Of a stretch of 64,000 bases of DNA, positions 1 to 64,000 are shown one piece after another. This DNA is from Bacteroidales bacterium UBA5429. Lineage in GTDB: Bacteria > Bacteroidota > Bacteroidia > Bacteroidales > WCHB1-69. The translations under genes were made by a program, and so were the position numbers. Location: contig DIRT01000020.1 in assembly GCA_002427605.1 (NCBI GenBank), positions 10,013 to 74,012 of the forward strand, given 5' to 3'. The stretch's first letter is position 1. Every line of letters begins with the position of its first letter. The notes below the pieces were generated by a model. It saw only the letters and a list, made by a program, of their open reading frames with translations. It was not told where the DNA came from and did not search any database.

Positions 1-378
1 AAATCCCATGCTGCCCGTTGCACAAAATTTACACCCTAATTTACATCCTACTTGTGATGATATACAAGCTGTTACCCTCTTTCCGGAGGGAATTAATACC
101 CCCTCAATTAAATGATTATCATGTAATCTGAATATAAACTTAACGGTTCCATCCCGACTGGTTACTTCCTGATCAATTTGTGAAGCCAAAAAGGTAAATT
201 GTTCTTTCAGTTTTTCGATTAATTTCTTCGGAAGGTTTTGCATCAGGTCAAACCCGTGGACATTCTTTTCCCATAACCAACTATTCAACTGCTTAATACG
301 AAAGGGTTTCTCCCCTATGGTTGAAAAAAATTGCATTAACTGCTCTTCCGAAGCCTCGCGAATATCGTTCTTATACAT
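1..378 (-). CDS. rlmN: 23S rRNA/tRNA adenine-C2 methyltransferase RlmN, N-terminal part (gene runs off the left edge)
   Basis: Own translation of the minus strand from ATG 378..376 gives [18 protein letters not shown]...[20 protein letters not shown], with a radical-SAM CxxxCxxC motif in RlmN context. It is absent from the ORF track because there is no stop inside the window. Confidence 0.8.
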
Positions 379-484
379 AGTGCTTACTATTTTATTTTTT
401 TAATGTATGTTAGTTTATAAACTATGAGTACCTCGAAAAATAGTTAAAATCCTAAAAATCAGGAATCCTTTGTGTTTCAATCCA

Positions 485-838
485 TTAAAACTGAGAAGAA
501 ACTGCAACATATTTTACTTTTCCGCCAATAGCGGGATTCATTTTACAAACTTTAACCTCTGCATGAACCACCTGAGGATATTGTAATCGAATCATACTCA
601 ATATTTTAGAACATAGAGTTTCTAAAATATTAACAGGTCTCTCCATAATTTTTTTAATATCTTGATAAACAGATTGATAGTTGACAGTAAGCAAGACATC
701 ATCATGTTGCGATGCCTCACTGATATCAACTTTAATGGTCAGATCCACTTTGAAATGGGTACCAATAATTTTTTCTTCTGCAAAACAGCCATGGAATCCG
801 TAAAATTCCATTTCAGATAATACGATTTCACTTAACAT
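485..838 (-). CDS. folB: dihydroneopterin aldolase
   Basis: 117 aa. EFYGFHGCFAEEKIIGTHFKVDL...TVNYQSVY is the typical FolB pattern. Confidence 0.8.
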   Translation of the reverse strand: MLSEIVLSEMEFYGFHGCFAEEKIIGTHFKVDLTIKVDISEASQHDDVLLTVNYQSVYQDIKKIMERPVNILETLCSKILSMIRLQYPQVVHAEVKVCKMNPAIGGKVKYVAVSSQF

Positions 839-846
839 AATTCTAA

Positions 847-2652
847 TTATTCAATTTTTGTTGCCCGTTTTCTCTCTTTTTCATCCAATAAAATTTTACG
901 TAATCGAAGATTACGAGGTGTGATCTCCAAATACTCATCTTTATTGATGGCCTCCATATATTCCTCTAAAGATAATTTGATGGAAGGAGCAATTTTCATC
1001 TTCTCATCCGAACCGGATGCTCTCATATTTGTAAGTTTTTTAGATTTACAAACATTGACAATCAAATCATCTTGTCTGATATGTTCTCCAATCACCTGTC
1101 CGGTATATACCATCTCTCCCGGATCAATATAGAAATTGCCTCTATCTTGCAGTTTATCAATAGCATAAGCATAAGCCTGACCGGTTTCCATCGCAATCAA
1201 TGCACCGGCATGTCTGCCCGAAATCTCTCCCTTCCAAGGCTCAAAATCAAGAAAACGGTGTGAAATAATCGCTTCTCCTTCAGTAGCCGTGAGAATCTGA
1301 TTTCTTAATCCAATAATACCGCGTGAAGGAATTCTAAAATCGAGATGAATGCGGTCATTAATGGTGTCCAATGAGACTAATTCTCCTTTTTTTCTGGATA
1401 CATAATCGATGACTTTGCTTTCAAACCCTTCAGGTACCAATACTGAAAGTTGTTCAATCGGTTCATGGATCACTCCCTCAATCTCTTTTTTAATCACTTG
1501 AGGCTGACCTACTTGTAATTCATATCCCTCTCTTCTCATAGTTTCAATTAAAATGGAGAGGTGTAGAATTCCTCTACCGAAAACATTGAGCATATCTGGG
1601 GAATTGGTTTCTTGGATACTCAGAGCGAGATTTTTCTCCAGTTCAGCAAAAAGTCGGTCACGTAAGTGTCGGGATGTTACATATTTACCATCTTGTCCAA
1701 AAAATGGGGAAGTGTTGATAGTGAACAACATGCTCATAGTAGGCTCATCAATTTTGAAAGGATCTAACTGTTCAGGATTTTCAAAATCGGCAATTGTATC
1801 TCCGATATCAAAATCTTCCAATCCCAAAATGGCACAAATCTCTCCCGGATAAATGGGTTCTTTTTGCTTCTCTTTTCCCAATCCCTCAAAAACGTACAAT
1901 TCTTTCACCTTGTTGGGAATAACTTTCCCATTTCTTTTGATAATCGAAACATTTTGTCCCCAGGTTAAAGTTCCTCTTTTCAATCTTCCAATGGCAATAC
2001 GTCCCACATAAGAGGAGTAATCCAGAGAGGAGATCATCATTTGTAAATTCCCCTCTTCAGCCGGTTTTTGTGGAATATGGGTAATGATTTGATCCAAAAG
2101 ATAACTCACATCCTGAGTCGGGGTTTTCCAGGTTTCGCCCATCCAACCGCCTTTGGCAGAGCCATATACGGTAGGAAAGTCAAGCTGATCATCGGTGGCA
2201 CCCAGATTGAACATCAATTCAAAAACAGCTTCCTGTGCATATTCAGGATTACAGTTGGGTTTATCCACTTTATTGATGACTACAATCGGTTTTAATCCCA
2301 GTTCAATCGCCTTTTGGGTTACAAAACGGGTTTGGGGCATAGGACCTTCAAAGGCATCTACAACAATCAGAACGCCGTCAGCCATATTCAGTACCCGCTC
2401 CACTTCTCCTCCGAAATCGCTGTGCCCGGGCGTGTCTATGATGTTGATTTTGTAATCTTTATATCGTACAGCGACATTTTTGGACAAAATAGTAATTCCT
2501 CGTTCTCTTTCCAAATCATTACTATCCAAAGAGGATTGTTGTGCTTCCTGGGCTGTTCTGAATTGGTTGGATTGATAAAGTATTCTGTCAACCAAAGTGG
2601 TTTTGCCATGGTCAACGTGAGCTATAATTGCAACATTAATAATTTTCTGCAT
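847..2652 (-). CDS. typA: translational GTPase TypA/BipA
   Basis: 601 aa. G1 [17 protein letters not shown] and NKVD motifs, with TypA-type domain order. Confidence 0.95.
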
Positions 2653-2658
2653 CGGTAT

Positions 2659-3561
2659 TTATTTCTTTTTATTTCTAAGTTTTAATCCGGCTATTATGGT
2701 ATCCGGTTTCAAATTCATAACTGCTTTCATCTCTCCGGACATGCAAAAACCGCATGAATCACAGAGATTAAATATTTTGCCGCTACACTCCGCAGTTCGG
2801 GTTCCATCAATTTGTACAAAGTTGGACACGAAGCAATATTTATCGGTTATTTCCCCTTTCATGTACTTTAATCCCGATACGGAATTCATAATGGGAGCGC
2901 CCCTCTTTTTAAGCTGAATCACGTCATCCAAAACCTGCAATCTTTGTTCCGGTGTCAACATCAACTGTTCTGTTCCGGGGAATGGGGTGTGCAAATTGAT
3001 CGCGATCGATTTCAATTTCGGATGCGCTTCCACCCACTCAACTGCCTCTTTTATACCCTGATAGTTAATTTTGTTGACCACCATATTGGTGTGCATATTG
3101 GGGTGATTGGAGTCGCTAATATTTTTTTCTAACTTTTCAAAAGCTCCTTTTCCACGAATCGCATCATGCAGTTCCCCAATGCCATCCATACTGATCCAAA
3201 TAGAATTGGCTTTTAAATCCACAATAGGGAGTTGGGCATTGGTAGTCACGGTGGTGGTGAAAAACCCGATTTCGTGCGCCAGCGCAATCAAATCGTTGAT
3301 GTTTTTCTCATTTTCTCTCCACAATAGGGGTTCTCCCCCTTCAAAATCAACAAAACGGGACCCTAAATCGAAAGAGTATTGCAACTCTTCCCTAATTTGA
3401 GCATAGCTTTTGGAGATAATATTCTCTTTTTCATAGATTATGCAATGTTTACACTCCAAATTGCACTCATTGGTGATAAACAATACCGTTTGCAAAGGCT
3501 TTTTCTGACCTAAAAACCGAGTTTTAAAATACCAGTAAGGATGATAAAAGAATGATTTCAT
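2659..3561 (-). CDS. radical SAM protein (MoaA/PqqE-like core with a Cys-rich C-terminus), function unknown
   Basis: CNLECKHC cluster motif and C-terminal CDSCGFC. I chose the ATG at 3561 (MKSFFYHPYW) because it forms an ATGA overlap with the upstream stop, rather than the track start at 3600. Confidence 0.7.
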   Translation of the reverse strand: MKSFFYHPYWYFKTRFLGQKKPLQTVLFITNECNLECKHCIIYEKENIISKSYAQIREELQYSFDLGSRFVDFEGGEPLLWRENEKNINDLIALAHEIGFFTTTVTTNAQLPIVDLKANSIWISMDGIGELHDAIRGKGAFEKLEKNISDSNHPNMHTNMVVNKINYQGIKEAVEWVEAHPKLKSIAINLHTPFPGTEQLMLTPEQRLQVLDDVIQLKKRGAPIMNSVSGLKYMKGEITDKYCFVSNFVQIDGTRTAECSGKIFNLCDSCGFCMSGEMKAVMNLKPDTIIAGLKLRNKKK

Positions 3562-4562
3562 ATGGTATAAAACAGAGCGATGCCGACGTAAGTTAAACAA
3601 AAAAAGAGAACTAAATTTCTGGCGCTATACCAACGAAGCATAAACCAGTCGATCCCTGCCTGGGTAATCTCTTTCCATCTCTCCATCGGGAAGTGATACC
3701 AACGCCGTGAAATAGAGGAGGAAGGATCTTTTTGAAAGGCTAAAATGGATCGAAATAGGGATATGGCTATGGGTAATATCCATAATGTAATTAAAAAAAT
3801 GGGGGGAAGCATATTCAGAAGCACAAAGCAAACAATGAGCACAAAAGGAGAAAAAATAAACAGTGTTGAAAAGAAAGTGATCCACTTTTGATTATTCAAA
3901 ACGACCGCCAGCGTATTTTTGTGTATGGAACGATCCGCCTCAAAATCCATAACGGCATGGGTATACAAAATATTGATGACTAAAATTCCAACAATGCAGG
4001 AGATAATCAATCCGGGAACGGTTGTTGTTCCGGCAGCGGCGATAGATACTCCCTGCATGAGCAAAGGTCCAAATATAATTCCCAGTGTAATCTCTCCCAA
4101 CCCGATATAGCTCAATCTCAAGGGGGGAGCGGAATAGGACAGTGATAATAACGCGGTAATGAGCACGATAATTAAGAGGTTCACCCGTTGATCCCAACGA
4201 AAAACAAGAACAATCGCACCCATGAGCAAAGCAAACAGAGAAAAGAGTGATGCTGCAATAAATAATTGTTTCACTGTTGCCCGACCATCTTGAATATAAT
4301 CACATTTGGCAATCCGGGCGCGGATACCATTAGATGCCAGTCTGTCTCTGTATGAGGAGTCGTTCTTTTTGAGATCAAAGTAATCATCCCACAAATTAGC
4401 ACCCAAATGGGCGGACATCACCCCAAGCAGCGCGAAGACTGACAAAGTGAGAGAAAAAGAATCACTTCCGGCAGCGAAAAAAATGGCGACTAGTGCCGGT
4501 AAAGCACTTTGTGGCAGTGCTACAGAGCGTGCATTTCTGATCCAGGAGCTGATAACACTCAT
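3558..4562 (-). CDS. UbiA-family (MenA-like) integral-membrane prenyltransferase
   Basis: 334 aa and polytopic. NLWDDYFD matches the NxxxDxxxD prenyl-diphosphate motif, and the N-terminus is MenA-like (WIRNARSVALPQS). Confidence 0.7.
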   Translation of the reverse strand: MSVISSWIRNARSVALPQSALPALVAIFFAAGSDSFSLTLSVFALLGVMSAHLGANLWDDYFDLKKNDSSYRDRLASNGIRARIAKCDYIQDGRATVKQLFIAASLFSLFALLMGAIVLVFRWDQRVNLLIIVLITALLSLSYSAPPLRLSYIGLGEITLGIIFGPLLMQGVSIAAAGTTTVPGLIISCIVGILVINILYTHAVMDFEADRSIHKNTLAVVLNNQKWITFFSTLFIFSPFVLIVCFVLLNMLPPIFLITLWILPIAISLFRSILAFQKDPSSSISRRWYHFPMERWKEITQAGIDWFMLRWYSARNLVLFFCLTYVGIALFYTI

Positions 4563-4572
4563 TGGAGTAGTG

Positions 4573-4836
4573 TTATTCTTCAGTAGGGTTATCAGATTTA
4601 ATTTTGGGACGATACATAATGGCTACAATGCCCAAAATTAATCCAATCAACATCACTATAGGGGCAACAACAATACGGCGGGTATTAAAAATTTCCGGAT
4701 TGAAATGATTGGGATCTTCAGCAGCCCCACCAGATAAAAGAATATATCCTACAACTAAAAATAGGATACCCACTATCATGATGATGTAATTGATTCTTCT
4801 AAATATAGGTGGAGATTGTTTATTTTCTAATGACAT
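4573..4836 (-). CDS. small two-TM membrane protein (DUF3098-like, FtsX-associated)
   Basis: 87 aa with two hydrophobic helices, immediately downstream of ftsX as is common in Bacteroidota. Confidence 0.6.
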   Translation of the reverse strand: MSLENKQSPPIFRRINYIIMIVGILFLVVGYILLSGGAAEDPNHFNPEIFNTRRIVVAPIVMLIGLILGIVAIMYRPKIKSDNPTEE

Positions 4837-4851
4837 AACAAAGTTGATTTT

Positions 4852-5736
4852 TTATAAATATAATCTATCCGTATTGATACTGATATATTTGTTAACTGAT
4901 GATAACGATATCAATACAGTAAAAAGAATTGAAAAAAGAAACAGTCCCCCTAAAATAATTGAAATATTATAGATTTCTGAAAAAATCACAAACTCAGGGA
5001 AAACGCTGTTTCCAATATATAAAAGATAGGCCAATATAGAAAGTGCTATGACGCCTCCCCAAACACCTTGAACAAATCCTTTATAAATAAAGGGTCTGCG
5101 AACAAATCCGCGGGTTGCTCCAACTAGAAGTAAGGTCTTGATATTAAAGCGTTTAGCATAGATGTTGAGTCTTAGATAATTACCAATCAATAGCATCGAA
5201 ATCAACATAAAAACACCACAGAGCAGAACAATAACAACCTGAATTTTAACAAAATTGTTCAAAACAGCTTTTACAATGGTATCAGGATATTGAACATCCT
5301 GCACTATAGCTCTTTGTTTGATCTCCTTGGAGATGACATTGAGTGAATCTTCATTGGCATATTCCGGCGTTACACTGAAAATAATCGAACCATTGATAGG
5401 ATTGGTGATAATTTCGGTGTAATCATTTCCGATAGCCTTGATAGCCTCTTTGGTATTTTCAATTTGCGAAGAAAATCTTGATTTAGAAATGTAACTCTTG
5501 AGTTTGAGTTCTTGTTCGTAAGCCTGAATATCTTTTTCTTTAACATCGGGATAGAAGAGGATCTCAATCTCAATATTTTTTGATAGATTGTTGATAAACC
5601 GATAGGAAAAATATCCAAAAAAGACTAATGATCCGATAAGAAAGATGGTTAAAGCCAAGCTAAAAATAGAGCCGAAAGCAGATAATTTTAATCTGGCTTT
5701 TGTGATTCTATCTATCGAGTCAGAATATTTTGACAT
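4852..5736 (-). CDS. ftsX: cell-division permease FtsX-like
   Basis: 294 aa with one N-terminal TM, a large periplasmic loop and three C-terminal TMs (FtsX topology). Confidence 0.75.
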   Translation of the reverse strand: MSKYSDSIDRITKARLKLSAFGSIFSLALTIFLIGSLVFFGYFSYRFINNLSKNIEIEILFYPDVKEKDIQAYEQELKLKSYISKSRFSSQIENTKEAIKAIGNDYTEIITNPINGSIIFSVTPEYANEDSLNVISKEIKQRAIVQDVQYPDTIVKAVLNNFVKIQVVIVLLCGVFMLISMLLIGNYLRLNIYAKRFNIKTLLLVGATRGFVRRPFIYKGFVQGVWGGVIALSILAYLLYIGNSVFPEFVIFSEIYNISIILGGLFLFSILFTVLISLSSVNKYISINTDRLYL

Positions 5737-5746
5737 ATGTTATTTA

Positions 5747-6670
5747 CTATCTTAATGTAAAAGAAGATTCTCCTAACAAAAGATCATCAGTATAAACCTG
5801 AATAATATATTGACCTTTGATTGCTTTATCTTTTTCTTTTAAATCCCAGGCTAAAACTACAGCTTCTGCTTGTCCGGTATAATTGATCGTCTTTTTAACA
5901 GAATATTGTAATTTTTGATCCTGATAATTGAAAGCAAAAGCATCACCGGCTCCGGGTGTTAAAACTCTACCGGTTTCAGGGATGGCAATTCTGCAGTAAA
6001 CATTAACGGGACCGGCAGGAATTAATGAGTTTTCACTCAAAATGAATGAGGTTTTGATTTGTTTCACTCTACTTGCTTTTTCTGTGATTACCTCTTCTCC
6101 TTTTCGTTTAAAATAAACCGGTCTTGCAATGACATTGTACGCTTTATGCACTGCAGCAGTACTGATCTTCTTGTTTAAATCTTCCTTTTCTTGTATCAAG
6201 GTAGTTGCTTCAAACTGTTTTTCAGCTAATTGAGTCTTAACCTGAACATTTTCCTCTTTTAACATTTTGTTTTCTGTATATAACTGATCAATTTCAGTTA
6301 CGTACTCTTGCGTAATCTTTTGTAAACGTTCAAGTTGTCTCTTGATTTTTCTGTAATCAGCCTGAGAGTCGATTAACTTTTTAATCTCCTCTGCATTGGC
6401 TAAAATAATACTGTCTTTCTCAGACATCAGCTCTGAAACAGCACCATACTCCTCTTTAATTTTGTTATGTTCAAGTAAAAGTTCGTCCAATTCGACTTGT
6501 AAATTTTCTTTTTCTTCTACAGTTTGTACGTATTGTGTGTTAAAAACAGGTTTGGCAAAAAAACCAAAATAGAGAGTGGTAGCGAAGAAAAGAAGGGCTA
6601 AAGCTCCTAATAAATAAACCCATTTCTGTAGTGGATTTTTTTCCTTGTTTGATTCGTTATGAGTATTCAT
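5747..6670 (-). CDS. membrane-anchored coiled-coil protein with a C-terminal beta-rich domain
   Basis: Start moved to MNTHNES (ATG 6670) because a -7 box lies at 6716..6723. There is one TM and about 150 aa of heptad-rich E/K/Q/L sequence. Confidence 0.6.
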   Translation of the reverse strand: MNTHNESNKEKNPLQKWVYLLGALALLFFATTLYFGFFAKPVFNTQYVQTVEEKENLQVELDELLLEHNKIKEEYGAVSELMSEKDSIILANAEEIKKLIDSQADYRKIKRQLERLQKITQEYVTEIDQLYTENKMLKEENVQVKTQLAEKQFEATTLIQEKEDLNKKISTAAVHKAYNVIARPVYFKRKGEEVITEKASRVKQIKTSFILSENSLIPAGPVNVYCRIAIPETGRVLTPGAGDAFAFNYQDQKLQYSVKKTINYTGQAEAVVLAWDLKEKDKAIKGQYIIQVYTDDLLLGESSFTLR

Positions 6671-6715
6671 AATATAAAAAAAAATTGTATTTTCGAAAAC
6701 TAAAAATTTGAACCG

Positions 6716-6723
6716 CAAAGGTA
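6716..6723 (-). promoter_or_regulatory. Bacteroidota sigma-A -7 box TACCTTTG
   Basis: Matches TAnnTTTG, 46 nt upstream of ATG 6670. Confidence 0.6.
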
Positions 6724-6741
6724 CTAATAATTATTTGAAAA

Positions 6742-7440
6742 ATGAATAAAATCTCAACTTTACTCCAAAACTTATTTAATTTTTTTTATCCTCGTTTATG
6801 TGTTTCCTGTCAGAATACTCTTTTTGAAAAGGAGACCCATTTCTGTTTACACTGTTTGCAGAATATGCCATTAACTAATTATCACACTTTTGAAGAGAAT
6901 CCGTTGAACTATATTTTCATGGGAAGAGTACCCGTTCAGTTTGTAGGATCCTTACTCTTCTATAGAAAAGGGAATATGGTACAGTCTATATTACAGGAGA
7001 TTAAGTATAAAAACAACAAAGAACTGGGCTCTTATTTGGGGCATTTGTACGGAGAACAATTAGCCAAAACAGAACTTTTAAAAGATGTGGATCTCATTAT
7101 TCCGATTCCTCTTCACCCGAAAAAGGAAAAATTAAGAGGGTATAATCAGAGCGAAATGATAGCTCAGGGATTAAGTTCGGGCTTAAACAAAGAGTATAGC
7201 GTTGAATTTTTAATCCGAAAAGATTTCACTGAAACCCAGACCAAAAAGAGCAGAATCAATCGCTGGGAGAATGTCAAAGATGTTTTTGAAGTTCAAAACG
7301 AGGAGGGAATTAGAAATAAACATCTTTTAGTTTGTGATGATGTACTGACCACCGGCGCAACGATGGAGGCAGCTTTATCCAAGTTGGTGACTGTGGAAGG
7401 GGTTCGGGTTAGTGTTGTAACTCTGGCTGTGGCGGGTTAG
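6742..7440 (+). CDS. comF: ComF-family phosphoribosyltransferase-domain protein
   Basis: N-terminal CxxC...CxxC zinc-finger-like motifs and a C-terminal PRTase motif LLVCDDVLTTGAT. Confidence 0.8.
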   Translation: MNKISTLLQNLFNFFYPRLCVSCQNTLFEKETHFCLHCLQNMPLTNYHTFEENPLNYIFMGRVPVQFVGSLLFYRKGNMVQSILQEIKYKNNKELGSYLGHLYGEQLAKTELLKDVDLIIPIPLHPKKEKLRGYNQSEMIAQGLSSGLNKEYSVEFLIRKDFTETQTKKSRINRWENVKDVFEVQNEEGIRNKHLLVCDDVLTTGATMEAALSKLVTVEGVRVSVVTLAVAG

Positions 7441-8074
7441 GCTCTTCTTCAGTTTCAGGAGCGTCAGTTTCCGGCTCGTTTTTTGTATCCTGGAAGATCG
7501 GTTTATTAAAAATAATGATCAGGATTAAGCCTATTGTAACACAAGTGTCGGCAATATTAAAAATGGCAGGAAAAAACCAGGTTCCTCCCCATAATGGGGA
7601 CCAATCCGGAATTTTAAAAAGCCGGAAGTAGAACATATCTACAACATGACCCATAAACAGTGGAGCGTAATCATAAATAACACCATAAAAAACGGAATCA
7701 ATAATATTTCCTATAGCACCGGCAATAATCAGTGCAAATACAAAAATGGTGATTTTATGAAGTGAACGACGTTTAATCAAACGAATGAAATAGTAGATTA
7801 AAACAGAAACCACGGCAATACGAATCAAGGTCAATGCAATTTTTCCGGCTTTGCCTCCCCAGGATAGTCCAAAAGCCATCCCTTCATTTTCTACAAAATA
7901 GAGGAAAAACCAGTTTTTAAATACCGGGATCATCTCACCCAACTGCATATTCGCCTTAACCCATACTTTCAGAAGCTGGTCTGCAATAACCAAAACAAAG
8001 ATTAAGATGATAGAAAAGAGAAGAAAAGAGTTCTTTCCGTTTCCGTTATTTTTTCTCATTAATCTTAGCATCAA
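7409..8074 (-). CDS. lspA: lipoprotein signal peptidase II
   Basis: LspA motifs (NxGxAFG-like NEGMAFG, FNIAD). It has an acidic/Pro-rich C-terminal tail. The start is uncertain (8074, 8071 or 8059) and every option overlaps the 3' end of dksA. Confidence 0.8.
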   Translation of the reverse strand: MMLRLMRKNNGNGKNSFLLFSIILIFVLVIADQLLKVWVKANMQLGEMIPVFKNWFFLYFVENEGMAFGLSWGGKAGKIALTLIRIAVVSVLIYYFIRLIKRRSLHKITIFVFALIIAGAIGNIIDSVFYGVIYDYAPLFMGHVVDMFYFRLFKIPDWSPLWGGTWFFPAIFNIADTCVTIGLILIIIFNKPIFQDTKNEPETDAPETEEEPNPPQPELQH

Positions 8075-8429
8075 AACTTAACGTAGCGTGAGGAACACTT
8101 CTAAGTCGCTCTTTGGGTATCAACTTTCCGGTAACTCGACAAATCCCGTAGGTTTTGTTTTCAATTCTAACCAGAGCGGCTTCAAGATTTTTGATGTACT
8201 TATCAAGTCGATTCGCCAATCTGCTGTTTTCCTCTTTAGAAAGTACCTGGTTTCCTTCTTCCAAGATTTTAAATGTGGGAGAAGTGTCAATCGTGTCATT
8301 TCCTGCATTGCTATATGCCTCCAAATACACTTCTAAACCTTTCTTTGCCTCGGCAATTTTCCCTTCGATGAGAACGCGGAACTCTTCCAACTCCTCATCC
8401 GAATATCTGTTTACTACATTTTCTGACAT
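8046..8429 (-). CDS. DksA/TraR-family zinc-finger protein
   Basis: 127 aa. The coiled-coil N-terminus and the position upstream of lspA are typical of Bacteroidota. The C4 finger is degenerate (only CRVTG seen). Confidence 0.65.
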   Translation of the reverse strand: MSENVVNRYSDEELEEFRVLIEGKIAEAKKGLEVYLEAYSNAGNDTIDTSPTFKILEEGNQVLSKEENSRLANRLDKYIKNLEAALVRIENKTYGICRVTGKLIPKERLRSVPHATLSFDAKINEKK

Positions 8430-8454
8430 GGCGATTAATTTTTAGTTTGAATTG

Positions 8455-8462
8455 CAAAGATA
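8455..8462 (-). promoter_or_regulatory. -7 box TATCTTTG for the dksA-lspA unit
   Basis: TAnnTTTG, 26 nt upstream of ATG 8429. Confidence 0.6.
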
Positions 8463-8485
8463 CTAAAAAATTGAATACAAAGTTG

Positions 8486-8493
8486 TATTTTTG
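8486..8493 (+). promoter_or_regulatory. -7 box TATTTTTG for tRNA-Arg/yidD
   Basis: TAnnTTTG ends 13 nt before the tRNA 5' end. Confidence 0.6.
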
Positions 8494-8505
8494 CAAATCA
8501 TTTTT

Positions 8506-8579
8506 GGCTCCGTAGTTCAGCTGAATAGAACGTCAGATTCCGGTTCTGAAGGTCGTGGGTTTGAATCCCGCCGGAGTCA
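8506..8579 (+). tRNA. tRNA-Arg (anticodon CCG)
   Basis: Hand-folded 74-nt cloverleaf: acceptor GGCTCCG/CGGAGTC, D stem GTTC/GAAC, anticodon stem TCAGA/TCTGA, loop TTCCGGT, T stem GTGGG/CCCGC. Confidence 0.9.
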
Positions 8580-8593
8580 CTAACTTATTTATT

Positions 8594-8836
8594 ATGAGAA
8601 AGATAATAAATAAAATCATGTGGATTATTTCCCAGATTTTGATTTTTTTGATCAAAATTTATCAATGGACACTCTCTCCATTGATGGGAAATAGCTGCAG
8701 ATTTACGCCCACTTGCTCGGCTTATGGCATCGAAGCACTCAAAAAACATGGTCCTTTTAAAGGCAGTTGGCTTACTTTGAAAAGAATTATCCGATGCAAT
8801 CCCTGGGGCGGCAGCGGCTACGACCCGGTTCCCTGA
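8594..8836 (+). CDS. yidD: membrane protein insertion efficiency factor YidD
   Basis: [31 protein letters not shown] is the YidD signature. The start was moved to ATG 8594 because the track ORF start (8555) lies inside the tRNA. Confidence 0.9.
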
Positions 8837-9463
8837 AGGTAGAAGGTAGAAGGAAGAAGGCAGAAGGCGGAATAAATAAATTTAGAATTTAGAAATTAGA
8901 ATTGAATTATCTGCTGTTTTACATTATAATACCCTAAAAATTAAGTACATCAATGAAACATGTTAAAGTTGACCATTTTCAATTTTCAACTTTCAATTTT
9001 CAATTAATGAAACTTTCGCCTATCGCCTTTTTATTATTCCGCCTTCCGCCTTTAAAAGATTTTTTTCTTTTTTTGGAAATAAAAAAAAAGGGGGGCAGCA
9101 TAGATTTCCCTTTTAGGTTATTTTATTTCCCCACTCTGGAATGTTAGACCATTTTTGATATGCAGTGAGGCAATTACGAATTACGAATCAATATGATTTC
9201 TAAATTTTTGGGACATTGTGTAAATTGCATTGTATCAACCAAATAACATCGGCTGTAGAGACGCAATGCATTGCGTCTCTACGGTCAAATATAACAACAA
9301 AATCCTAATTAAACGCATTAATTTACAAATTTTGAATTATTGTTTTTTCATAATTTGTAATTTTTAGGAAAGGTCGCGACCTGTCCCTACAATAAACGCG
9401 ATTAATTAAAATTTTCGGTCCCGTAATTCGTAATTGGATTCCGCCTTCCGCCTTCCGCCTTCA
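8836..9463. repeat. mosaic intergenic repeat element (heptamer arrays, palindromes and a G-run module)
   Basis: Components in order:
- AAGGNNG x5 at 8836..8870
- TTTAGAA x3-4 at 8881..8908
- ATTTTCA x4 at 8975..9002
- CCGCCTT x2 at 9039..9052
- G-run module at 9075..9139
- AATTACG x2 at 9172..9185
- 28-nt perfect palindrome at 9255..9282
- AGGTCGCGACCT at 9371..9382
- CGTAATT x2 at 9422..9435
- CCGCCTT x3 at 9441..9461. Confidence 0.9.
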
Positions 9464-10354
9464 TCATTGCTCTTGGTATCCAAACCGCTTCATCATCAGG
9501 TCTTGGTTGCGCCAGTCTTTGAGGACTTTGACGGAGAGGTCGAGATAGACCTGCTTTTCGATAAATTCCTCGATTGCTTTTCGGGATTCAATGCCCAATT
9601 GTTTGATGGCAGAGCCTTTGCTGCCAATCAGAATTCCTTTTTGGGTGTCCCGCTCGCAGTACAGCATGGCGCTGATTTGCACGATATGATCAGCTTCTTT
9701 ATAGCTATCTACCACTACCTCAACACTATAGGGAATCTCTTTTTTGTACAACAACAAAATTTTTTCTCTGATGATCTCGCTGATAAAAAAACGAACCGGC
9801 TTGTCGGTGAGCTGATCTTTTGGAAAAAATGGGGGAGAAAAGGGCAGGTGTTGGACAATCCTTTCCTGCAACCATTCTATTCCGATTTGGTGTAAAGCGG
9901 AGAGAGCAATCGACTCAATGTCCGGGAAAAGATTGGTCCAATATTGCTCTGTCTCTTTTACTGCTTCCGGTGTACTTTTATCGACTTTATTGATAATCAA
10001 TATTTTGGGAATTTTGCACTCTTGCAATTGAGTCATAATCTCTTCATTGAAGCGGGTTTCACCCACTTCAACCATCAACAAAATGAGGTCGGCATCGGTG
10101 AGGGCAACACGGATGAAGTGCATCATCATTTCCTGCATTTTATATGCCGGATCAAGGATTCCCGGAAGATCGGAATAGACAATCTGATAATCCTCTTCGT
10201 TGACAATACCCCGAATCCGATGTCGCGTAGTTTGTGCCTTATTGGTAATAATCGACAATCGTTCACCCACCAAAAGGTTCATCAATGTGCTTTTCCCAAC
10301 GTTGGGATTGCCGATAATATTTACAAATCCTGCTCTGTGTGTCTCTTGATTCAT
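9464..10354 (-). CDS. era: GTPase Era
   Basis: GNPNVGKST, DLPG and NKVD motifs plus a KH domain at the C-terminus. The start was moved to MNQETHRAGF (10354) to avoid overlapping queD. Confidence 0.9.
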   Translation of the reverse strand: MNQETHRAGFVNIIGNPNVGKSTLMNLLVGERLSIITNKAQTTRHRIRGIVNEEDYQIVYSDLPGILDPAYKMQEMMMHFIRVALTDADLILLMVEVGETRFNEEIMTQLQECKIPKILIINKVDKSTPEAVKETEQYWTNLFPDIESIALSALHQIGIEWLQERIVQHLPFSPPFFPKDQLTDKPVRFFISEIIREKILLLYKKEIPYSVEVVVDSYKEADHIVQISAMLYCERDTQKGILIGSKGSAIKQLGIESRKAIEEFIEKQVYLDLSVKVLKDWRNQDLMMKRFGYQEQ

Positions 10355-10364
10355 GTTCTCTATC

Positions 10365-10814
10365 TTATTGATTATCAGATCCAAACCACTCAGCAAAAGA
10401 GTTGTCAGTTTCCTTTAATTTCAGCGAAAAGAGTTGTACATCAGGCGGTAAAACCGCTTTGATTTTTTCCGCAAAGTAGCTCAACATATTTTCTGTAGTG
10501 GGTTGAAACGGCACCAAAATGATCTTCTCGTAATTTTTTTGCAACAGTTGAATGAGGGCAGGATCACTTTCCTGACTGAGCATCAACGAATGGTCTAAAT
10601 GGTCAATCAATTCTCTGTTAATCAGTTTTTTAAGTACTGAAAAATCGATCAACATCCCTTTTTTTGGTGAGGATTCGTCATCGTTCGGTCTGCCCACTAC
10701 GGTCACTTCAAAATGGTAGGAGTGTCCATGAATATTCTTACACAATCCATCATAATTGTGCAGGGCATGTGCCATCGCAAAGTTGAAAACTTTCGTCAAT
10801 CTGATTGTTGCCAT
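10365..10814 (-). CDS. queD: 6-carboxy-5,6,7,8-tetrahydropterin synthase
   Basis: FNFAMAHAL...CKNIHGHSYHFEVTV is QueD/PTPS-like. Confidence 0.8.
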   Translation of the reverse strand: MATIRLTKVFNFAMAHALHNYDGLCKNIHGHSYHFEVTVVGRPNDDESSPKKGMLIDFSVLKKLINRELIDHLDHSLMLSQESDPALIQLLQKNYEKIILVPFQPTTENMLSYFAEKIKAVLPPDVQLFSLKLKETDNSFAEWFGSDNQ

Positions 10815-10817
10815 AAC

Positions 10818-11894
10818 TTACTGAATAATCAATTTATAAATCTGTTTTTTTCTATCATTAATTTTTAAAAAATAAAAACCGGGGGGGTGATCAGCTATCG
10901 AAACTCCGGAAGGCAAAGCACTCAAATCATAAGTTCTTACCTCTCTACCCATGACGTCATAGAGAGTTAAGCTCAAATCACTACTATTTTCGATATCATC
11001 GTAAAATAGCAGCAAATCGCCATGTGCAGGATTGGAAAAGCGAATAGATTGCACGATTTCAGCAAATTCCTCAATCCCCGAAGGATCAAAAGCATAGATG
11101 GAGTCATTACCATAAATTTTGCCCACCAGTTCCGGAAAATCAATAAACGGGTTTCGGTTTTCCTGTAATGCAAAGATCGCTTCATTTCGGTTCAACTCCT
11201 TTTGACTTACCGGATCCTGATTATGCCATTGGATCAACAATTGGAGTGCCCAGGGTTTCAAAGAGCCATTGGTAAACATGGAATTAGATGTTACACCCAT
11301 GTTTTTATCCATATAACGCACAGTCATGTAGAAATAGGAGCGTGCAAAATCCCCTTTATATTCATCGATAGGTTCAAATACTGTTCCGGTATATCCCGGA
11401 GTGGCACTGCTTCCTACTTTGGATCCGTTGAGACTGGTCCAGGTAGCTGAGCCCACTTTCCCGTAAGGATAATTACTCCTTCTGTTGTTGACGTAGCCGT
11501 CAGTCGGATATAAATGAAAAAGGTCAGTGTAGAGCGGTGTTGCGTCATTAAACCAGCTGGCAGGGATAGAGTGTTCTCTGTTGTAGCAATCTCCTTCCGT
11601 ACTGTAGCTTCCGCATTGATCGGTGAAGAAAGTGTACTCATAAGCCGGGTCTCCAACAGGATTATCGGAGTACGGGTCCCAAACTTTCCCATTCGGTTTG
11701 CGATCGGTAGAAGGGAATGCATCCCATAATTGTTTGTAAGTTAAGGCATTGTGGTCTTTGATGATATGGTGAAGGGCAACCCGCAGGGCATATCCTTTCT
11801 TATTCGTGGCACTGCTGTAATATTGACTTGGAATTTGACCCGCCAGAGGGATCAAAATGAAAGAAACCCATAAAATTAAAAGAGACTTTTTCAT
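10818..11894 (-). CDS. secreted endonuclease I-family nuclease with a T9SS C-terminal sorting domain
   Basis: YNREHSIPASWF...HLYPTDGYVNNRRSNYPYG are endonuclease I motifs. The C-terminal ~80 aa (LTLYDVMGREV...GFYFLKI...KLIIQ) is a T9SS CTD. The start was moved to the signal peptide MKKSLLILWV (11894). Confidence 0.75.
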   Translation of the reverse strand: MKKSLLILWVSFILIPLAGQIPSQYYSSATNKKGYALRVALHHIIKDHNALTYKQLWDAFPSTDRKPNGKVWDPYSDNPVGDPAYEYTFFTDQCGSYSTEGDCYNREHSIPASWFNDATPLYTDLFHLYPTDGYVNNRRSNYPYGKVGSATWTSLNGSKVGSSATPGYTGTVFEPIDEYKGDFARSYFYMTVRYMDKNMGVTSNSMFTNGSLKPWALQLLIQWHNQDPVSQKELNRNEAIFALQENRNPFIDFPELVGKIYGNDSIYAFDPSGIEEFAEIVQSIRFSNPAHGDLLLFYDDIENSSDLSLTLYDVMGREVRTYDLSALPSGVSIADHPPGFYFLKINDRKKQIYKLIIQ

Positions 11895-11992
11895 AAAGCG
11901 ATGAAATAAAATGCAAAGTAACACTTTTTTTATGAAACACCCGCCTTCCTGGCCCCCCTTTTTTTCTTTTTTAAAAAAAGAGAATAAAAAAA

Positions 11993-12616
11993 TTAAAGCA
12001 CACCCAATGCCCATTTGACACCGACAAACAAAGCAAAAGCAATAATTACAAGACCGGAAATGAGATCCACTTTTGCCAACATTTTTTCACCTAGTTTGGT
12101 TTTGTACTTATGCGCAATGCCGCACAAGAGCAGCCACCAACTGCCCGAACCCAACAAAATACTGAAAAGCAGGACCACAGCTCCGAGCGGTTTCACGTCG
12201 CTGATGCCCACAAAAGCGAATACCGCGATGAAGAAAATGAAGGTTAAAGGATTGGACAGTGTAAGGACAAAGGCACTCACATAATCTCTCAGCAAGCTGC
12301 CATTTTCTTGCAGGGCAGGTTCGACAGTACGTTTTTTCTTACGTATAATTTGAATCCCGACCAAGATCAGGAACAGAAACCCGAAAAAGTGAAACCAGGT
12401 TTCGTGGTCGATCAAAAAATCGGAGACAAAATTGAGTCCTAGTACAACAATCAGCCCAAAAAGAAGGTCTGCGGTGGTTGCACCCAACCCGGAGACCAGT
12501 CCGGCAATGTAGCTTTTATTCAACGTACGGTTGATGCAGAGAATACCGACCGGACCGACAGGTGCAGCAATACAAAATCCCAGCAGAAGGCCTTTTAGAA
12601 ACAGTGAAAGATACAT
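11993..12616 (-). CDS. LysE/RhtB-family amino-acid exporter
   Basis: 207 aa with six TMs and an N-terminal PGP-like AAPVGPVG motif. Confidence 0.7.
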   Translation of the reverse strand: MYLSLFLKGLLLGFCIAAPVGPVGILCINRTLNKSYIAGLVSGLGATTADLLFGLIVVLGLNFVSDFLIDHETWFHFFGFLFLILVGIQIIRKKKRTVEPALQENGSLLRDYVSAFVLTLSNPLTFIFFIAVFAFVGISDVKPLGAVVLLFSILLGSGSWWLLLCGIAHKYKTKLGEKMLAKVDLISGLVIIAFALFVGVKWALGVL

Positions 12617-12623
12617 AAGCAGC

Positions 12624-15230
12624 CTATTTTTTCTTTTTGGTGAGTAAATTTTTAATATCGTTGAGTTTCATGAGCGCCTCAACAGGAGTGAGGGTTTCAA
12701 TGTCGATTCCAATAATTTGATCTTTGATATCCAACAGTAGCGGATCATCTAAAGCAATGAAACTGAGTTGATAACCCGGATCTTTAGGGGTTGCTTCAGC
12801 AATTTTTTGCGACTGATCCCGGGAACTTTCCAGACTTTCGAGAATTTTTTCTGCTCTGTAAAGCACCTGTGCCGGCATTCCCGCCATTCTCGCTACATGG
12901 ATTCCAAAACTATGTTCACTGCCGCCCGGTTCCAGTTTTCTGAGAAACAAAATCTTGTTGTTGATCTCTTTCACGCTGACATGGTAGTTCTTGATTCTTT
13001 CAAACTGATCCGCCATATTGTTGAGTTCGTGGTAGTGGGTTGCAAACAGTACTTTAGCTCTGTGTTTTTTGTGTTCATGTAGATATTCAGCGATGGACCA
13101 GGCAATGGAAACGCCGTCGTAAGTACTGGTTCCGCGTCCAATCTCATCCAAAAGGATCAAACTTCGATTGGAAATATTGTTCAGAATACTCGCAGTTTCA
13201 TTCATTTCAACCATAAAGGTTGATTCTCCGGTACTGATATTGTCGGACGCTCCTACACGGGTAAAAATCTTGTCGATAATGGAGAGATTGGCCGCTTCAG
13301 CAGGGACAAAACAGCCCATTTGCGCCATCAACACAATCAGTGCGGTTTGGCGTAGCAGCGCCGATTTTCCCGACATATTGGGACCGGTAATGATGATAAT
13401 CTGCTGATTTTCATTGTCAAGGTAGAGGTCGTTGGCGATATATTTTTCCCCGAAAGGCAGATGTTTTTCAATCACGGGGTGTCTGCCATTTTTGATTCGG
13501 ATGGCTGTTCCCTCTTCGAAAATAGGTTTGGTGTAGTTGTTTTCTATCGATACGGAGGCGAAGCAGAGTAGGATGTCCAATTTGGCAATCAGACGGGCAT
13601 TGAGCTGAATGGTAGGAATATATTCCAGTAAACTGAGAACCAACTCATTAAACAAACGCGCTTCAATGGCTAAAATTTTCTCTTCTGCTCCCAATATCTT
13701 GGTTTCCAGATCTTTAAGCTCTTCGGTGATATAGCGTTCAGCGTTGGTCAGGGTTTGCTTTCTGATCCAATCTTCAGGAACTCTGTTTTTATGGGTGTTC
13801 GTCACTTCCAGATAGTAGCCAAAAACGTTGTTAAATCCGATTTTTAAACTGGTGATTCCAGTTTTAATCGCTTCCCGTTGTTGAATCTCTGCCAGTATCG
13901 TTTTGCTGTTTATAGCCAAGCTGCTTAACTCATCCAGTTCAGCGTCAACTCCTTTTCTAAAAACACGACCTTTATTAAGCACTACTGGCGGATCCTCTAA
14001 AATCTCATTTTCAATCTTTTGAGATAATGAAACCAGCGGATTTAGTTGTTCCAAAATACGTAACAGCTCACTGTGTTCAATATGTCGTGCCTGCTCTTTA
14101 ATCGCTTCAACCGCACGGAGTGATCTTGCCAGTTGGAGCAGTTCCCTGGGGTTGATTTTTGAAGTAGCAATTTTAGCTACTAATCTTTCCAGATCCCCGA
14201 TTTGTTTCAGCATTTGAGTCATCTGGTCGGCGACTTCTCTCTGTTCAGTGAAATACTTCACAATCGCAAGGCGCTCCTCGATCATCACCCTTTCCTTGAG
14301 GGGCAGCACCATCCACTTCCGCAACATCCGCGAGCCCATGGGGGTTTCGGTTTTATCCAGGATTTGCAAAAGAGTAACTGCGTTTTCATTGTGGGAGTAA
14401 ATCAATTCCAGATTGCGGATTGTAAATTGGTCTAGCCAAACATAATGTTCCTCCTCAAAACGCGTCAACTTATTGATATGCTGAATTTTATGATTCTGAG
14501 TTTGATGAAGATAGTGCAAAGCCGCACCCGCTGCAATGATTCCATAGGTCATATCTTCGACGCCGAAACCTTTTAAGGTATTGGTTTGAAAATGTTTGAT
14601 TAAAAGATCATACGCGTAGTCGGTAGTAAAAACCCAATCCTCGAAAGTAGTCAGTAAAATTTTGTCCCCAAAATGTTCTTTAAACATAGGAACTTTATTT
14701 TTGAGGATTACAATTTCAGAGGGATTAAAGTTTTGCAATAATTTGTCAACATACTCAATATCTCCTTCAGCGAGGTAAAACTCTCCGGTAGAAATATCAA
14801 CAAAGGCGGCACCCATTTTTTTATCATGGAAATGGATGGCACCCAAAAAGTTATTCTCTTTAACCTCTAAAACTTTATCATTGATTGATACTCCTGGTGT
14901 AACCAATTCGGTAACTCCTCTCTTGACTAACTTTTTGGTTAGTTTGGGATCTTCCAATTGTTCGCAAATGGCTACCCTATATCCGGCTCTGACCAATTTT
15001 GGGAGATAAGTATCGATAGCATGGTGTGGAAACCCGGCTAAATCAACATGAGCTGCTACACCATTGGCTCTTTTGGTGAGTACAATACCCAAAATCTGAG
15101 ATGCTTTCACGGCATCCTCTCCAAAGGTTTCGTAAAAGTCTCCAATTCTGAACAATAGAATCGCATCGGGATACTTGCTTTTGAATCGATTGTATTGTTT
15201 CATCAAGGGAGTTGCGGCAGGTACAGTCAT
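12624..15230 (-). CDS. mutS: DNA mismatch repair protein MutS
   Basis: 868 aa. TPLMKQY, Walker A GPNMSGKS and the [10 protein letters not shown] motif. Confidence 0.97.
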
Positions 15231-15280
15231 AAAAATTTGCGAGTGTTAATCGATAAAAAATATGTTTTTAAAAGGGATTG

Positions 15281-15288
15281 CAAATATA
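15281..15288 (-). promoter_or_regulatory. -7 box TATATTTG upstream of mutS
   Basis: TAnnTTTG, 51 nt upstream of ATG 15230. Confidence 0.55.
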
Positions 15289-15300
15289 ATAAAAAAAGAT

Positions 15301-16662
15301 TTATGGATGGAGTTCTAAATAGGCATTATAGCGTGCCATTACCTCTTCAGCATATTTAACGGTATGTTTTCCGGGCAAAAATCCTGATTTTACAACAGGA
15401 TCAGAGTAATACTCCTTTTTTGATTTTAAAATCAAATATTTTGAAACAAATTTCCACTGAGTAGAGTTTTGTTGATTTTTTTCACAGAGACGCTGCGCAT
15501 CTAATATGTGTCCTCGTCCTGCATTATAAGAAGCAGCAACAAAGTGATATTTTTCTTTTTTGTCTGTAATATTATCAAATGCCCGGGCTATTTTGTAGAG
15601 ATATTTGATTCCTGCGACAATCTGTTCCTCTTCTGATGAGGTTTCATCAATGCCAAAATAGGTCATCGTTTCAGGCATCATTTGCATTAAGCCATAGCTT
15701 CCCCCCAAACCATATAATCCCGATTGAAATTTGCTTTCCTGGTACATAATAGCAACTACAAACTGCCAGTCGATACCATATTCTTTGGCATATTTTTTAA
15801 TGATGTGGTCGTAGGGGGAGATATTTTTATTTCCTGAATTTGAAAAATGACGCTTGATAATCAATGAGTGTGGAGAAAAATATCGTTTAAGCAAAAAATG
15901 ATACTTATTGGTTTTGGAAAAAGCAATGATCCAATTATTAATCTCATTATTTAGCTCATCATTATTTTTGTCCAAAATCCAGCATCTTTCATAAATAGGT
16001 CCAATTCGGGATCCTATTGCAAGGTTATCGTAAAAGGGTAACAGAGTGATTGCAGTTTGGTAATCACAAATCATAAAATCGATCTCTTTTTCCTGAAGTT
16101 GATTGATTAATTCCTCTCCTTCATAATGTTCTTTATCTATAATTTTAAAATTTAACTCTTCAAGCAGATCCATGGAGAGGAAATGGTGGTAATCATCAGG
16201 AATATGTAGCTCTTTCACGATATTGGAATCGTATATTTGTCCTTTTCTCGATAAAATGACAGGGTAAGTGTAGGAGTGTGGATAAGAAAAAGTTAAAAAT
16301 GAAGACACCAGACCGGATTTGCGAATATCGGCAGCGATAATATCATAATGAGGCTTTAAAATTTCTTTGTATGCCTCTTTAGAATCATGATTGATAGTTA
16401 AATTAATCACTCTACCGGAAGCTTTTTCAAACTCCTTAAGTAATTCATATTGGAAGCCAATAGGTGTTCCTTTGTATATAAAAAAATCGGAAGAATGGGA
16501 TGAAAGCAGAACCTCCAAAGTGTCATCCTGTCTAACCAAAGAAAAAGTGGTAGACTCCGATTTAAGGGTCTCTTTATGACGTGAATAGGTTGCCACTAAT
16601 ATAATCAAAAGCAGTAATGATGTCACTACTATGAATAGCGGCGAAGATAATGTTTTCTTCAA
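15301..16662 (-). CDS. MltF-like lytic transglycosylase (SBP_bac_3-like N-domain plus SLT domain)
   Basis: The C-terminal AIMYQESKF...GLMQMMP...ASYNAG are SLT catalytic motifs. There is an N-terminal membrane anchor. Confidence 0.75.
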   Translation of the reverse strand: MKKTLSSPLFIVVTSLLLLIILVATYSRHKETLKSESTTFSLVRQDDTLEVLLSSHSSDFFIYKGTPIGFQYELLKEFEKASGRVINLTINHDSKEAYKEILKPHYDIIAADIRKSGLVSSFLTFSYPHSYTYPVILSRKGQIYDSNIVKELHIPDDYHHFLSMDLLEELNFKIIDKEHYEGEELINQLQEKEIDFMICDYQTAITLLPFYDNLAIGSRIGPIYERCWILDKNNDELNNEINNWIIAFSKTNKYHFLLKRYFSPHSLIIKRHFSNSGNKNISPYDHIIKKYAKEYGIDWQFVVAIMYQESKFQSGLYGLGGSYGLMQMMPETMTYFGIDETSSEEEQIVAGIKYLYKIARAFDNITDKKEKYHFVAASYNAGRGHILDAQRLCEKNQQNSTQWKFVSKYLILKSKKEYYSDPVVKSGFLPGKHTVKYAEEVMARYNAYLELHP

Positions 16663-16689
16663 ATTGGATAATTTGAGTGGAACAAAAGG

Positions 16690-17070
16690 TTACTGCCTTA
16701 TCATCAGTATCGTTTTTTCAACAGTCTCGTTGGGAAGTAGCTTGATCTGACTCGCTCCAACATACGTTCTGACAGCATCTCCCTCGGTGAGTGCAAATTC
16801 AGCTTTGACATCTAAAAGGGCTTCGTACTGAAACTCATGAGAAAAAACTCCATCATCATCAGTTACTCCGGAAGCCTGAGCAAAAGGAGCATAATTAGGT
16901 TTGCCAATAGTAACAGTAGCTCCAACAACAACATCTCCTGTGTCAATTCCCGTTTCTGAGTATACACAAATGATTTTAACAGGAAATACCTCTTCCTTTT
17001 CACAACTTGAAAACAGAAGGACGACAATAGCAGCTATTACTACAGGTATAAATAAAAAAACTTTTTTCAT
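16690..17070 (-). CDS. small lipoprotein, unknown function
   Basis: Start moved to MKKVFLF (17070). Lipobox LLFSSC and a beta-rich body. Confidence 0.55.
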   Translation of the reverse strand: MKKVFLFIPVVIAAIVVLLFSSCEKEEVFPVKIICVYSETGIDTGDVVVGATVTIGKPNYAPFAQASGVTDDDGVFSHEFQYEALLDVKAEFALTEGDAVRTYVGASQIKLLPNETVEKTILMIRQ

Positions 17071-17103
17071 GGTGTGTATTTTAAAATTGGAACATTCAAT
17101 CCG

Positions 17104-17111
17104 CAAAGATA
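17104..17111 (-). promoter_or_regulatory. -7 box TATCTTTG
   Basis: 34 nt upstream of ATG 17070. Confidence 0.6.
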
Positions 17112-17168
17112 TAAAAATTATTTATATAACAACCAATCTCTTTTTTTTATTCCTTCATTTTCTTTTTG

Positions 17169-17176
17169 TACATTTG
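17169..17176 (+). promoter_or_regulatory. -7 box TACATTTG for dprA
   Basis: 21 nt upstream of ATG 17197. Confidence 0.6.
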
Positions 17177-17196
17177 CAATACTAAAAAAAACTACC

Positions 17197-18303
17197 ATGA
17201 CTGATGAATTATACTACAGACTTGCACTATTACTACACCCCAAAATTACCAATTTTAATGCCAAACGACTCGTTCGATTGTTCGGAAGCGCCACTTTGGT
17301 TTTTGACTCAGAAAAGAAAAAAGAGTTTAGAAAAGAGTTGATCAAATGGAACTTAAATGCAATTTCTATTGATAAGGAGTTGGATTATCAAATTCAAACG
17401 GAGCGGGATCTGATGGATAAGGAGCAGATTCAGGCTCTTTTTTTCGATCAATCGGATTATCCGACTCGCCTGCTGACCAGCGCCAATTATCCTGCTATAT
17501 TTTTTTATAAAGGGGAAAACATTTTTAACAAACCTCATATTTTATCCATCATTGGAACCCGCAATATCACAAATTATGGAATTGATGTTGTGAAAAAAAT
17601 GATATCGGAAATGGCTCATGAGGGATTGGTGATTGTGAGTGGGTTAGCTTCCGGTGTGGATACTTTGGCGCATGAAGAGGCAATCCGCAACGGAGTGAAG
17701 ACCGTGGCAGTGATGGGACATGGTTTTTCTTTGATTTATCCCTCTCAAAACTATAAATTGGCAAAAAATATGATCGATTCGGGGGGTGCGATTGCAACGG
17801 AATATGCTTATCATACGACACCAATTCCTCAAAATTTTCCCACACGGAATAGGATTATTGCTGGTTTATCTGATGCTTCTCTTGTTATTGAATCAAAAAT
17901 AAAGGGGGGAAGCATGATTACTGCCTCCATGGTGCTGAATATCAAAAGAGATCTGTTTACGGTCCCCGGTTCTATATACAGCCCCAACCACGAGGGTTGC
18001 AATAATTTAATTGTAGAGGGGCTCGCACAGGGAGTGACCTCAGGAGGGGAACTCTTAGCTAAAATGGGCTGGACAGATCAACCGCTGAAGGAGGTCCAAA
18101 CAAAATTGTTCCTTGAATTAAGCGAAGAGGAAGAGGAGGTATATCAGCTTCTGCTCGAGGTGGATCAAATGGGAATTGACGAAATTAACAGTAAACTAAC
18201 TCAGTTTACTCCTTCCCGATTAGCCTCCATTCTGCTCCATATGGAGTTTGATGGTATCGTGGAGTGTAAGCCGGGTAAAATCTACCGATTGATCAGAAGA
18301 TAA
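17197..18303 (+). CDS. dprA: DNA-processing protein DprA
   Basis: GTRNITNYG...VSGLASGVDTLAH...RNRIIAGLS is the DprA Rossmann core. The start was set at MTDELYY behind the -7 box. Confidence 0.9.
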   Translation: MTDELYYRLALLLHPKITNFNAKRLVRLFGSATLVFDSEKKKEFRKELIKWNLNAISIDKELDYQIQTERDLMDKEQIQALFFDQSDYPTRLLTSANYPAIFFYKGENIFNKPHILSIIGTRNITNYGIDVVKKMISEMAHEGLVIVSGLASGVDTLAHEEAIRNGVKTVAVMGHGFSLIYPSQNYKLAKNMIDSGGAIATEYAYHTTPIPQNFPTRNRIIAGLSDASLVIESKIKGGSMITASMVLNIKRDLFTVPGSIYSPNHEGCNNLIVEGLAQGVTSGGELLAKMGWTDQPLKEVQTKLFLELSEEEEEVYQLLLEVDQMGIDEINSKLTQFTPSRLASILLHMEFDGIVECKPGKIYRLIRR

Positions 18304-18314
18304 TTGAACTTGTT

Positions 18315-19673
18315 CTACAATTTAGGCATAATGCCCAGATAGTTGTGCGGTGTTAATTTGTACATTTCCGCTTTGACAGTATCACTGATATTTAGGCTAT
18401 CTATAAACTGATGCAGTATCTCTTTGTTGATATTGCCTTTTCCCCGGGTTAAGGCTTTGAGTGCTTCATAAGGTTCAGGATAGCCTTCTCTTCTGAGAAT
18501 GGTCTGGATTGCTTCAGCTAAAACAGCCCAGTTATTGTCCAGGTCTCTCGAAATCGCTTCTTCATTCAAGAGTAGCTTATTGATACCGCGGATTAATGAC
18601 TTAATGGCAATCAAAGAATGTCCCATAGGAACTCCCAGATTACGAGTTACAGTGCTGTCAGTTAAATCGCGCTGCAGTCTGGATATGGGCAATTTAGCGG
18701 ACAATCCCTCCAACAGCGCATTGGCAATCGCAATGTTCCCCTCTGAGTTCTCAAAGTCAATCGGATTAACCTTATGTGGCATCGCTGATGAGCCCACTTC
18801 GCCGGCTTTAACTTGCTGCTTGAAATACTCCATGGAAATATAAGTCCACATGTCACGATCTAAATCCAGCAGGATATTATTAATTCTTTTTATGCCATCA
18901 AAATAGGCAGCCATATTGTCGTAATGCTCAATTTGAGTTGTGGTTTGTAGTCTGAATAAACCTAGTCTTTCAGATAAAAAACGATTCCCAAAAATTACCC
19001 AATCCACTTCCGGATAGGCAACATGGTGTGCATTGAAATTACCGGTAGCACCTCCAAATTTACCGCAAAAGGGAATCTCTGTCAATAAATTCCACTGGGT
19101 GATCAATCTTTCATAAAAGACATACCACTCTTTTCCCATACTGGTGGGAGAAGCGGGTTGTCCGTGGGTATGTGCTAATAATGGAACATCAATCCACTCT
19201 TTTGATTTTTTAAAAATCAGATGTGTCAGATCGGCAAAGAATGGGGTGTAGATCTGATCGTGAAACTGTTTGAGTAAATAGGGAGTGGCAGTGTTGTTAA
19301 TATCCTGTGAGGTTAATCCAAAGTGGATCATCTCTTTGTATTGGGCAAGACCCAAACGATCAAAAGCCTCTTTGATGAAATACTCAACCGCTTTAACATC
19401 ATGATTGGTTGTTTTTTCTATCTCTTTCACTCTGAGTGCATCCTCTTCTGAAAAATTGAGATAGATCTCGTCCAGTTTTGGGAATAACTGTTTGTCAACC
19501 GACTCCAATTGAGGGAGAGGAATTTCACAAAGTGCTTTGAAATACTCAATCTCCACCATCACCCTGGCACGAATCAGGGCATATTCTGAAAAAAATTGAG
19601 TCAAAGATTCTACCTGTTTAAAATATCTGCCATCGATAGGGGAAATAGCAGTTAACGGATTAAGATTCATCAT
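18315..19673 (-). CDS. purB: adenylosuccinate lyase
   Basis: 452 aa. SPIDGRY and the fumarate-lyase signature GSSAMPHKVNP. Confidence 0.95.
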   Translation of the reverse strand: MMNLNPLTAISPIDGRYFKQVESLTQFFSEYALIRARVMVEIEYFKALCEIPLPQLESVDKQLFPKLDEIYLNFSEEDALRVKEIEKTTNHDVKAVEYFIKEAFDRLGLAQYKEMIHFGLTSQDINNTATPYLLKQFHDQIYTPFFADLTHLIFKKSKEWIDVPLLAHTHGQPASPTSMGKEWYVFYERLITQWNLLTEIPFCGKFGGATGNFNAHHVAYPEVDWVIFGNRFLSERLGLFRLQTTTQIEHYDNMAAYFDGIKRINNILLDLDRDMWTYISMEYFKQQVKAGEVGSSAMPHKVNPIDFENSEGNIAIANALLEGLSAKLPISRLQRDLTDSTVTRNLGVPMGHSLIAIKSLIRGINKLLLNEEAISRDLDNNWAVLAEAIQTILRREGYPEPYEALKALTRGKGNINKEILHQFIDSLNISDTVKAEMYKLTPHNYLGIMPKL

Positions 19674-19674
19674 A

Positions 19675-20448
19675 TTATGTAAATTGAATTTCTATTGTAT
19701 CATTAATTTTTAAGTCTCCCAACATAGCAATAGCTCCTTTATAAAAAGTGATTTCAATGTAGCCTAATTTATTGGGAAATAGGTAAATTTCTTTCTCATT
19801 AGCATTATAATAAGAGTGCATTTTTGTTACATCCAGTTTTTTTGAGTCAGAAAAGGTAACGGTAAACTCTTTACCTTGCACTGCTTCCAGAAATACCTCA
19901 TTGGGGATATTGGTCACGGCATTAAAAAAAGAGTCAATATATATGATCTTGCCCAGGATTGATTTTTCCTTTTTGATATAATAAAACTGATCATCAAGAA
20001 TTTGATTCAGTTTGGAAATAGGAACTGTACAATTCTCTAATTTATTTTCAAACAAAGCTTGAATCATCAGCGCCATTTTTTGGAACCAATTCACCTCTTC
20101 ACTACCATTGAATTGGTAGATGGCATCTGCTTCTTCATCTCCAATAATGGTTTGAAAAACACCGGTATCTTCACCTAAAAACCAATGATTTTTGTAGGAT
20201 AACAGGATAGGATTGGAATTATTTGATGACTTTCCTCCCACGTTAATAATGTGCACCGTATTTTCAGGGAAATGAGAAAAACTGGCTTTGGCAATAAAAG
20301 CGGCTTGTCCGATATTGTACTTTTCAATAGCGTGACTAATATCAAATATTTGAACATCAGGAATATGTGATATCAAGACACCCTTTAAGATGGAGACATA
20401 GGGGTCTCTGAGTTTCCAGTCGCTGATTAAAGTTACATTTTTCATCAT
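19675..20448 (-). CDS. SAM hydrolase / SAM-dependent halogenase family protein (DUF62)
   Basis: N-terminal LISDWKLRDPYVSILKGVL...DISH pattern, 257 aa. Confidence 0.65.
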   Translation of the reverse strand: MMKNVTLISDWKLRDPYVSILKGVLISHIPDVQIFDISHAIEKYNIGQAAFIAKASFSHFPENTVHIINVGGKSSNNSNPILLSYKNHWFLGEDTGVFQTIIGDEEADAIYQFNGSEEVNWFQKMALMIQALFENKLENCTVPISKLNQILDDQFYYIKKEKSILGKIIYIDSFFNAVTNIPNEVFLEAVQGKEFTVTFSDSKKLDVTKMHSYYNANEKEIYLFPNKLGYIEITFYKGAIAMLGDLKINDTIEIQFT

Positions 20449-21566
20449 TATTTAGTGGAATATTTTAATAAAATAGCACAAACAACCAGGTAAATCAGAT
20501 TCGGGATCCAAGGTCCCAATCCGGGAGGTATTACACCGGAGAGAGAAAATACATTGGAAACCTGCTGCAAAAATACAAATATAAATGCTAACCCAATTCC
20601 TAAAAACAGATGCACTCCCACCCCCCTTCTTGTTTTTTGTGAAGCAACACAAAAAGCTAAAATAGTCATGATAAAGGTTCCCAATGAGTTAGCTAATCTG
20701 GTTTGTTTCTCGATAATATAATGTTTTGCCATCCCGGTCCCTTTGATCTTTTCTCCACGAATAAAACGGGTTAATTCTCTGTAGGACATGGTTCCCGCTA
20801 CTTTTGCATTCTGTTCCAAGTCGGTCGGAACAATGTTAAAGGTTGTATCCAGAGTTCTTCCTGTGGATACTGTTTCCACTCCTGCATGAATGGTGCGTCG
20901 TGTATAATTGTATAAAGTCCAATTCTTTTGATCCTCATTATACCGGATAGTATTGGCTTTCAATTTCATTTTGATAAACTGTGATCCTAATACTTCGTAG
21001 GTGAAGTGGTATCCCTCCATCTGCTGATGATCCCAACGTTCTACAAAGATATAGCTGTTGGCAGAGTTTCGGACATGAATGGTAGTTTTTGGGATCACTT
21101 GCCTCTTCATGGTATTCTCCTTAAACCGATTCATCTTTTCGTTGGTAATCGGCACCAACTCATTGGACATAAATACAGCCAATATAGAAATAATCAATGC
21201 ACCAACCAGGAAGGGGATTAAAAAACGATAGTAATTAACGCCCCCTCCTAAAATAGCAATAATCTCATTCTGATTACTCATTTTTGAGGTAAACCAGATC
21301 ACACTAATAAACACAAAAAGGGGAATAAACAGGTTGATGAAATAGGGAATAAAGTTCAGATAATATTTTAACAAAATATCCTTCATCGGGATATTGTTAT
21401 CCAAAAAACGATGCACATTTTCCGAAAAGTCAAAAATAACGATAATCGCCATCAATAGGGAGATGGCAAAGACAAAAGAGCTGAGAAACTTTTTGAGCAC
21501 GTAAGTGTCAATCAGCTTCCATCTGAAGTTTTTGATCAGAGAAAAAATGTGCTTCAACCACTTCAT
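20448..21566 (-). CDS. LptF/LptG-family LPS export permease
   Basis: 372 aa with YjgP/YjgQ topology (three TMs, a periplasmic beta-jellyroll, then three TMs). Confidence 0.75.
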   Translation of the reverse strand: MKWLKHIFSLIKNFRWKLIDTYVLKKFLSSFVFAISLLMAIIVIFDFSENVHRFLDNNIPMKDILLKYYLNFIPYFINLFIPLFVFISVIWFTSKMSNQNEIIAILGGGVNYYRFLIPFLVGALIISILAVFMSNELVPITNEKMNRFKENTMKRQVIPKTTIHVRNSANSYIFVERWDHQQMEGYHFTYEVLGSQFIKMKLKANTIRYNEDQKNWTLYNYTRRTIHAGVETVSTGRTLDTTFNIVPTDLEQNAKVAGTMSYRELTRFIRGEKIKGTGMAKHYIIEKQTRLANSLGTFIMTILAFCVASQKTRRGVGVHLFLGIGLAFIFVFLQQVSNVFSLSGVIPPGLGPWIPNLIYLVVCAILLKYSTK

Positions 21567-21569
21567 TTG

Positions 21570-23657
21570 TTATTTTTCCTCTTTAAGCCAACGGTCTAAC
21601 CAACCCAAAAATTCACGTTGCCAAAGCATTGCATTTTGTGGTTTGGAAACAAAGTGATCCTCATCAGGGAAATATAAAAATCGGCTGGGAATCCCTTTGA
21701 TTTGGGCTGCATTGAAAGCTTGCATTCCCTCGGTATATGGAATTCTGAAATCATTGCCTCCATGAATTACCAAAATGGGGGTGTCCCAATTACCTACAAA
21801 TCGATGAGGTGAGAAACTGTAACTCTTATAGTTTTCCCAGTAAGGACCTTCAATATCATGATTGGCAAAGAAAAGTTCCTCAGTTGTGCCATACCAACTT
21901 TCAAAGTTAAACATACCGCAGTGGGCAATGAAGGTTTTGAATCTCTTTTGATGATTTCCCGCTAACCAATACACAGAAAATCCTCCGTAACTGGCTCCTA
22001 CAGCACCTAAACGAGTTTCATCTACATAAGGTTCTTTAGCCACATCATCAATAGCGGAGAGATAATCTTTCATATTTTGTCCGCCGTAATCCTTGCTGAT
22101 CTGGTCATTCCACTCACTGCCAAATCCGGGTAATCCTCTACGATTGGGTGCTACAACAACATATCCGCGAGATGCCAGCATCTGGAAATTCCAGCGGTAA
22201 GAGAAGAACTGACTTACGGAAGATTGGGGTCCGCCCTGGCAATAAAGCAATGTAGGATATTTTTGAGCAGGATCAAAATTGGGGGGAAGGATAACCCATA
22301 CCAACATATCCTTTCCATCGGTAGTTTTTACCCATCTCTTTTCAGTTTTGGATAAAGTGATTTTTGAAAGCACTTCGGTGTTGATAAAGCTCAACTGTTT
22401 TTCTTCACGGGTTTGAGGATTAATAGTGAAAAGTTCTGCCGGAAGCGCATGGGTTGTTTTAGTTCCAATCAACATCTGATCAGCAACTAGAATATTGATA
22501 TAATCATGATCTCCCTCAGTAATTTGGGTAATCTCCTCAGATTCAACATTCAGACTGTATATTTGATAAGTAGCCTCTTTACAACTGGTAAAGTAAACAG
22601 TTTTTCCATCTTTGCTCCACGCGAAATTTTCTGCATCCTGATCGAAATTGGTACTGAAATCTTTGGAGGTGTTACTGTTGAAATCATGAATAAACAAGCG
22701 ATGTTTTTCAGACTCAAAACCATCGGTTTTCATGCTCCACCAAACCAGTTTTGAACCATCGGGAGAGAACACGGGATTCATGTCATATCCTTTATTCTCT
22801 GCTGTCAGGTTGATCGTAGTTTTTTGCTCTAAATCATAAATAAAGATATCGCTATTGGTACTTACGGCAAAATCTTTACCGCTTGATTCTTTGGTGCAGT
22901 AAGCTATTTTTTTGCTATCAGGACTCCAGGCAATCTGTTCAAAACCGCCATGTGAAGGGATAGGAGAGTGGAACTTCTTGCCTTCCAACAACTCAACAGG
23001 ATTTTCCATCTTAGGATAAGAAGCAATAAAGAGGTGGGAATAGGTTCCATCTGCCCATTGGTTCCAGTGACGATACATCAGGTCGTCATAGATTTTAGCA
23101 TTAGCCAAAGGAAGATCCGGATAGCGCTGTTCGATAGTCGGATCCAGTTGCACATTCATAGCGTACACAATCTGTGACATATCGGGTGCATAGGCGAATC
23201 CGGTGATATCTGAAGGAGCGTTGGAGATTACTTTAGGTTGTTTCCCATCGGGATCCATCTCCCAAATTTGCATTTTCCCTTCGTGGGGAGCCAAATAGGC
23301 GATCTTTTTACCGTCGGGTCTCCAAATTGCGGCAGACTCGTTATTCTCAGTACGTGTAATTTGTGTGGGTTGACCATCGGGAAGTTCCAACACATATAAA
23401 TCGTTATTACCTTTGTTTAGTTTGTAATCGTAATAGGTGATTCCAAAAAGAAGCGTTTTCCCATCGGGGGAGATTTGTGGGTTATTCATTCTCCCCAAAT
23501 ACCATAGAATCTCTTCATTCATCACGCCTCCCGAAAAATCAGGAACAGTACGACTCTCTTGGGTTATTAGTTCCGTTTTATCTCCGGATAGATTATGACA
23601 AGCACTCATAAGGATAGCTGCAAAAATTAAAAAGAAATTTACTGATCTCATATTCAT
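21570..23657 (-). CDS. S9-family serine peptidase with an N-terminal beta-propeller
   Basis: Signal peptide, TolB-like propeller repeats, nucleophile elbow GASYGG and a C-terminal D...H. Confidence 0.85.
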   Translation of the reverse strand: MNMRSVNFFLIFAAILMSACHNLSGDKTELITQESRTVPDFSGGVMNEEILWYLGRMNNPQISPDGKTLLFGITYYDYKLNKGNNDLYVLELPDGQPTQITRTENNESAAIWRPDGKKIAYLAPHEGKMQIWEMDPDGKQPKVISNAPSDITGFAYAPDMSQIVYAMNVQLDPTIEQRYPDLPLANAKIYDDLMYRHWNQWADGTYSHLFIASYPKMENPVELLEGKKFHSPIPSHGGFEQIAWSPDSKKIAYCTKESSGKDFAVSTNSDIFIYDLEQKTTINLTAENKGYDMNPVFSPDGSKLVWWSMKTDGFESEKHRLFIHDFNSNTSKDFSTNFDQDAENFAWSKDGKTVYFTSCKEATYQIYSLNVESEEITQITEGDHDYINILVADQMLIGTKTTHALPAELFTINPQTREEKQLSFINTEVLSKITLSKTEKRWVKTTDGKDMLVWVILPPNFDPAQKYPTLLYCQGGPQSSVSQFFSYRWNFQMLASRGYVVVAPNRRGLPGFGSEWNDQISKDYGGQNMKDYLSAIDDVAKEPYVDETRLGAVGASYGGFSVYWLAGNHQKRFKTFIAHCGMFNFESWYGTTEELFFANHDIEGPYWENYKSYSFSPHRFVGNWDTPILVIHGGNDFRIPYTEGMQAFNAAQIKGIPSRFLYFPDEDHFVSKPQNAMLWQREFLGWLDRWLKEEK

Positions 23658-23667
23658 TATTTTTTTG

Positions 23668-23675
23668 CAAAAATA
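23668..23675 (-). promoter_or_regulatory. -7 box TATTTTTG upstream of the S9 peptidase array
   Basis: TAnnTTTG lies only 11 nt from ATG 23657 (17 nt from the alternative ATG 23651), which implies a very short leader. Confidence 0.4.
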
Positions 23676-23790
23676 TGAAAAATCGGTGAGGATTTACACG
23701 ATTGTACGGTACGATTGTGAACTATTTTAATGTAAAGGTCTCGTTTAACAGATAAAACTATAATTCCTGTACACTTAAATAGAAGTAATG

Positions 23791-23798
23791 TATATTTG
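23791..23798 (+). promoter_or_regulatory. -7 box TATATTTG, candidate promoter of the 98-aa repeat protein
   Basis: TAnnTTTG, 93 nt upstream of ATG 23891. Confidence 0.35.
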
Positions 23799-23890
23799 CA
23801 CTGATAAATTAAATATTAACGGATTCTGAAAAAATGGGTTAACTCTAAAAAGCAATCGAGTTATCAATTAATAAATTTAATACAAAAGCT

Positions 23891-24187
23891 ATGGACACAA
23901 CAATTAACATCACATGCCCACAGTCGGGGTGCCAGATTTCTATTCATATTTCTGTACCGGAAAATGCATCCGACACAAGACCAACCGTTGAAGTAGTTGA
24001 CAATACCAGACCTGTTGATTCTGGCGTAAGACCTTCCGATCCTGTAGTAAGACCTGTAGACTCCGGAGTCAGACCCACCCAAAGCTCAGGTAGAATTGAT
24101 GCACCGGCAGGGAAAAACTCATACGACATTTCTGACGAAGATAAAAATGATACACCCTATAGAAATGTAAGACAACCCAGAAGGTAA
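23891..24187 (+). CDS. 98-aa protein with five tandem heptapeptide repeats (RPxDxxV), no signal peptide
   Basis: There are 21-nt tandem repeats. Copies 2 and 4 both encode VDSGV but differ at all five third-codon positions (gtt gat tct ggc gta versus gta gac tcc gga gtc). That argues for selection on this reading frame. Confidence 0.65.
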   Translation: MDTTINITCPQSGCQISIHISVPENASDTRPTVEVVDNTRPVDSGVRPSDPVVRPVDSGVRPTQSSGRIDAPAGKNSYDISDEDKNDTPYRNVRQPRR

Positions 24188-24227
24188 CTTCTTTTTATTT
24201 GATTACTTTATAGAATCTTCCTTTCCC

Positions 24228-25919
24228 CTACCTAAACCCAATCCTCTTTCCCTCTCCACCTTTGGTGATGTTTTCGCTTTCGCAGTATTCTTGTAGTTGT
24301 TTGAGGGTTGTTTTTTTGCCTGAGAGGATTTGATCTACGCTGTTTTTGCGGGCGATGTTCTCGATTTGTCCACCACTGAAGTCGTATGTTTCGGCGAGTA
24401 TGAGAGCCGATTTTTTGCTCAATTCGGGAATCATGGATAACCAAATCGCTTGCTTAGCTTTGATATTGGGTTTCTCAAATTTTACTTTATATAAAAATCT
24501 GCGCTCAAAGGCTTTGTCGAGGTTTTGAGTCAGATTGGTAGTGGCAATCATGATCCCCTCCAAGGTTTCCATCTCTTGTAAGATGATGTTTTGGATGGAG
24601 TTTTCCATCTTATTGACCGCACTGGTGGCTCCCTCCTGACGAATACCCAAAATGGCGTCCGCTTCATTGAAAAGCAGGATGGGGGCGATGTCGGAATCCT
24701 CAACGGCAAGACGATAATTGTCAAATAATTCTTTGATATTTTTCTCACTTTCACCCACCCACATACTTTTGATCTCCGAAACATTAACCGGAATGATATC
24801 TCTTCCTGTTTCGCGGGCTAATTGTAAAGCTGTTTCAGTCTTTCCCGTACCGGGAGCGCCGTAAAACAGACACGCAAACCCTTTCCGCATTCCTCTATCT
24901 GCCAAACGCTGTTGAATCTGTTTAAATTGTTCCTGTTTCAAAAGGTTGGTGAGCTGATTGATTTGAACCCCCTCCTGCTGATTGTAGTACATTTTTTTGG
25001 ACGAAATAGTAGTATGAGTCTTCATCAGCTTGATGATTCTTGATTTTTTCTTCTTTATTGTTAGCTCAGGAAAAAGCTCTTTTATAGCAAATTGAGTAAA
25101 ACAATAGCTGCTACGGTCTGCAAATCCATCATTGTTTTCAAACTCAAGGAGTTTAAGATTAAATAGCTCATGATCTCCGTTTGATAAACGGGTTTTTATT
25201 GTTCTTGTGCGAAATAAATCGGAGAACATGCGGTCGATTTCAAAGGCTCCAAATGACTCATCACCATCATTAATATGTAGATGGCTGAAATAGACCAATA
25301 TCATCCGTGATTGCCAGTTGAGCGAATAACTGTTTACTTTCTGAACATATTCTAAATGAGTGTTTCTTTGTAAAAGTTCGTCGATCTCATCCTTCAACGC
25401 CGCACCACTAATGTCATCACTAAAGAATTCTTTAAAAAGATCTGATAAAGCGTAAAAGAAATCGTGAATATTAAGATCCTTCAATACAGGTGGGGTATAA
25501 TTTTTGTTCTTTGTTAAAGCTCCAATCACCTCAGGTACAACACGATAATAGGTCTCATCTTTTTTCTGAATAGCTCGAATGAGCTTTCTTTTTACTAATT
25601 CCTCAATATCATTTGAGTGGCGTAAAATGGTGATTCTTTTACAATTCAAATGATCAGCTATGTCTTCATTACGAATATGCGGATCATGACATTGATCTAC
25701 AAAAACGGAAAATAAAACCATCTGTATAGGAGTCAATTTAAGAATTTTGTTAGCATAATCGATTGGTTTGGCAGCTTTCTTCAAAAGTTCTTTACTCAAA
25801 TTGGAATTTTCTGATAGTTGCACAATCACTTCAATAGCGTGAAGTAGATTTTCGATTGGCTCATTCCAAATGGTATCCGCCTGATTTTCATTCATTTGTG
25901 GAATATTATTTGCATTCAT
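24228..25919 (-). CDS. classical AAA+ ATPase with a long N-terminal region containing a wHTH-like segment
   Basis: Walker A GAPGTGKT, Walker B ILLFNEAD, and a second region of homology (ATTN...AFERRF). The N-terminal ~330 aa carry no motif I can identify except an HTH-like segment (IADHLNCKRITILRHSNDIEELVKRKLI). Confidence 0.8.
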   Translation of the reverse strand: MNANNIPQMNENQADTIWNEPIENLLHAIEVIVQLSENSNLSKELLKKAAKPIDYANKILKLTPIQMVLFSVFVDQCHDPHIRNEDIADHLNCKRITILRHSNDIEELVKRKLIRAIQKKDETYYRVVPEVIGALTKNKNYTPPVLKDLNIHDFFYALSDLFKEFFSDDISGAALKDEIDELLQRNTHLEYVQKVNSYSLNWQSRMILVYFSHLHINDGDESFGAFEIDRMFSDLFRTRTIKTRLSNGDHELFNLKLLEFENNDGFADRSSYCFTQFAIKELFPELTIKKKKSRIIKLMKTHTTISSKKMYYNQQEGVQINQLTNLLKQEQFKQIQQRLADRGMRKGFACLFYGAPGTGKTETALQLARETGRDIIPVNVSEIKSMWVGESEKNIKELFDNYRLAVEDSDIAPILLFNEADAILGIRQEGATSAVNKMENSIQNIILQEMETLEGIMIATTNLTQNLDKAFERRFLYKVKFEKPNIKAKQAIWLSMIPELSKKSALILAETYDFSGGQIENIARKNSVDQILSGKKTTLKQLQEYCESENITKGGEGKRIGFR

Positions 25920-25992
25920 ATAACTATTATTTTGATGTTTATGATGCGAAAATAGATATTGAATATGCCAAATAATAGCACAAGACTAAAAA

Positions 25993-26332
25993 TTTCGGAT
26001 TTCGGATTTCGGATTTCGGAATGAAGGCGGAATCAACATTGTACTGTAAAGACGCAATGCTTTGCGTCTCTACAGCCATCCGCATTATATTTTTTAATCT
26101 CTGATAATCAAGGTTATCAACACACAATTTATCCAAAAGGTAGAATATTCCTTAGACCACCCCGCCCTTCGGGCACCCCTCCTTCTTCCAGAGGAGGGGA
26201 GTTAAAATAACAAAAGAGGTACACCTTTTCTGCCCCCCTTTTTTTTTATTTCCAAAAAAAGAAAAATAATAAATTTATGGAGATTATTAAAATCCTATAT
26301 CATTTCGCCTTCCGACTTTCGACTGTCGCCTT
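25993..26332. repeat. mosaic intergenic repeat block
   Basis: Components:
- TTTCGGA x4 at 25993..26020
- imperfect palindrome at 26046..26073
- G-run module (reverse orientation) at 26161..26253
- TTTCGCC/TTCCGAC/TTTCGAC/TGTCGCC at 26303..26330, abutting the stop codon at 26333. Confidence 0.9.
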
Positions 26333-27316
26333 TTAATCGCTTTCCGAAATCAAAAAGTTTACTTTTTTGTATCTCTTTTCCAGCCATTTCCGGTTGCTGC
26401 TTTGGTATCCTACGGCGTAGTTGATCTCTTCTCGCGGGACGGTAATCTGAAAAGTGTCACCCTGCTGTTTTTTTGCTTCTGCCAGGAGTCGCTCTTTCCA
26501 GATTTCGGTGAGAACCAGCTCTTTAAAGGATACATGAAACGGTCCGGCGACCAGTTCCGTTTGGTGGATTAATCCCTCGGAGGGGTGCAAGCCTATTCGC
26601 AATATTGTAACCTGGTGGCTCTCAAACTCTTTATAGATAGGAACACACCAAGCCACCGCCTCTTCTAACGAAAGAGGAGTGTATTTTCCGGCAAGGTAGA
26701 GCCGTTCCAGCAGGGTACCCTTGATCACTAATGTAGGGTAGATTCGCGCGTGGGTTCCCCCCAATTTTATTAATTCCAAAGAAGTAAAAAAAGATTTCTC
26801 AGCGGTATCACCGGGTAAGCCGATCATCATTTGCACACCCAACTCAAACTGATGTGTCGTGATGAGCTGTGCGCTACGGCGAATATCCTCGACAGTATGC
26901 CCCCGCTGAGCCAGCCACAACACCTCGGGATCCATCGAAGGCGTGCCCAACTCAATGAGGGAAACGTGATATTGCTTGAGATTGCGTAAAATGGTCTCGT
27001 CGATATAATCCGGACGGGTAGAAAGCTGTATGGAATCAACTTGCTGACTCTCGATATAAGGCTGAACTGCTTGCAGATACTGCTCCTGCTTTTGCCAGGG
27101 CAAACCGGTAAAACTACCGCCGAAAAAAGCGATTTTTACTCGGATATCTTCATTCTGAAAAGGGATCGTTTTCAGGTATTGCTCAACAGTCGCAACCACC
27201 TCTTGAGGAGTGGGAGAGAGGGTTTTGTTTGTAATATGGTACTGATTACAGTAAGAACAGCGGTGTGGACAGGCGTCCTCCGGTATAAAAATGGGAATCG
27301 TGTAAAATTTCTTCAA
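26333..27316 (-). CDS. radical SAM protein (Elp3/HemN-like fold, no HAT domain)
   Basis: CPHRCSYCNQ cluster motif near the N-terminus, 327 aa. Confidence 0.7.
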   Translation of the reverse strand: MKKFYTIPIFIPEDACPHRCSYCNQYHITNKTLSPTPQEVVATVEQYLKTIPFQNEDIRVKIAFFGGSFTGLPWQKQEQYLQAVQPYIESQQVDSIQLSTRPDYIDETILRNLKQYHVSLIELGTPSMDPEVLWLAQRGHTVEDIRRSAQLITTHQFELGVQMMIGLPGDTAEKSFFTSLELIKLGGTHARIYPTLVIKGTLLERLYLAGKYTPLSLEEAVAWCVPIYKEFESHQVTILRIGLHPSEGLIHQTELVAGPFHVSFKELVLTEIWKERLLAEAKKQQGDTFQITVPREEINYAVGYQSSNRKWLEKRYKKVNFLISESD

Positions 27317-27325
27317 AATCTACCC

Positions 27326-27559
27326 TTATTCAACCAAGATAAGCGCTTTATTCTTTTTGACCTCTAAAACGCCTCCTGTGATATCAAAATACTTGGTTCC
27401 TCCAGGGGTTTCCACCCTTACGGTTCCTTGTTTTAGAGCGGCAATCATAGGCGCGTGTTTATCCAATATGGCAAAAAGTCCATCTACTCCGGGAAGCTGC
27501 ACAAGAGATGCTTCGCCTGTAAAAATATCTTTCTCGGGGGTTAAAATCTCTAATAGCAT
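27326..27559 (-). CDS. atpC: F1 ATP synthase epsilon subunit (short form)
   Basis: 77 aa. MLLEILTPEK... is a beta-sandwich-only epsilon, immediately after atpD. Confidence 0.85.
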   Translation of the reverse strand: MLLEILTPEKDIFTGEASLVQLPGVDGLFAILDKHAPMIAALKQGTVRVETPGGTKYFDITGGVLEVKKNKALILVE

Positions 27560-27561
27560 AA

Positions 27562-29136
<1,575 letters not shown>

Positions 29137-29187
29137 TTATCATATTTTGCAATAACTTTTGAAAAAAATAGCTCTTTTGCCCTTAAA

Positions 29188-29732
29188 TTTAGAATTTAGA
29201 AATTAGAATTTAGAAATTAAAATTTGGAATTTAGAATTGTTGATTCAGTTATTTTAGAGCTAAAACTCTGATAATCAGATTTATAAATTCGCAATCCGAA
29301 ATCATTTTGTCTTTATTTTATGTTTCTTATTTGGAAATAAAAAAAATGGGGGGCAGGAAAGGTGTACCTCTTTTGTTATTTTAACTCCCCTCCTCTGGAA
29401 GAAGGAGGGGTGCCCGAAGGGCGGGGTGGTCTATGGAATATTCTGCCTTTTGGACAAATTGTGTATTGAAAACGTTGATTATCAGAGAAATGAAAATACG
29501 ATACACATGGTCATGAAAACGCAATGCATTGCGTCTCTACAGCCATTTTTACGACCATTTTCACAACCATTTTCATTGTTTTATTTTCCCCGGACAGATC
29601 GCGACCTGTCCCTACAATAATCGCATTCAATTCAATTTTTCGGTTCCGTAATTCGTAATTTGTAATTCGTAATTGGATTCCTTCCGCCTTCCGCCCTCCG
29701 CCTTCCGCCTTTTTTATTCTTCCTTCTTCCTT
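29188..29732. repeat. mosaic intergenic repeat block, colinear with 8836..9463
   Basis: Components:
- TTTAGAA-type x7 at 29188..29236
- G-run module at 29333..29425
- half palindrome at 29517..29542
- GGACAGATCGCGACCTGTCC at 29592..29611
- CGTAATT x4 at 29647..29674
- CCGCCTT x4 at 29684..29711. Confidence 0.9.
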
Positions 29733-29769
29733 AAAAAAAGAGCTGCCTCGCAATAAGACAGCTCTTTTT
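29733..29769 (-). terminator. rho-independent terminator of rpmH
   Basis: Stem AGAGCTG (29739..29745) pairs with CAGCTCT (29759..29765) around a 13-nt loop, followed by a U-run on the minus strand. Confidence 0.7.
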
Positions 29770-29791
29770 CTACCTATAAAAAAATTAAATG

Positions 29792-29950
29792 CTATTTTTT
29801 ACCCATTGTTTCGTCAGAAACGGTCAATTTTTTTCTTCCTTTGGCACGACGTGCAGCCAAAATTTTACGACCATTTGCAGTAGCCATTCTTTCTCTAAAT
29901 CCATGTTTATTTTTGCGTCTTCTGTTCGAAGGTTGATAGGTCCTTTTCAT
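29792..29950 (-). CDS. rpmH: 50S ribosomal protein L34
   Basis: Own translation: [52 protein letters not shown] (52 aa). It falls below the ORF-track length cutoff. Confidence 0.95.
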
Positions 29951-30001
29951 TGCTATTCAATTATTTTATTGTTCTATTATAATCCTCAAAAATTTTGGCT
30001 G

Positions 30002-30009
30002 CAAAGATA
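30002..30009 (-). promoter_or_regulatory. -7 box TATCTTTG for rpmH
   Basis: 52 nt upstream of ATG 29950. Confidence 0.6.
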
Positions 30010-30019
30010 CAACAATTTT

Positions 30020-30727
30020 TTATAACTGCAACCCATTTTCAGTTAAAAATTTCTGAATCAGTAATTTTGGCGTTTTTACTGATTTCTGTAGCCATTCAAA
30101 GTAGAGCTCCTCTTTTTCTTCTTCACTTAATCTCCAATTTATTGTAGATTTTCTTAATTTTTCCGCTAAAAATGATAAAATAATAGCAACAGAATTGGAG
30201 ATATTAAAGCTGGTGGTGAATCCATACATGGGGATTTTTACAGTTTGGTCAGCCAACTGTATTGCCTCAGGTGATAATCCTGTCAGTTCCGTCCCGAATA
30301 ATAAAGCAATCGGTTGCTCTATCGGTAACTCTTCCAAATAACAACTATCTTCGTCGGGAAGGGTGGCAACAACAGAATACCCTTTCTTTTTTAGTTGCCG
30401 GATGCAGTTTGCAATGTCAGATTTTCCATCAACGGCAGGATAATGGTAATGGGTTAACCACTTGTCGGCACCCATGGTGATAGCAGTATGAACGGAAAAT
30501 GGGTTTTCGGCTTCAACAATGTGGATATCCTGAACCCCCAGACAATCACAGCTGCGCATAACGGCACTGATGTTTTGGGTTTGAAACAGGTCTTCAACTA
30601 CAACTGTGACATGACGAGTGCGCTCATTTAAAACCTGAATGAGTCTATCTTTTCGATTATCAGTCAAAAAAGACTCCAAATATGCAGAAGTTTGAAGAAG
30701 AGTCTCTCTATTTTTGATTTTTTTCAT
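30020..30727 (-). CDS. trmH: SpoU/TrmH-family RNA 2'-O-methyltransferase
   Basis: SpoU motifs (NISAVMRSCD, LLFGTELTGLS, IPMYGFTTSFNISNSVAI). The start was moved to MKKIKNRE (30727) because the hup terminator covers the longer ORF. Confidence 0.8.
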   Translation of the reverse strand: MKKIKNRETLLQTSAYLESFLTDNRKDRLIQVLNERTRHVTVVVEDLFQTQNISAVMRSCDCLGVQDIHIVEAENPFSVHTAITMGADKWLTHYHYPAVDGKSDIANCIRQLKKKGYSVVATLPDEDSCYLEELPIEQPIALLFGTELTGLSPEAIQLADQTVKIPMYGFTTSFNISNSVAIILSFLAEKLRKSTINWRLSEEEKEELYFEWLQKSVKTPKLLIQKFLTENGLQL

Positions 30728-30735
30728 TTTTCCAA

Positions 30736-30758
30736 TAAAAAAAGCCCGCAAGGGCTTT
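30736..30758 (-). terminator. rho-independent terminator of hup
   Basis: AAAGCCC-GCAA-GGGCTTT hairpin followed by a U-run on the minus strand. Confidence 0.75.
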
Positions 30759-30781
30759 TAAAGATCTTTAAAAGTTAAAGA

Positions 30782-31051
30782 CTAAAGTGAGTCTGAAAGT
30801 TCAGCACTGGGTCTGAATTTAACAACATTCTTTGCTGGAATTTCCATCTCTTTCTTAGTTTGTGGATTTCTTCCTTTTCTTGCTGCTCTTTTAACTACAT
30901 TGAAAGATCCAAATCCAACTAAAGAAACTTTGTCTCCTTGTTGTAATGCTTCCGCAGTGGATTCAACAATAGCTTCAACAGCGGCTTTAGCTTGAACTTT
31001 TGTTAACCCTGTTTTTTCAGCAACTGCTCCAATTAATTCTGCTTTGTTCAT
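30782..31051 (-). CDS. hup: HU-family DNA-binding protein
   Basis: MNKAELI...GFGSF...RKGRNPQT is the HU signature. Confidence 0.95.
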   Translation of the reverse strand: MNKAELIGAVAEKTGLTKVQAKAAVEAIVESTAEALQQGDKVSLVGFGSFNVVKRAARKGRNPQTKKEMEIPAKNVVKFRPSAELSDSL

Positions 31052-31092
31052 AGGTTTAATTTTTTATGTTACTAGATATATTTCTATAAATG

Positions 31093-31100
31093 CAAATTTA
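31093..31100 (-). promoter_or_regulatory. -7 box TAAATTTG for hup
   Basis: 42 nt upstream of ATG 31051. Confidence 0.6.
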
Positions 31101-31194
31101 ATAAATATTTTCAAACAATGGGCAAATTAATTGAAAAGTTAATAAACAAACCAAAAATGTTCATTCAAATAAAAAAATAGACCAAAATAGTACA

Positions 31195-32148
31195 CTAAAA
31201 TAGATTTAAAGTGTAATTTTCGAATCGAAAACCTTGCAAAAAAGTCTCGATTTTCATCCTGGATTTCCCCTGAAATTGCACTTCTAGTAGAGAAATTTGC
31301 ATTTTTTTGCAGGAAATGATCATAAATTGTTTCCCATCTGTATGGATATAACCGGGAGGAAATTCGCTATCTTGCTCTATTATTACAGATTTATAACATT
31401 TCAAAGTGAGTACCTCGCCATCCTTTTTTTGGATTCTTGTGTAGGCTCCGGGGTAGGGTGACAAACCTCTGATTAAGTTATGAACCTGATCGGCAGGCAA
31501 GTCCCAATTGATCAGTTGATGCTCTCTTTTTAATTTTGGGGCACTCTTTAAATTGAGGTTTTGATACTGAGTTTGAGGTATCGGTTTTAGAGTTTGTTTT
31601 TCAATTTTTTCGATGGTTTCAATGGTGAGCTCTGCTCCCAATGCCATTAATCTTTCATATAATTCGCCGGTTGTTTCATTTTCCCCGATCGAAACCTCTT
31701 TAAAGTCGATAATATCTCCTTCATCCATTTTGTGATTGATAAAAAAGGAGGTTACTCCTGTTTTGGTTTCACCGTTGATGACCGCCCAATGAATCGGTGC
31801 GGCACCGCGATAGTTGGGAAGTAAAGAACCATGAATATTGAATGTTCCAAATCGTGGAATTTCAAAAACTTCCGGAGGCAACATTCTAAATGCGATGACA
31901 ATGTAGAGATCAGCATTGAGTTCTTTCAGATGCTCAATAAAAGCGGGATCCTTTAAGTTTTCAGGCTGTAAAACCGGAATTTGATGCTCCAAAGCAAACT
32001 TTTTTACATCGGAGTATTGCAATTTCAATCCTCTCCCTGCCGGTTTGTCGGGGGCTGTAACCACAGCCAAAAGCTCATGTTCAGACTCCAACACCTTAGC
32101 CAAACTTGCGACAGCAAATTCAGGTGTACCCCAAAAAATAAGTTTCAT
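31195..32148 (-). CDS. fmt: methionyl-tRNA formyltransferase
   Basis: FWGTPEFA..., HGSLLPNYRGAAPI. TAATG junction with ribH. Confidence 0.93.
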   Translation of the reverse strand: MKLIFWGTPEFAVASLAKVLESEHELLAVVTAPDKPAGRGLKLQYSDVKKFALEHQIPVLQPENLKDPAFIEHLKELNADLYIVIAFRMLPPEVFEIPRFGTFNIHGSLLPNYRGAAPIHWAVINGETKTGVTSFFINHKMDEGDIIDFKEVSIGENETTGELYERLMALGAELTIETIEKIEKQTLKPIPQTQYQNLNLKSAPKLKREHQLINWDLPADQVHNLIRGLSPYPGAYTRIQKKDGEVLTLKCYKSVIIEQDSEFPPGYIHTDGKQFMIISCKKMQISLLEVQFQGKSRMKIETFLQGFRFENYTLNLF

Positions 32149-32633
32149 TATCGTTTGAGATTTCTTTGCAGATTAATCATTTTAAGCACGGTGGCAGCAG
32201 CTTCTACTCCTTTATTGCCATGTTTTCCACCGGAACGATCCAGAGCTTGTTCCATTGTATCACAGGTTAAAACGCCAAATACTACAGGAACACCATAATC
32301 CAATCCGACACGCATAACGCCGTCAGCAACGGATTGAGAAATAAATTCAAAATGTCTGGTTTCTCCCTGGATTACACAGCCCAAACAGATTACTCCATCC
32401 ATTTTTTCGTTTTCATCCAACATCATTCCGGCTCCCAAAGGCAATTCAAAACTACCGGGTACATAATGGGTGATAATCTCTTTTTGGGTCACTCCTTGCT
32501 CCAGTAAAAAGGAAACAGCTCCCTCTTTTAATGCTTCTGTAACTTGTTCATTCCACTCGCTGACTACAATTCCAATACAGATTGGACGAGGTACAGGAAT
32601 GGAAGATTGAGCAGAAAGATTGGTTTTTTTCAT
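32148..32633 (-). CDS. ribH: 6,7-dimethyl-8-ribityllumazine synthase
   Basis: VPGSFELP...GCVIQGETRHFEF...GVLT motifs. Confidence 0.93.
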   Translation of the reverse strand: MKKTNLSAQSSIPVPRPICIGIVVSEWNEQVTEALKEGAVSFLLEQGVTQKEIITHYVPGSFELPLGAGMMLDENEKMDGVICLGCVIQGETRHFEFISQSVADGVMRVGLDYGVPVVFGVLTCDTMEQALDRSGGKHGNKGVEAAATVLKMINLQRNLKR

Positions 32634-32635
32634 TA

Positions 32636-33340
32636 TTAATCCAATTTACCTTTAGCACGATCAATAAAACGCTCTATACCCATTTTTTCATACTCATCAT
32701 AATAATCTTTCTCAATTTGATTATAGGCATTGAGTGCTTTTTCCCATTTCTCTTCTCTTTCATACAGTTGACCTAATTTGAAAAGAGTAACAGGAGTTAC
32801 GTATGGGTTATGGCTGGCTTTAACTGATTTTTCGTAATGTTTGATCGCTTTTTCGGGTTGCTCCAAATCATCATAAATATCACCAATAAGAGCTTGACAT
32901 TCTGCCCAGTAGATATCCTCTTTACGTTTGAATTTCAAAAGGTAATTCAATGCTTCCTCTTTATCATTCAACTTAAAATAACAAATACCGGCGTAATATC
33001 TGGCTATATTGGCAGTTCTGGTGATTTTATAGGATTCAATGATAGAAAGGAACCCATCCATATCATCATCTCCCTCTAAAGCAAGCATAACAGAAGCTGA
33101 ATCACCCTTCATCATTTCATCTATCGGTTTTAGGATTAACAGAGATGCTTTTTCAGTCTGTTTTTGCAAATAAAATCTATTAAATGCTAAAATGCCAATA
33201 ATTACAACGAGTATTGCAATAATTGCTCCGTAAATAAATTTATTATATTTGGTGAAAAATAGAATTGTTTTGCTTACAAAAGTCTCTTTTTTTTGAACGT
33301 CATCATCTTTTTTTGCGCCCACTTTTTCCTTCTTTGCCAT
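32636..33340 (-). CDS. membrane-anchored TPR-repeat protein
   Basis: One TM followed by TPR-like repeats (YYAGICYFKLNDKEEALNY..., AIKHYEKS..., ALNAYNQI...). Confidence 0.65.
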   Translation of the reverse strand: MAKKEKVGAKKDDDVQKKETFVSKTILFFTKYNKFIYGAIIAILVVIIGILAFNRFYLQKQTEKASLLILKPIDEMMKGDSASVMLALEGDDDMDGFLSIIESYKITRTANIARYYAGICYFKLNDKEEALNYLLKFKRKEDIYWAECQALIGDIYDDLEQPEKAIKHYEKSVKASHNPYVTPVTLFKLGQLYEREEKWEKALNAYNQIEKDYYDEYEKMGIERFIDRAKGKLD

Positions 33341-33369
33341 ATTAATTTATTTTTAGATTTTTCAAACCG

Positions 33370-33377
33370 CAAAGATA
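33370..33377 (-). promoter_or_regulatory. -7 box TATCTTTG
   Basis: 30 nt upstream of ATG 33340. Confidence 0.6.
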
Positions 33378-33427
33378 ATAATAATTTTCTAATTTTATGA
33401 ATCAAAGATTGATAAAATTAAATCAAC

Positions 33428-34189
33428 TTACTTTTCCATCCTTTTATTTAGCTCAAAGAGTACCTGATCTGTGATCTCTCTGCTGGGATCAGCTAAAATT
33501 AAAAAAGGACTTCCTGTTTGATAAGTTAACACAAAAGAGGCATTTCTTTCCTGATTGATTTGCTGGATAACAACCTGAAGTGAGTCATACAATTGAGTTA
33601 TCGCAGCTGCTTGTCTGCTTTGTAAATCACTAAAAACACGTTCTTTAGATAGCTCTAACTGTTCATATTCCTGTTGCAACTGTTGTTGTGCATTTTCAAT
33701 TTGAATAGCCGTCAAAACACCACTCTGATAATTTTCCTGAAATTGTGCATATTTTTTCTGGAAAGCAGCTTCTTTATTGGAAAAAATCGTCTCTTGTTTT
33801 TTTAACTCCGCCTGAATATCATCAGTTAAGATTTTAATTAATTTGTAATTCTCATTGATGGTATCCAAATTGACGTACAACACCTCTCCGGAACCGGGTT
33901 TTCCTTCAAAAACCTTGGGAACAAATTTTTCCTCCTTGGGTTTTATAAAATGAAGAATAAAAAGGATGATAACAGCAATACCTAACAAGATGTTAAAGAT
34001 CGTTTGCAGTCGGTATCTGCAATGGGCTTTCTTTTCTGTTTCATCACATGATGTTTCATCGCATGATTCCTTTTCAGTTGGTTGCTTTTCAACCGGCAAC
34101 TCTTCACAAGATTTCACTTCTGTTGGTTCAATTTGAACTTCTGTTGCTTCTTCTTGATGTTCAATGTTTTTTTCTTCTAACTCGCTCAT
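33428..34189 (-). CDS. OmpH/Skp-like chaperone with an acidic, Cys-containing N-terminal extension and a TM anchor
   Basis: The C-terminal ~150 aa form a Q/E-rich coiled coil with Skp-like ends (LYVNLDTI..., FVLTYQ). Confidence 0.6.
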   Translation of the reverse strand: MSELEEKNIEHQEEATEVQIEPTEVKSCEELPVEKQPTEKESCDETSCDETEKKAHCRYRLQTIFNILLGIAVIILFILHFIKPKEEKFVPKVFEGKPGSGEVLYVNLDTINENYKLIKILTDDIQAELKKQETIFSNKEAAFQKKYAQFQENYQSGVLTAIQIENAQQQLQQEYEQLELSKERVFSDLQSRQAAAITQLYDSLQVVIQQINQERNASFVLTYQTGSPFLILADPSREITDQVLFELNKRMEK

Positions 34190-34206
34190 CTTTTTTTATT
34201 TTTAAG

Positions 34207-36681
34207 TTATAATTTTTCAATATAAATAGTTTCAATTCGACTTCTAAAATCCCGGATAGACTCATTGGGAAGCGGGAGTACGGAGGGAAGCACTTCCAAC
34301 TCAATTTTGGATAAAAATCTTGGAATTCTGATACTTCTGTAAGTTGCACGTTCCGATCCTGTGATTAAAACAGGGATTACCGGAATCTGATGCTCCACAC
34401 TTAGTATGGCAAAGGCTTCACGGAACTCCTTCAATTTCTTATCTTTACCACGCGTACCTTCAGGGAAAATAATCACATTTTTGCCTTGCTTTAACACTTT
34501 TGACATCTGCTGTAGAGATTTACGGATGTTGGTATTGACATCCATGATAATAATGTTACTGCGAATAGCCAAAAAACGAGTTAATCGATTCCTGAAATGT
34601 TTGGCTTTGGCAAAAAAGAAGCTCTTTTTAGTAGTTTTCCATCTCAGTTTTGAAGTGATAAACACACCATCAAAGGCACTTCTGTGGTTGCCGATGATGA
34701 TGCAAGGGGAATCGGGAATATTTTCCAATCCTTTGGCACGGTATCTGTAAAAAATGTGAAATCCGATCCGTATAATGCGATCTAATATCCAGTGTAACGT
34801 ACTTGATTTGGGCAAATGCAGCTCCTCTAGTTTGTGATCCAGAATCTCCTTCCAGGAAATATTAGAATTTTGGGGAGCTGATGCGTGTTCCTCAAGATAT
34901 TGCGTTAATTTATTGAGTGAAGAATACTCATCCAGTTGATTTTCAGGGATAAAAACGCCAAAAACGGTTTCGATATAAGCAATCAAAGCGACCCGATTGA
35001 GTGAATCCATCCCTAAGTCGAGCTCAAAATGGTCATCCCCATGAGCCGTTTTTTCACTCTCTTTTTCAATAAACTGTTTCAGTAATTGATATGTTTCGCT
35101 CCGATTTTCTTCTTTTTCTTCTCTTTTTTGATTAGAAATATTAGGGGGGAGGTAATTCAGTAGCAGGTGGCGCTGTATTTTGCCCAATCGGGTTCTGGGT
35201 AACTCCCGGGAAATGATGTGGAACTGTTTGATCTTTTTGTAGGACATAGCTCCTTTATTGAATTGAGCAAACTCCTCCCTCAAAAGAGCCTCAGCTGTTT
35301 GTCCGGTGTGTAATCGGACATAATCCATGTTGGGAACAACAAGAGCTTGCAGCATATCATCCATAAGGATAACCGCTATCTCTTTGATTACTTTGGATTT
35401 TTCCAAAATCTCAAATTCCAACTCTACCGGATTGATATTTTTTCCATTGGAAGTAACCAGAATCTCCTTGATTCTTCCGGTTATTTTGAGTCCATTCTTG
35501 TCTAAGATGCCCAAATCTCCGGTATGAAGCCAACCATCCTTCAAAACTTCAGCAGTCTCTTCAGGACGATTATAATAACCCAACATAACATTGGGTCCTT
35601 TAACCAAAATCTCCCCTTCATCAGAAAAGGTAAGCTCTAATCCGTGTAGCAATTCTCCGGAGTACCCGATTTTATCCCGATTTGGACGAGTAAAGCTGAT
35701 CATCGGTGCGCATTCTGTCATCCCATAACCTGTGAGGACGGAAAATCCTAAAGTTTTATAAATTTGAGCCACTTCATCCGAAAGTGCAGCACCTCCGCAA
35801 ACCAGATGTTCGATATATCCCCCCATTTTTTGATGCACTGCTTTGAATAATTTTTTGGACAGAGTTCTGCTTCCAATAGCTCCTGCCAACTTGTACATCA
35901 ATTTAGCAATAGTGGAACTGTTGATTTTGTTCATGATTCCCTTCGCCAGTGCTTCATACAGTTTGGGAACCCCAACAATAAACACGATTTTTCCCTCCTT
36001 CAGGGTTTTCATAATCGATTCAGCATTCAGTCCTTCAGCGATATAGACAGTACCTCCTACATACATCGGTGCAAGTAGCGTTCCGATAAAGGGAAAACTG
36101 TGATGCAATGGCAATAAAACCATCATATTGATGTCCGGTTTATAAATGGGGACATCTTCACTTACCGCTCTGATATTGTAGAGTATATTTTGATAACTGA
36201 GCATCACTCCTTTAGGAGTTCCGGTTGTACCCGAAGTGTATATGATTGCTAACAGCTGACGCTCATCTTTGATCGGAAAGATCGGAGTCTCTGTCGAAGA
36301 GGGATCCACTTCCGGGATATCTTCAGCTGAGTATATGCTGTATTCATAAGTGGTAACTGTGGAGAGTGCGTTGAATAAAGTTCCCCCCTTATTTTTTGAA
36401 ATAAAAAAAATATCAGGCTTACAATCTTCAATAATAAAAGCAAGTTCCTTTTCGGTAGAGGTAATATCTACAGGGACTACCGCAGCGTCACAAAGAAGCG
36501 CTCCGTAAGTAGCGAAAAAATATTCGGGAGAATTATCGGCGAAAATGAGAACCTTTTTAGGTTGCACTCCATTTTTTCTAAAGTACTGACTATATTGATG
36601 TGCATTTTGTAAAACTTGAGTAAAGGAGTAGCTCCTGTTTTTGTACACAATCGCTTGTTTATCACTAGGTTGTATGAGCAT
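34207..36681 (-). CDS. tri-domain acyl-AMP ligase / carrier protein / lysophospholipid acyltransferase (PlsC-like)
   Basis: Adenylation motifs IYTSGTTGTPKGVML, GYGMTE, TGDLG and LPRTRLGKIQRH. Carrier motif LGMDSLNRV. Acyltransferase motifs NHRSAFDG (HX4D) and FPEGTRG. The start was set at MLIQPSDK (36681), behind the -7 box. Confidence 0.85.
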   Translation of the reverse strand: MLIQPSDKQAIVYKNRSYSFTQVLQNAHQYSQYFRKNGVQPKKVLIFADNSPEYFFATYGALLCDAAVVPVDITSTEKELAFIIEDCKPDIFFISKNKGGTLFNALSTVTTYEYSIYSAEDIPEVDPSSTETPIFPIKDERQLLAIIYTSGTTGTPKGVMLSYQNILYNIRAVSEDVPIYKPDINMMVLLPLHHSFPFIGTLLAPMYVGGTVYIAEGLNAESIMKTLKEGKIVFIVGVPKLYEALAKGIMNKINSSTIAKLMYKLAGAIGSRTLSKKLFKAVHQKMGGYIEHLVCGGAALSDEVAQIYKTLGFSVLTGYGMTECAPMISFTRPNRDKIGYSGELLHGLELTFSDEGEILVKGPNVMLGYYNRPEETAEVLKDGWLHTGDLGILDKNGLKITGRIKEILVTSNGKNINPVELEFEILEKSKVIKEIAVILMDDMLQALVVPNMDYVRLHTGQTAEALLREEFAQFNKGAMSYKKIKQFHIISRELPRTRLGKIQRHLLLNYLPPNISNQKREEKEENRSETYQLLKQFIEKESEKTAHGDDHFELDLGMDSLNRVALIAYIETVFGVFIPENQLDEYSSLNKLTQYLEEHASAPQNSNISWKEILDHKLEELHLPKSSTLHWILDRIIRIGFHIFYRYRAKGLENIPDSPCIIIGNHRSAFDGVFITSKLRWKTTKKSFFFAKAKHFRNRLTRFLAIRSNIIIMDVNTNIRKSLQQMSKVLKQGKNVIIFPEGTRGKDKKLKEFREAFAILSVEHQIPVIPVLITGSERATYRSIRIPRFLSKIELEVLPSVLPLPNESIRDFRSRIETIYIEKL

Positions 36682-36691
36682 ATGAAATAAA

Positions 36692-36722
36692 AAAAGTTCG
36701 TGGCAAAGATACACGAACTTTT
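36692..36722 (-). terminator. 11-bp perfect hairpin terminator after the porin gene
   Basis: AAAAGTTCGTG (36692..36702) pairs with CACGAACTTTT (36712..36722) around a 9-nt loop, followed by a U-run on the minus strand. Confidence 0.7.
36704..36711 (-). promoter_or_regulatory. -7 box TATCTTTG embedded in the terminator loop
   Basis: TAnnTTTG, 23 nt upstream of ATG 36681. Confidence 0.55.
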
Positions 36723-36744
36723 TGAAATAGATTAATATATTATG

Positions 36745-38199
36745 TTACAGTTTCCATCCGATTGTTCCGACAATAGATTGAGATTTAAATTGTTGCTCTA
36801 CCGGATTTACAAATTCGTGGTTATATAACCAGTATTTTTGTGATTGGTTACTAATAACGAAAGCAAAGTCAGCAAAAAAGACTTTCCCTCTAAATCCTAC
36901 TCCTATGGATCCGGTGGTAAAAGAACCATCATTGATGTTGTTTTTGTAGGGCGATGAAGTGTATGAAAATCCACCGCGAACCAGGAAGTTTTCTACCAAA
37001 TAAACCTCTGCTCCCAAGCGAATTGAGTGTGTTCCTTGATAGCTCTCTCTGATATTTTTATTTTCTTCTTTAAAAGTATAACTGTTTGAGCCCCAGCTAC
37101 CCATTTCCATAGTGGAGTAATCAGTGTACTCATATTCGGCACTAATAAAACCTCTGCTTAGGATTAAAAATGCCAGGTTACCCATGTAACGCATGGGGGT
37201 AATCAGTTGGTAGTTATAGTCATTGGTATAGTTGACAACAACATTGGAAGTATCCAGTATAGCAACCATCTCTCTTTCCAAAACATCGTGAATGTTTTTG
37301 TACAAGGTTGGGGTGTGAATGGCTGCTCCAACTCTTAAAAATGAAACAGGCTGGTAAAGTAATCCCAATTTTAAATTAACTCCGGTTGAGCTGACATCGA
37401 GGCGGTCATTAACGTAGAAAGACTGAATCTGGTCTGCTACATTGAGATCGTCACTTTCTTTGTATTTTCTTTCTTCGAGATAGGATAAAAATGGAACCCC
37501 TAAAGTGGCACCCAAATACAACTTATCATCATAGTTACCTCCAAAAGAAAAGCTCAACTCATTGACCCTTCCACTGGTATATACTGTGCTGCTTTGAAGA
37601 AAATCTTTGCCTGCATGAGGTGCAATATATTCGGTATTATCCGCTGTGTTATGAACAGGATCAATCAAATATGCCTGATATGCAAAGTATTGTTCCCTAG
37701 GGAAATTATCATATAATAATCCATTGGCACGCGACGCAAAATCTAGAGCCATAGTACTTCCGTTGCTTCTTCCTTCAATGGAGAACTTGTTGCCAAAATT
37801 CATGATTTGGTTAAACCCAATCCCAAATTGAGTTCTTTTCCATTTGCTCTCTCCGGGATTTTTGATGGAGAATACAGCACCGAAGTGTGAAAAATTACTC
37901 TTAAAAAGAGTTGAAGGGGTGTACTCTTCATTATATCTACTGTCTGAGCGGTAGATTGAGAAAGAGAGTGGCGTAAAAGAGATTTCATTCTTTTTAAATA
38001 AACCAATGGAAGCAGGGTTGGTACTCAATGCAGAGAAATCAGCTCCAACAGCACCAAATGCACCACCGGCACCTAAAAAACGAGCTGTTCCACCCCATCT
38101 GTATTGCGAAAACCGTAAGGCATCTACTTCGTTTTGCCCAAATGTGTACGAAGTGAGTAGCCCTATCGATAAAATGATTAATAGTTGTTTAATTTTCAT
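36745..38199 (-). CDS. outer-membrane beta-barrel, FadL/PorV-like transport protein
   Basis: Signal peptide, N-terminal DALRFSQ...GTARFLGAGGAFGAVGADFSALSTNPAS motif, alternating beta-strand pattern, and a terminal aromatic (GWKL). Confidence 0.55.
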   Translation of the reverse strand: MKIKQLLIILSIGLLTSYTFGQNEVDALRFSQYRWGGTARFLGAGGAFGAVGADFSALSTNPASIGLFKKNEISFTPLSFSIYRSDSRYNEEYTPSTLFKSNFSHFGAVFSIKNPGESKWKRTQFGIGFNQIMNFGNKFSIEGRSNGSTMALDFASRANGLLYDNFPREQYFAYQAYLIDPVHNTADNTEYIAPHAGKDFLQSSTVYTSGRVNELSFSFGGNYDDKLYLGATLGVPFLSYLEERKYKESDDLNVADQIQSFYVNDRLDVSSTGVNLKLGLLYQPVSFLRVGAAIHTPTLYKNIHDVLEREMVAILDTSNVVVNYTNDYNYQLITPMRYMGNLAFLILSRGFISAEYEYTDYSTMEMGSWGSNSYTFKEENKNIRESYQGTHSIRLGAEVYLVENFLVRGGFSYTSSPYKNNINDGSFTTGSIGVGFRGKVFFADFAFVISNQSQKYWLYNHEFVNPVEQQFKSQSIVGTIGWKL

Positions 38200-46841: not shown

Positions 46842-48347
46842 CTATTTTGCAATTTCCAGAACTGCTTTTTCAATGCGTTTTGCGGTTTCCTGAACTCCGA
46901 TGAACTCTATAATTTCAAAAAGATCAACCCCTTTAGTGTCTCCGACTAAAGAGAGCCTTAAACAGTTCATAATCTGCCCCATATTGAGTTGCTGATCCTG
47001 AATATATTGAGTTACAACGGTATGCAGATGCTCTTTTTCAGATGAAGTCGCGGTTAGTAACAGTTGCCGAATCGCTTGAAGATGTTCAGCCGTATTTTCT
47101 TTCCATCTTTTCTTGATTACATCAGGGTTGTACTCAGTTGGTGCAACGAAAAAATAGTGCACTTGCTCCCACCATTCGGTCATAAAATAAACCCGCTCCT
47201 TAACCAAGGAGATCACTTTCAGTACCTGTTCTTCGGATGCTTCTATTTCTTTTTCTTTAAGAATTAAAAAAAGGGGGGAGGCAAGCTGTTCCTCTTCGCA
47301 AAGCTGTATGTAATGATGGTTAAACCATCGCGCCTTATCCAAATCGAATTTGGCTCCGGACTTGCTAACCTTATCCAACGAGAATTGCTCAATCAATTCC
47401 TCCATGCTCATCACCTCCTGATCATTACCGGGATTCCAGCCCAATAGCGCTAACATATTGATCACCGCTTCAGGAAGATAGCCGCTTTCACGATATCCGG
47501 ATGAAATCTCCTGAGTCATAGGATCTTTCCACTCCAGCGGGAAAACCGGGAATCCCAAACGATCGCCGTCGCGTTTGCTGAGTTTTCCATTGCCGTCAGG
47601 TTTTAAAAGGAGCGGTAAGTGTGCAAATTGGGGAGCTTCCCACTCAAAAGCACGATACAGCATCACATGTAAAGGAGCTGATGGGAGCCACTCTTCTCCT
47701 CGAATCACATGCGTAATCTCCATGAGGTGATCGTCTACTATGTTCGCAAGGTGATACGTAGGCAATCCATCCGATTTGAACAACACTTTGTCATCCAAAA
47801 TACGGGTGTTGATAACCACTTCGCCACGGATGAGGTCATTTACAGTAATATCTTGATTTTCTTGATGTTTAAAACGAATTACATAATCTCCTTTGAGTCT
47901 TTCTTCAACCTCTTCGGGTGATAATGTAAGAGAATTACACAAAGAACCTCTGGTTTGGGTATCATATTGGAATGTGGATTTTTGCGCTTCCTCCTCTTTT
48001 CTTCTTTGCTCCAGTTCTTGCGGAGTATCAAAGGCGTAGTATGCCCAACCGCGTTGGATCAGAAGATCAGCGAACTCCCGATAGAGCTCCATCCGTTCTG
48101 ATTGCTTGTAAGGAGCGTGGGGACCACCCACATGCACTCCCTCATCAAATTCAATTCCTAACCAATCGAAGGCTTCAATAATATACTCTTCGGCACCCGG
48201 TACAAAGCGGGTCTGATCAGTATCTTCGATACGAAGGAGCAACTTGCCGTTGTGTTTTTTGGCAAAAAGATAGTTGTACAAACAAGTTCTAACACCACCA
48301 ATATGCAAAGGACCGGTGGGACTGGGAGCAAAACGTACTCTAACCAT
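46842..48347 (-). CDS. gltX: glutamyl-tRNA synthetase
   Basis: [14 protein letters not shown] (HIGH) and KLSKR (KMSKS). Confidence 0.95.
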
Positions 48348-48373
48348 AGTATAGTGTAATTTTATCGATGAAA

Positions 48374-48811
48374 TTATAGATTAAACGGAGCTTGATACTT
48401 GATGGTCGCTCCAATAACGCGATTATTGTCGTTGGGGTCAGTGATGAAATTTAGTACCTGAAAACGGGCATAAACCCCGTCAGAGTTCCAATCTCTCACG
48501 ATATAGCTATTTCCTGGTACGATGGGCAAAATGGTACTCCATCCATAACGTGGCAAACTCCTGATCTGACGTAAAGTTACATTTCCAACGTTGTTGATAT
48601 CAACACCATAAGTAATAAATGAACCCCCTTGAACAGTTAAATAATGGATGTGATCGACATAAGGATCATATTCAAAAATGGAGTTGAAATATAAAAATTG
48701 TCCCTCAACGATATCTAAAGTAATGGTTCCTCTTGGATCCTCATTGGGATCAACATCTTCGCAACCGGCGAATGAAAGCGCAACAATCAGAATAAAAAAT
48801 AGCTTTTTCAT
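48374..48811 (-). CDS. lipoprotein, unknown function
   Basis: Lipobox LSFAGC. 145 aa, beta-rich. Confidence 0.5.
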
Positions 48812-48832
48812 GGGTGTTTGATTTTCAACCTA

Positions 48833-48840
48833 CAAAAATA
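48833..48840 (-). promoter_or_regulatory. -7 box TATTTTTG
   Basis: 22 nt upstream of ATG 48811. Confidence 0.55.
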
Positions 48841-48846
48841 CAAAAG

Positions 48847-48951
48847 ATTTCGGATTTTGGATTTATTTCTTCTTATTTTTTATTTGGAAATTTAAATAAT
48901 TGGGGGGCAGGAAAGGTCTCGCTATTTTGATATTCTATTTCCCCACTCTGG
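48847..48951. repeat. short mosaic repeat block (ATTTCGG-type heptamers plus G-run module)
   Basis: ATTTCGG ATTTTGG ATTTATT... at 48847..48870. GGAAATTTAAATAATTGGGGGGCAGG...CCCCACTCTGG at 48886..48951. Confidence 0.8.
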
Positions 48952-48976
48952 GAAACATCCGAAATTAAAAAAGTTG

Positions 48977-48984
48977 TATATTTG
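48977..48984 (+). promoter_or_regulatory. -7 box TATATTTG
   Basis: Lies inside the 5' end of the track ORF, which forces a later start (49016 or 49040). Confidence 0.5.
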
Positions 48985-49039
48985 CGCTTGTGAAATAAAA
49001 AGATTCCTGTGCAAAATGGTGCAAACAAAGAACTTATCA

Positions 49040-49567
49040 ATGAGATATTTATTTTTTATTTTTATAATTATTTCTTCATCGTTAGTTGCACAAGAAAACA
49101 AGGGTGTTCGCTATCAATTACTGGATATTCATAAAATGTCTGATTTTAATTATCAGGGTATTGATTCTCTGGATCATAGTTCAAAAGCCGGTATTTGGCT
49201 TCTAGATCATGTATTTAATGTAGTTGATGGTGATTACACAGTTTATCGGTTTATTAATCATGATAGAGGTGTTCTTTTTGATGATAGCGATACGATGGAT
49301 ATATACAATTTAATTATTCTCAAAACAGACGAAAACAACTTAATAATTGATGGGTTCCACTATTCATTGACCAATCCGGAAATGCCACTCACATGTAAAT
49401 TGTACAGAATCACTCGCCAACACAAAATGAGTAAAAATATTGATATTCGAGCATTACTATTTAAACGCAAACAATTTTTGATCAACAAAGAGGATGACAT
49501 CTGTGATTCTACCGATTTGTTTTTTGATGCAGATATCATTTTGGATTGGAATATTTTCGAATTTTAA
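49040..49567 (+). CDS. secreted hypothetical protein
   Basis: The start was chosen at MRYLFFIFIIISSSLVAQ (signal peptide). I recognise no motif. Confidence 0.45.
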   Translation: MRYLFFIFIIISSSLVAQENKGVRYQLLDIHKMSDFNYQGIDSLDHSSKAGIWLLDHVFNVVDGDYTVYRFINHDRGVLFDDSDTMDIYNLIILKTDENNLIIDGFHYSLTNPEMPLTCKLYRITRQHKMSKNIDIRALLFKRKQFLINKEDDICDSTDLFFDADIILDWNIFEF

Positions 49568-49634
49568 ATTTGGCCAAGCTCTGTTGTATCAGAGAAATCA
49601 ACCTTCATTATATTCTACAAAATACGCAAGATTC

Positions 49635-49685
49635 CGTAATTCGTAATTGGATTCATTCCGCCTTCCGCCCTCCGCCTTCCGCCTT
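49635..49685. repeat. heptamer arrays CGTAATT x2 and CCGCCTT x4
   Basis: Nearly identical to 29661..29711, and located 22 nt beyond the lpxB stop. Confidence 0.9.
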
Positions 49686-49707
49686 TTTTACAACTGTGTA
49701 TTTATTG

Positions 49708-50853
49708 TCAAATTCGTCCCTGTTTTCCCTTTTGTACAAGCTGATCAATCAGCTCTGCGCCTTTTTGAGAAGCGCCGCCCGAGCCCAGTTTGGTTTTTAA
49801 TTCCCGGTATTGCTCCAGCATACCCTCTCTCTTTTCTCCATTTTTTAAGATGAGTTTGAGCTCTTTTATTAATCTGTCAGGATTCAAATCGTGCTGAATC
49901 AATTCGGTAACTACAGGTTGATCCAAAATTAAATTAACCAAAGAGATATATTTCAGATCCTTTCCAACCACTCTTTTGGCGATGGAGTAGGAGATCGCAT
50001 TGCCCTTATAACAAACAACTTGTGGAGTATTGAGAAGTGCGGTTTCCAAGGTGGCTGTTCCGGAAGTAACCAGCGCTGCTTCCGCATGGTGGATTAAGGG
50101 GTAGGTGTCGCCTTCAACCAGTTTGATATCCCGATTTCCAATCAGTTTTTGATATAAGGAGAGCGGTTGCCATGCTACTTTGGAAATCACAAATTGATAC
50201 TCAGGAAATTGATCGATAATAGATACCATAATAGGTAAAATATGAGTCAGTTCCTGCTTTCTGCTTCCGGGAATTAAGGCAATGATGGGGCGCTCATCCA
50301 GTTGATACTGCTGTTTGAAATCAGCCAGGGAAACCATTTGAGGCGTTTTATCCTGAATAACATCCAACAGGGGATGCCCAATGTAGGCAACATCGTATTG
50401 ATAACGTGCATAAAACTCTTTCTCAAAAGGCAAAATGGAAAACAACAGGTCGACATCTCTTTTGATCTGAAACACTCTCTTTTTCTTCCATGCCCACACG
50501 GAAGGGGAGACATAATGCACCACTTTGAACCCATTTTCACGGGCAAATTTCGCCATTTTTAGATTGAAACCGGGATAATCAATAAAAATAACGACATCCG
50601 GTTCGTACAAAAGCATATCAACTTTACAGATGGAGAAATTTTTAAGAATTGTTCTGAGATTGACCAAAACCTCCCAAAAACCCATGAAAGCCAGTTCTTT
50701 GTAATGCTTGATCACCTCTCCACCTTGCGCTTCCATAAGGTCGCCTCCCCAGACTAAAAAGTCCGCTTCAGGGTCATTTTTCTTAATTTCAGCCATTAAA
50801 TAGGATCCTAACAGATCTCCGGATGCTTCTCCGGCAATGATATAATATTTCAT
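49708..50853 (-). CDS. lpxB: lipid-A-disaccharide synthase
   Basis: MKYYIIAGEASGD...PGSR...SGTATLE motifs. Confidence 0.9.
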   Translation of the reverse strand: MKYYIIAGEASGDLLGSYLMAEIKKNDPEADFLVWGGDLMEAQGGEVIKHYKELAFMGFWEVLVNLRTILKNFSICKVDMLLYEPDVVIFIDYPGFNLKMAKFARENGFKVVHYVSPSVWAWKKKRVFQIKRDVDLLFSILPFEKEFYARYQYDVAYIGHPLLDVIQDKTPQMVSLADFKQQYQLDERPIIALIPGSRKQELTHILPIMVSIIDQFPEYQFVISKVAWQPLSLYQKLIGNRDIKLVEGDTYPLIHHAEAALVTSGTATLETALLNTPQVVCYKGNAISYSIAKRVVGKDLKYISLVNLILDQPVVTELIQHDLNPDRLIKELKLILKNGEKREGMLEQYRELKTKLGSGGASQKGAELIDQLVQKGKQGRI

Positions 50854-50858
50854 GAGCT

Positions 50859-51851
50859 TTATTTTCTAACAGTACTTTTAATTACGATTTCTGAGTCTTT
50901 ATTTTTCCTTTTTTCCTGTGCAATCGATATGCTGACATTCAAGTCATAACCGATTAATACGATAACACAACTCCAGTTTATCCAGATCAGAATTAACAAT
51001 ATCGCCCCAATAGATCCATAAACCGCGTTGTAAGAAGAAAAGTTGGCAAAATAGAAATTAATCCCTTTCAATAAAACGACCAGCATAATGGCTGAAAATG
51101 TAGCTCCGGCGGAAAAAAACCGGAAAAACTCTTTCTTGTAGGGCGCAAAATAGAAAAGGGCTGACAATAGTAGGTACATCAGCGTAAAAAGTGAAAGCCA
51201 CTTGACGACGGCAACTAAGTATGTGTACCACCCGCTGTTAGGTCCAATCAAATTACCTATTCGGTAGTATAAAATGGAGGTGGCAACAAAAACGGCACAG
51301 GCTGCTATAATAATAATGAGGAAAACAATCACCATCACCATACTGACCAGCAACTGTTTAAAAAAGGAGCGCTTTTCCATATCAAAATAGCTGATATTCA
51401 ATGTGGTAATGATTGAATTCACACTTAAAAAAGAGAGGTACAATCCCAAACCGATTGAAAGATAAAGAATCGCACTGTTTTGTTGTAAAATAAGAGTGTG
51501 AATTAAATCGATGATGGTGGTCCACAAGTAGGGTGGTGTTAGCGATTGGATAATGTCGAGCAACTTGAGTTGAATCGATGGTCCCATGAATGAGATGGTG
51601 GCAATCAGGGTCATCAACATGGGGATTGCTGATGCAAATATGTAATAAGTCATGGCTGCTGCGCGCTGAAATAGAATGCCCCTAAAAAGGGATTCTAAAA
51701 AGAAACGCATCACATCCCAAAAAGGCACTCCTTGAAACCCGGGGAGAATTAACTTTTTTAAAGTTTTGGAAACCTTTTGAATAAAAGGTTTTCGATAGAA
51801 CTGAATTATTTTTCTCCGGGTTTTAAAGGAGTAAAAGGGTCCTTTTTCCAT
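50859..51851 (-). CDS. YihY/BrkB-family membrane protein
   Basis: 330 aa with six TMs. MTYYIFASAIP and a YGSIGAILLILIW-type C-terminal motif. Confidence 0.7.
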   Translation of the reverse strand: MEKGPFYSFKTRRKIIQFYRKPFIQKVSKTLKKLILPGFQGVPFWDVMRFFLESLFRGILFQRAAAMTYYIFASAIPMLMTLIATISFMGPSIQLKLLDIIQSLTPPYLWTTIIDLIHTLILQQNSAILYLSIGLGLYLSFLSVNSIITTLNISYFDMEKRSFFKQLLVSMVMVIVFLIIIIAACAVFVATSILYYRIGNLIGPNSGWYTYLVAVVKWLSLFTLMYLLLSALFYFAPYKKEFFRFFSAGATFSAIMLVVLLKGINFYFANFSSYNAVYGSIGAILLILIWINWSCVIVLIGYDLNVSISIAQEKRKNKDSEIVIKSTVRK

Positions 51852-51852
51852 T

Positions 51853-52695
51853 TTATTGGATAAATTTTAAACTCAAATCGATACTTTTAATCTGATGTGT
51901 TAAGGCTCCGATAGAAATGAAGTCTACACCTGTTTCGGCGTACTCTCTCACATTTTTCAGTGTTATACCTCCGGAGGCTTCAGTTTCGACTCTTTTGTTG
52001 ATCAGTTGAATCGCTTCTTTCATCCTCTCAGGGGTGAAATTGTCCAACATGATGCGGTCGACACCGCCATGGTTTAACACTCTTTGTACCTCTTCCAAGG
52101 AACGGGTTTCAACCTCAATCTGGAGTTGTAAGTTGTTCTTTTTGAGATAATCTTTAGCTTTATCTATTGCTTTTTCGATGGATCCGGCAAAGTCGATATG
52201 GTTATCCTTTAACATGATCATATCAAACAATCCAAATCGATGGTTTTGTGCTCCACCAACGCTGACAGCATATTTCTCAACAAATCTTAATCCCGGAGTT
52301 GTTTTGCGTGTATCTAAAATGATGGCACCGGTTCCGCTGATTGCATCTACATATTTTCGGGTGTTAGTGGCAATTCCACTCATGAGCTGCAAAAAGTTTA
52401 GCAGGGTGCGTTCTGCTGTTAGCATGTTTCGTGCCGCTCCTTTCAACCGAAAAACAATATCACCGACAGCGATCCTGTCTCCATCGGAAAAATAGGTTTC
52501 CATACTGATTTTGGGGTCAACCTGGCGAATAACCTCTTTAGCGAGGTCAATACCACAAAGGATCCCGGGTTCTTTAACTAATAGTTTCATTTCTCCCTGA
52601 ATGGTAGGGTCAATAGATGCAAGAGAGGAGTGGTCTCCCGATCCAATATCTTCTGCTAAAGCTTGCTTAACAATGGTTTCAAAATTGTTTTTCAT
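51853..52695 (-). CDS. nadC: nicotinate-nucleotide pyrophosphorylase (carboxylating)
   Basis: RTLLNFLQ...DTRKTTPG...KDNH...SGGI motifs. ATGA overlap with the upstream gene. Confidence 0.92.
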   Translation of the reverse strand: MKNNFETIVKQALAEDIGSGDHSSLASIDPTIQGEMKLLVKEPGILCGIDLAKEVIRQVDPKISMETYFSDGDRIAVGDIVFRLKGAARNMLTAERTLLNFLQLMSGIATNTRKYVDAISGTGAIILDTRKTTPGLRFVEKYAVSVGGAQNHRFGLFDMIMLKDNHIDFAGSIEKAIDKAKDYLKKNNLQLQIEVETRSLEEVQRVLNHGGVDRIMLDNFTPERMKEAIQLINKRVETEASGGITLKNVREYAETGVDFISIGALTHQIKSIDLSLKFIQ

Positions 52696-53189
52696 TTTAT
52701 AATTTTGATTTCAGGTGTGGTGATAATGTTACTGTGGTTTAATGCGCGATCTACGATATAGAACTCAAATCGGATGGTGTCATAAATGGAGGTGATATTG
52801 TTGATAAATAACTCAATCTCAATATGACCATTGATCGATTCCGGAGGGCGATTGCTCAATCTTGGAATGCGGGCATGCTGTTCAGCCGGAAGATCTACTC
52901 TGACAAAGGTTCCATTTTGTTTTTCGTAATAATGAATGAAAAAATTATAGTAATAGATGGAAGAAGTGTCAAAAGGAGGGCGTAAATCATCCCCCTCACT
53001 GTTCAATCCTATGTCACCGTCTCCATCCTCAAAGTAGAAAATTAACATGCCCTTGTCGTCACTTCCGGACGTATTGGGGATTTTTTCCAAACTCACAAAC
53101 TCAATTCGTGGTATAACGCTATATTTCTCTTCCGGGATACAACTCCAAAAGAGAAGGGCTACCAACAAAAAGAGTATGCATTTTTTCAT
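52692..53189 (-). CDS. lipoprotein, unknown function
   Basis: Lipobox LLFWSC, 165 aa. Confidence 0.5.
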   Translation of the reverse strand: MKKCILFLLVALLFWSCIPEEKYSVIPRIEFVSLEKIPNTSGSDDKGMLIFYFEDGDGDIGLNSEGDDLRPPFDTSSIYYYNFFIHYYEKQNGTFVRVDLPAEQHARIPRLSNRPPESINGHIEIELFINNITSIYDTIRFEFYIVDRALNHSNIITTPEIKIIK

Positions 53190-53191
53190 TG

Positions 53192-54004
53192 TTATTCAAT
53201 TTGCATATAGTGCTGCGTAACCCGAATGGTATCAACTGCTTCTTTAACATCGTGAACACGAATGATATGCGCACCCTTTTGAACTGCAAGACAGTTCAGT
53301 GTGATGGTTCCCGCCAGCATCTGATCCGGTGTGCTATCCAATAAATGATACAGCATCGATTTGCGAGAAATACCGACTAATAAAGGTAACTCAAGTGCAT
53401 GTAACAGATCCAGATGCTTCATCAAAAAGTAGCTTTGATCTACCGGTTTTCCAAATCCGAAGCCGGGGTCAAGAATGATATCATTCACGTTTTCAGCCTT
53501 CAATTTTTCAATCTGATTGGCAAAAAAGGTGAGCATATCGGGAATCAGATCTTCATTTTCTAAAGGTTTCTCTCGGTTGTAATGGGTTAAACAGTAGGGA
53601 ACTTGTAGTTTCCCCATTGTTTTAAACATATCGGGATCAATTCCTCCGGAAATATCGTTAATCAAGACTGCACCCTCTGATACTGCCATTTCTGCAATAC
53701 GAGCGCGGAATGTATCAATGGAAACCCGGACTTCAGGGAAATGGGAGATAATCAGCTTGAGATATTTCTTGATCTGCATAAATTCGGTTTCCGCATCCAG
53801 AGGAGTATGATTGGGGCGGGTTGATACAGCACCTAAGTCAATGAAAGTGGCTCCCTCAGATAAATGTTGTTCCACCCTTTGCAGAGTGGAACGATCATCA
53901 TTAACACGACTTTTCCAATAGAAAGAGTCGTCAGTACAATTCACAATACCCATCACGATGGGTGTTTTCAGTGATATAGGTTCTCCCTTTATATTGAGAT
54001 ACAT
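53192..54004 (-). CDS. folP: dihydropteroate synthase
   Basis: MGIVNCTDDSF...IDLGAVSTRP...NDISGG...DPGFGFGK motifs. Confidence 0.93.
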   Translation of the reverse strand: MYLNIKGEPISLKTPIVMGIVNCTDDSFYWKSRVNDDRSTLQRVEQHLSEGATFIDLGAVSTRPNHTPLDAETEFMQIKKYLKLIISHFPEVRVSIDTFRARIAEMAVSEGAVLINDISGGIDPDMFKTMGKLQVPYCLTHYNREKPLENEDLIPDMLTFFANQIEKLKAENVNDIILDPGFGFGKPVDQSYFLMKHLDLLHALELPLLVGISRKSMLYHLLDSTPDQMLAGTITLNCLAVQKGAHIIRVHDVKEAVDTIRVTQHYMQIE

Positions 54005-54028
54005 AACTTTATGGATTAATCTATAAAA

Positions 54029-55783
54029 TTACTTTTCGTCAGGTGCAGCAATATTGGTTCCGCAATCGTCAACAATCATGCGATACCATCTGTCCGGATA
54101 TCTGGGTTGTTTGGGGAATACAACTTGTGGATTTCTATCTCCTTCAGTTTTGAACTGTCCATGCTCCTCAACTTTAACATTTCCATCATGGTACTTAACC
54201 AATAGGTATTCAAAAAGTCTATTCCACTCATCCACAACCTGTTGAGCCACTTGATTAGAGTAGTTTGTAATTTGAGCTACGCCTGCTACTTCATCCTTCT
54301 CAAGTAATGCAGCCCATTCTTTTTCTTTAGAAGCGATATCTTGAATGGTTCCCAACTCCCATTTATCCTGTTTTTCTCTTACATGAACAATCATGTCACT
54401 ATAACGGGTATACACAAAGTTACTCACTTTGGTAAATGTCCAAAATGCTGAAGTAGGAGAGTACTCAGCCATTGATCCGTTGCCAACACGATAGGGCATA
54501 GGAACTTTGTTGATTCCGGCAAACATAGGCACATAGCATGTCATACCTACATCGTCAACGCTAAACCAAAGGATTCCACCCACTTTATCTGGCAACCAAC
54601 TGCGTGTTTGAGCTACAAAAGAAAATCCTGTTTGTTGAGTTGCTGTCGCTCTTTCATGGATGTAGTTTTTGCCGTCTAATGACCAGGTCATCGGTCTCCA
54701 TCTGTAAGGACAAGAGTATGGACCGGCACCCAAATCTTTGGTCATATCCATAGAAGTGCCTTCATAGTGGTCTCTCATGTAATCCATCATGTCTCTAACA
54801 CTTATTTTTTTAACCGGTTTAATCCACAAAGGCATTTTCTCTTTGCTCTCTAAGTCTTCACCGCGGGCATATTTTTCGTAAGGTCTGGCTAATTCAGGAT
54901 TAACTCTGTAAAAGAAAGCCCAAACACGTGCTTCACAAGCACGGGCAGCACCAAAATCAAGTGGAGCATAAGTGTGAGCAAAACTGAAATCTTCATCTTT
55001 CCCTTGGGTTGGATATAAACCTGCTAATTTTGCAAAGGAGATAACGTCGTGAGAATAAACTGTTTCTACTTCAGGATTGAAGACTTTTTGAAGTTCTTTG
55101 TTGGTAATTGATGTTTTTCCATTGGCAATAGGGAATGTAGTGATACGAGCCTGGTTAGCGTGACCGGAAACATAACCGTCCGGAATACGACGTGCTACCC
55201 ATACTGCACCTTTTGTCCATCCTTTGAGCGTTCTGCCTTTGGCATCTTTCATTTCTTCTCCTTTACTAATCAATTCAAAGATCCAGGCTTCATGTGGATC
55301 AATGATAGAAAGCGATTCACCACTGCTGGCATAACCGTAATTGTCTAGAAGTTCACTGATTACTTTGATCGCTTCACGAGCATTTTTAGCTCTTTGTAAA
55401 GTGATATAAATCAATGAGCCATAATCAATGAGTCCATTGGGTTTGTCAAGTTGTTTTAACCCACCATAGGTGGTCTCTGAAATAGCCAACTGATGTTCAT
55501 TCATGTTTCCCACCACTTGGTAAGTGTGTGCAACTTGAGGTATTTGTCCCATATAGTTTCCGGAATCCCACTCAACAACATCCATCATGGAACCGGCAGG
55601 ATGATCCTGAGCAGGCCAAAAATAAAGTTCACCATATAATGTGTGTGAATCGGCTGAATAGGTCACAAAGCAAGAACCATCCTGACTCGCACCCTTAGTT
55701 ACAATAAAATTAGTACAAGCACTGAGAGAGTACGTGAATACCCCAATAGTGAAAAGTGCTAAGGTTAAAAAAGTTTTTTTCAT
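54029..55783 (-). CDS. C69-family dipeptidase
   Basis: The signal peptide ends ...SLSAC-TNFIVTKGAS (N-terminal Cys nucleophile). 584 aa. Confidence 0.8.
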   Translation of the reverse strand: MKKTFLTLALFTIGVFTYSLSACTNFIVTKGASQDGSCFVTYSADSHTLYGELYFWPAQDHPAGSMMDVVEWDSGNYMGQIPQVAHTYQVVGNMNEHQLAISETTYGGLKQLDKPNGLIDYGSLIYITLQRAKNAREAIKVISELLDNYGYASSGESLSIIDPHEAWIFELISKGEEMKDAKGRTLKGWTKGAVWVARRIPDGYVSGHANQARITTFPIANGKTSITNKELQKVFNPEVETVYSHDVISFAKLAGLYPTQGKDEDFSFAHTYAPLDFGAARACEARVWAFFYRVNPELARPYEKYARGEDLESKEKMPLWIKPVKKISVRDMMDYMRDHYEGTSMDMTKDLGAGPYSCPYRWRPMTWSLDGKNYIHERATATQQTGFSFVAQTRSWLPDKVGGILWFSVDDVGMTCYVPMFAGINKVPMPYRVGNGSMAEYSPTSAFWTFTKVSNFVYTRYSDMIVHVREKQDKWELGTIQDIASKEKEWAALLEKDEVAGVAQITNYSNQVAQQVVDEWNRLFEYLLVKYHDGNVKVEEHGQFKTEGDRNPQVVFPKQPRYPDRWYRMIVDDCGTNIAAPDEK

Positions 55784-55817
55784 ACAAAGATTTAATTTAA
55801 ATGATTAAACGAACCCG

Positions 55818-55825
55818 CAAAGTTA
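55818..55825 (-). promoter_or_regulatory. -7 box TAACTTTG
   Basis: 35 nt upstream of ATG 55783. Probable head of the C69-folP-nadC-yihY-lpxB array. Confidence 0.55.
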
Positions 55826-55977
55826 CTACTTATTTTTTAATTACTCTACAGCCTTTTTACTCCTGATAATAACTTATTGAAAGTAAAGAAAATAGAAAGT
55901 AAAATTAAGAATTGGTTAATTTTTTTGTTTTTAATAAAAAAGGTGAAGGAATACTAAAAAATGTTAATATTTTTTAC

Positions 55978-55985
55978 TAACTTTG
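55978..55985 (+). promoter_or_regulatory. -7 box TAACTTTG for nagB
   Basis: 23 nt upstream of ATG 56008. Confidence 0.6.
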
Positions 55986-56007
55986 CACAAATTAACAACA
56001 AATTAAT

Positions 56008-57978
56008 ATGACAAAATCAATTTACAGCAAATCTAAGATAAAAGGGTTGGAGGATTATGTTCAAATTACACCTGATAACCAAAGAACAGGCTCTTTTGAG
56101 AAAGTTCCAACTTGTATTTTCGATAATAATAAACTGATAGCAGAGGCGGTTGCCTTTGAAATAGCCTCGTTAATTCGTGCAAAACAGAAACAAAACAAAC
56201 CGGCAGTACTTGGGTTGGCAACAGGGTCAACACCCATCACTGTTTACGCTGAATTAGTGCGTTTGCATCGGGAAGAAGGATTGAGTTTCAAAAATGTGAT
56301 CACTTTCAATTTGGATGAATATTATCCCATGTCATCAAACTCTCAACAGAGCTATGTGCACTTCATGAATGAACATCTCTTTGATCATGTTGATATTCCA
56401 AGAGAGAATATCAACATCCCTAATGGAATGCTTAAAAGAGAAGAGATATCAGATTATTGTGCAGCTTATGACAGAAAAATTGAACAAGTAGGCGGTATTG
56501 ATATACAAATTTTGGGAATTGGAAGAACCGGTCATATTGGGTTCAACGAGCCCGGTTCTGAGATGAACTCTCCAACTCGCTTGATTGCGTTGGATTACGT
56601 GACAATTACTGATGCTGCATCTAACTTTTATGGAGAAGAGCATGTGCCAACGCGTGCGATTACCATGGGAATTTCAACAATTTTGAAATCCAAACGAATT
56701 ATTTTGATTGCATTGGGAGAAGGTAAAGCCAATGTTATTCAAAGGACGGTTGAAGGAGAGATCTCTTCTGAGGTTCCGGCTACATTCTTACAACATCATG
56801 ACAATACGATTGTTGTTCTGGATCAACCTTCGGCATCGGAGTTAACAAGAATTAAAACTCCGTGGTTAACCGATATTTGTGATTGGAAAGATCCACGATT
56901 GATGAGAAGAGCGGTAGTTTGGTTGTGTCAAAAGTTGGAAAAACCGATTCTGAAACTTACAGACCGTGATTATCGTGCATATGGAATGGGTGATTTAATT
57001 GCAGAAAGAGGTTCATCGAACAAAATCAATATTGAGGTATTTAATGGATTGCAAAAAACAATTACCGGCTGGCCGGGAGGTAAACCCAATGCGGATGATT
57101 CTTCCAGACCGGAAAGAGCACTTCCTTATCCCAAAAGGGTAGTGGTGTTCAGCCCGCATCCCGATGATGATGTGATCTCGATGGGGGGAACTCTGTCCAG
57201 ATTGGTAGAACAAGGGCATGAGGTACATGTGGTATATCAAACCTCAGGTGCCATTGCTGTACATGATGATGATGTAATCAGATATATTGATTTTGCTGCC
57301 CACTTTAATGAGAGAAATCAATTTGTACATGAGGATTCAAGTCACTTATTCAAACAAATAAAATCGGATATTGCCAGGAAAAAACCGGGTGATGCGGATA
57401 CAGAAGCGATCAGGAACGTGAAATTGTTGATCAGACAGGGTGAAGCAGAAGCAGCTTGTCGATTTTTGAATATTCCCCGAAAGAATGCTCACTTTTTAGA
57501 GATGCCTTTCTATGATACGGGAAGAGCTGCCAAAAAACCGCTTTCTGATCAGGATATCAAGCTGATTATCGATATTTTAACAAAAGTTCAACCGCATCAG
57601 ATTTATGCTGCCGGTGACCTTTCCGATCCGCATGGTACACACCGCGTGTGTCTGGAAGCCGTTTTAAAAGCATTGGATCAGTTGCAGAATGAATCCTGGA
57701 TGCTTGATTGTCGCATATGGTTTTACAGAGGCGCATGGCAAGAGTGGGATGTGGGAGATATCGATATGGCCGTACCAATCAGTCCCGATGAGCTAGTTGT
57801 AAAACGAAAAGCAATCTTCAAACATCAATCTCAAAAAGATAAGGCATTGTTCCCTGGATCGGATGAAAGAGAGTTTTGGCAAAGGTCAGAAGATAGAAAC
57901 AGAGCTACGGCAAAATTGTATAATCTGGTAGGTATGGCCGAGTACGAAGCCATCGAAGCCTTTGTCAGATGGAAATAA
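56008..57978 (+). CDS. nagB: glucosamine-6-phosphate deaminase fused to a LmbE/PIG-L-like deacetylase domain
   Basis: N-terminal half: LGLATGSTP...GIGRTGHIGFNEPGS (NagB). C-terminal half: VVFSPHPDDDVISMGGT (PIG-L motif). Confidence 0.88.
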   Translation: MTKSIYSKSKIKGLEDYVQITPDNQRTGSFEKVPTCIFDNNKLIAEAVAFEIASLIRAKQKQNKPAVLGLATGSTPITVYAELVRLHREEGLSFKNVITFNLDEYYPMSSNSQQSYVHFMNEHLFDHVDIPRENINIPNGMLKREEISDYCAAYDRKIEQVGGIDIQILGIGRTGHIGFNEPGSEMNSPTRLIALDYVTITDAASNFYGEEHVPTRAITMGISTILKSKRIILIALGEGKANVIQRTVEGEISSEVPATFLQHHDNTIVVLDQPSASELTRIKTPWLTDICDWKDPRLMRRAVVWLCQKLEKPILKLTDRDYRAYGMGDLIAERGSSNKINIEVFNGLQKTITGWPGGKPNADDSSRPERALPYPKRVVVFSPHPDDDVISMGGTLSRLVEQGHEVHVVYQTSGAIAVHDDDVIRYIDFAAHFNERNQFVHEDSSHLFKQIKSDIARKKPGDADTEAIRNVKLLIRQGEAEAACRFLNIPRKNAHFLEMPFYDTGRAAKKPLSDQDIKLIIDILTKVQPHQIYAAGDLSDPHGTHRVCLEAVLKALDQLQNESWMLDCRIWFYRGAWQEWDVGDIDMAVPISPDELVVKRKAIFKHQSQKDKALFPGSDEREFWQRSEDRNRATAKLYNLVGMAEYEAIEAFVRWK

Positions 57979-58017
57979 GGACAATTTCAACCTAGCCCAA
58001 CGTTTTATAGTTAGATT

Positions 58018-58327
58018 GGTTGTAGAGACAGGGCACAAGAGGTTCAAGTTACCGAGTGGGGAAATAGAATGACAAAAAAGGGGCGGATGTTCTGCCCCCC
58101 AATTATTTAAAATACCAAATAAGAAATAAGAAGTAAGAAATAAAGTCGAAAGTAAAAAGGCGAAAGTCGAAATCTGGGTTTTTGTGTATATAAAATACAA
58201 TTTATTGACAATCAGAATAATATAAAAAATCAAATAAATAAATTCTACCTTCTACCTTCTTCCTTCTACCTTGTAAAAGCGTAATTCGTAATTCGTAATT
58301 GATTTCCGAAATCCGAAATCCGAAATC
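58018..58327. repeat. mosaic intergenic repeat block
   Basis: Components:
- half palindrome TGTAGAGACAGGGC at 58021..58034
- G-run module (reverse orientation) at 58052..58116
- AAATAAG/GTCGAAA-type x8 at 58117..58172
- TTCTACC x4 at 58243..58270
- CGTAATT x3 at 58280..58300
- AATCCGA-type x3 at 58303..58327. Confidence 0.9.
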
Positions 58328-58368
58328 AAAAAAAATCCCCTGACAATCAGTGATCGCAGAGGATTTTT
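58327..58368 (-). terminator. rho-independent terminator of the LRR lipoprotein gene
   Basis: AAAAATCCCCTG pairs with CAGAGGATTTTT (12 bp, with one G-U pair on the minus-strand RNA), followed by a U-run. Confidence 0.65.
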
Positions 58369-58441
58369 GTTCACATAAAAAAGTAACTATGAACTTATAT
58401 ATTGGAAGAGTTAATGGTTTCTGTTTGTAAATTTTTTCTCT

Positions 58442-59044
58442 TTAACTGCCAGCATAGGGCACATCATTCTCTCCGTCATCATTGTAATAGTCAAATACTG
58501 TCCAATTTTTATCGGTTGCAATATTTACTTGCTCTTCAGTACACACGTTACTTTCATTGTATTGGGAGTTTGTTGCTATCACCCATATTTTGACATTATC
58601 TTCCGTCTTATGTTGGGGTAGTGACATCATCAGGCTTGTCATAGCTTCTCCGTTAATATCGTTTTCATAACAATACAAATTCCTTAAATATGGATTTTTA
58701 CTAACGTCTAACGATTTAACGACAAAGTTTCCCGAACAGTCAAGTATTGTGACTTTACCGTAGATAGTAATGGTTGAAGAACCAATTTCATAGCGTTTTC
58801 CTTCACCAAATTTAACATTGTTTTCACCGTTGTCTTTTTTTCCGTTGTTGTTCAGGTCAATCCATATGCCCTCTCTGTCAGGAATCAAAGCATCTATGTA
58901 CAGATAGATATCATGTCCGGCGGTCATTCCGGTCAAAATTGTCATTGAATACTTTTTTGATACATCATTATTTTCTTCATCTTTATTGCAACTCACGGCA
59001 ATAATCATCGTGAGGGCAAGTAATATTTTAATTGTTGTTTTCAT
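58442..59044 (-). CDS. lipoprotein with leucine-rich-repeat-like C-terminal half
   Basis: Start at MKTTIKILLAL with lipobox IAVSC. LDCSGNFVVKSLDVSKNPYLRNLYCYENDI is LRR-like. Confidence 0.5.
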   Translation of the reverse strand: MKTTIKILLALTMIIAVSCNKDEENNDVSKKYSMTILTGMTAGHDIYLYIDALIPDREGIWIDLNNNGKKDNGENNVKFGEGKRYEIGSSTITIYGKVTILDCSGNFVVKSLDVSKNPYLRNLYCYENDINGEAMTSLMMSLPQHKTEDNVKIWVIATNSQYNESNVCTEEQVNIATDKNWTVFDYYNDDGENDVPYAGS

Positions 59045-59132
59045 AATCCTCATTTTAAATTGTTTGCTTATTATACTTTTTTTAAGGTATTATATTAAAG
59101 CAAGTTGCGTTTTTTACAACTGCTGAGTTGTA

Positions 59133-60689
59133 TTATTTCACAATAATTTTAGCATTAAATTCTGTTCCTTTATCTGTATTTAGCTTGATGAGGTACATGC
59201 CTGCGGGCAAAGTAGAAATATCGTGATTGATCTCTGTACCGGTAAACTCGAATGCAGTCACTTCCGCACCCAGCATATTGTACATACGAACTAAGTAAGT
59301 TCCCTCTTCATTCATGCGTAAAGTGATGTTATCAGTGGCAGGATTAGGGAAAACTTTTAACTCACCATCCACAACTGTCTCCTCCACACCTACAGTACTC
59401 CATTCAGCATCGAAAACCAATCGGGTACTACCACCTCCATATAGTTCCATTGCAAAGCAAGCTTGTGTCCGGACAGGGTTAATATCTACAACAGGGCTAT
59501 AATAGCTATGATATGTTGAAGATAAAGAAGAAACATCAGCTACATAATCCCATTCATTGTCTCCCAGCGCATCGGTATAATGTTGTACCTTATAAATGAT
59601 AGTTACACCATCATCATTCCATTTTTTGTAAACGAGTAGGTAGTGGTTATAGGTCTTATCGTATGCTAAGTCGGCTTGTGTTTCGTCATAATTAGAACTG
59701 CTTGCCCCATACCAGTAATCTATATTATCCAGAGTGTGATCACTAAGACTGTAACCACTTTCAGGATAAATTTTTACAATATCCCAGTCATTTCCACCAT
59801 ATAAATTTGAGTAAACAATCATGAAATTGTATTGCTCATCCAGGGTGTTGTTGCACAACCATTGAATTTTTGGATCTATGGCTTCACTGGTGGATGAATA
59901 TTTTTTATTCACTTGCAGTACATTTGTAAGACTTGTTCCATCAGCTTTAGCTGCTACAAAGCCGATATTTTTTTCACTATCTTTATCCATTTCGAATACA
60001 ATGCCTACTTTAGGATAATAATAATGCTCATTTGCTTGCCCGATAGAGACGTCAATCAGACCAAATTCTGAATTTTCTTTAGAGTACAATATTTCAGAGC
60101 TAAAAGTAGTACCACCGTCTGTAGAATAAACATAATCTATATACCCTTCATTATACCAATTAGAACTGGCAGCAAAACCGATCACAAATGGTGACCAAAC
60201 ATATTCCGGCGAGCGGGCATTGGTAGATATGGCAACATCGTGGTTTACGGTATTACCATAACTATAGCTGTGTACAATAACTCCATTACTTCCATCGGCG
60301 TCCATTTTCATTAAACTCACTTGTGCGGTTCCTGTTGTTGTGTTATTATCCGCAAACACATACCAAAGATTCATGTTTGACGGATTGTCACCGGTAACTA
60401 CGATATCGCGTCCTCCTTGTTCACTACCCGAAGGGGTAATACCATGCATGATTTGACTGAAAGTTGCGCCCCCATTTGTTGAACGATAGATTCTTGTTTC
60501 ATCTTGACCAGACCCATATTTGTTCATCAGCACGTAGATCCAACCATTATCGGCTACTGAAATTTTAGGTTTGATCCAATAGTTAGAACTGCATTCATGT
60601 AATAGTATATCATCACCAAACTTTTGAGCTCCGGCGGAAAAAGTGAACGCAAAAAGGGCAATCAATAAAAAGTATAAATTTTTTTTCAT
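59133..60689 (-). CDS. BNR/Asp-box beta-propeller protein with a T9SS C-terminal sorting domain
   Basis: Signal peptide, Asp-boxes (RSTNGGATF, YSTDGGTTF), and a C-terminal LKVFPNPATDNITL...GMYLIKL...KIIVK. Confidence 0.7.
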   Translation of the reverse strand: MKKNLYFLLIALFAFTFSAGAQKFGDDILLHECSSNYWIKPKISVADNGWIYVLMNKYGSGQDETRIYRSTNGGATFSQIMHGITPSGSEQGGRDIVVTGDNPSNMNLWYVFADNNTTTGTAQVSLMKMDADGSNGVIVHSYSYGNTVNHDVAISTNARSPEYVWSPFVIGFAASSNWYNEGYIDYVYSTDGGTTFSSEILYSKENSEFGLIDVSIGQANEHYYYPKVGIVFEMDKDSEKNIGFVAAKADGTSLTNVLQVNKKYSSTSEAIDPKIQWLCNNTLDEQYNFMIVYSNLYGGNDWDIVKIYPESGYSLSDHTLDNIDYWYGASSSNYDETQADLAYDKTYNHYLLVYKKWNDDGVTIIYKVQHYTDALGDNEWDYVADVSSLSSTYHSYYSPVVDINPVRTQACFAMELYGGGSTRLVFDAEWSTVGVEETVVDGELKVFPNPATDNITLRMNEEGTYLVRMYNMLGAEVTAFEFTGTEINHDISTLPAGMYLIKLNTDKGTEFNAKIIVK

Positions 60690-60726
60690 GATTCGTTGTT
60701 TAAATTATTAAATATTTATTTTGGTA

Positions 60727-60773
60727 CAAATTTATACGGAATATTCGAGCGCATCAATCATATAAACATATGG
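60727..60773 (-). promoter_or_regulatory. promoter module P1: TAAATTTG -7 box, TTG at fixed spacing, and box CATATAAACATATGG
   Basis: -7 box at 60727..60734, CAA (TTG on the minus strand) at 60755..60757, box at 60759..60773. It lies 38 nt upstream of ATG 60689. Confidence 0.55.
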
Positions 60774-60857
60774 TTTTTTTATAAAAAAAATAAAAAGGGG
60801 GGACAGGTCAGGAGGGGGGGTGAGATGCTTCATTTGCTCTTCTCTGTTATCCGGTTG

Positions 60858-60904
60858 CAAATTTACTACTTACAATGATCTTTTTCAATGATATGAATAT
60901 ATGG
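60858..60904 (-). promoter_or_regulatory. promoter module P2 (orphan copy)
   Basis: -7 box at 60858..60865, CAA at 60886..60888, box GATATGAATATATGG at 60890..60904. Only a 26-codon ORF follows. Confidence 0.35.
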
Positions 60905-61133
60905 TTTTGTTAATAGTCGATAATTGACTTGGATGATTCTACCTCCGCAATCTTTGTTATAGGTTTTAGCTCATTGCTTTCACTGTTCTTTTAGTTTTCA
61001 TAAGCAAACGCCGGACGAAATATATTTAAATTTTCATATTTGTCCGACGTAGCTCTAAAAAAAGAAAACAAAGGGTGGGGTTATATATTCATTTAGTTAA
61101 ATTTACATTTGCATTGCTGTGTGATAATCAATT

Positions 61134-61937
61134 TTATTCGACATCTCTGATAGTCCAGAAATCAGCACAATTCTTACTCTTCAGATACGCATAAGGCATC
61201 CAGAAATGCCCGTTATCTCCCCATTCTTTTCCCCATGAGTTTCGAACAAGCAGCATTTTCTTTTCATCATCGTAACCAACGGCCATCACTGCATGACCAC
61301 CCAGCATTTGTTCTCCTTTTTCCGGGATGGGCATGATGCCGGTATTGCGAACCTCTTCACTCATAAAACTGGAATACACTGAAAAACCAAATACAAACGG
61401 GTATCCTTCAGCAAGACATGCACGCATTTCGTCCAATACTATCGGAATACGCCAATATGATAATATTTGATGATCCAGAGCCAGATCGTAGCATTTTTGG
61501 GGAGGCTTCTGAGTAAATTTGGATCCGGGTTTACTGTTTGCTCTGTAAGGCCATTCCTTTTCAGGACAAACACCTTGTTTGTTCAACGACTTGACTCCAT
61601 CTCTCAGATAAGCTCCACTATCAGAATATATTGTACCCAACATGACCCGTTCATTGTAATACAGGAAAAGCCTTGACAGTCTGAGGGTTTTCTTTTTGTT
61701 GAACTTTTTACTATATTCTATCGCTGCAATTAGTGCATTGGCAGTACAGCTACCCAAATTTCCCTGGTTGTAAATCGGAGGGCATTTTCTTCGGAGATCT
61801 ACTTTTATCGGTAAGCATTTAATTAGTTTGAGAGGTGCTTCATAAACATAGTCTCTATCGTCCGGGATATCAGGAAGCCATCCTAGTTTAGGCATTCTGA
61901 ATTTCCCTTTATTATTTTGTATTCTATTTTCACTCAT
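61134..61937 (-). CDS. papain-family (C1) cysteine peptidase without a signal peptide
   Basis: QGNLGSCTANA (Cys), GGHAVMAVGYDD (His), VRNSWG (Asn). The N-terminus is hydrophilic. Confidence 0.85.
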   Translation of the reverse strand: MSENRIQNNKGKFRMPKLGWLPDIPDDRDYVYEAPLKLIKCLPIKVDLRRKCPPIYNQGNLGSCTANALIAAIEYSKKFNKKKTLRLSRLFLYYNERVMLGTIYSDSGAYLRDGVKSLNKQGVCPEKEWPYRANSKPGSKFTQKPPQKCYDLALDHQILSYWRIPIVLDEMRACLAEGYPFVFGFSVYSSFMSEEVRNTGIMPIPEKGEQMLGGHAVMAVGYDDEKKMLLVRNSWGKEWGDNGHFWMPYAYLKSKNCADFWTIRDVE

Positions 61938-62090
61938 CTCTTTTTTGTTTTACTATAACACTTAACTTGCAAACTTTGATTAGTTTAACGTTTTTCCCTC
62001 ATTGCTGTTTCCTTGATGAATAGTCATTGATTCTCCTACAGCAATCAAACCAATTTTAACTTTAGGTTCACTTTAGGTGTTATTTCGCCA

Positions 62091-62137
62091 CAAATTTAGA
62101 CGGAATTGATGGATATATCAACCATATGAACATATGG
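62091..62137 (-). promoter_or_regulatory. promoter module P3 upstream of the C1 peptidase
   Basis: -7 box TAAATTTG at 62091..62098, CAA at 62119..62121, box CATATGAACATATGG at 62123..62137. It implies a leader of about 150 nt. Confidence 0.5.
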
Positions 62138-62177
62138 TTTTTTTATGATTAAAAAAATAGGGGGGAGCGAGGAGGGG

Positions 62178-62819
62178 TTATACTAATCGTTCCTTAATCG
62201 CTTTAATAACAGCTTCAGATTTGGAATTTACTGCCAGTTTACGATAAATGCTGTTGATGTGACCACACACAGTACCAATGGAAATATTGCAATGGTCAGC
62301 AATCATTTTGTAGCTATCTCCGGCAACAAGGCGTTTCAGTACATCCAATTCACGATTGGAAAGGGTGTACTCGTTTTGAATTTTATTGTTAGGAGAAGTG
62401 AAAAATTGGAGTACTTTACGTGCTATTTCACTTGACATCGGTGAGCCGCCATTTACCAACTCAATAATCGATTCAATAATTTGAACAGCAGATGCCTTTT
62501 TGAGCAAATAACCGGTGGCGCCGGCACGAAGTGCATCGAAAATCTTGTCGCGGTCCTCAACGACGGTGAGCATCATTACGTTGATGTCAGGATATTTGTC
62601 TTTGACCAAACGGGTGGCATCAATACCGGAAAGGTAAGGCATCTCAATATCCATCAGGATCACATCGGGCATTTCCGATTCGCAATTTTCAAGAATATTG
62701 CGACAATCGGGATATGCCCCGGCAAAACGTAGTTGTTCCGAACCTTTCACCAGGAAGGAAAGAGTTTCGCGCAACGCATCATTGTCTTCGTAAATGGTAA
62801 CCTTAATTTCTGATTTCAT
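62178..62819 (-). CDS. NarL/LuxR-family response regulator
   Basis: REC domain (DVILMDIEMP, phospho-acceptor Asp) plus a C-terminal LuxR HTH (LSNRELDVLKRLVAGDSYKMIADHCNISIGTV). Confidence 0.92.
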   Translation of the reverse strand: MKSEIKVTIYEDNDALRETLSFLVKGSEQLRFAGAYPDCRNILENCESEMPDVILMDIEMPYLSGIDATRLVKDKYPDINVMMLTVVEDRDKIFDALRAGATGYLLKKASAVQIIESIIELVNGGSPMSSEIARKVLQFFTSPNNKIQNEYTLSNRELDVLKRLVAGDSYKMIADHCNISIGTVCGHINSIYRKLAVNSKSEAVIKAIKERLV

Positions 62820-62872
62820 TTCTTTCCGGATTTACAATATATGAGAGCGCAGATATCTTTGTCAATCGATTG

Positions 62873-62919
62873 CAATAATAATACTTATGCTCTTTTTTCT
62901 CAATAATAGGAATATATGG
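62873..62919 (-). promoter_or_regulatory. promoter module P4 upstream of the response regulator
   Basis: Degenerate -7 box TATTATTG at 62873..62880, CAA at 62901..62903, box AATAGGAATATATGG at 62905..62919. Confidence 0.4.
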
Positions 62920-62946
62920 TTTTGTTAAATTAATAATTGACATAAA

Positions 62947-64000
62947 TTACTCTACATTAGCAATAAAAGTTATAACTGTTCCCTGACCAATATGAGATTG
63001 AACAATTACTTTTCCACCTACTTTTTCACCACGATATTTCATGTTGCGTAGTCCATTTCGTGTATTCTCCCGGGATGTGTCAAATCCTTTTCCGTTATCT
63101 TTTATCTTCATTTTTAAAACAGAATGAGAGAAAGAAAATTCAATTTTTGCCTCTGAACATTCGGAATATTTTGCCATGTTGTTTACTGCCTCTTTTGCAA
63201 TTAAAAACAGATTTCGACGCATATCCATTGAAATTTTTAAAGATGTTACATTATCGGGAACAATAATGGATAACTTCACATCTAACGGCTCCAAAAGCGG
63301 TATGGCATATTCCCTTATACGCACTATAATGTTGTAAAAACTATCGTTTTGAGGATTGACAGACCAAATAATATCATCCATCGATTCGAGCATGTTTTTT
63401 GCATTTTTTCCTATTTTGCTAAGCATCTCTTCTGCATTGGGACTGTCATCCAGTCGGGATTGCAATAAATCGCTCATAATAGAGATGCTACTGAGTGTAG
63501 AGCCAATGTCGTCATGCAAATCAGATGCGATTTTTGTACGAATTTGCAGTTGCTTTTCCTTGTGCCTCTTTCGGTTTAGATGTAGAAGATAACCAATAGC
63601 TATGATTGCGATAGATGCCAGCGATATAAACCACCATGTTCTCCAAAAAGCTTGCTTTACTCTGAATTCAACCGATTTGTTGTATCCTAACCAAACACCT
63701 TTGTATGAAACATCTACTATAAAACGATATTTCCCCGGTTTTAAGTTGGTGTAACGGGCTTCCAGTATAGTAGTTGGCGAATTCCAGTCATTTTCCAAAC
63801 CCTCTAGTTTGTACCGATAACGAACCTGGCTGTAATCCTCAAAACAGATTGCCGTGTAACCAAAAGTAATATTATTTCGATTGTACTTAACGGCACGCGG
63901 AGTTTCTCTTTTATAATAAGGATTCCAATCGAGAACCGGTTGACCGTTAATGCTGACTCTTTCAATAATTAAGTTCGATACACTGGATTGTGAATATTTT
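62947..64000 (-). CDS. sensor histidine kinase (Y_Y_Y domain, TM, HisKA_3, HATPase), C-terminal part; gene runs off the right edge
   Basis: The track start at 63798 is a TTG. My translation stays open to 64000 (...YSQVRYRYKLEGLENDWNSP is the Y_Y_Y motif). This is followed by a TM, an H-box IASDLHDDIG, and N and G boxes. Confidence 0.85.
   Translation of the reverse strand, partial: KYSQSSVSNLIIERVSINGQPVLDWNPYYKRETPRAVKYNRNNITFGYTAICFEDYSQVRYRYKLEGLENDWNSPTTILEARYTNLKPGKYRFIVDVSYKGVWLGYNKSVEFRVKQAFWRTWWFISLASIAIIAIGYLLHLNRKRHKEKQLQIRTKIASDLHDDIGSTLSSISIMSDLLQSRLDDSPNAEEMLSKIGKNAKNMLESMDDIIWSVNPQNDSFYNIIVRIREYAIPLLEPLDVKLSIIVPDNVTSLKISMDMRRNLFLIAKEAVNNMAKYSECSEAKIEFSFSHSVLKMKIKDNGKGFDTSRENTRNGLRNMKYRGEKVGGKVIVQSHIGQGTVITFIANVE

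Follow-up and report, generated by a model that had tools for sequence, protein, structure and literature searches.

What occupies the 0.6 kb between yidD and era in this Bacteroidales genome? The gap (8836-9463) lies in what we call the window, the whole 64,000-nt stretch of Bacteroidales bacterium UBA5429 DNA analysed here; it is flanked by the genes for YidD (Pfam E=2e-32) and Era, and is built of 7-nt tandem arrays, REP-like hairpins and a dispersed element of ~130 nt. The initial annotation saw no credible ORF in it and we agree, as the 64-aa and 45-aa ORFs that can be read there have no Pfam family and span arrays; coding potential was rejected on these grounds. All the modules first listed for the gap (7-nt arrays, a 28-nt palindrome and a G-run module) were confirmed in place (Table 1), and the data support the view of the gap as a mosaic assembled from a recurring library. 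We lean, if only just, towards reading it as a dump site for lineage-specific short non-coding repeats, and not as a single transposon or as any kind of gene, whether for a protein or for an RNA. The modules are of three kinds: heptanucleotide microsatellite arrays, GTAG(A/G)GAC REP-like hairpins and a ~130-nt G-run element carrying arrays at its ends.

Table 1. Modules of the yidD-era gap and the other mosaics of the window (window coordinates).
Feature	Position	Strand	Details
(AAGGTAG)2-AAGGAAG-AAGGCAG-AAGGCGG array, i.e. (AAGGNNG)5	8835-8872	+	Begins within the TGA that ends yidD; purine-rich in the yidD sense
(AATTTAG)~3.6 array	8876-8906	+	The 3.6 units span 8879-8903; pairs as left arm with 8978-9008 in the inner inverted repeat I2
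(ATTTTCA)4.4 array	8975-9008	+	The 4.4 units span 8975-9005; 71% complementary to the AATTTAG array
CCGCCTT array, degenerate then exact	9015-9052	+	Exact part (CCGCCTT)2.3 at 9037-9052; right inverted-repeat arm to 8857-8880 (88% complementary), closing the first hairpin unit of ~200 nt
G-run dispersed element, ~130 nt	9059-9189	+	Core 9072-9138
Perfect 28-nt palindrome GTAGAGACGCAATGCATTGCGTCTCTAC	9255-9282		REP-like GTAG hairpin, subfamily 1
REP-like hairpin GTAGGGACAGGTCGCGACCTttcc	9363-9390	-	Subfamily 3, 5' GTAG outside the stem; includes the earlier-listed motif AGGTCGCGACCT
(CGTAATT)2	9422-9436	+	The two units span 9422-9435; 100% complementary to 9171-9185, closing a second hairpin unit with both GTAG hairpins inside it
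(TTCCGCC)3.4 array	9438-9463	+	The 3.4 units span 9439-9462; lies directly against the era stop (9464-9466, TCA on +); AAGGCGG in era sense; pairs with 8849-8873
Mosaic 2	25990-26332		(ATTTCGG)4, AAGGCGG, GTAG hairpin 26042-26077; G-run element on - at 26188-26256, GC-hairpin extension from 26154; degenerate TTCGCCT/TCCGACT array at the right end, reaching the stop codon of the gene at 26333
Mosaic 3	29186-29732		(AATTTAG)7.6; G-run element 29330-29398, extension to 29432; two GTAG hairpins, 29509-29540 and 29588-29615; (CGTAATT)4, (CCTTCCG)4.6, (TTCTTCC)2
Mosaic 4, between proS and ruvC	41467-41730		(AATTACG)2, (CGTAATT)3, (TTCCGCC)3.4; two GTAG hairpins, 41518-41545 and 41606-41633, the latter a perfect 28-nt palindrome
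Mosaic 5	48846-48960		(GATTTCG)2.7 and G-run element 48883-48950
Mosaic 6	49635-49685	+	(CGTAATT)2-GGATTCA-(TTCCGCC)4, adjoins the lpxB stop codon
Mosaic 7	58018-58327		Truncated GTAG hairpin; G-run element on - at 58052-58119; (AAATAAG), (AAAGTCG), (TTCTACC)4, (CGTAATT)3, (TCCGAAA)3

Array regions are hard to assemble, as contigs built from short reads in many samples typically stop within arrays, and the initial annotation had itself raised the concern that the mosaic might be an artefact of collapsed or chimeric repeats. However, an independent 166-kb metagenome contig (ERZ934801 k127_142922), 99.3% identical to the window over 20 kb, reproduces it base for base, with 100% identity across 8800-9480. 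The outer arrays of the gap were also seen in at least nine independent samples and related mosaics in at least 120 metagenome contigs, and AATTACG arrays are present in complete isolate genomes, for example those of Calothrix NIES-267 and Nostoc NIES-4103. The mosaic is thus real, and we put the chance of an assembly artefact at practically nil.

The gap is one of several of its kind. Using TRF and an exact-period scan, we found 25 exact period-7 arrays of at least 14 nt in the window, against 3.75 expected from local shuffles, and 1, 0, 0, 0 and 0 exact arrays for periods 8-12. Apart from a lone array at 63095-63108, all of them (24/25) fall inside or on the margin of seven gaps, which together make up 2.3 kb (3.6%) of the window. 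The recurrence of the modules at six further sites (Table 1) holds as originally proposed, with the number of gaps corrected from 'at least 8' to seven; the claim that every tandem unit is 7 nt is wrong, since the repeat at 29539-29575 has a 12-nt unit and the run at 58216-58243 a 4-nt one. Scans for tandem and dispersed repeats gave no CRISPR-type pattern of 24-48-nt repeats alternating with unique spacers, the units being 7 nt long and contiguous.

The same vocabulary extends through about 1 Mb of partly redundant DNA sampled from the lineage. This sample contains 689 distinct heptamer arrays, 94% outside ORFs and 6% inside, and eight units (AATTACG, ATTTCGG, AAGGCGG, AATTTAG, AAAGTCG, AAGGTAG, AAATAAG and AAGAAGT) make up over 90% of the 472 arrays flanked by a called gene on each side. 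There are about 60 hairpins, in four subfamilies that all start with GTAG(A/G)GAC and often in pairs between inverted AATTACG arms. The GTAG lies within the stem (GTAG...CTAC) in subfamilies 1 and 2, which are self-palindromic and therefore have no defined orientation; subfamilies 3 and 4 have it 5' of the stem. The G-run element reads from a T-rich lead through TTGGAAATA(A)n, GGGGGGCAG and a 30-nt semi-variable segment to CCCCACTCTGG, a spacer and, in the yidD-era copy, a terminal (AATTACG)2.4 at 9172-9188. It is present in 147 distinct copies in both orientations, with 36 copies in convergent, 56 in tandem and 13 in divergent gaps and one inside an ORF, compared with 94 convergent, 517 tandem and 87 divergent background gaps. 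Three of 139 cores are identical in unrelated contexts, among them that of the yidD-era copy, whose counterpart lies at an unrelated locus (L284).

Array polarity is fixed relative to the nearest gene boundary and is independent of gene direction. Read inward from that boundary, whichever way the gene runs, the arrays are AATTACG, AAGGCGG, ATTTCGG and so on: for the six main units the inward sense prevails by 124:21 within 80 nt of 3' ends and by 43:3 near 5' ends, and the left/right counts summed per unit are 310:88. At stop codons the arrays begin within 0-4 nt and are purine-rich in the mRNA sense. The two end arrays of the yidD-era gap, which had been likened to terminal inverted repeats, express this general polarity and are not evidence of a transposon with such ends. 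As a result of the fixed polarity, each mosaic is a set of nested imperfect inverted repeats able to form long hairpins or cruciforms. Folded as DNA, the yidD-era gap gives z = -5.5 with the outer arrays paired, and RNA folding of four mosaics gives z = -7.8, -5.6, -5.4 and -2.8, compared with -0.2 to -1.5 for six other gaps. Hairpin potential was nevertheless rejected as a universal property of the mosaics: in mosaics 5-7 (three of the seven) z is ~0, as the arrays on the left do not complement those on the right, and polarity is therefore more general than complementarity.

The position of the arrays at stop codons, together with their 124:21 purine-rich bias in the mRNA sense, raises the possibility that the mosaics are functional cis-elements or small RNAs, such as terminators or insulators between convergent genes, stabilisers of mRNA 3' ends, or tandem sites for an RNA- or DNA-binding regulator as suggested for TAACTGA. 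Fold energies strongly below those of shuffled sequence would fit such a role, as would the G-run core, which runs A-tract, G-run, loop, CCC, T-tract and resembles a weak bidirectional terminator; regulator binding has also been proposed for heptamer repeats (MacGregor, 2015; PMC4679880). However, the same polarity holds at 5' ends, so the rule is set by DNA position and not by the transcript. No intrinsic terminator (a short-looped, GC-rich stem of 5 bp or more followed by a T-run) was predicted in 8836-9463, which led us to reject the G-run module and the palindromes as canonical terminators; two predictions elsewhere in the scanned stretch fall in coding sequence. At gathering score, the only Rfam match in the whole window is a tRNA-Arg at 8506-8579, and relaxed E-values gave merely sub-threshold noise for the two mosaics searched. 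The G-run module was likewise rejected as a structured RNA, since the 111 of 147 copies that share the same length lack Watson-Crick covariation; mutual information among the copies reveals subfamily linkage only, in the left part, along with a weak link between left GGAAAT and right ATTTCC. Finally, module content varies between strains that are 97-99% identical, and syntenic relatives lack the elements. A cis-acting or RNA function is on this evidence decidedly unlikely.

Two processes are seen directly when strains are compared. One is replication slippage, which adds whole 7-nt units to the arrays or removes them: all 11 distinct indels of at least 7 nt within aligned strain blocks lie in heptamer arrays, nine of them 7 nt in size, one 13 nt and one 21 nt. 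In addition, interior modules differ from strain to strain at the same site, while the outermost arrays beside stop codons persist, the era-side edge array being kept in all strains sampled. Modules are replaced at 48856-48957 and 49573-49711 between the window and strains L001-L006, which carry another module set at the site of mosaic 5; at the site of mosaic 6, other strains have a 314-nt mosaic instead. Three strains have three different G-run copies, within conserved flanks, at the site 3' of the gene at 26333. In strain L246 the interior of the yidD-era gap measures 761 nt, as opposed to 570 nt in the window, and beyond the edges the two agree only in the AATTTAG array and in the G-run block. 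Turnover also reaches gene cassettes, with 48382-49704 of the window replaced by 77 nt in L280. A synteny break of L004 in the palindrome at 41609 is unusable, as it is followed by a run of N (a scaffold gap).

From these patchwork patterns we infer that recombination is the shuffling mechanism behind the proposed dump site. Loci would exchange interior modules by gene conversion or ectopic recombination, anchored in the homology of the arrays and module cores that they share, and G-run copies would now and then be duplicated to new loci. The elements may persist mainly because intergenic space tolerates them, especially between convergent genes, in which case they would be neutral or selfish DNA comparable to the REP/BIME and STRR sequences. 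Side effects could include hairpins in 3' UTRs, hot spots where small gene cassettes are gained or lost, and interrupted short-read assemblies. Some observations count against this account. Pure local slippage could hardly yield so restricted a vocabulary, or one shared by so many phyla; the strictness of the polarity, and the way arrays start exactly at stop codons, point to selection or to a directional process that the account does not provide.

A second explanation for the spread of these modules is that they are non-autonomous mobile elements of REPIN/MITE type, moving as hairpin ssDNA by means of an HUH tyrosine transposase supplied in trans; a RAYT or an IS200/IS605-like TnpA would recognise the GTAG hairpins, and the arrays would form part of the element ends. 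A GTAG head is said to be a feature of REPs (noted by Nunvar and colleagues in 2010), and MITE-like small dispersed repeats include the Correia elements and the cyanobacterial SDR/MITE families. The hairpins resemble REPs and BIMEs in being short (20-40 nt), extragenic, GTAG-headed palindromes in many copies, clustered into mosaics with other short motifs, enriched where genes converge, able to form hairpins and variable among strains; in subfamilies 3 and 4 the GTAG stands 5' of the stem, like in classical REPs. The G-run element in turn resembles a MITE in its many diverged copies, in both orientations and almost never in ORFs, and in the identical copies at unrelated loci. The patchy distribution of the elements between this lineage and its syntenic relatives would fit mobility as well, as would the order of inverted array pairs at genome loci, where (AATTACG)n...(CGTAATT)n outnumbers the opposite order by 20:4. 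The same hairpin head occurs in Nostoc, a genus with reported REPINs and RAYTs; REP/BIME/REPIN elements and RAYT transposases are known from E. coli, Pseudomonas and Nostoc punctiforme (Bertels and Rainey, 2011; PMC3116915), and cyanobacterial small dispersed repeats from Elhai et al. (2008), as cited in that paper.

The details fit mobility less well. Subfamilies 1 and 2 carry the GTAG in the stem, not in a 5' overhang, and BIMEs are not known to contain heptamer arrays. No covarying terminal inverted repeats were detected between the two ends of the G-run element, which terminates in arrays; neither its parental insertion sequence nor a RAYT was found in the lineage DNA sampled. Among 800 ORFs from that ~1 Mb there is no multi-copy, multi-context transposase family, and a tblastn search with an IS200 TnpA, a test of low sensitivity, returned nothing below E = 0.65. 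The distinct large differences between strains are all replacements or gene-sized indels, with no clean insertion or deletion and no target-site duplication among them. We therefore keep mobile elements as a minority possibility behind the dump-site reading.

Heptanucleotide arrays have been known since 1990, when the STRR sequences of heterocystous cyanobacteria were reportedly described by Mazel and colleagues, and in many bacteria no other long simple repeats are so strongly over-represented. The analogy to STRR arrays drawn in the initial annotation is apt. In both cases the tandem 7-nt units are dispersed, intergenic and high in copy number, and (AATTACG)n arrays and GTAGAGACG...CGTCTCTAC palindromes both occur in Nostoc genomes. 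Here, however, the host is an uncultured Bacteroidales bacterium, the STRR1-3 units (CCCCAGT, TTGGTCA and CAACAGT) have no tandem occurrences, and the arrays share their mosaics with REP-like hairpins and an element of ~130 nt specific to the lineage. The further claim that no equivalent exists in Bacteroidota was too strong: intergenic assemblages of heptamer direct repeats have been described in Gramella, Aequorivita, Elizabethkingia, Flexibacter and Paludibacter, with repeat-free close relatives and contigs ending within repeats already noted (MacGregor, 2015; PMC4679880). That study, on Beggiatoaceae, Cyanobacteria and five Bacteroidetes, deals with TAACTGA and further heptamer direct repeats, with which our arrays share the intergenic location in Bacteroidetes, the relatives with the same gene neighbourhood but no arrays, the contig ends, a suggested role in gene rearrangement and the patchy occurrence across phyla. 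TAACTGA arrays are absent here, and whereas the Beggiatoaceae repeats lie mostly just upstream of start codons, most of ours lie at 3' ends and in convergent gaps.

A polarity rule has also been published before for other heptamers (Rehm et al., 2015; PMC4692102), with repeats on the coding strand just after or overlapping stops and on the non-coding strand just upstream of starts. According to Mrazek (2007), as cited in these later papers, over-represented heptameric SSRs include GGGAATC in Xanthomonas and GGGGA(C/T)T in Nostoc. Both those repeats and ours are intergenic, are oriented to the nearest ORF irrespective of its direction, form inverted pairs with stem-loop potential and vary in length among close relatives. 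The units here are not G-quadruplex forming, however, and while the regions studied by Rehm et al. are relatively stable, interiors here are swapped between strains. We found no description of the present family (its units, G-run element and lineage) in Rfam or the searchable literature, including a text search with the array sequences. The family is a new example of the heptamer-repeat phenomenon of cyanobacteria, Xanthomonas and a few Bacteroidetes.

Beyond the lineage the distribution is patchy. Syntenic relatives whose ProRS is 83-87% identical have no arrays, G-run elements or GTAG hairpins in the loci compared (syntenic loci of ~21 kb and two shorter contigs). At least 120 stretches, belonging to cyanobacteria, Bacteroidota, Acidobacteriota, Chloroflexota and Planctomycetota, contain (AATTACG)3, and Nostoc, Anabaena, Calothrix and related genomes supply 57 of the 120 (AATTACG)n matches listed. 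In viral contigs (AATTACG)3 is found in 64 stretches, versus 5 and 7 for two shuffles of the same composition, and is thus about 10-fold commoner. When 1480 ORFs from 184 array-bearing loci of other taxa were clustered, no gene family was enriched near the arrays, which is a further point against mobile elements; the recurring families are generic (histidine kinases, ABC transporters, phage proteins). A gene for a four-helix bundle (23S rRNA IVP-like) was seen in 5 of these 184 loci, too few for a link, and is absent from the ~1-Mb sample of this lineage.

One more explanation, which we consider unlikely, starts from this wider distribution. The heptamer-arm structures (AATTACG)n-loop-(CGTAATT)n and the GTAG hairpins would be the footprint of a horizontally transferable trans-acting system, which might be an enzyme or a polymerase accessory that propagates polar 7-nt arrays on any resident DNA, phage included. 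If true, this would account for the same units in Nostocales, Bacteroidota, Acidobacteriota, Chloroflexota and viral contigs, for the different loops and cores between the arms, for the excess of (AATTACG)3 over shuffles, and for one saturated Bacteroidales species beside repeat-free syntenic sister lineages.

Whichever process lies behind the mosaics, the lineage is an unusually clean case, with a small genome saturated by a compact vocabulary of eight units, many near-identical strains in public metagenomes, and syntenic sisters that lack the repeats. The mosaics fragment short-read assemblies and mark cassette turnover, and this makes them relevant both to MAG quality and to work on digester communities at strain level. 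Furthermore, the contrast between repeat-rich and repeat-free sisters makes the question of what generates or mobilises the repeats testable by comparative genomics: if a trans-acting system is responsible, its gene should be findable by subtracting GCA_942493315.1, which has no repeats in the region sampled, from GCA_900198705.1, which has them.

The gap between yidD and era, whose bordering genes were identified by Pfam, is a string of heptamer arrays and hairpins with one G-run module, and every module that the initial annotation listed for window 8836-9463 was recovered where it had been placed (see table). As that annotation held, there is no credible ORF; neither of the two internal ORFs matches any Pfam family. 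A tRNA-Arg(CCG) gene (8506-8580) lies directly upstream of the yidD ORF (8594-8836), and the mosaic starts only past yidD.

Modules and inverted repeats of the yidD-era gap (window positions; heptamer arrays from Tandem Repeats Finder plus an exact-period scan)
Feature	Positions	Remark
(AAGGNNG)5	8835-8872	
(AATTTAG)3.6	8879-8903	
(ATTTTCA)4.4	8975-9005	
(CCGCCTT)2.3	9037-9052	
G-run module	9072-9138	
(AATTACG)2.4	9172-9188	
Palindrome	9255-9282	perfect, 28 nt
Second hairpin	9363-9390	includes AGGTCGCGACCT
(CGTAATT)2	9422-9435	
(TTCCGCC)3.4	9439-9462	
Inverted repeat	8857-8880 / 9029-9052	surrounds pair 8876-8906 / 8978-9008
Inverted repeat	9171-9185 / 9422-9436	perfect; surrounds both GTAG hairpins
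Inverted repeat	8849-8873 / 9438-9462	outermost arrays

The independent 166-kb contig L007 matches the window at 99.3% identity over 20 kb and at 100% identity throughout the yidD-era mosaic, and in at least nine other samples short-read contigs end 30-65 nt beyond the era stop codon, within AAGGCGG/AATTACG arrays. The repeats are therefore real and break assemblies. Contigs bearing atpD end at mosaics on either side. The L007 identity rules out a chimeric or collapsed assembly, and we give an artefact virtually no credence. The window's ProRS and Era proteins were found on many biogas, fermentation and digester metagenome contigs, and also on a 2.34-Mb contig of GCA_900198705.1; ProRS proteins identical to the window's carry the NCBI label 'Bacteroidales bacterium'. 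In that assembly (L004:11600-11820, corresponding to about window 41609) synteny stops within a GTAG palindrome downstream of proS and an N run follows, a break that might come from joining scaffolds at this repeat rather than from a true rearrangement.

The window holds 25 period-7 arrays against 3.75 expected from local shuffles, with nearly none at periods 8-12, and 24 of the 25 lie within or border seven gaps amounting to 3.6% of its length. The six further gaps named by the initial annotation do hold the same modules as yidD-era, giving a count of seven in the window rather than "at least 8", and two non-heptamer repeats within mosaics break the proposed rule that every tandem unit is exactly 7 nt. 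Nor are the modules confined to the window. A strict G-run pattern scan of metagenomes yielded a lineage sample of at least 120 stretches (~1 Mb); the matches listed are all metagenome assemblies, from activated sludge or fermentation where the record names a source. Exact heptamer arrays in this sample number 689 (distinct), and 6% are within ORFs. For 472 arrays a gene was called on either side, and eight units make up more than 90% of these: AATTACG (125), ATTTCGG (74), AAGGCGG (69), AATTTAG (60), AAAGTCG (37), AAGGTAG (33), AAATAAG (15) and AAGAAGT (13).

Array orientation follows a simple rule. Within 80 nt of a gene end, the six main units (AATTACG, AAGGCGG, ATTTCGG, AATTTAG, AAGGTAG, AAAGTCG) read in the gene's sense at 3' ends (124:21) and as the complement at 5' ends (43:3); read inward from either gene boundary, the strand is the same for any gene direction (left/right counts 310:88). 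Arrays start 0-4 nt past stop codons, as in TGA-AGGCGG (era, ruvC) and TGA-AGGTAG (yidD). The likeness to terminal inverted repeats first noted at the gap's ends is this polarity rule as it appears at a convergent gap. The rule produces a hairpin-prone inverted architecture: the yidD-era gap is built of nested inverted repeats, and precisely these pairings appear in its minimum-energy fold as single-stranded DNA (z = -5.5). When RNA parameters are used, z is -2.8 to -7.8 for four of the window's seven mosaics, against -0.2 to -1.5 in six other intergenic gaps and +0.6 to -2.1 in three coding controls. In the three window mosaics that lack self-complementarity, the left-hand units are still rich in purines and the right-hand units in pyrimidines. 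A cis-regulatory or RNA function would suit both the strong folding and the position of arrays at stop codons, but we consider it quite unlikely, since polarity is defined by DNA, module content varies among strains, sister lineages are without the elements, and covariation in the G-run element, a terminator in the yidD-era gap and an Rfam match for the mosaics were all sought and none was found.

The roughly 60 GTAG(A/G)GAC hairpins fall into four subfamilies with different palindromic cores; as in classical REPs, GTAG lies outside the stem in two of the four, and REP/BIME/REPIN sequences (PMC3116915) are the nearest analogue of these hairpins and of the mosaic habit. Other recurring mini-hairpins are GGGCTTTAGCCC, CCCCTTCGGGG and GATAATCAAG..TTATC. 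The G-run element (147 distinct copies) has the consensus TTaTTTgGaAaTtaAAAtAAa-GGGGGGCAG-(30 nt, semi-variable)-CCCCACTCtggAAt, and identical copies at unrelated loci define the unit copied as ~130 nt, with a T-rich/CTTATTT lead at one end and GTGATC(AATTACG)n at the other. Base-pair covariation was looked for among its copies and not found. It is nearly never within ORFs and prefers convergent gaps (36/94, against 13/87 divergent and 56/517 tandem). Two copies have an additional GC-rich extension (window 26154-26187 and 29399-29432), CCCCTCCTCTGGAAGAAGGAGGGGTGCCCGAAGGGCGGGGTGGTCT, which forms two short hairpins; the other window copies are without it. Mobilisation of the modules by a RAYT or IS200-like enzyme would fit the REP-like heads and the patchy distribution; however, no transposase was found in the lineage DNA sampled, and neither target-site duplications nor clean insertions were found among the strain differences, and we regard it as unlikely.

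Genes of the sampled strains are 97-99.7% identical, whereas the mosaics are not similarly conserved. All 11 distinct indels of at least 7 nt within aligned blocks fall in heptamer arrays (nine of 7 nt, one of 13 nt, one of 21 nt). Other strains have wholly different module sets at window 48856-48957 and 49573-49711, and the site 3' of the gene at 26333 has a different G-run copy in each of three strains, between conserved flanks. The yidD-era interior measures 570 nt in the window and 761 nt in strain L246; nothing is common to the two versions of the gap except both edges, the AATTTAG array and the G-run block, which is 97% identical, and L246 has other hairpin modules in place of the palindrome-bearing half. 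Window 48382-49704 (1.3 kb) holds two small hypothetical genes (within 48374-49567; 145 aa and 183 aa, neither matching Pfam) and has mosaics on both sides; because strain L280 has 77 nt in its place, the block behaves as a repeat-flanked cassette that varies between strains. A ~1.5-kb insertion beside an (AATTCTA)n array, seen in a single strain (L353:10588-12077 versus L352:2859-2919), might represent an insertion sequence. Long tandem repeats (78, 117 and 195 nt) also occur at window 38425-38904 within a hypothetical gene (ORF 38234-39901, - strand, no Pfam match); its product is 531-563 aa depending on strain, so this coding repeat is also copy-number variable.

The best-supported reading, and on balance a probable one, is that the yidD-era gap is permissive space filled with short repeats, selfish or neutral, from a library specific to this lineage. 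Array length changes by slippage, identical copies show that G-run elements are now and then copied to new loci, and the patchworks suggest that dispersed copies would recombine or undergo gene conversion with one another and so reshuffle the interiors. For most general properties measured here there are precedents. Intergenic heptamer repeats near the neighbouring ORF (GGGAATC in Xanthomonas, GGGGAYT in Nostoc) are orientated independently of ORF direction: repeats that adjoin or overlap a stop codon lie on the coding strand, and those ahead of a start lie on the non-coding strand. Some form inverted pairs, and repeat length differs among relatives (Rehm et al., 2015; PMC4692102). A general heptamer excess and a polymerase-slippage idea are attributed to Mrazek (2007) by Rehm et al. 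and MacGregor. The initial annotation knew of no equivalent family in Bacteroidota, but heptamer repeat assemblages, patchy across phyla, were described in five Bacteroidetes, with repeat-free close relatives sharing the gene neighbourhood, contigs ending in repeats and a possible role in rearrangement (MacGregor, 2015; PMC4679880). Without precedent is this heptamer/GTAG/G-run family, with its G-run element and its Bacteroidales host.

Six relatives, L366 (GCA_942493315.1) to L371, have ProRS 83-87% identical to that of the window, and L366 and L369 keep its gene order around proS. Together they hold a single short heptamer array (14 nt), whose unit is unrelated, in L367 and L368, against 11 arrays in the equivalent stretch of the window's lineage, and neither the G-run element nor the GTAG(A/G)GAC hairpin was found in them when both were sought. 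Farther afield, GTDB species genomes contain at least 120 stretches with (AATTACG)3; by record title the matches listed comprise 57 cyanobacterial, 28 Bacteroidota, 8 Acidobacteriota, 7 Chloroflexota, 4 Planctomycetota, 3 Ignavibacteria and 13 other, and include isolates of Chitinophaga, Algoriphagus, Flavobacterium, Calothrix NIES-267 and Nostoc NIES-4103. These loci frequently form (AATTACG)n-loop-(CGTAATT)n hairpins with unrelated loops, this order outnumbering the reverse 20:4 in the loci listed, and GTAGAGACG...CGTCTCTAC palindromes were also found in Nostoc loci. In viral contigs, 64 stretches carry (AATTACG)3 and 23 carry (AAGGCGG)3, versus 5 and 7 with two shuffled heptamers of the same composition; several of these arrays form hairpins in the spaces between phage genes. 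That a transferable system acting in trans writes polar heptamer arrays into whatever DNA is resident, phage DNA included, appears quite unlikely to us; the contrast with repeat-free sister lineages makes it testable.

In other taxa and viral contigs, small genes for four-helix-bundle proteins (23S rRNA intervening-sequence protein-like) are close to, or enclosed by, (CGTAATT)n and (AATTACG)n arrays in inverted arrangement (L031:64-1010, L103:3250-4660, L108:1620-2060, L198:612-1036, L204:1653-2108), although 5 of 184 loci are too few for an association. Two viral contigs of 59-68% GC carry (AAGGCGG)4-5 arrays (L229:1640-1740, L231:12980-13020); in L229 a stop codon directly precedes the array and a pyrimidine-rich (CCTTCAT) array comes after it, a layout shared with the Bacteroidales window, which has 39% GC.

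Follow-up and report, generated by a model that had tools for sequence, protein, structure and literature searches.

To our knowledge, few transcription-factor binding motifs have been described for Bacteroidota outside polysaccharide utilisation. Inverted-repeat operators are known for NarL (7-2-7 heptamers), DosR/DevR (a 20-bp palindrome) and GacA/UvrY (an 18-bp palindrome), and at lux-box and tra-box promoters LuxR and TraR exert class II activation from an 18–20-bp palindrome near position −42. In the hybrid two-component systems of Bacteroides, kinase, receiver and AraC output are joined in one polypeptide that controls polysaccharide-utilisation loci. PorXY-SigP of Porphyromonas gingivalis is a two-component system tied to T9SS and controls the secretion machinery (PMC7712824). 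The tapA-tapB-tapC genes of the same organism specify T9SS cargo that has been connected with virulence and with the TPR protein TprA (PMC4674972, PMC10470040).

Here we analyse a 64,000-nucleotide stretch of contig DIRT01000020.1 of Bacteroidales bacterium UBA5429 (hereafter, the window), in which one promoter-associated box recurs four times next to the genes of a two-component system. A literature search found no description of the box motif or of this kinase-regulator system. All features described below lie on the minus strand.

A kinase-regulator pair of the NarL/FixJ type

The 3′ part of a sensor histidine kinase gene (62947..64000) runs off the window and encodes a Y_Y_Y domain, a transmembrane segment, HisKA_3 and HATPase_c (Pfam matches at 1.4e-12 for Y_Y_Y, 1.6e-10 for HisKA_3 and 3e-7 for HATPase_c). 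The full-length kinase found in the same species (loci L002 and L011) has 1053 aa and ends with HATPase_c. Its periplasmic part is homologous to the Bacteroides hybrid-kinase sensor domains 3V9F and 4A2L (E 7.5e-37 and 9.4e-33), and the kinase core resembles DesK/VraS. Together with the Y_Y_Y match, this homology identifies a periplasmic sensor of the Reg_prop/Y_Y_Y kind found in Bacteroides hybrid systems (BT4663; PDB 4A2L/4A2M, 3V9F), and suggests a periplasmic, possibly glycan, ligand. Reg_prop matches in the kinase itself were faint.

The adjacent gene (62178..62819) encodes a 213-aa response regulator of the NarL/FixJ type, in which a receiver domain (Response_reg, 4.7e-20, residues 7–118) with the phospho-acceptor aspartate motif DVILMDIEMP is followed by a GerE/LuxR-type helix-turn-helix (GerE, 9.3e-16, residues 152–207). 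The closest solved structures, VraR, NarL and DesR, match over the full length. None of the NCBIfam equivalog models reached its cut-off with the regulator (best, MctR, 128.6 bits against 300; NarL, 108 against 250), and the PorX model matched the receiver domain only, with 41 bits against a cut-off of 300. The regulator lies next to the HisKA_3 kinase, and every locus examined keeps the two genes in synteny. An earlier annotation, made from the letters of the window without database searches (the sequence-only reading), had recognised a kinase, a regulator, a C1 peptidase and a T9SS protein here, and Pfam bears out all four gene calls, including Peptidase_C1 and Por_Secre_tail.

Four copies of one box in the window

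The sequence AAAACCATAT(G/A)TT(C/T)(A/C)TAT..TTGA occurs in four minus-strand copies between positions 60727 and 62923. A search with the pattern AAACCATATRTTYMTAT returned exactly four matches in 64 kb (60760-60776, 60891-60907, 62124-62140 and 62906-62922), all on the minus strand, compared with 0.28 expected by chance; four matches were reached in none of 100 shuffles. Allowing up to 2 mismatches gave no further match in the 64 kb. Nothing resembling the box was seen in the other 62 kb of the window and no box was found in 10 kb beyond it, about 74 kb being covered in all. From 111 related sites, 4 of them from the window's own species, a 55-nt weight matrix was built; it gave 47.5, 38.3, 33.1 and 27.2 bits for modules P1 to P4, respectively. 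Every other position of the window scored below 8 bits, and in 20 shuffles of the window no position reached 0 bits.

In all four modules TTGA is followed, after exactly 19 nt, by an 8-mer ending in TTG, which is TAAATTTG in P1, P2 and P3 and TATTATTG in P4. The proposal of one architecture repeated four times on the minus strand with identical spacing is thus correct, as is its geometry on the plus strand, where the CAA lies 21 nt and the box 25 nt beyond the −7 box. Beyond the module ends proposed earlier, a conserved A-tract extends 4 nt further (P1, for example, ends at 60777, not at 60773).

Module P4 (62873..62923) occupies the kinase-regulator intergenic region and would drive the regulator gene, which amounts to autoregulation. 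Its A-tract and box span 62923-62900, with the dyad described below at 62921-62902, the −33 TTG at 62903-62901 and the −7 box TATTATTG at 62880-62873. Module P3 (62091..62141; dyad 62139-62120, −33 TTG 62121-62119, −7 box TAAATTTG 62098-62091) is located just behind the stop codon of the regulator gene and a C-rich/T-rich tract, and would drive the C1 peptidase gene. Module P1 (60727..60777; A-tract and dyad 60777-60754, dyad 60775-60756, −33 TTG 60757-60755, −7 box TAAATTTG 60734-60727) would drive the gene of a TapA/TapC-like protein and the lipoprotein gene that follows it. Module P2 is an orphan and is described with its flanks below. The region upstream of the kinase gene contains no box.

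The box is a dyad in fixed promoter register

The box had been described as two direct half-sites. Position-wise complementarity contradicts this and defines a 20-bp inverted repeat with 9-2-9 organisation and the consensus AA(C/T)CATAT(A/G)-WW-(T/C)ATATG(A/G)TT. Positions left free in the search pattern were nevertheless conserved and complementary to their partners (11A/14T, 18T/7A and 19G/6C), and the central dinucleotide was found in both orientations (TT in 64 sites, AA in 17). The P3 dyad is a perfect palindrome, AACCATATG-TT-CATATGGTT, with compensatory changes at 5C/20G and 11G/14C; in P4 the right half, CCTATTATT, is degenerate. The complementary free positions, the two-way centre and the compensation in P3 fit recognition by a symmetric dimer. 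Given its genomic linkage to the regulator gene, the conserved dyad is a putative dimer operator.

The promoter elements next to the dyad have the organisation described for Bacteroidota (−33 TTTG and −7 TAnnTTTG). The −7 boxes of P1–P3 agree with the housekeeping form, and that of P4 shows one departure. A TTG is present at the appropriate distance of ~19–20 nt upstream, and at all sites, those of relatives as well as those of the window, 20 nt separate TTG from the −7 box. The fifth −7 base, which the search pattern did not constrain, is T in 92 of 111 sites. The four modules therefore resemble, and probably are, housekeeping-sigma promoters of the −33/−7 type. A scan for E. coli-type promoters and terminators, a type of scan ill-suited to Bacteroidota promoters, gave counts at chance level.

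The estimated centre of the dyad lies about 42–44 nt upstream of the predicted start site (−42 to −44), and its right arm overlaps the −33 TTG by only 2–3 nt. The −33 TTG(AC) is intact in every site, so that a bound protein could occlude RNA polymerase, and the same regulator might act at the same operator as a repressor whose dimer covers the −33 element until a signal or a change in phosphorylation frees the promoter. The near-consensus −7 boxes would suit such a mechanism, and some LuxR-type proteins do repress from boxes overlapping promoter elements. However, a centre near −42/−43 with a 2–3-nt overlap is the classical geometry of a class II activator, response regulators with an operator before their own gene usually autoactivate, and strict N19 phasing is expected where the polymerase is contacted but is less needed for simple occlusion. 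We consider repression unlikely. An autoregulated regulon in which the regulator binds the dyad and activates in a class II-like manner is, in our estimate, the likely arrangement.

The box is linked to regulator orthologues in three orders

Regulator orthologues with 59–93% identity are present in Bacteroidales, Marinilabiliales and Cytophagales. Eight regulator loci (the window and L015-L021) were collected by protein identity alone, with no reference to the box. In 7 of the 8 the box, N19 and −7 box are found upstream of the regulator gene, and in 7 of the 8 they are found immediately downstream of it, always with the same spacing, which is the result of the comparison across relatives that had been proposed as a check. 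No further site of at least 5 bits was detected in L015-L021 (at least 8 bits in the window), and none precedes the kinase gene. The regulator-upstream box occupies the P4 position in L015, L016, L017, L018, L019, L021, L090, L094 and L137. The standard layout is kept in Mangrovibacterium (Marinilabiliales), and in Lacihabitans (Cytophagales), whose regulator has 59% identity, the regulator-upstream box is accompanied by a variant −7 box, TCACTTTG.

The similarity of the four copies in the window could in principle reflect nothing but recent local duplication, with no shared regulatory function, and the pairs P2/P4 and P1/P3 are indeed paralogous beyond the box. Between the pairs, however, conservation is limited to the box and the −7 box, and the box is kept across genera whose regulators are 59–80% identical while the surrounding DNA cannot be aligned. 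We therefore regard duplication alone as an extremely improbable account.

A metagenome scan with patterns that required a −7 box yielded 117 distinct sites; TAnnnTTG was part of the pattern, so the −7 box is present there by design, and since the patterns were derived from the sites themselves, the diversity of sites is underestimated. Regulator orthologues were directly flanked by 38 of the 117 sites, 24 lying directly upstream and 14 directly downstream, and 9 more lay within 4.2 kb of an orthologue on the same strand. Among 69 sites that could be judged, 47 were near a regulator orthologue and 22 had no adjacent regulator; the other 48 could not be judged. The genes downstream of remote sites encode almost exclusively exported or surface proteins, including lipoproteins, T9SS cargo, BspA-LRR, Big_2 and beta-helix proteins. 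A scan of the genome collection without the −7 requirement serves as a control through its chance matches, which have no −7 box at +19 nt. The box-alone pattern is too degenerate for AT-rich genomes and accounts for ~110 chance matches among those listed. T[AT]nnnTTG stood exactly at +19 nt in 7 of the ~119 matches listed, and in 6 of these 7 the contig carries a regulator orthologue.

Thus, a motif with dyad symmetry, in fixed register with the −7 box, is conserved in three orders and linked to orthologues of the regulator. A site that travels with the regulator across Bacteroidota is very probably the binding site of that regulator, which would control itself together with a changing set of secreted and surface proteins. 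Recognition by a different protein, either a dimeric transcription factor or an alternative sigma factor for which the kinase-regulator pair is merely one target, has to be weighed here. The 22 of 69 judgeable sites without a nearby regulator mean that linkage alone leaves room for such a factor, and recognition-helix residues showed no clean covariation with the C/T variant at box position 5. Against this, no other regulator gene is consistently adjacent, the flanking genes differ in every genus, and 38 of the 117 sites flank the regulator gene directly. The −7 box is of the housekeeping and not the ECF type, and a dyad centre occurring in both orientations does not suit a directional sigma element. 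Recognition by another protein is accordingly improbable, and binding by the linked regulator remains the reading we prefer. The cross-genus comparison thereby supports the core of the sequence-only reading, an activator-type site at the −33 element in an autoregulated kinase/LuxR-type regulon. Autoregulation, though, would concern the regulator gene and not the kinase gene, which is without a box.

Predicted target genes

The 267-aa C1 (papain-family) cysteine peptidase (61134..61937; Peptidase_C1, 3.8e-19) has no visible signal peptide at its N-terminus, and is in this respect an odd member of an otherwise exported regulon. Its gene is absent from the loci of the closest relatives, L020 and L028. 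At the loci of its closest homologues the box is missing and an I42 inhibitor gene accompanies the peptidase gene, as in L256 and L257, and this rules out the peptidase as an ancestral member of the regulon. The leader of the peptidase gene (61938..62038) consists of what is left, in decayed form, of the 3′ part of a chagasin-like (Inhibitor_I42) gene. Its DNA homology to L256 is 76% and begins ~95 nt into the I42 gene located ahead of the peptidase homologue in that locus, and at 61992-61948 tblastn finds a weak I42 remnant with in-frame stops. The peptidase thus appears to be a recent, species-level addition to the regulon, captured with loss of the inhibitor gene.

The gene downstream of P1 (59133..60689) encodes a 518-aa protein with a signal peptide and a C-terminal T9SS sorting domain (Por_Secre_tail, 2.2e-13, residues 446–517). 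It is a relative within the TapA/TapC family of T9SS-dependent outer-membrane proteins and not an equivalog: NCBIfam NF050177 matches residues 3–517 at 8.4e-85 with 285.5 bits, short of the equivalog cut-off of 500, and identity to P. gingivalis TapA/TapC is 31% over the full length. The BNR propeller identity assigned to it earlier has to be abandoned, the BNR match being 18 bits against a cut-off of 27.

A gene for a predicted 203-aa lipoprotein (58442..59053; lipobox AVSC) follows after 79 nt without a box of its own and is probably co-transcribed from P1. The lipoprotein has no Pfam or NCBIfam match, and the pair of a TapA-like and a 200-aa gene is also present in L028. By inspection, the unit is closed by a terminator-like hairpin with a T-run (58328..58366), which the terminator scan did not report because its loop exceeds 8 nt. 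The same hairpin and T-run follow the 200-aa gene, and the orphan box, in L020 and L028.

The orphan module P2 and turnover of the locus

Module P2 with its flanks (60841..60951; A-tract and dyad 60908-60885, dyad 60906-60887, −33 TTG 60888-60886, −7 box TAAATTTG 60865-60858) is a paralogue of the segment formed by the kinase end, P4 and the regulator leader. By blastn it matches 62964-62856 over 114 nt at 73%, and in the MAFFT alignment 88 columns are identical, among them those of the final 27 nt of the kinase reading frame and of the 17 nt that follow the −7 box. The upstream flank of P2 taken by itself is not significantly similar to the kinase 3′ end (z ~1.8, Smith-Waterman against shuffles); the relation to the kinase end is drawn from the co-linear 114–120-nt alignment of the whole module, which also bears out the P2/P4 similarity first noticed. 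The ~90-nt alignment of P1 with P3 is likewise borne out, C-run/T-run included.

The P2 −7 box and the P1 box are separated by an 80-nt remnant (60778..60857). It begins with sequence resembling the start of the regulator leader, continues with sequence resembling the regulator 3′ end and closes with a C-rich/T-rich tract. It can be aligned with the regions behind the regulator gene in the window, L028 and L020, and blastn matches run co-linearly between P2-P1 and P4-regulator-P3, so the remnant may mark where a second copy of the regulator would have been. The order of regulator stop, C-tract and box seen at P3 recurs in L020 and L028, and P1 itself is orthologous to the module directly behind the regulator in these two relatives. 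The suggestion that P2 is a relic of a deleted or duplicated regulator copy thus gains support twice, from the co-linear paralogy with the kinase end, P4 and regulator-leader start, and from relatives in which a P1-type module directly follows the regulator. P2 is a paralogue of the entire kinase-regulator intergenic region, and probably a deletion relic.

A terminator scan of 60778..60857 found none, and transcription from P2 may therefore continue into P1 and the TapA-like gene. An Rfam search of 57900-64000 with E up to 0.1 matched no RNA family and so gives no evidence for a known RNA in P2 or in the long peptidase leader.

In the window, L020 and L028 some modules are orphans, and modules delimit the duplications or deletions. 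This might also be expected of a short mobile or recombinogenic repeat (MITE-like, or a recombinase site) whose likeness to a promoter is incidental. A generic dispersed repeat would have many intergenic copies and no fixed relation to genes, and a finding of this kind would have undone the regulatory reading. Instead, there are 4 copies within 2.2 kb in the window and 1–3 per locus in relatives, with none elsewhere in ~74 kb, each in register with a −7 box. The modules always face the downstream gene, the 19-nt register is invariant across three orders, conservation between genera does not extend to the flanks of the 51-nt core, the locus has no called recombinase or transposase gene, and ordinary homologous recombination between paralogous promoters explains the turnover. 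A mobile element is therefore a very improbable explanation.

Discussion

We propose that the kinase senses a periplasmic ligand through its double-propeller/Y_Y_Y domain, in the manner of the Bacteroides hybrid glycan sensors, and would phosphorylate the NarL-type regulator, a dimer of which would bind the dyad and bring about class II (lux-box-like) activation. Because the kinase gene has no box, P4 would autoregulate, positively, the regulator alone. P3 would turn on the C1 peptidase recently captured without its inhibitor, and P1 the TapA/TapC-like T9SS outer-membrane protein and the lipoprotein. P2, a P4 duplicate that would have survived the loss of the second regulator copy, may serve as a second, upstream promoter of the P1 operon.

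We advance a broader interpretation more tentatively, as a possibility somewhat short of even. The dyad would be the operator of an uncharacterised two-component system of three Bacteroidota orders, with a nearly invariant regulator helix-turn-helix, and on a periplasmic glycan-type signal this system would directly switch surface and T9SS-secreted proteins. The 50–90-nt module would form a portable socket at which homologous recombination adds or removes regulon genes and leaves orphan modules behind; the gene captured here would be that of the C1 peptidase, without its chagasin-like inhibitor. The regulon would have grown to a dozen or more surface-protein promoters in certain lineages, for example those of Lentimicrobiaceae-type metagenome contigs.

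A 20-bp operator in fixed −7 register would make the regulon readable from sequence in any genome that carries the system. Its predicted targets (TapA/TapC-type cargo, BspA-like LRR and Big_2 adhesin-like proteins, lipoproteins) are of a kind that shapes interactions with host and community. The locus also illustrates how regulon members can be gained and lost through recombination at a promoter module, and the likeness of the sensor to hybrid glycan sensors suggests a class of ligand.

The system resembles NarL/FixJ systems in its REC-GerE regulator and adjacent HisKA_3 kinase, and a 9-2-9 dyad with a 2-nt centre is what is expected for a GerE-domain dimer. However, AAYCATATA-WW-TATATGRTT matches none of the NarL, DosR/DevR and GacA/UvrY operators, and the sensor is a periplasmic double propeller of ~800 aa in place of the four-helix bundle of NarX-type kinases. 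As in lux-box promoters, a 20-bp palindrome overlaps the upstream promoter element in strict downstream register, with a GerE-type dimer that is putative here. Unlike LuxR and TraR, the regulator is of the phosphorylation-controlled kind, with a REC domain and no acyl-homoserine-lactone-binding domain, and its promoters are of the Bacteroidota −33/−7 type, not −35/−10.

The sensor is shared with Bacteroides hybrid systems, but receiver and AraC output are not fused to the kinase: the core is of the HisKA_3 (DesK-like) type, the NarL-type regulator is a protein of its own, and the predicted targets comprise surface and secreted proteins instead of SusC/D loci. As with P. gingivalis tap, the 518-aa target belongs to the TapA/TapC family, and relatives carry tandem units of TapA-like, 200-aa and TapC-like genes. 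We rejected the P. gingivalis tapA/tapC locus as a known instance of the system, since it has no adjacent kinase, regulator or dyad box; a different, triple direct repeat lies upstream of both tap genes, and identity is only ~31%. PorX does not belong to the DNA-binding NarL-type proteins and controls secretion-machinery genes via the ECF sigma factor SigP, whereas the system described here is predicted to target the housekeeping-type promoters of cargo and surface-protein genes directly. The known T9SS regulation is directed at the secretion machinery, and the control predicted here at the secreted and surface proteins themselves.

Promoter modules and their operator-like box

The 17-mer AAACCATATRTTYMTAT has exactly four exact matches in the 64 kb of the window, all on the minus strand, at 60760-76, 60891-907, 62124-40 and 62906-22 (promoter modules P1 to P4, respectively). 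No further copy was found in the 64 kb with two mismatches tolerated. By chance, 0.28 copies are expected, and none of 100 shuffles reached four. Every copy runs on into TTGA, exactly 19 nt and an 8-mer ending in TTG, which is TAAATTTG in P1, P2 and P3 and TATTATTG in P4. Bacteroidota housekeeping promoters consist of a -33 TTG and a -7 TAnnTTTG; this is the layout of the box copies with their TTGA, 19-nt spacer and 8-mer. The window and its shuffled versions were scored with a 55-nt weight matrix built from related sites. P1-P4 scored 27-47 bits; all other window positions stayed under 8 bits, and the 20 shuffled windows under 0 bits. Thus, the four identically spaced minus-strand modules of the sequence-only reading were recovered, and its pairing of P1 with P3 and of P2 with P4 was borne out by sequence alignments.

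A metagenome collection was scanned with the box, the 19-nt spacer and TAnnnTTG, which yielded 114 contig stretches with 127 sites, 117 of them distinct. Box positions left free in the search pattern were analyzed in 111 sites: A occupies position 11 and T position 14 in 95 sites each, T occupies position 18 in 103 and G position 19 in 96. Search-free positions are, then, still conserved and complementary to each other. The consensus from the 111 sites is AATCATATA-WW-TATATGATT, followed by GAC, and the box centre occurs in both orientations (ATTT in 64 sites, AAAT in 17). P3, AACCATATG-TT-CATATGGTT, is perfectly palindromic, both of its arms bearing compensatory changes. The complementary free positions, the two-way centre and the palindromic P3 together reveal a 9-2-9 dyad rather than the two direct half-sites that had been proposed; the direct-repeat reading arose because CATATG is self-complementary. 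A 9-2-9 dyad is the layout expected for a GerE-domain dimer. Judging from the spacing, the dyad would be centred near -42 to -44 if transcription begins a few nucleotides beyond the -7 box, and this is where class II (lux-box-like) sites lie.

Genes of the locus

All genes of the locus are on the minus strand. First comes a histidine kinase gene, of which the window contains the 3' part (62947 to beyond 64000; Y_Y_Y, HisKA_3 and HATPase_c domains); it is followed by genes for a 213-aa response regulator (62178-62819; REC and GerE domains), a C1 peptidase (61134-61937), a T9SS sorting-domain protein of 518 aa (59133-60689) and a 203-aa lipoprotein-like protein (58442-59053). The VraR, NarL and DesR structures are full-length matches of the regulator, which reaches none of the NCBIfam equivalog cut-offs. 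The full-length kinase from the same species has 1053 aa. Homologues of its periplasmic part are the sensor domains known from Bacteroides hybrid two-component systems (3V9F and 4A2L/4A2M, the latter being BT4663), and its core is similar to DesK and VraS. Kinase and regulator therefore form a two-protein system of the classical kind, with a sensor of the hybrid-system type. The ligand could reasonably be guessed to be periplasmic and glycan-like. The 518-aa protein had been taken for a BNR protein, a match that stays below threshold. It belongs to the TapA/TapC family of T9SS-dependent outer-membrane proteins; it shares 31% identity with the P. gingivalis TapA/TapC protein and matches NF050177 with an E-value of 8e-85, below the equivalog cut-off.

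A near-consensus E. coli-type promoter match, TTGACA-18-TATATT (11/12), was observed on the minus strand at 62836-62865, downstream of the P4 -7 box and ahead of the regulator start codon. It could serve the regulator as an additional, basal promoter; the P2 paralogue has no counterpart of it.

Conservation of the system and its linkage to the regulator

Regulator homologues with 70-93% identity were found in Lentimicrobiaceae, Bacteroides pyogenes, Petrimonas, Paludibacter, Tannerella, Proteiniphilum, Mangrovibacterium and Draconibacterium. Seven loci (L015-L021) were picked via the regulator protein alone, without use of the box. Kinase-regulator synteny is kept in all seven, and the flanking genes vary. 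When the window is included, the box with TTGA-N19 and the -7 element is present in the kinase-regulator intergenic region of seven of the eight loci, and a box lies directly behind the regulator gene in seven of eight. No further position in L015-L021 reaches 5 bits, and no box precedes the kinase gene in these loci or in the window and its flank. Lacihabitans (Cytophagales) has the same layout with a 59% identical regulator and a variant -7 box, TCACTTTG, at the regulator-upstream site. Since Mangrovibacterium belongs to Marinilabiliales, the carriers span at least three orders and two classes of Bacteroidota. Both the regulator helix-turn-helix and the operator geometry are nearly invariant across the three orders.

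Among the 117 distinct metagenome sites, 24 are directly upstream and 14 directly downstream of a regulator orthologue, and 9 more are located within 4.2 kb of one on the same strand. There is no adjacent regulator at 22 sites with flanks long enough to tell; for 48, adjacency could not be judged. A scan of a genome collection with the box alone was dominated by chance matches in AT-rich genomes and could be used as a control. Among the matches listed, only 7 of about 119 had T[AT]nnnTTG at exactly +19 nt, and 6 of these 7 were on regulator-bearing contigs (Tannerella sp., Fermentimonas, Ca. Limimorpha and a Bacteroidota MAG with a 96% identical regulator). That a different protein binds the box is improbable; still less probable is that the modules are a mobile or recombination element, and least of all that they are functionless recent duplicates. 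Each of these is disfavoured by the register of the sites, their copy number, the cross-genus conservation and the linkage.

Genes downstream of remote sites code almost exclusively for exported proteins: Big_2/Ig, BspA-type LRR_5 and beta-helix proteins, Por_Secre_tail cargo and small lipoprotein families. The Tannerella contig has a second site about 20 kb from the regulator, upstream of genes for a lipoprotein and a BspA-like LRR protein. Many remote sites stem from a handful of metagenome projects, among them one that yielded a site-bearing Lentimicrobiaceae MAG (L110); in these projects remote sites outnumber regulator-adjacent ones about 10:1, as counted from contig names and regulator matches. 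For these projects, which are represented by metagenome contigs, this hints at a large regulon.

The genes behind the post-regulator box differ. In B. pyogenes (L015 7775-10672) and in some metagenome contigs (L146) it precedes a hybrid kinase of about 965 aa with TPR, HisKA, HATPase, REC and AraC domains, an arrangement that points to a regulatory cascade. L256, a locus without the box, has a comparable hybrid kinase gene (715-3663) upstream of its DUF6345, I42 and C1-peptidase genes. In Petrimonas and Mangrovibacterium (L016 7710-14636, L018 7929-14636, L017 10914-14642) the box is followed by two genes, the first for an outer-membrane-like protein (about 565 aa), the second for a giant protein (over 1900-2500 aa) that contains CarboxypepD_reg-like domains. 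In Tannerella, too, a giant protein gene is near the kinase-regulator pair.

Gene gain and loss around the modules

In the closest relatives, L020 and L028 (regulator 93% and 96% identical), a C-rich/T-rich tract, the box and a TapA-like gene come after the regulator stop codon, and neither locus contains the peptidase gene. Compared with them, the window has an insert of about 1.3 kb between 62117 and 60803, which carries the peptidase and is flanked by the duplicated C-tract and box, now P3 and P1. Homologues of the peptidase have a chagasin-like Inhibitor_I42 gene 7 nt upstream (L256 5691-5993, L257 5665-5994), which is normally the arrangement for this type of C1 peptidase; no box was found at their loci. 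The peptidase leader in the window (62038-61938) is a decayed remnant of the inhibitor gene, a pseudogenised 3' stub of about 95 nt. The absence of the insert from relatives and the inhibitor stub indicate that the peptidase is a recent recruit that lost its inhibitor, and it would be made without this partner.

P2 aligns with P4 over about 114-120 nt, a stretch that takes in the final 27 nt of the kinase coding sequence and, past the -7 box, the next 17 nt. The 80 nt behind P2 pass into a stretch that resembles the 3' end of the regulator gene, then into the C-tract and P1. The earlier view of P2 as a relic of a duplicated or deleted regulator copy agrees with this order: a unit of kinase end, P4, regulator and C-tract would have been duplicated by recombination and the second regulator copy then deleted. 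Campbell-type integration via regulator-gene homology would, we infer, give exactly the P2-P1 order. Since no terminator was found between P2 and P1, P2 may act as a second promoter of the P1 operon.

Orphan modules are also present in L020 (10351-10560) and L028 (3538-3330, minus strand), where a box-promoter behind the last TapA-like gene runs straight into a 3' untranslated region and terminator matching those after the 203-aa gene of the window. An orphan box-promoter is kept in at least five contigs (L020, L028, L149, L173 and L236). In L020 and L028 its predicted transcript would be about 130 nt long and end at the conserved terminator hairpin; the module represents a small regulated RNA or, alternatively, the footprint of a deletion.

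Just past the window end, upstream of the kinase gene (L001 5445-6687), three small ORFs (125, 49 and 232 aa) are pieces of a TapA/TapC-like paralogue that has decayed, 73% and 67% identical to window DNA at 60690-60213 and 59867-59133. L020 has an intact 523-aa gene at this position (3195-4766). No box precedes the paralogue in L001 or L020. Between the convergent lipoprotein and NagB/PIG-L genes (58117-58327) there are five consecutive 7-nt tandem-repeat arrays (AAATAAG x3.9, AAAGTCG x4.4, TTCTACC x4.3, CGTAATT x3 and TCCGAAA x3.3); related arrays occupy the same place in L020 and L028.

Discussion

In the best-supported reading, which we consider likely, the kinase would sense a periplasmic ligand, and a dimer of the phosphorylated regulator would bind the dyad and activate P4, P3 and P1, possibly together with P2. 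Activation of P4 would raise the regulator only, as positive feedback. The main rival, in which the same regulator represses through the same dyad, draws on the -33 TTG being intact in every site; we regard it as rather unlikely. Three features are moderately surprising: the near-invariance of the regulator helix-turn-helix and operator geometry over three orders, the apparent control of surface and T9SS cargo genes, and a promoter module visibly involved in gene gain and loss.

Full-text searches that included the motif strings uncovered no account of either the motif or the system in a library that takes in a minority of subscription journals. Both the kinase-regulator pair and the box are missing from the tap locus of P. 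gingivalis. In P. gingivalis CP024598, paralogous regions upstream of both TapA/TapC-family genes (~7290-7370 and ~9690-9770) each contain three direct repeats TGCG(C/T)GATTTGT(T/C)CAA, which look like a different operator-like element serving the same cargo family. The system described here is unrelated to PorXY-SigP beyond the receiver domain, is not a hybrid two-component system and is an instance of none of the named NCBIfam equivalogs. Its domain architecture places it in the NarL/FixJ family, and its proposed mode of action, a dimer on a palindromic operator at the class II position, would likewise be that of NarL/DosR/LuxR-type regulators.
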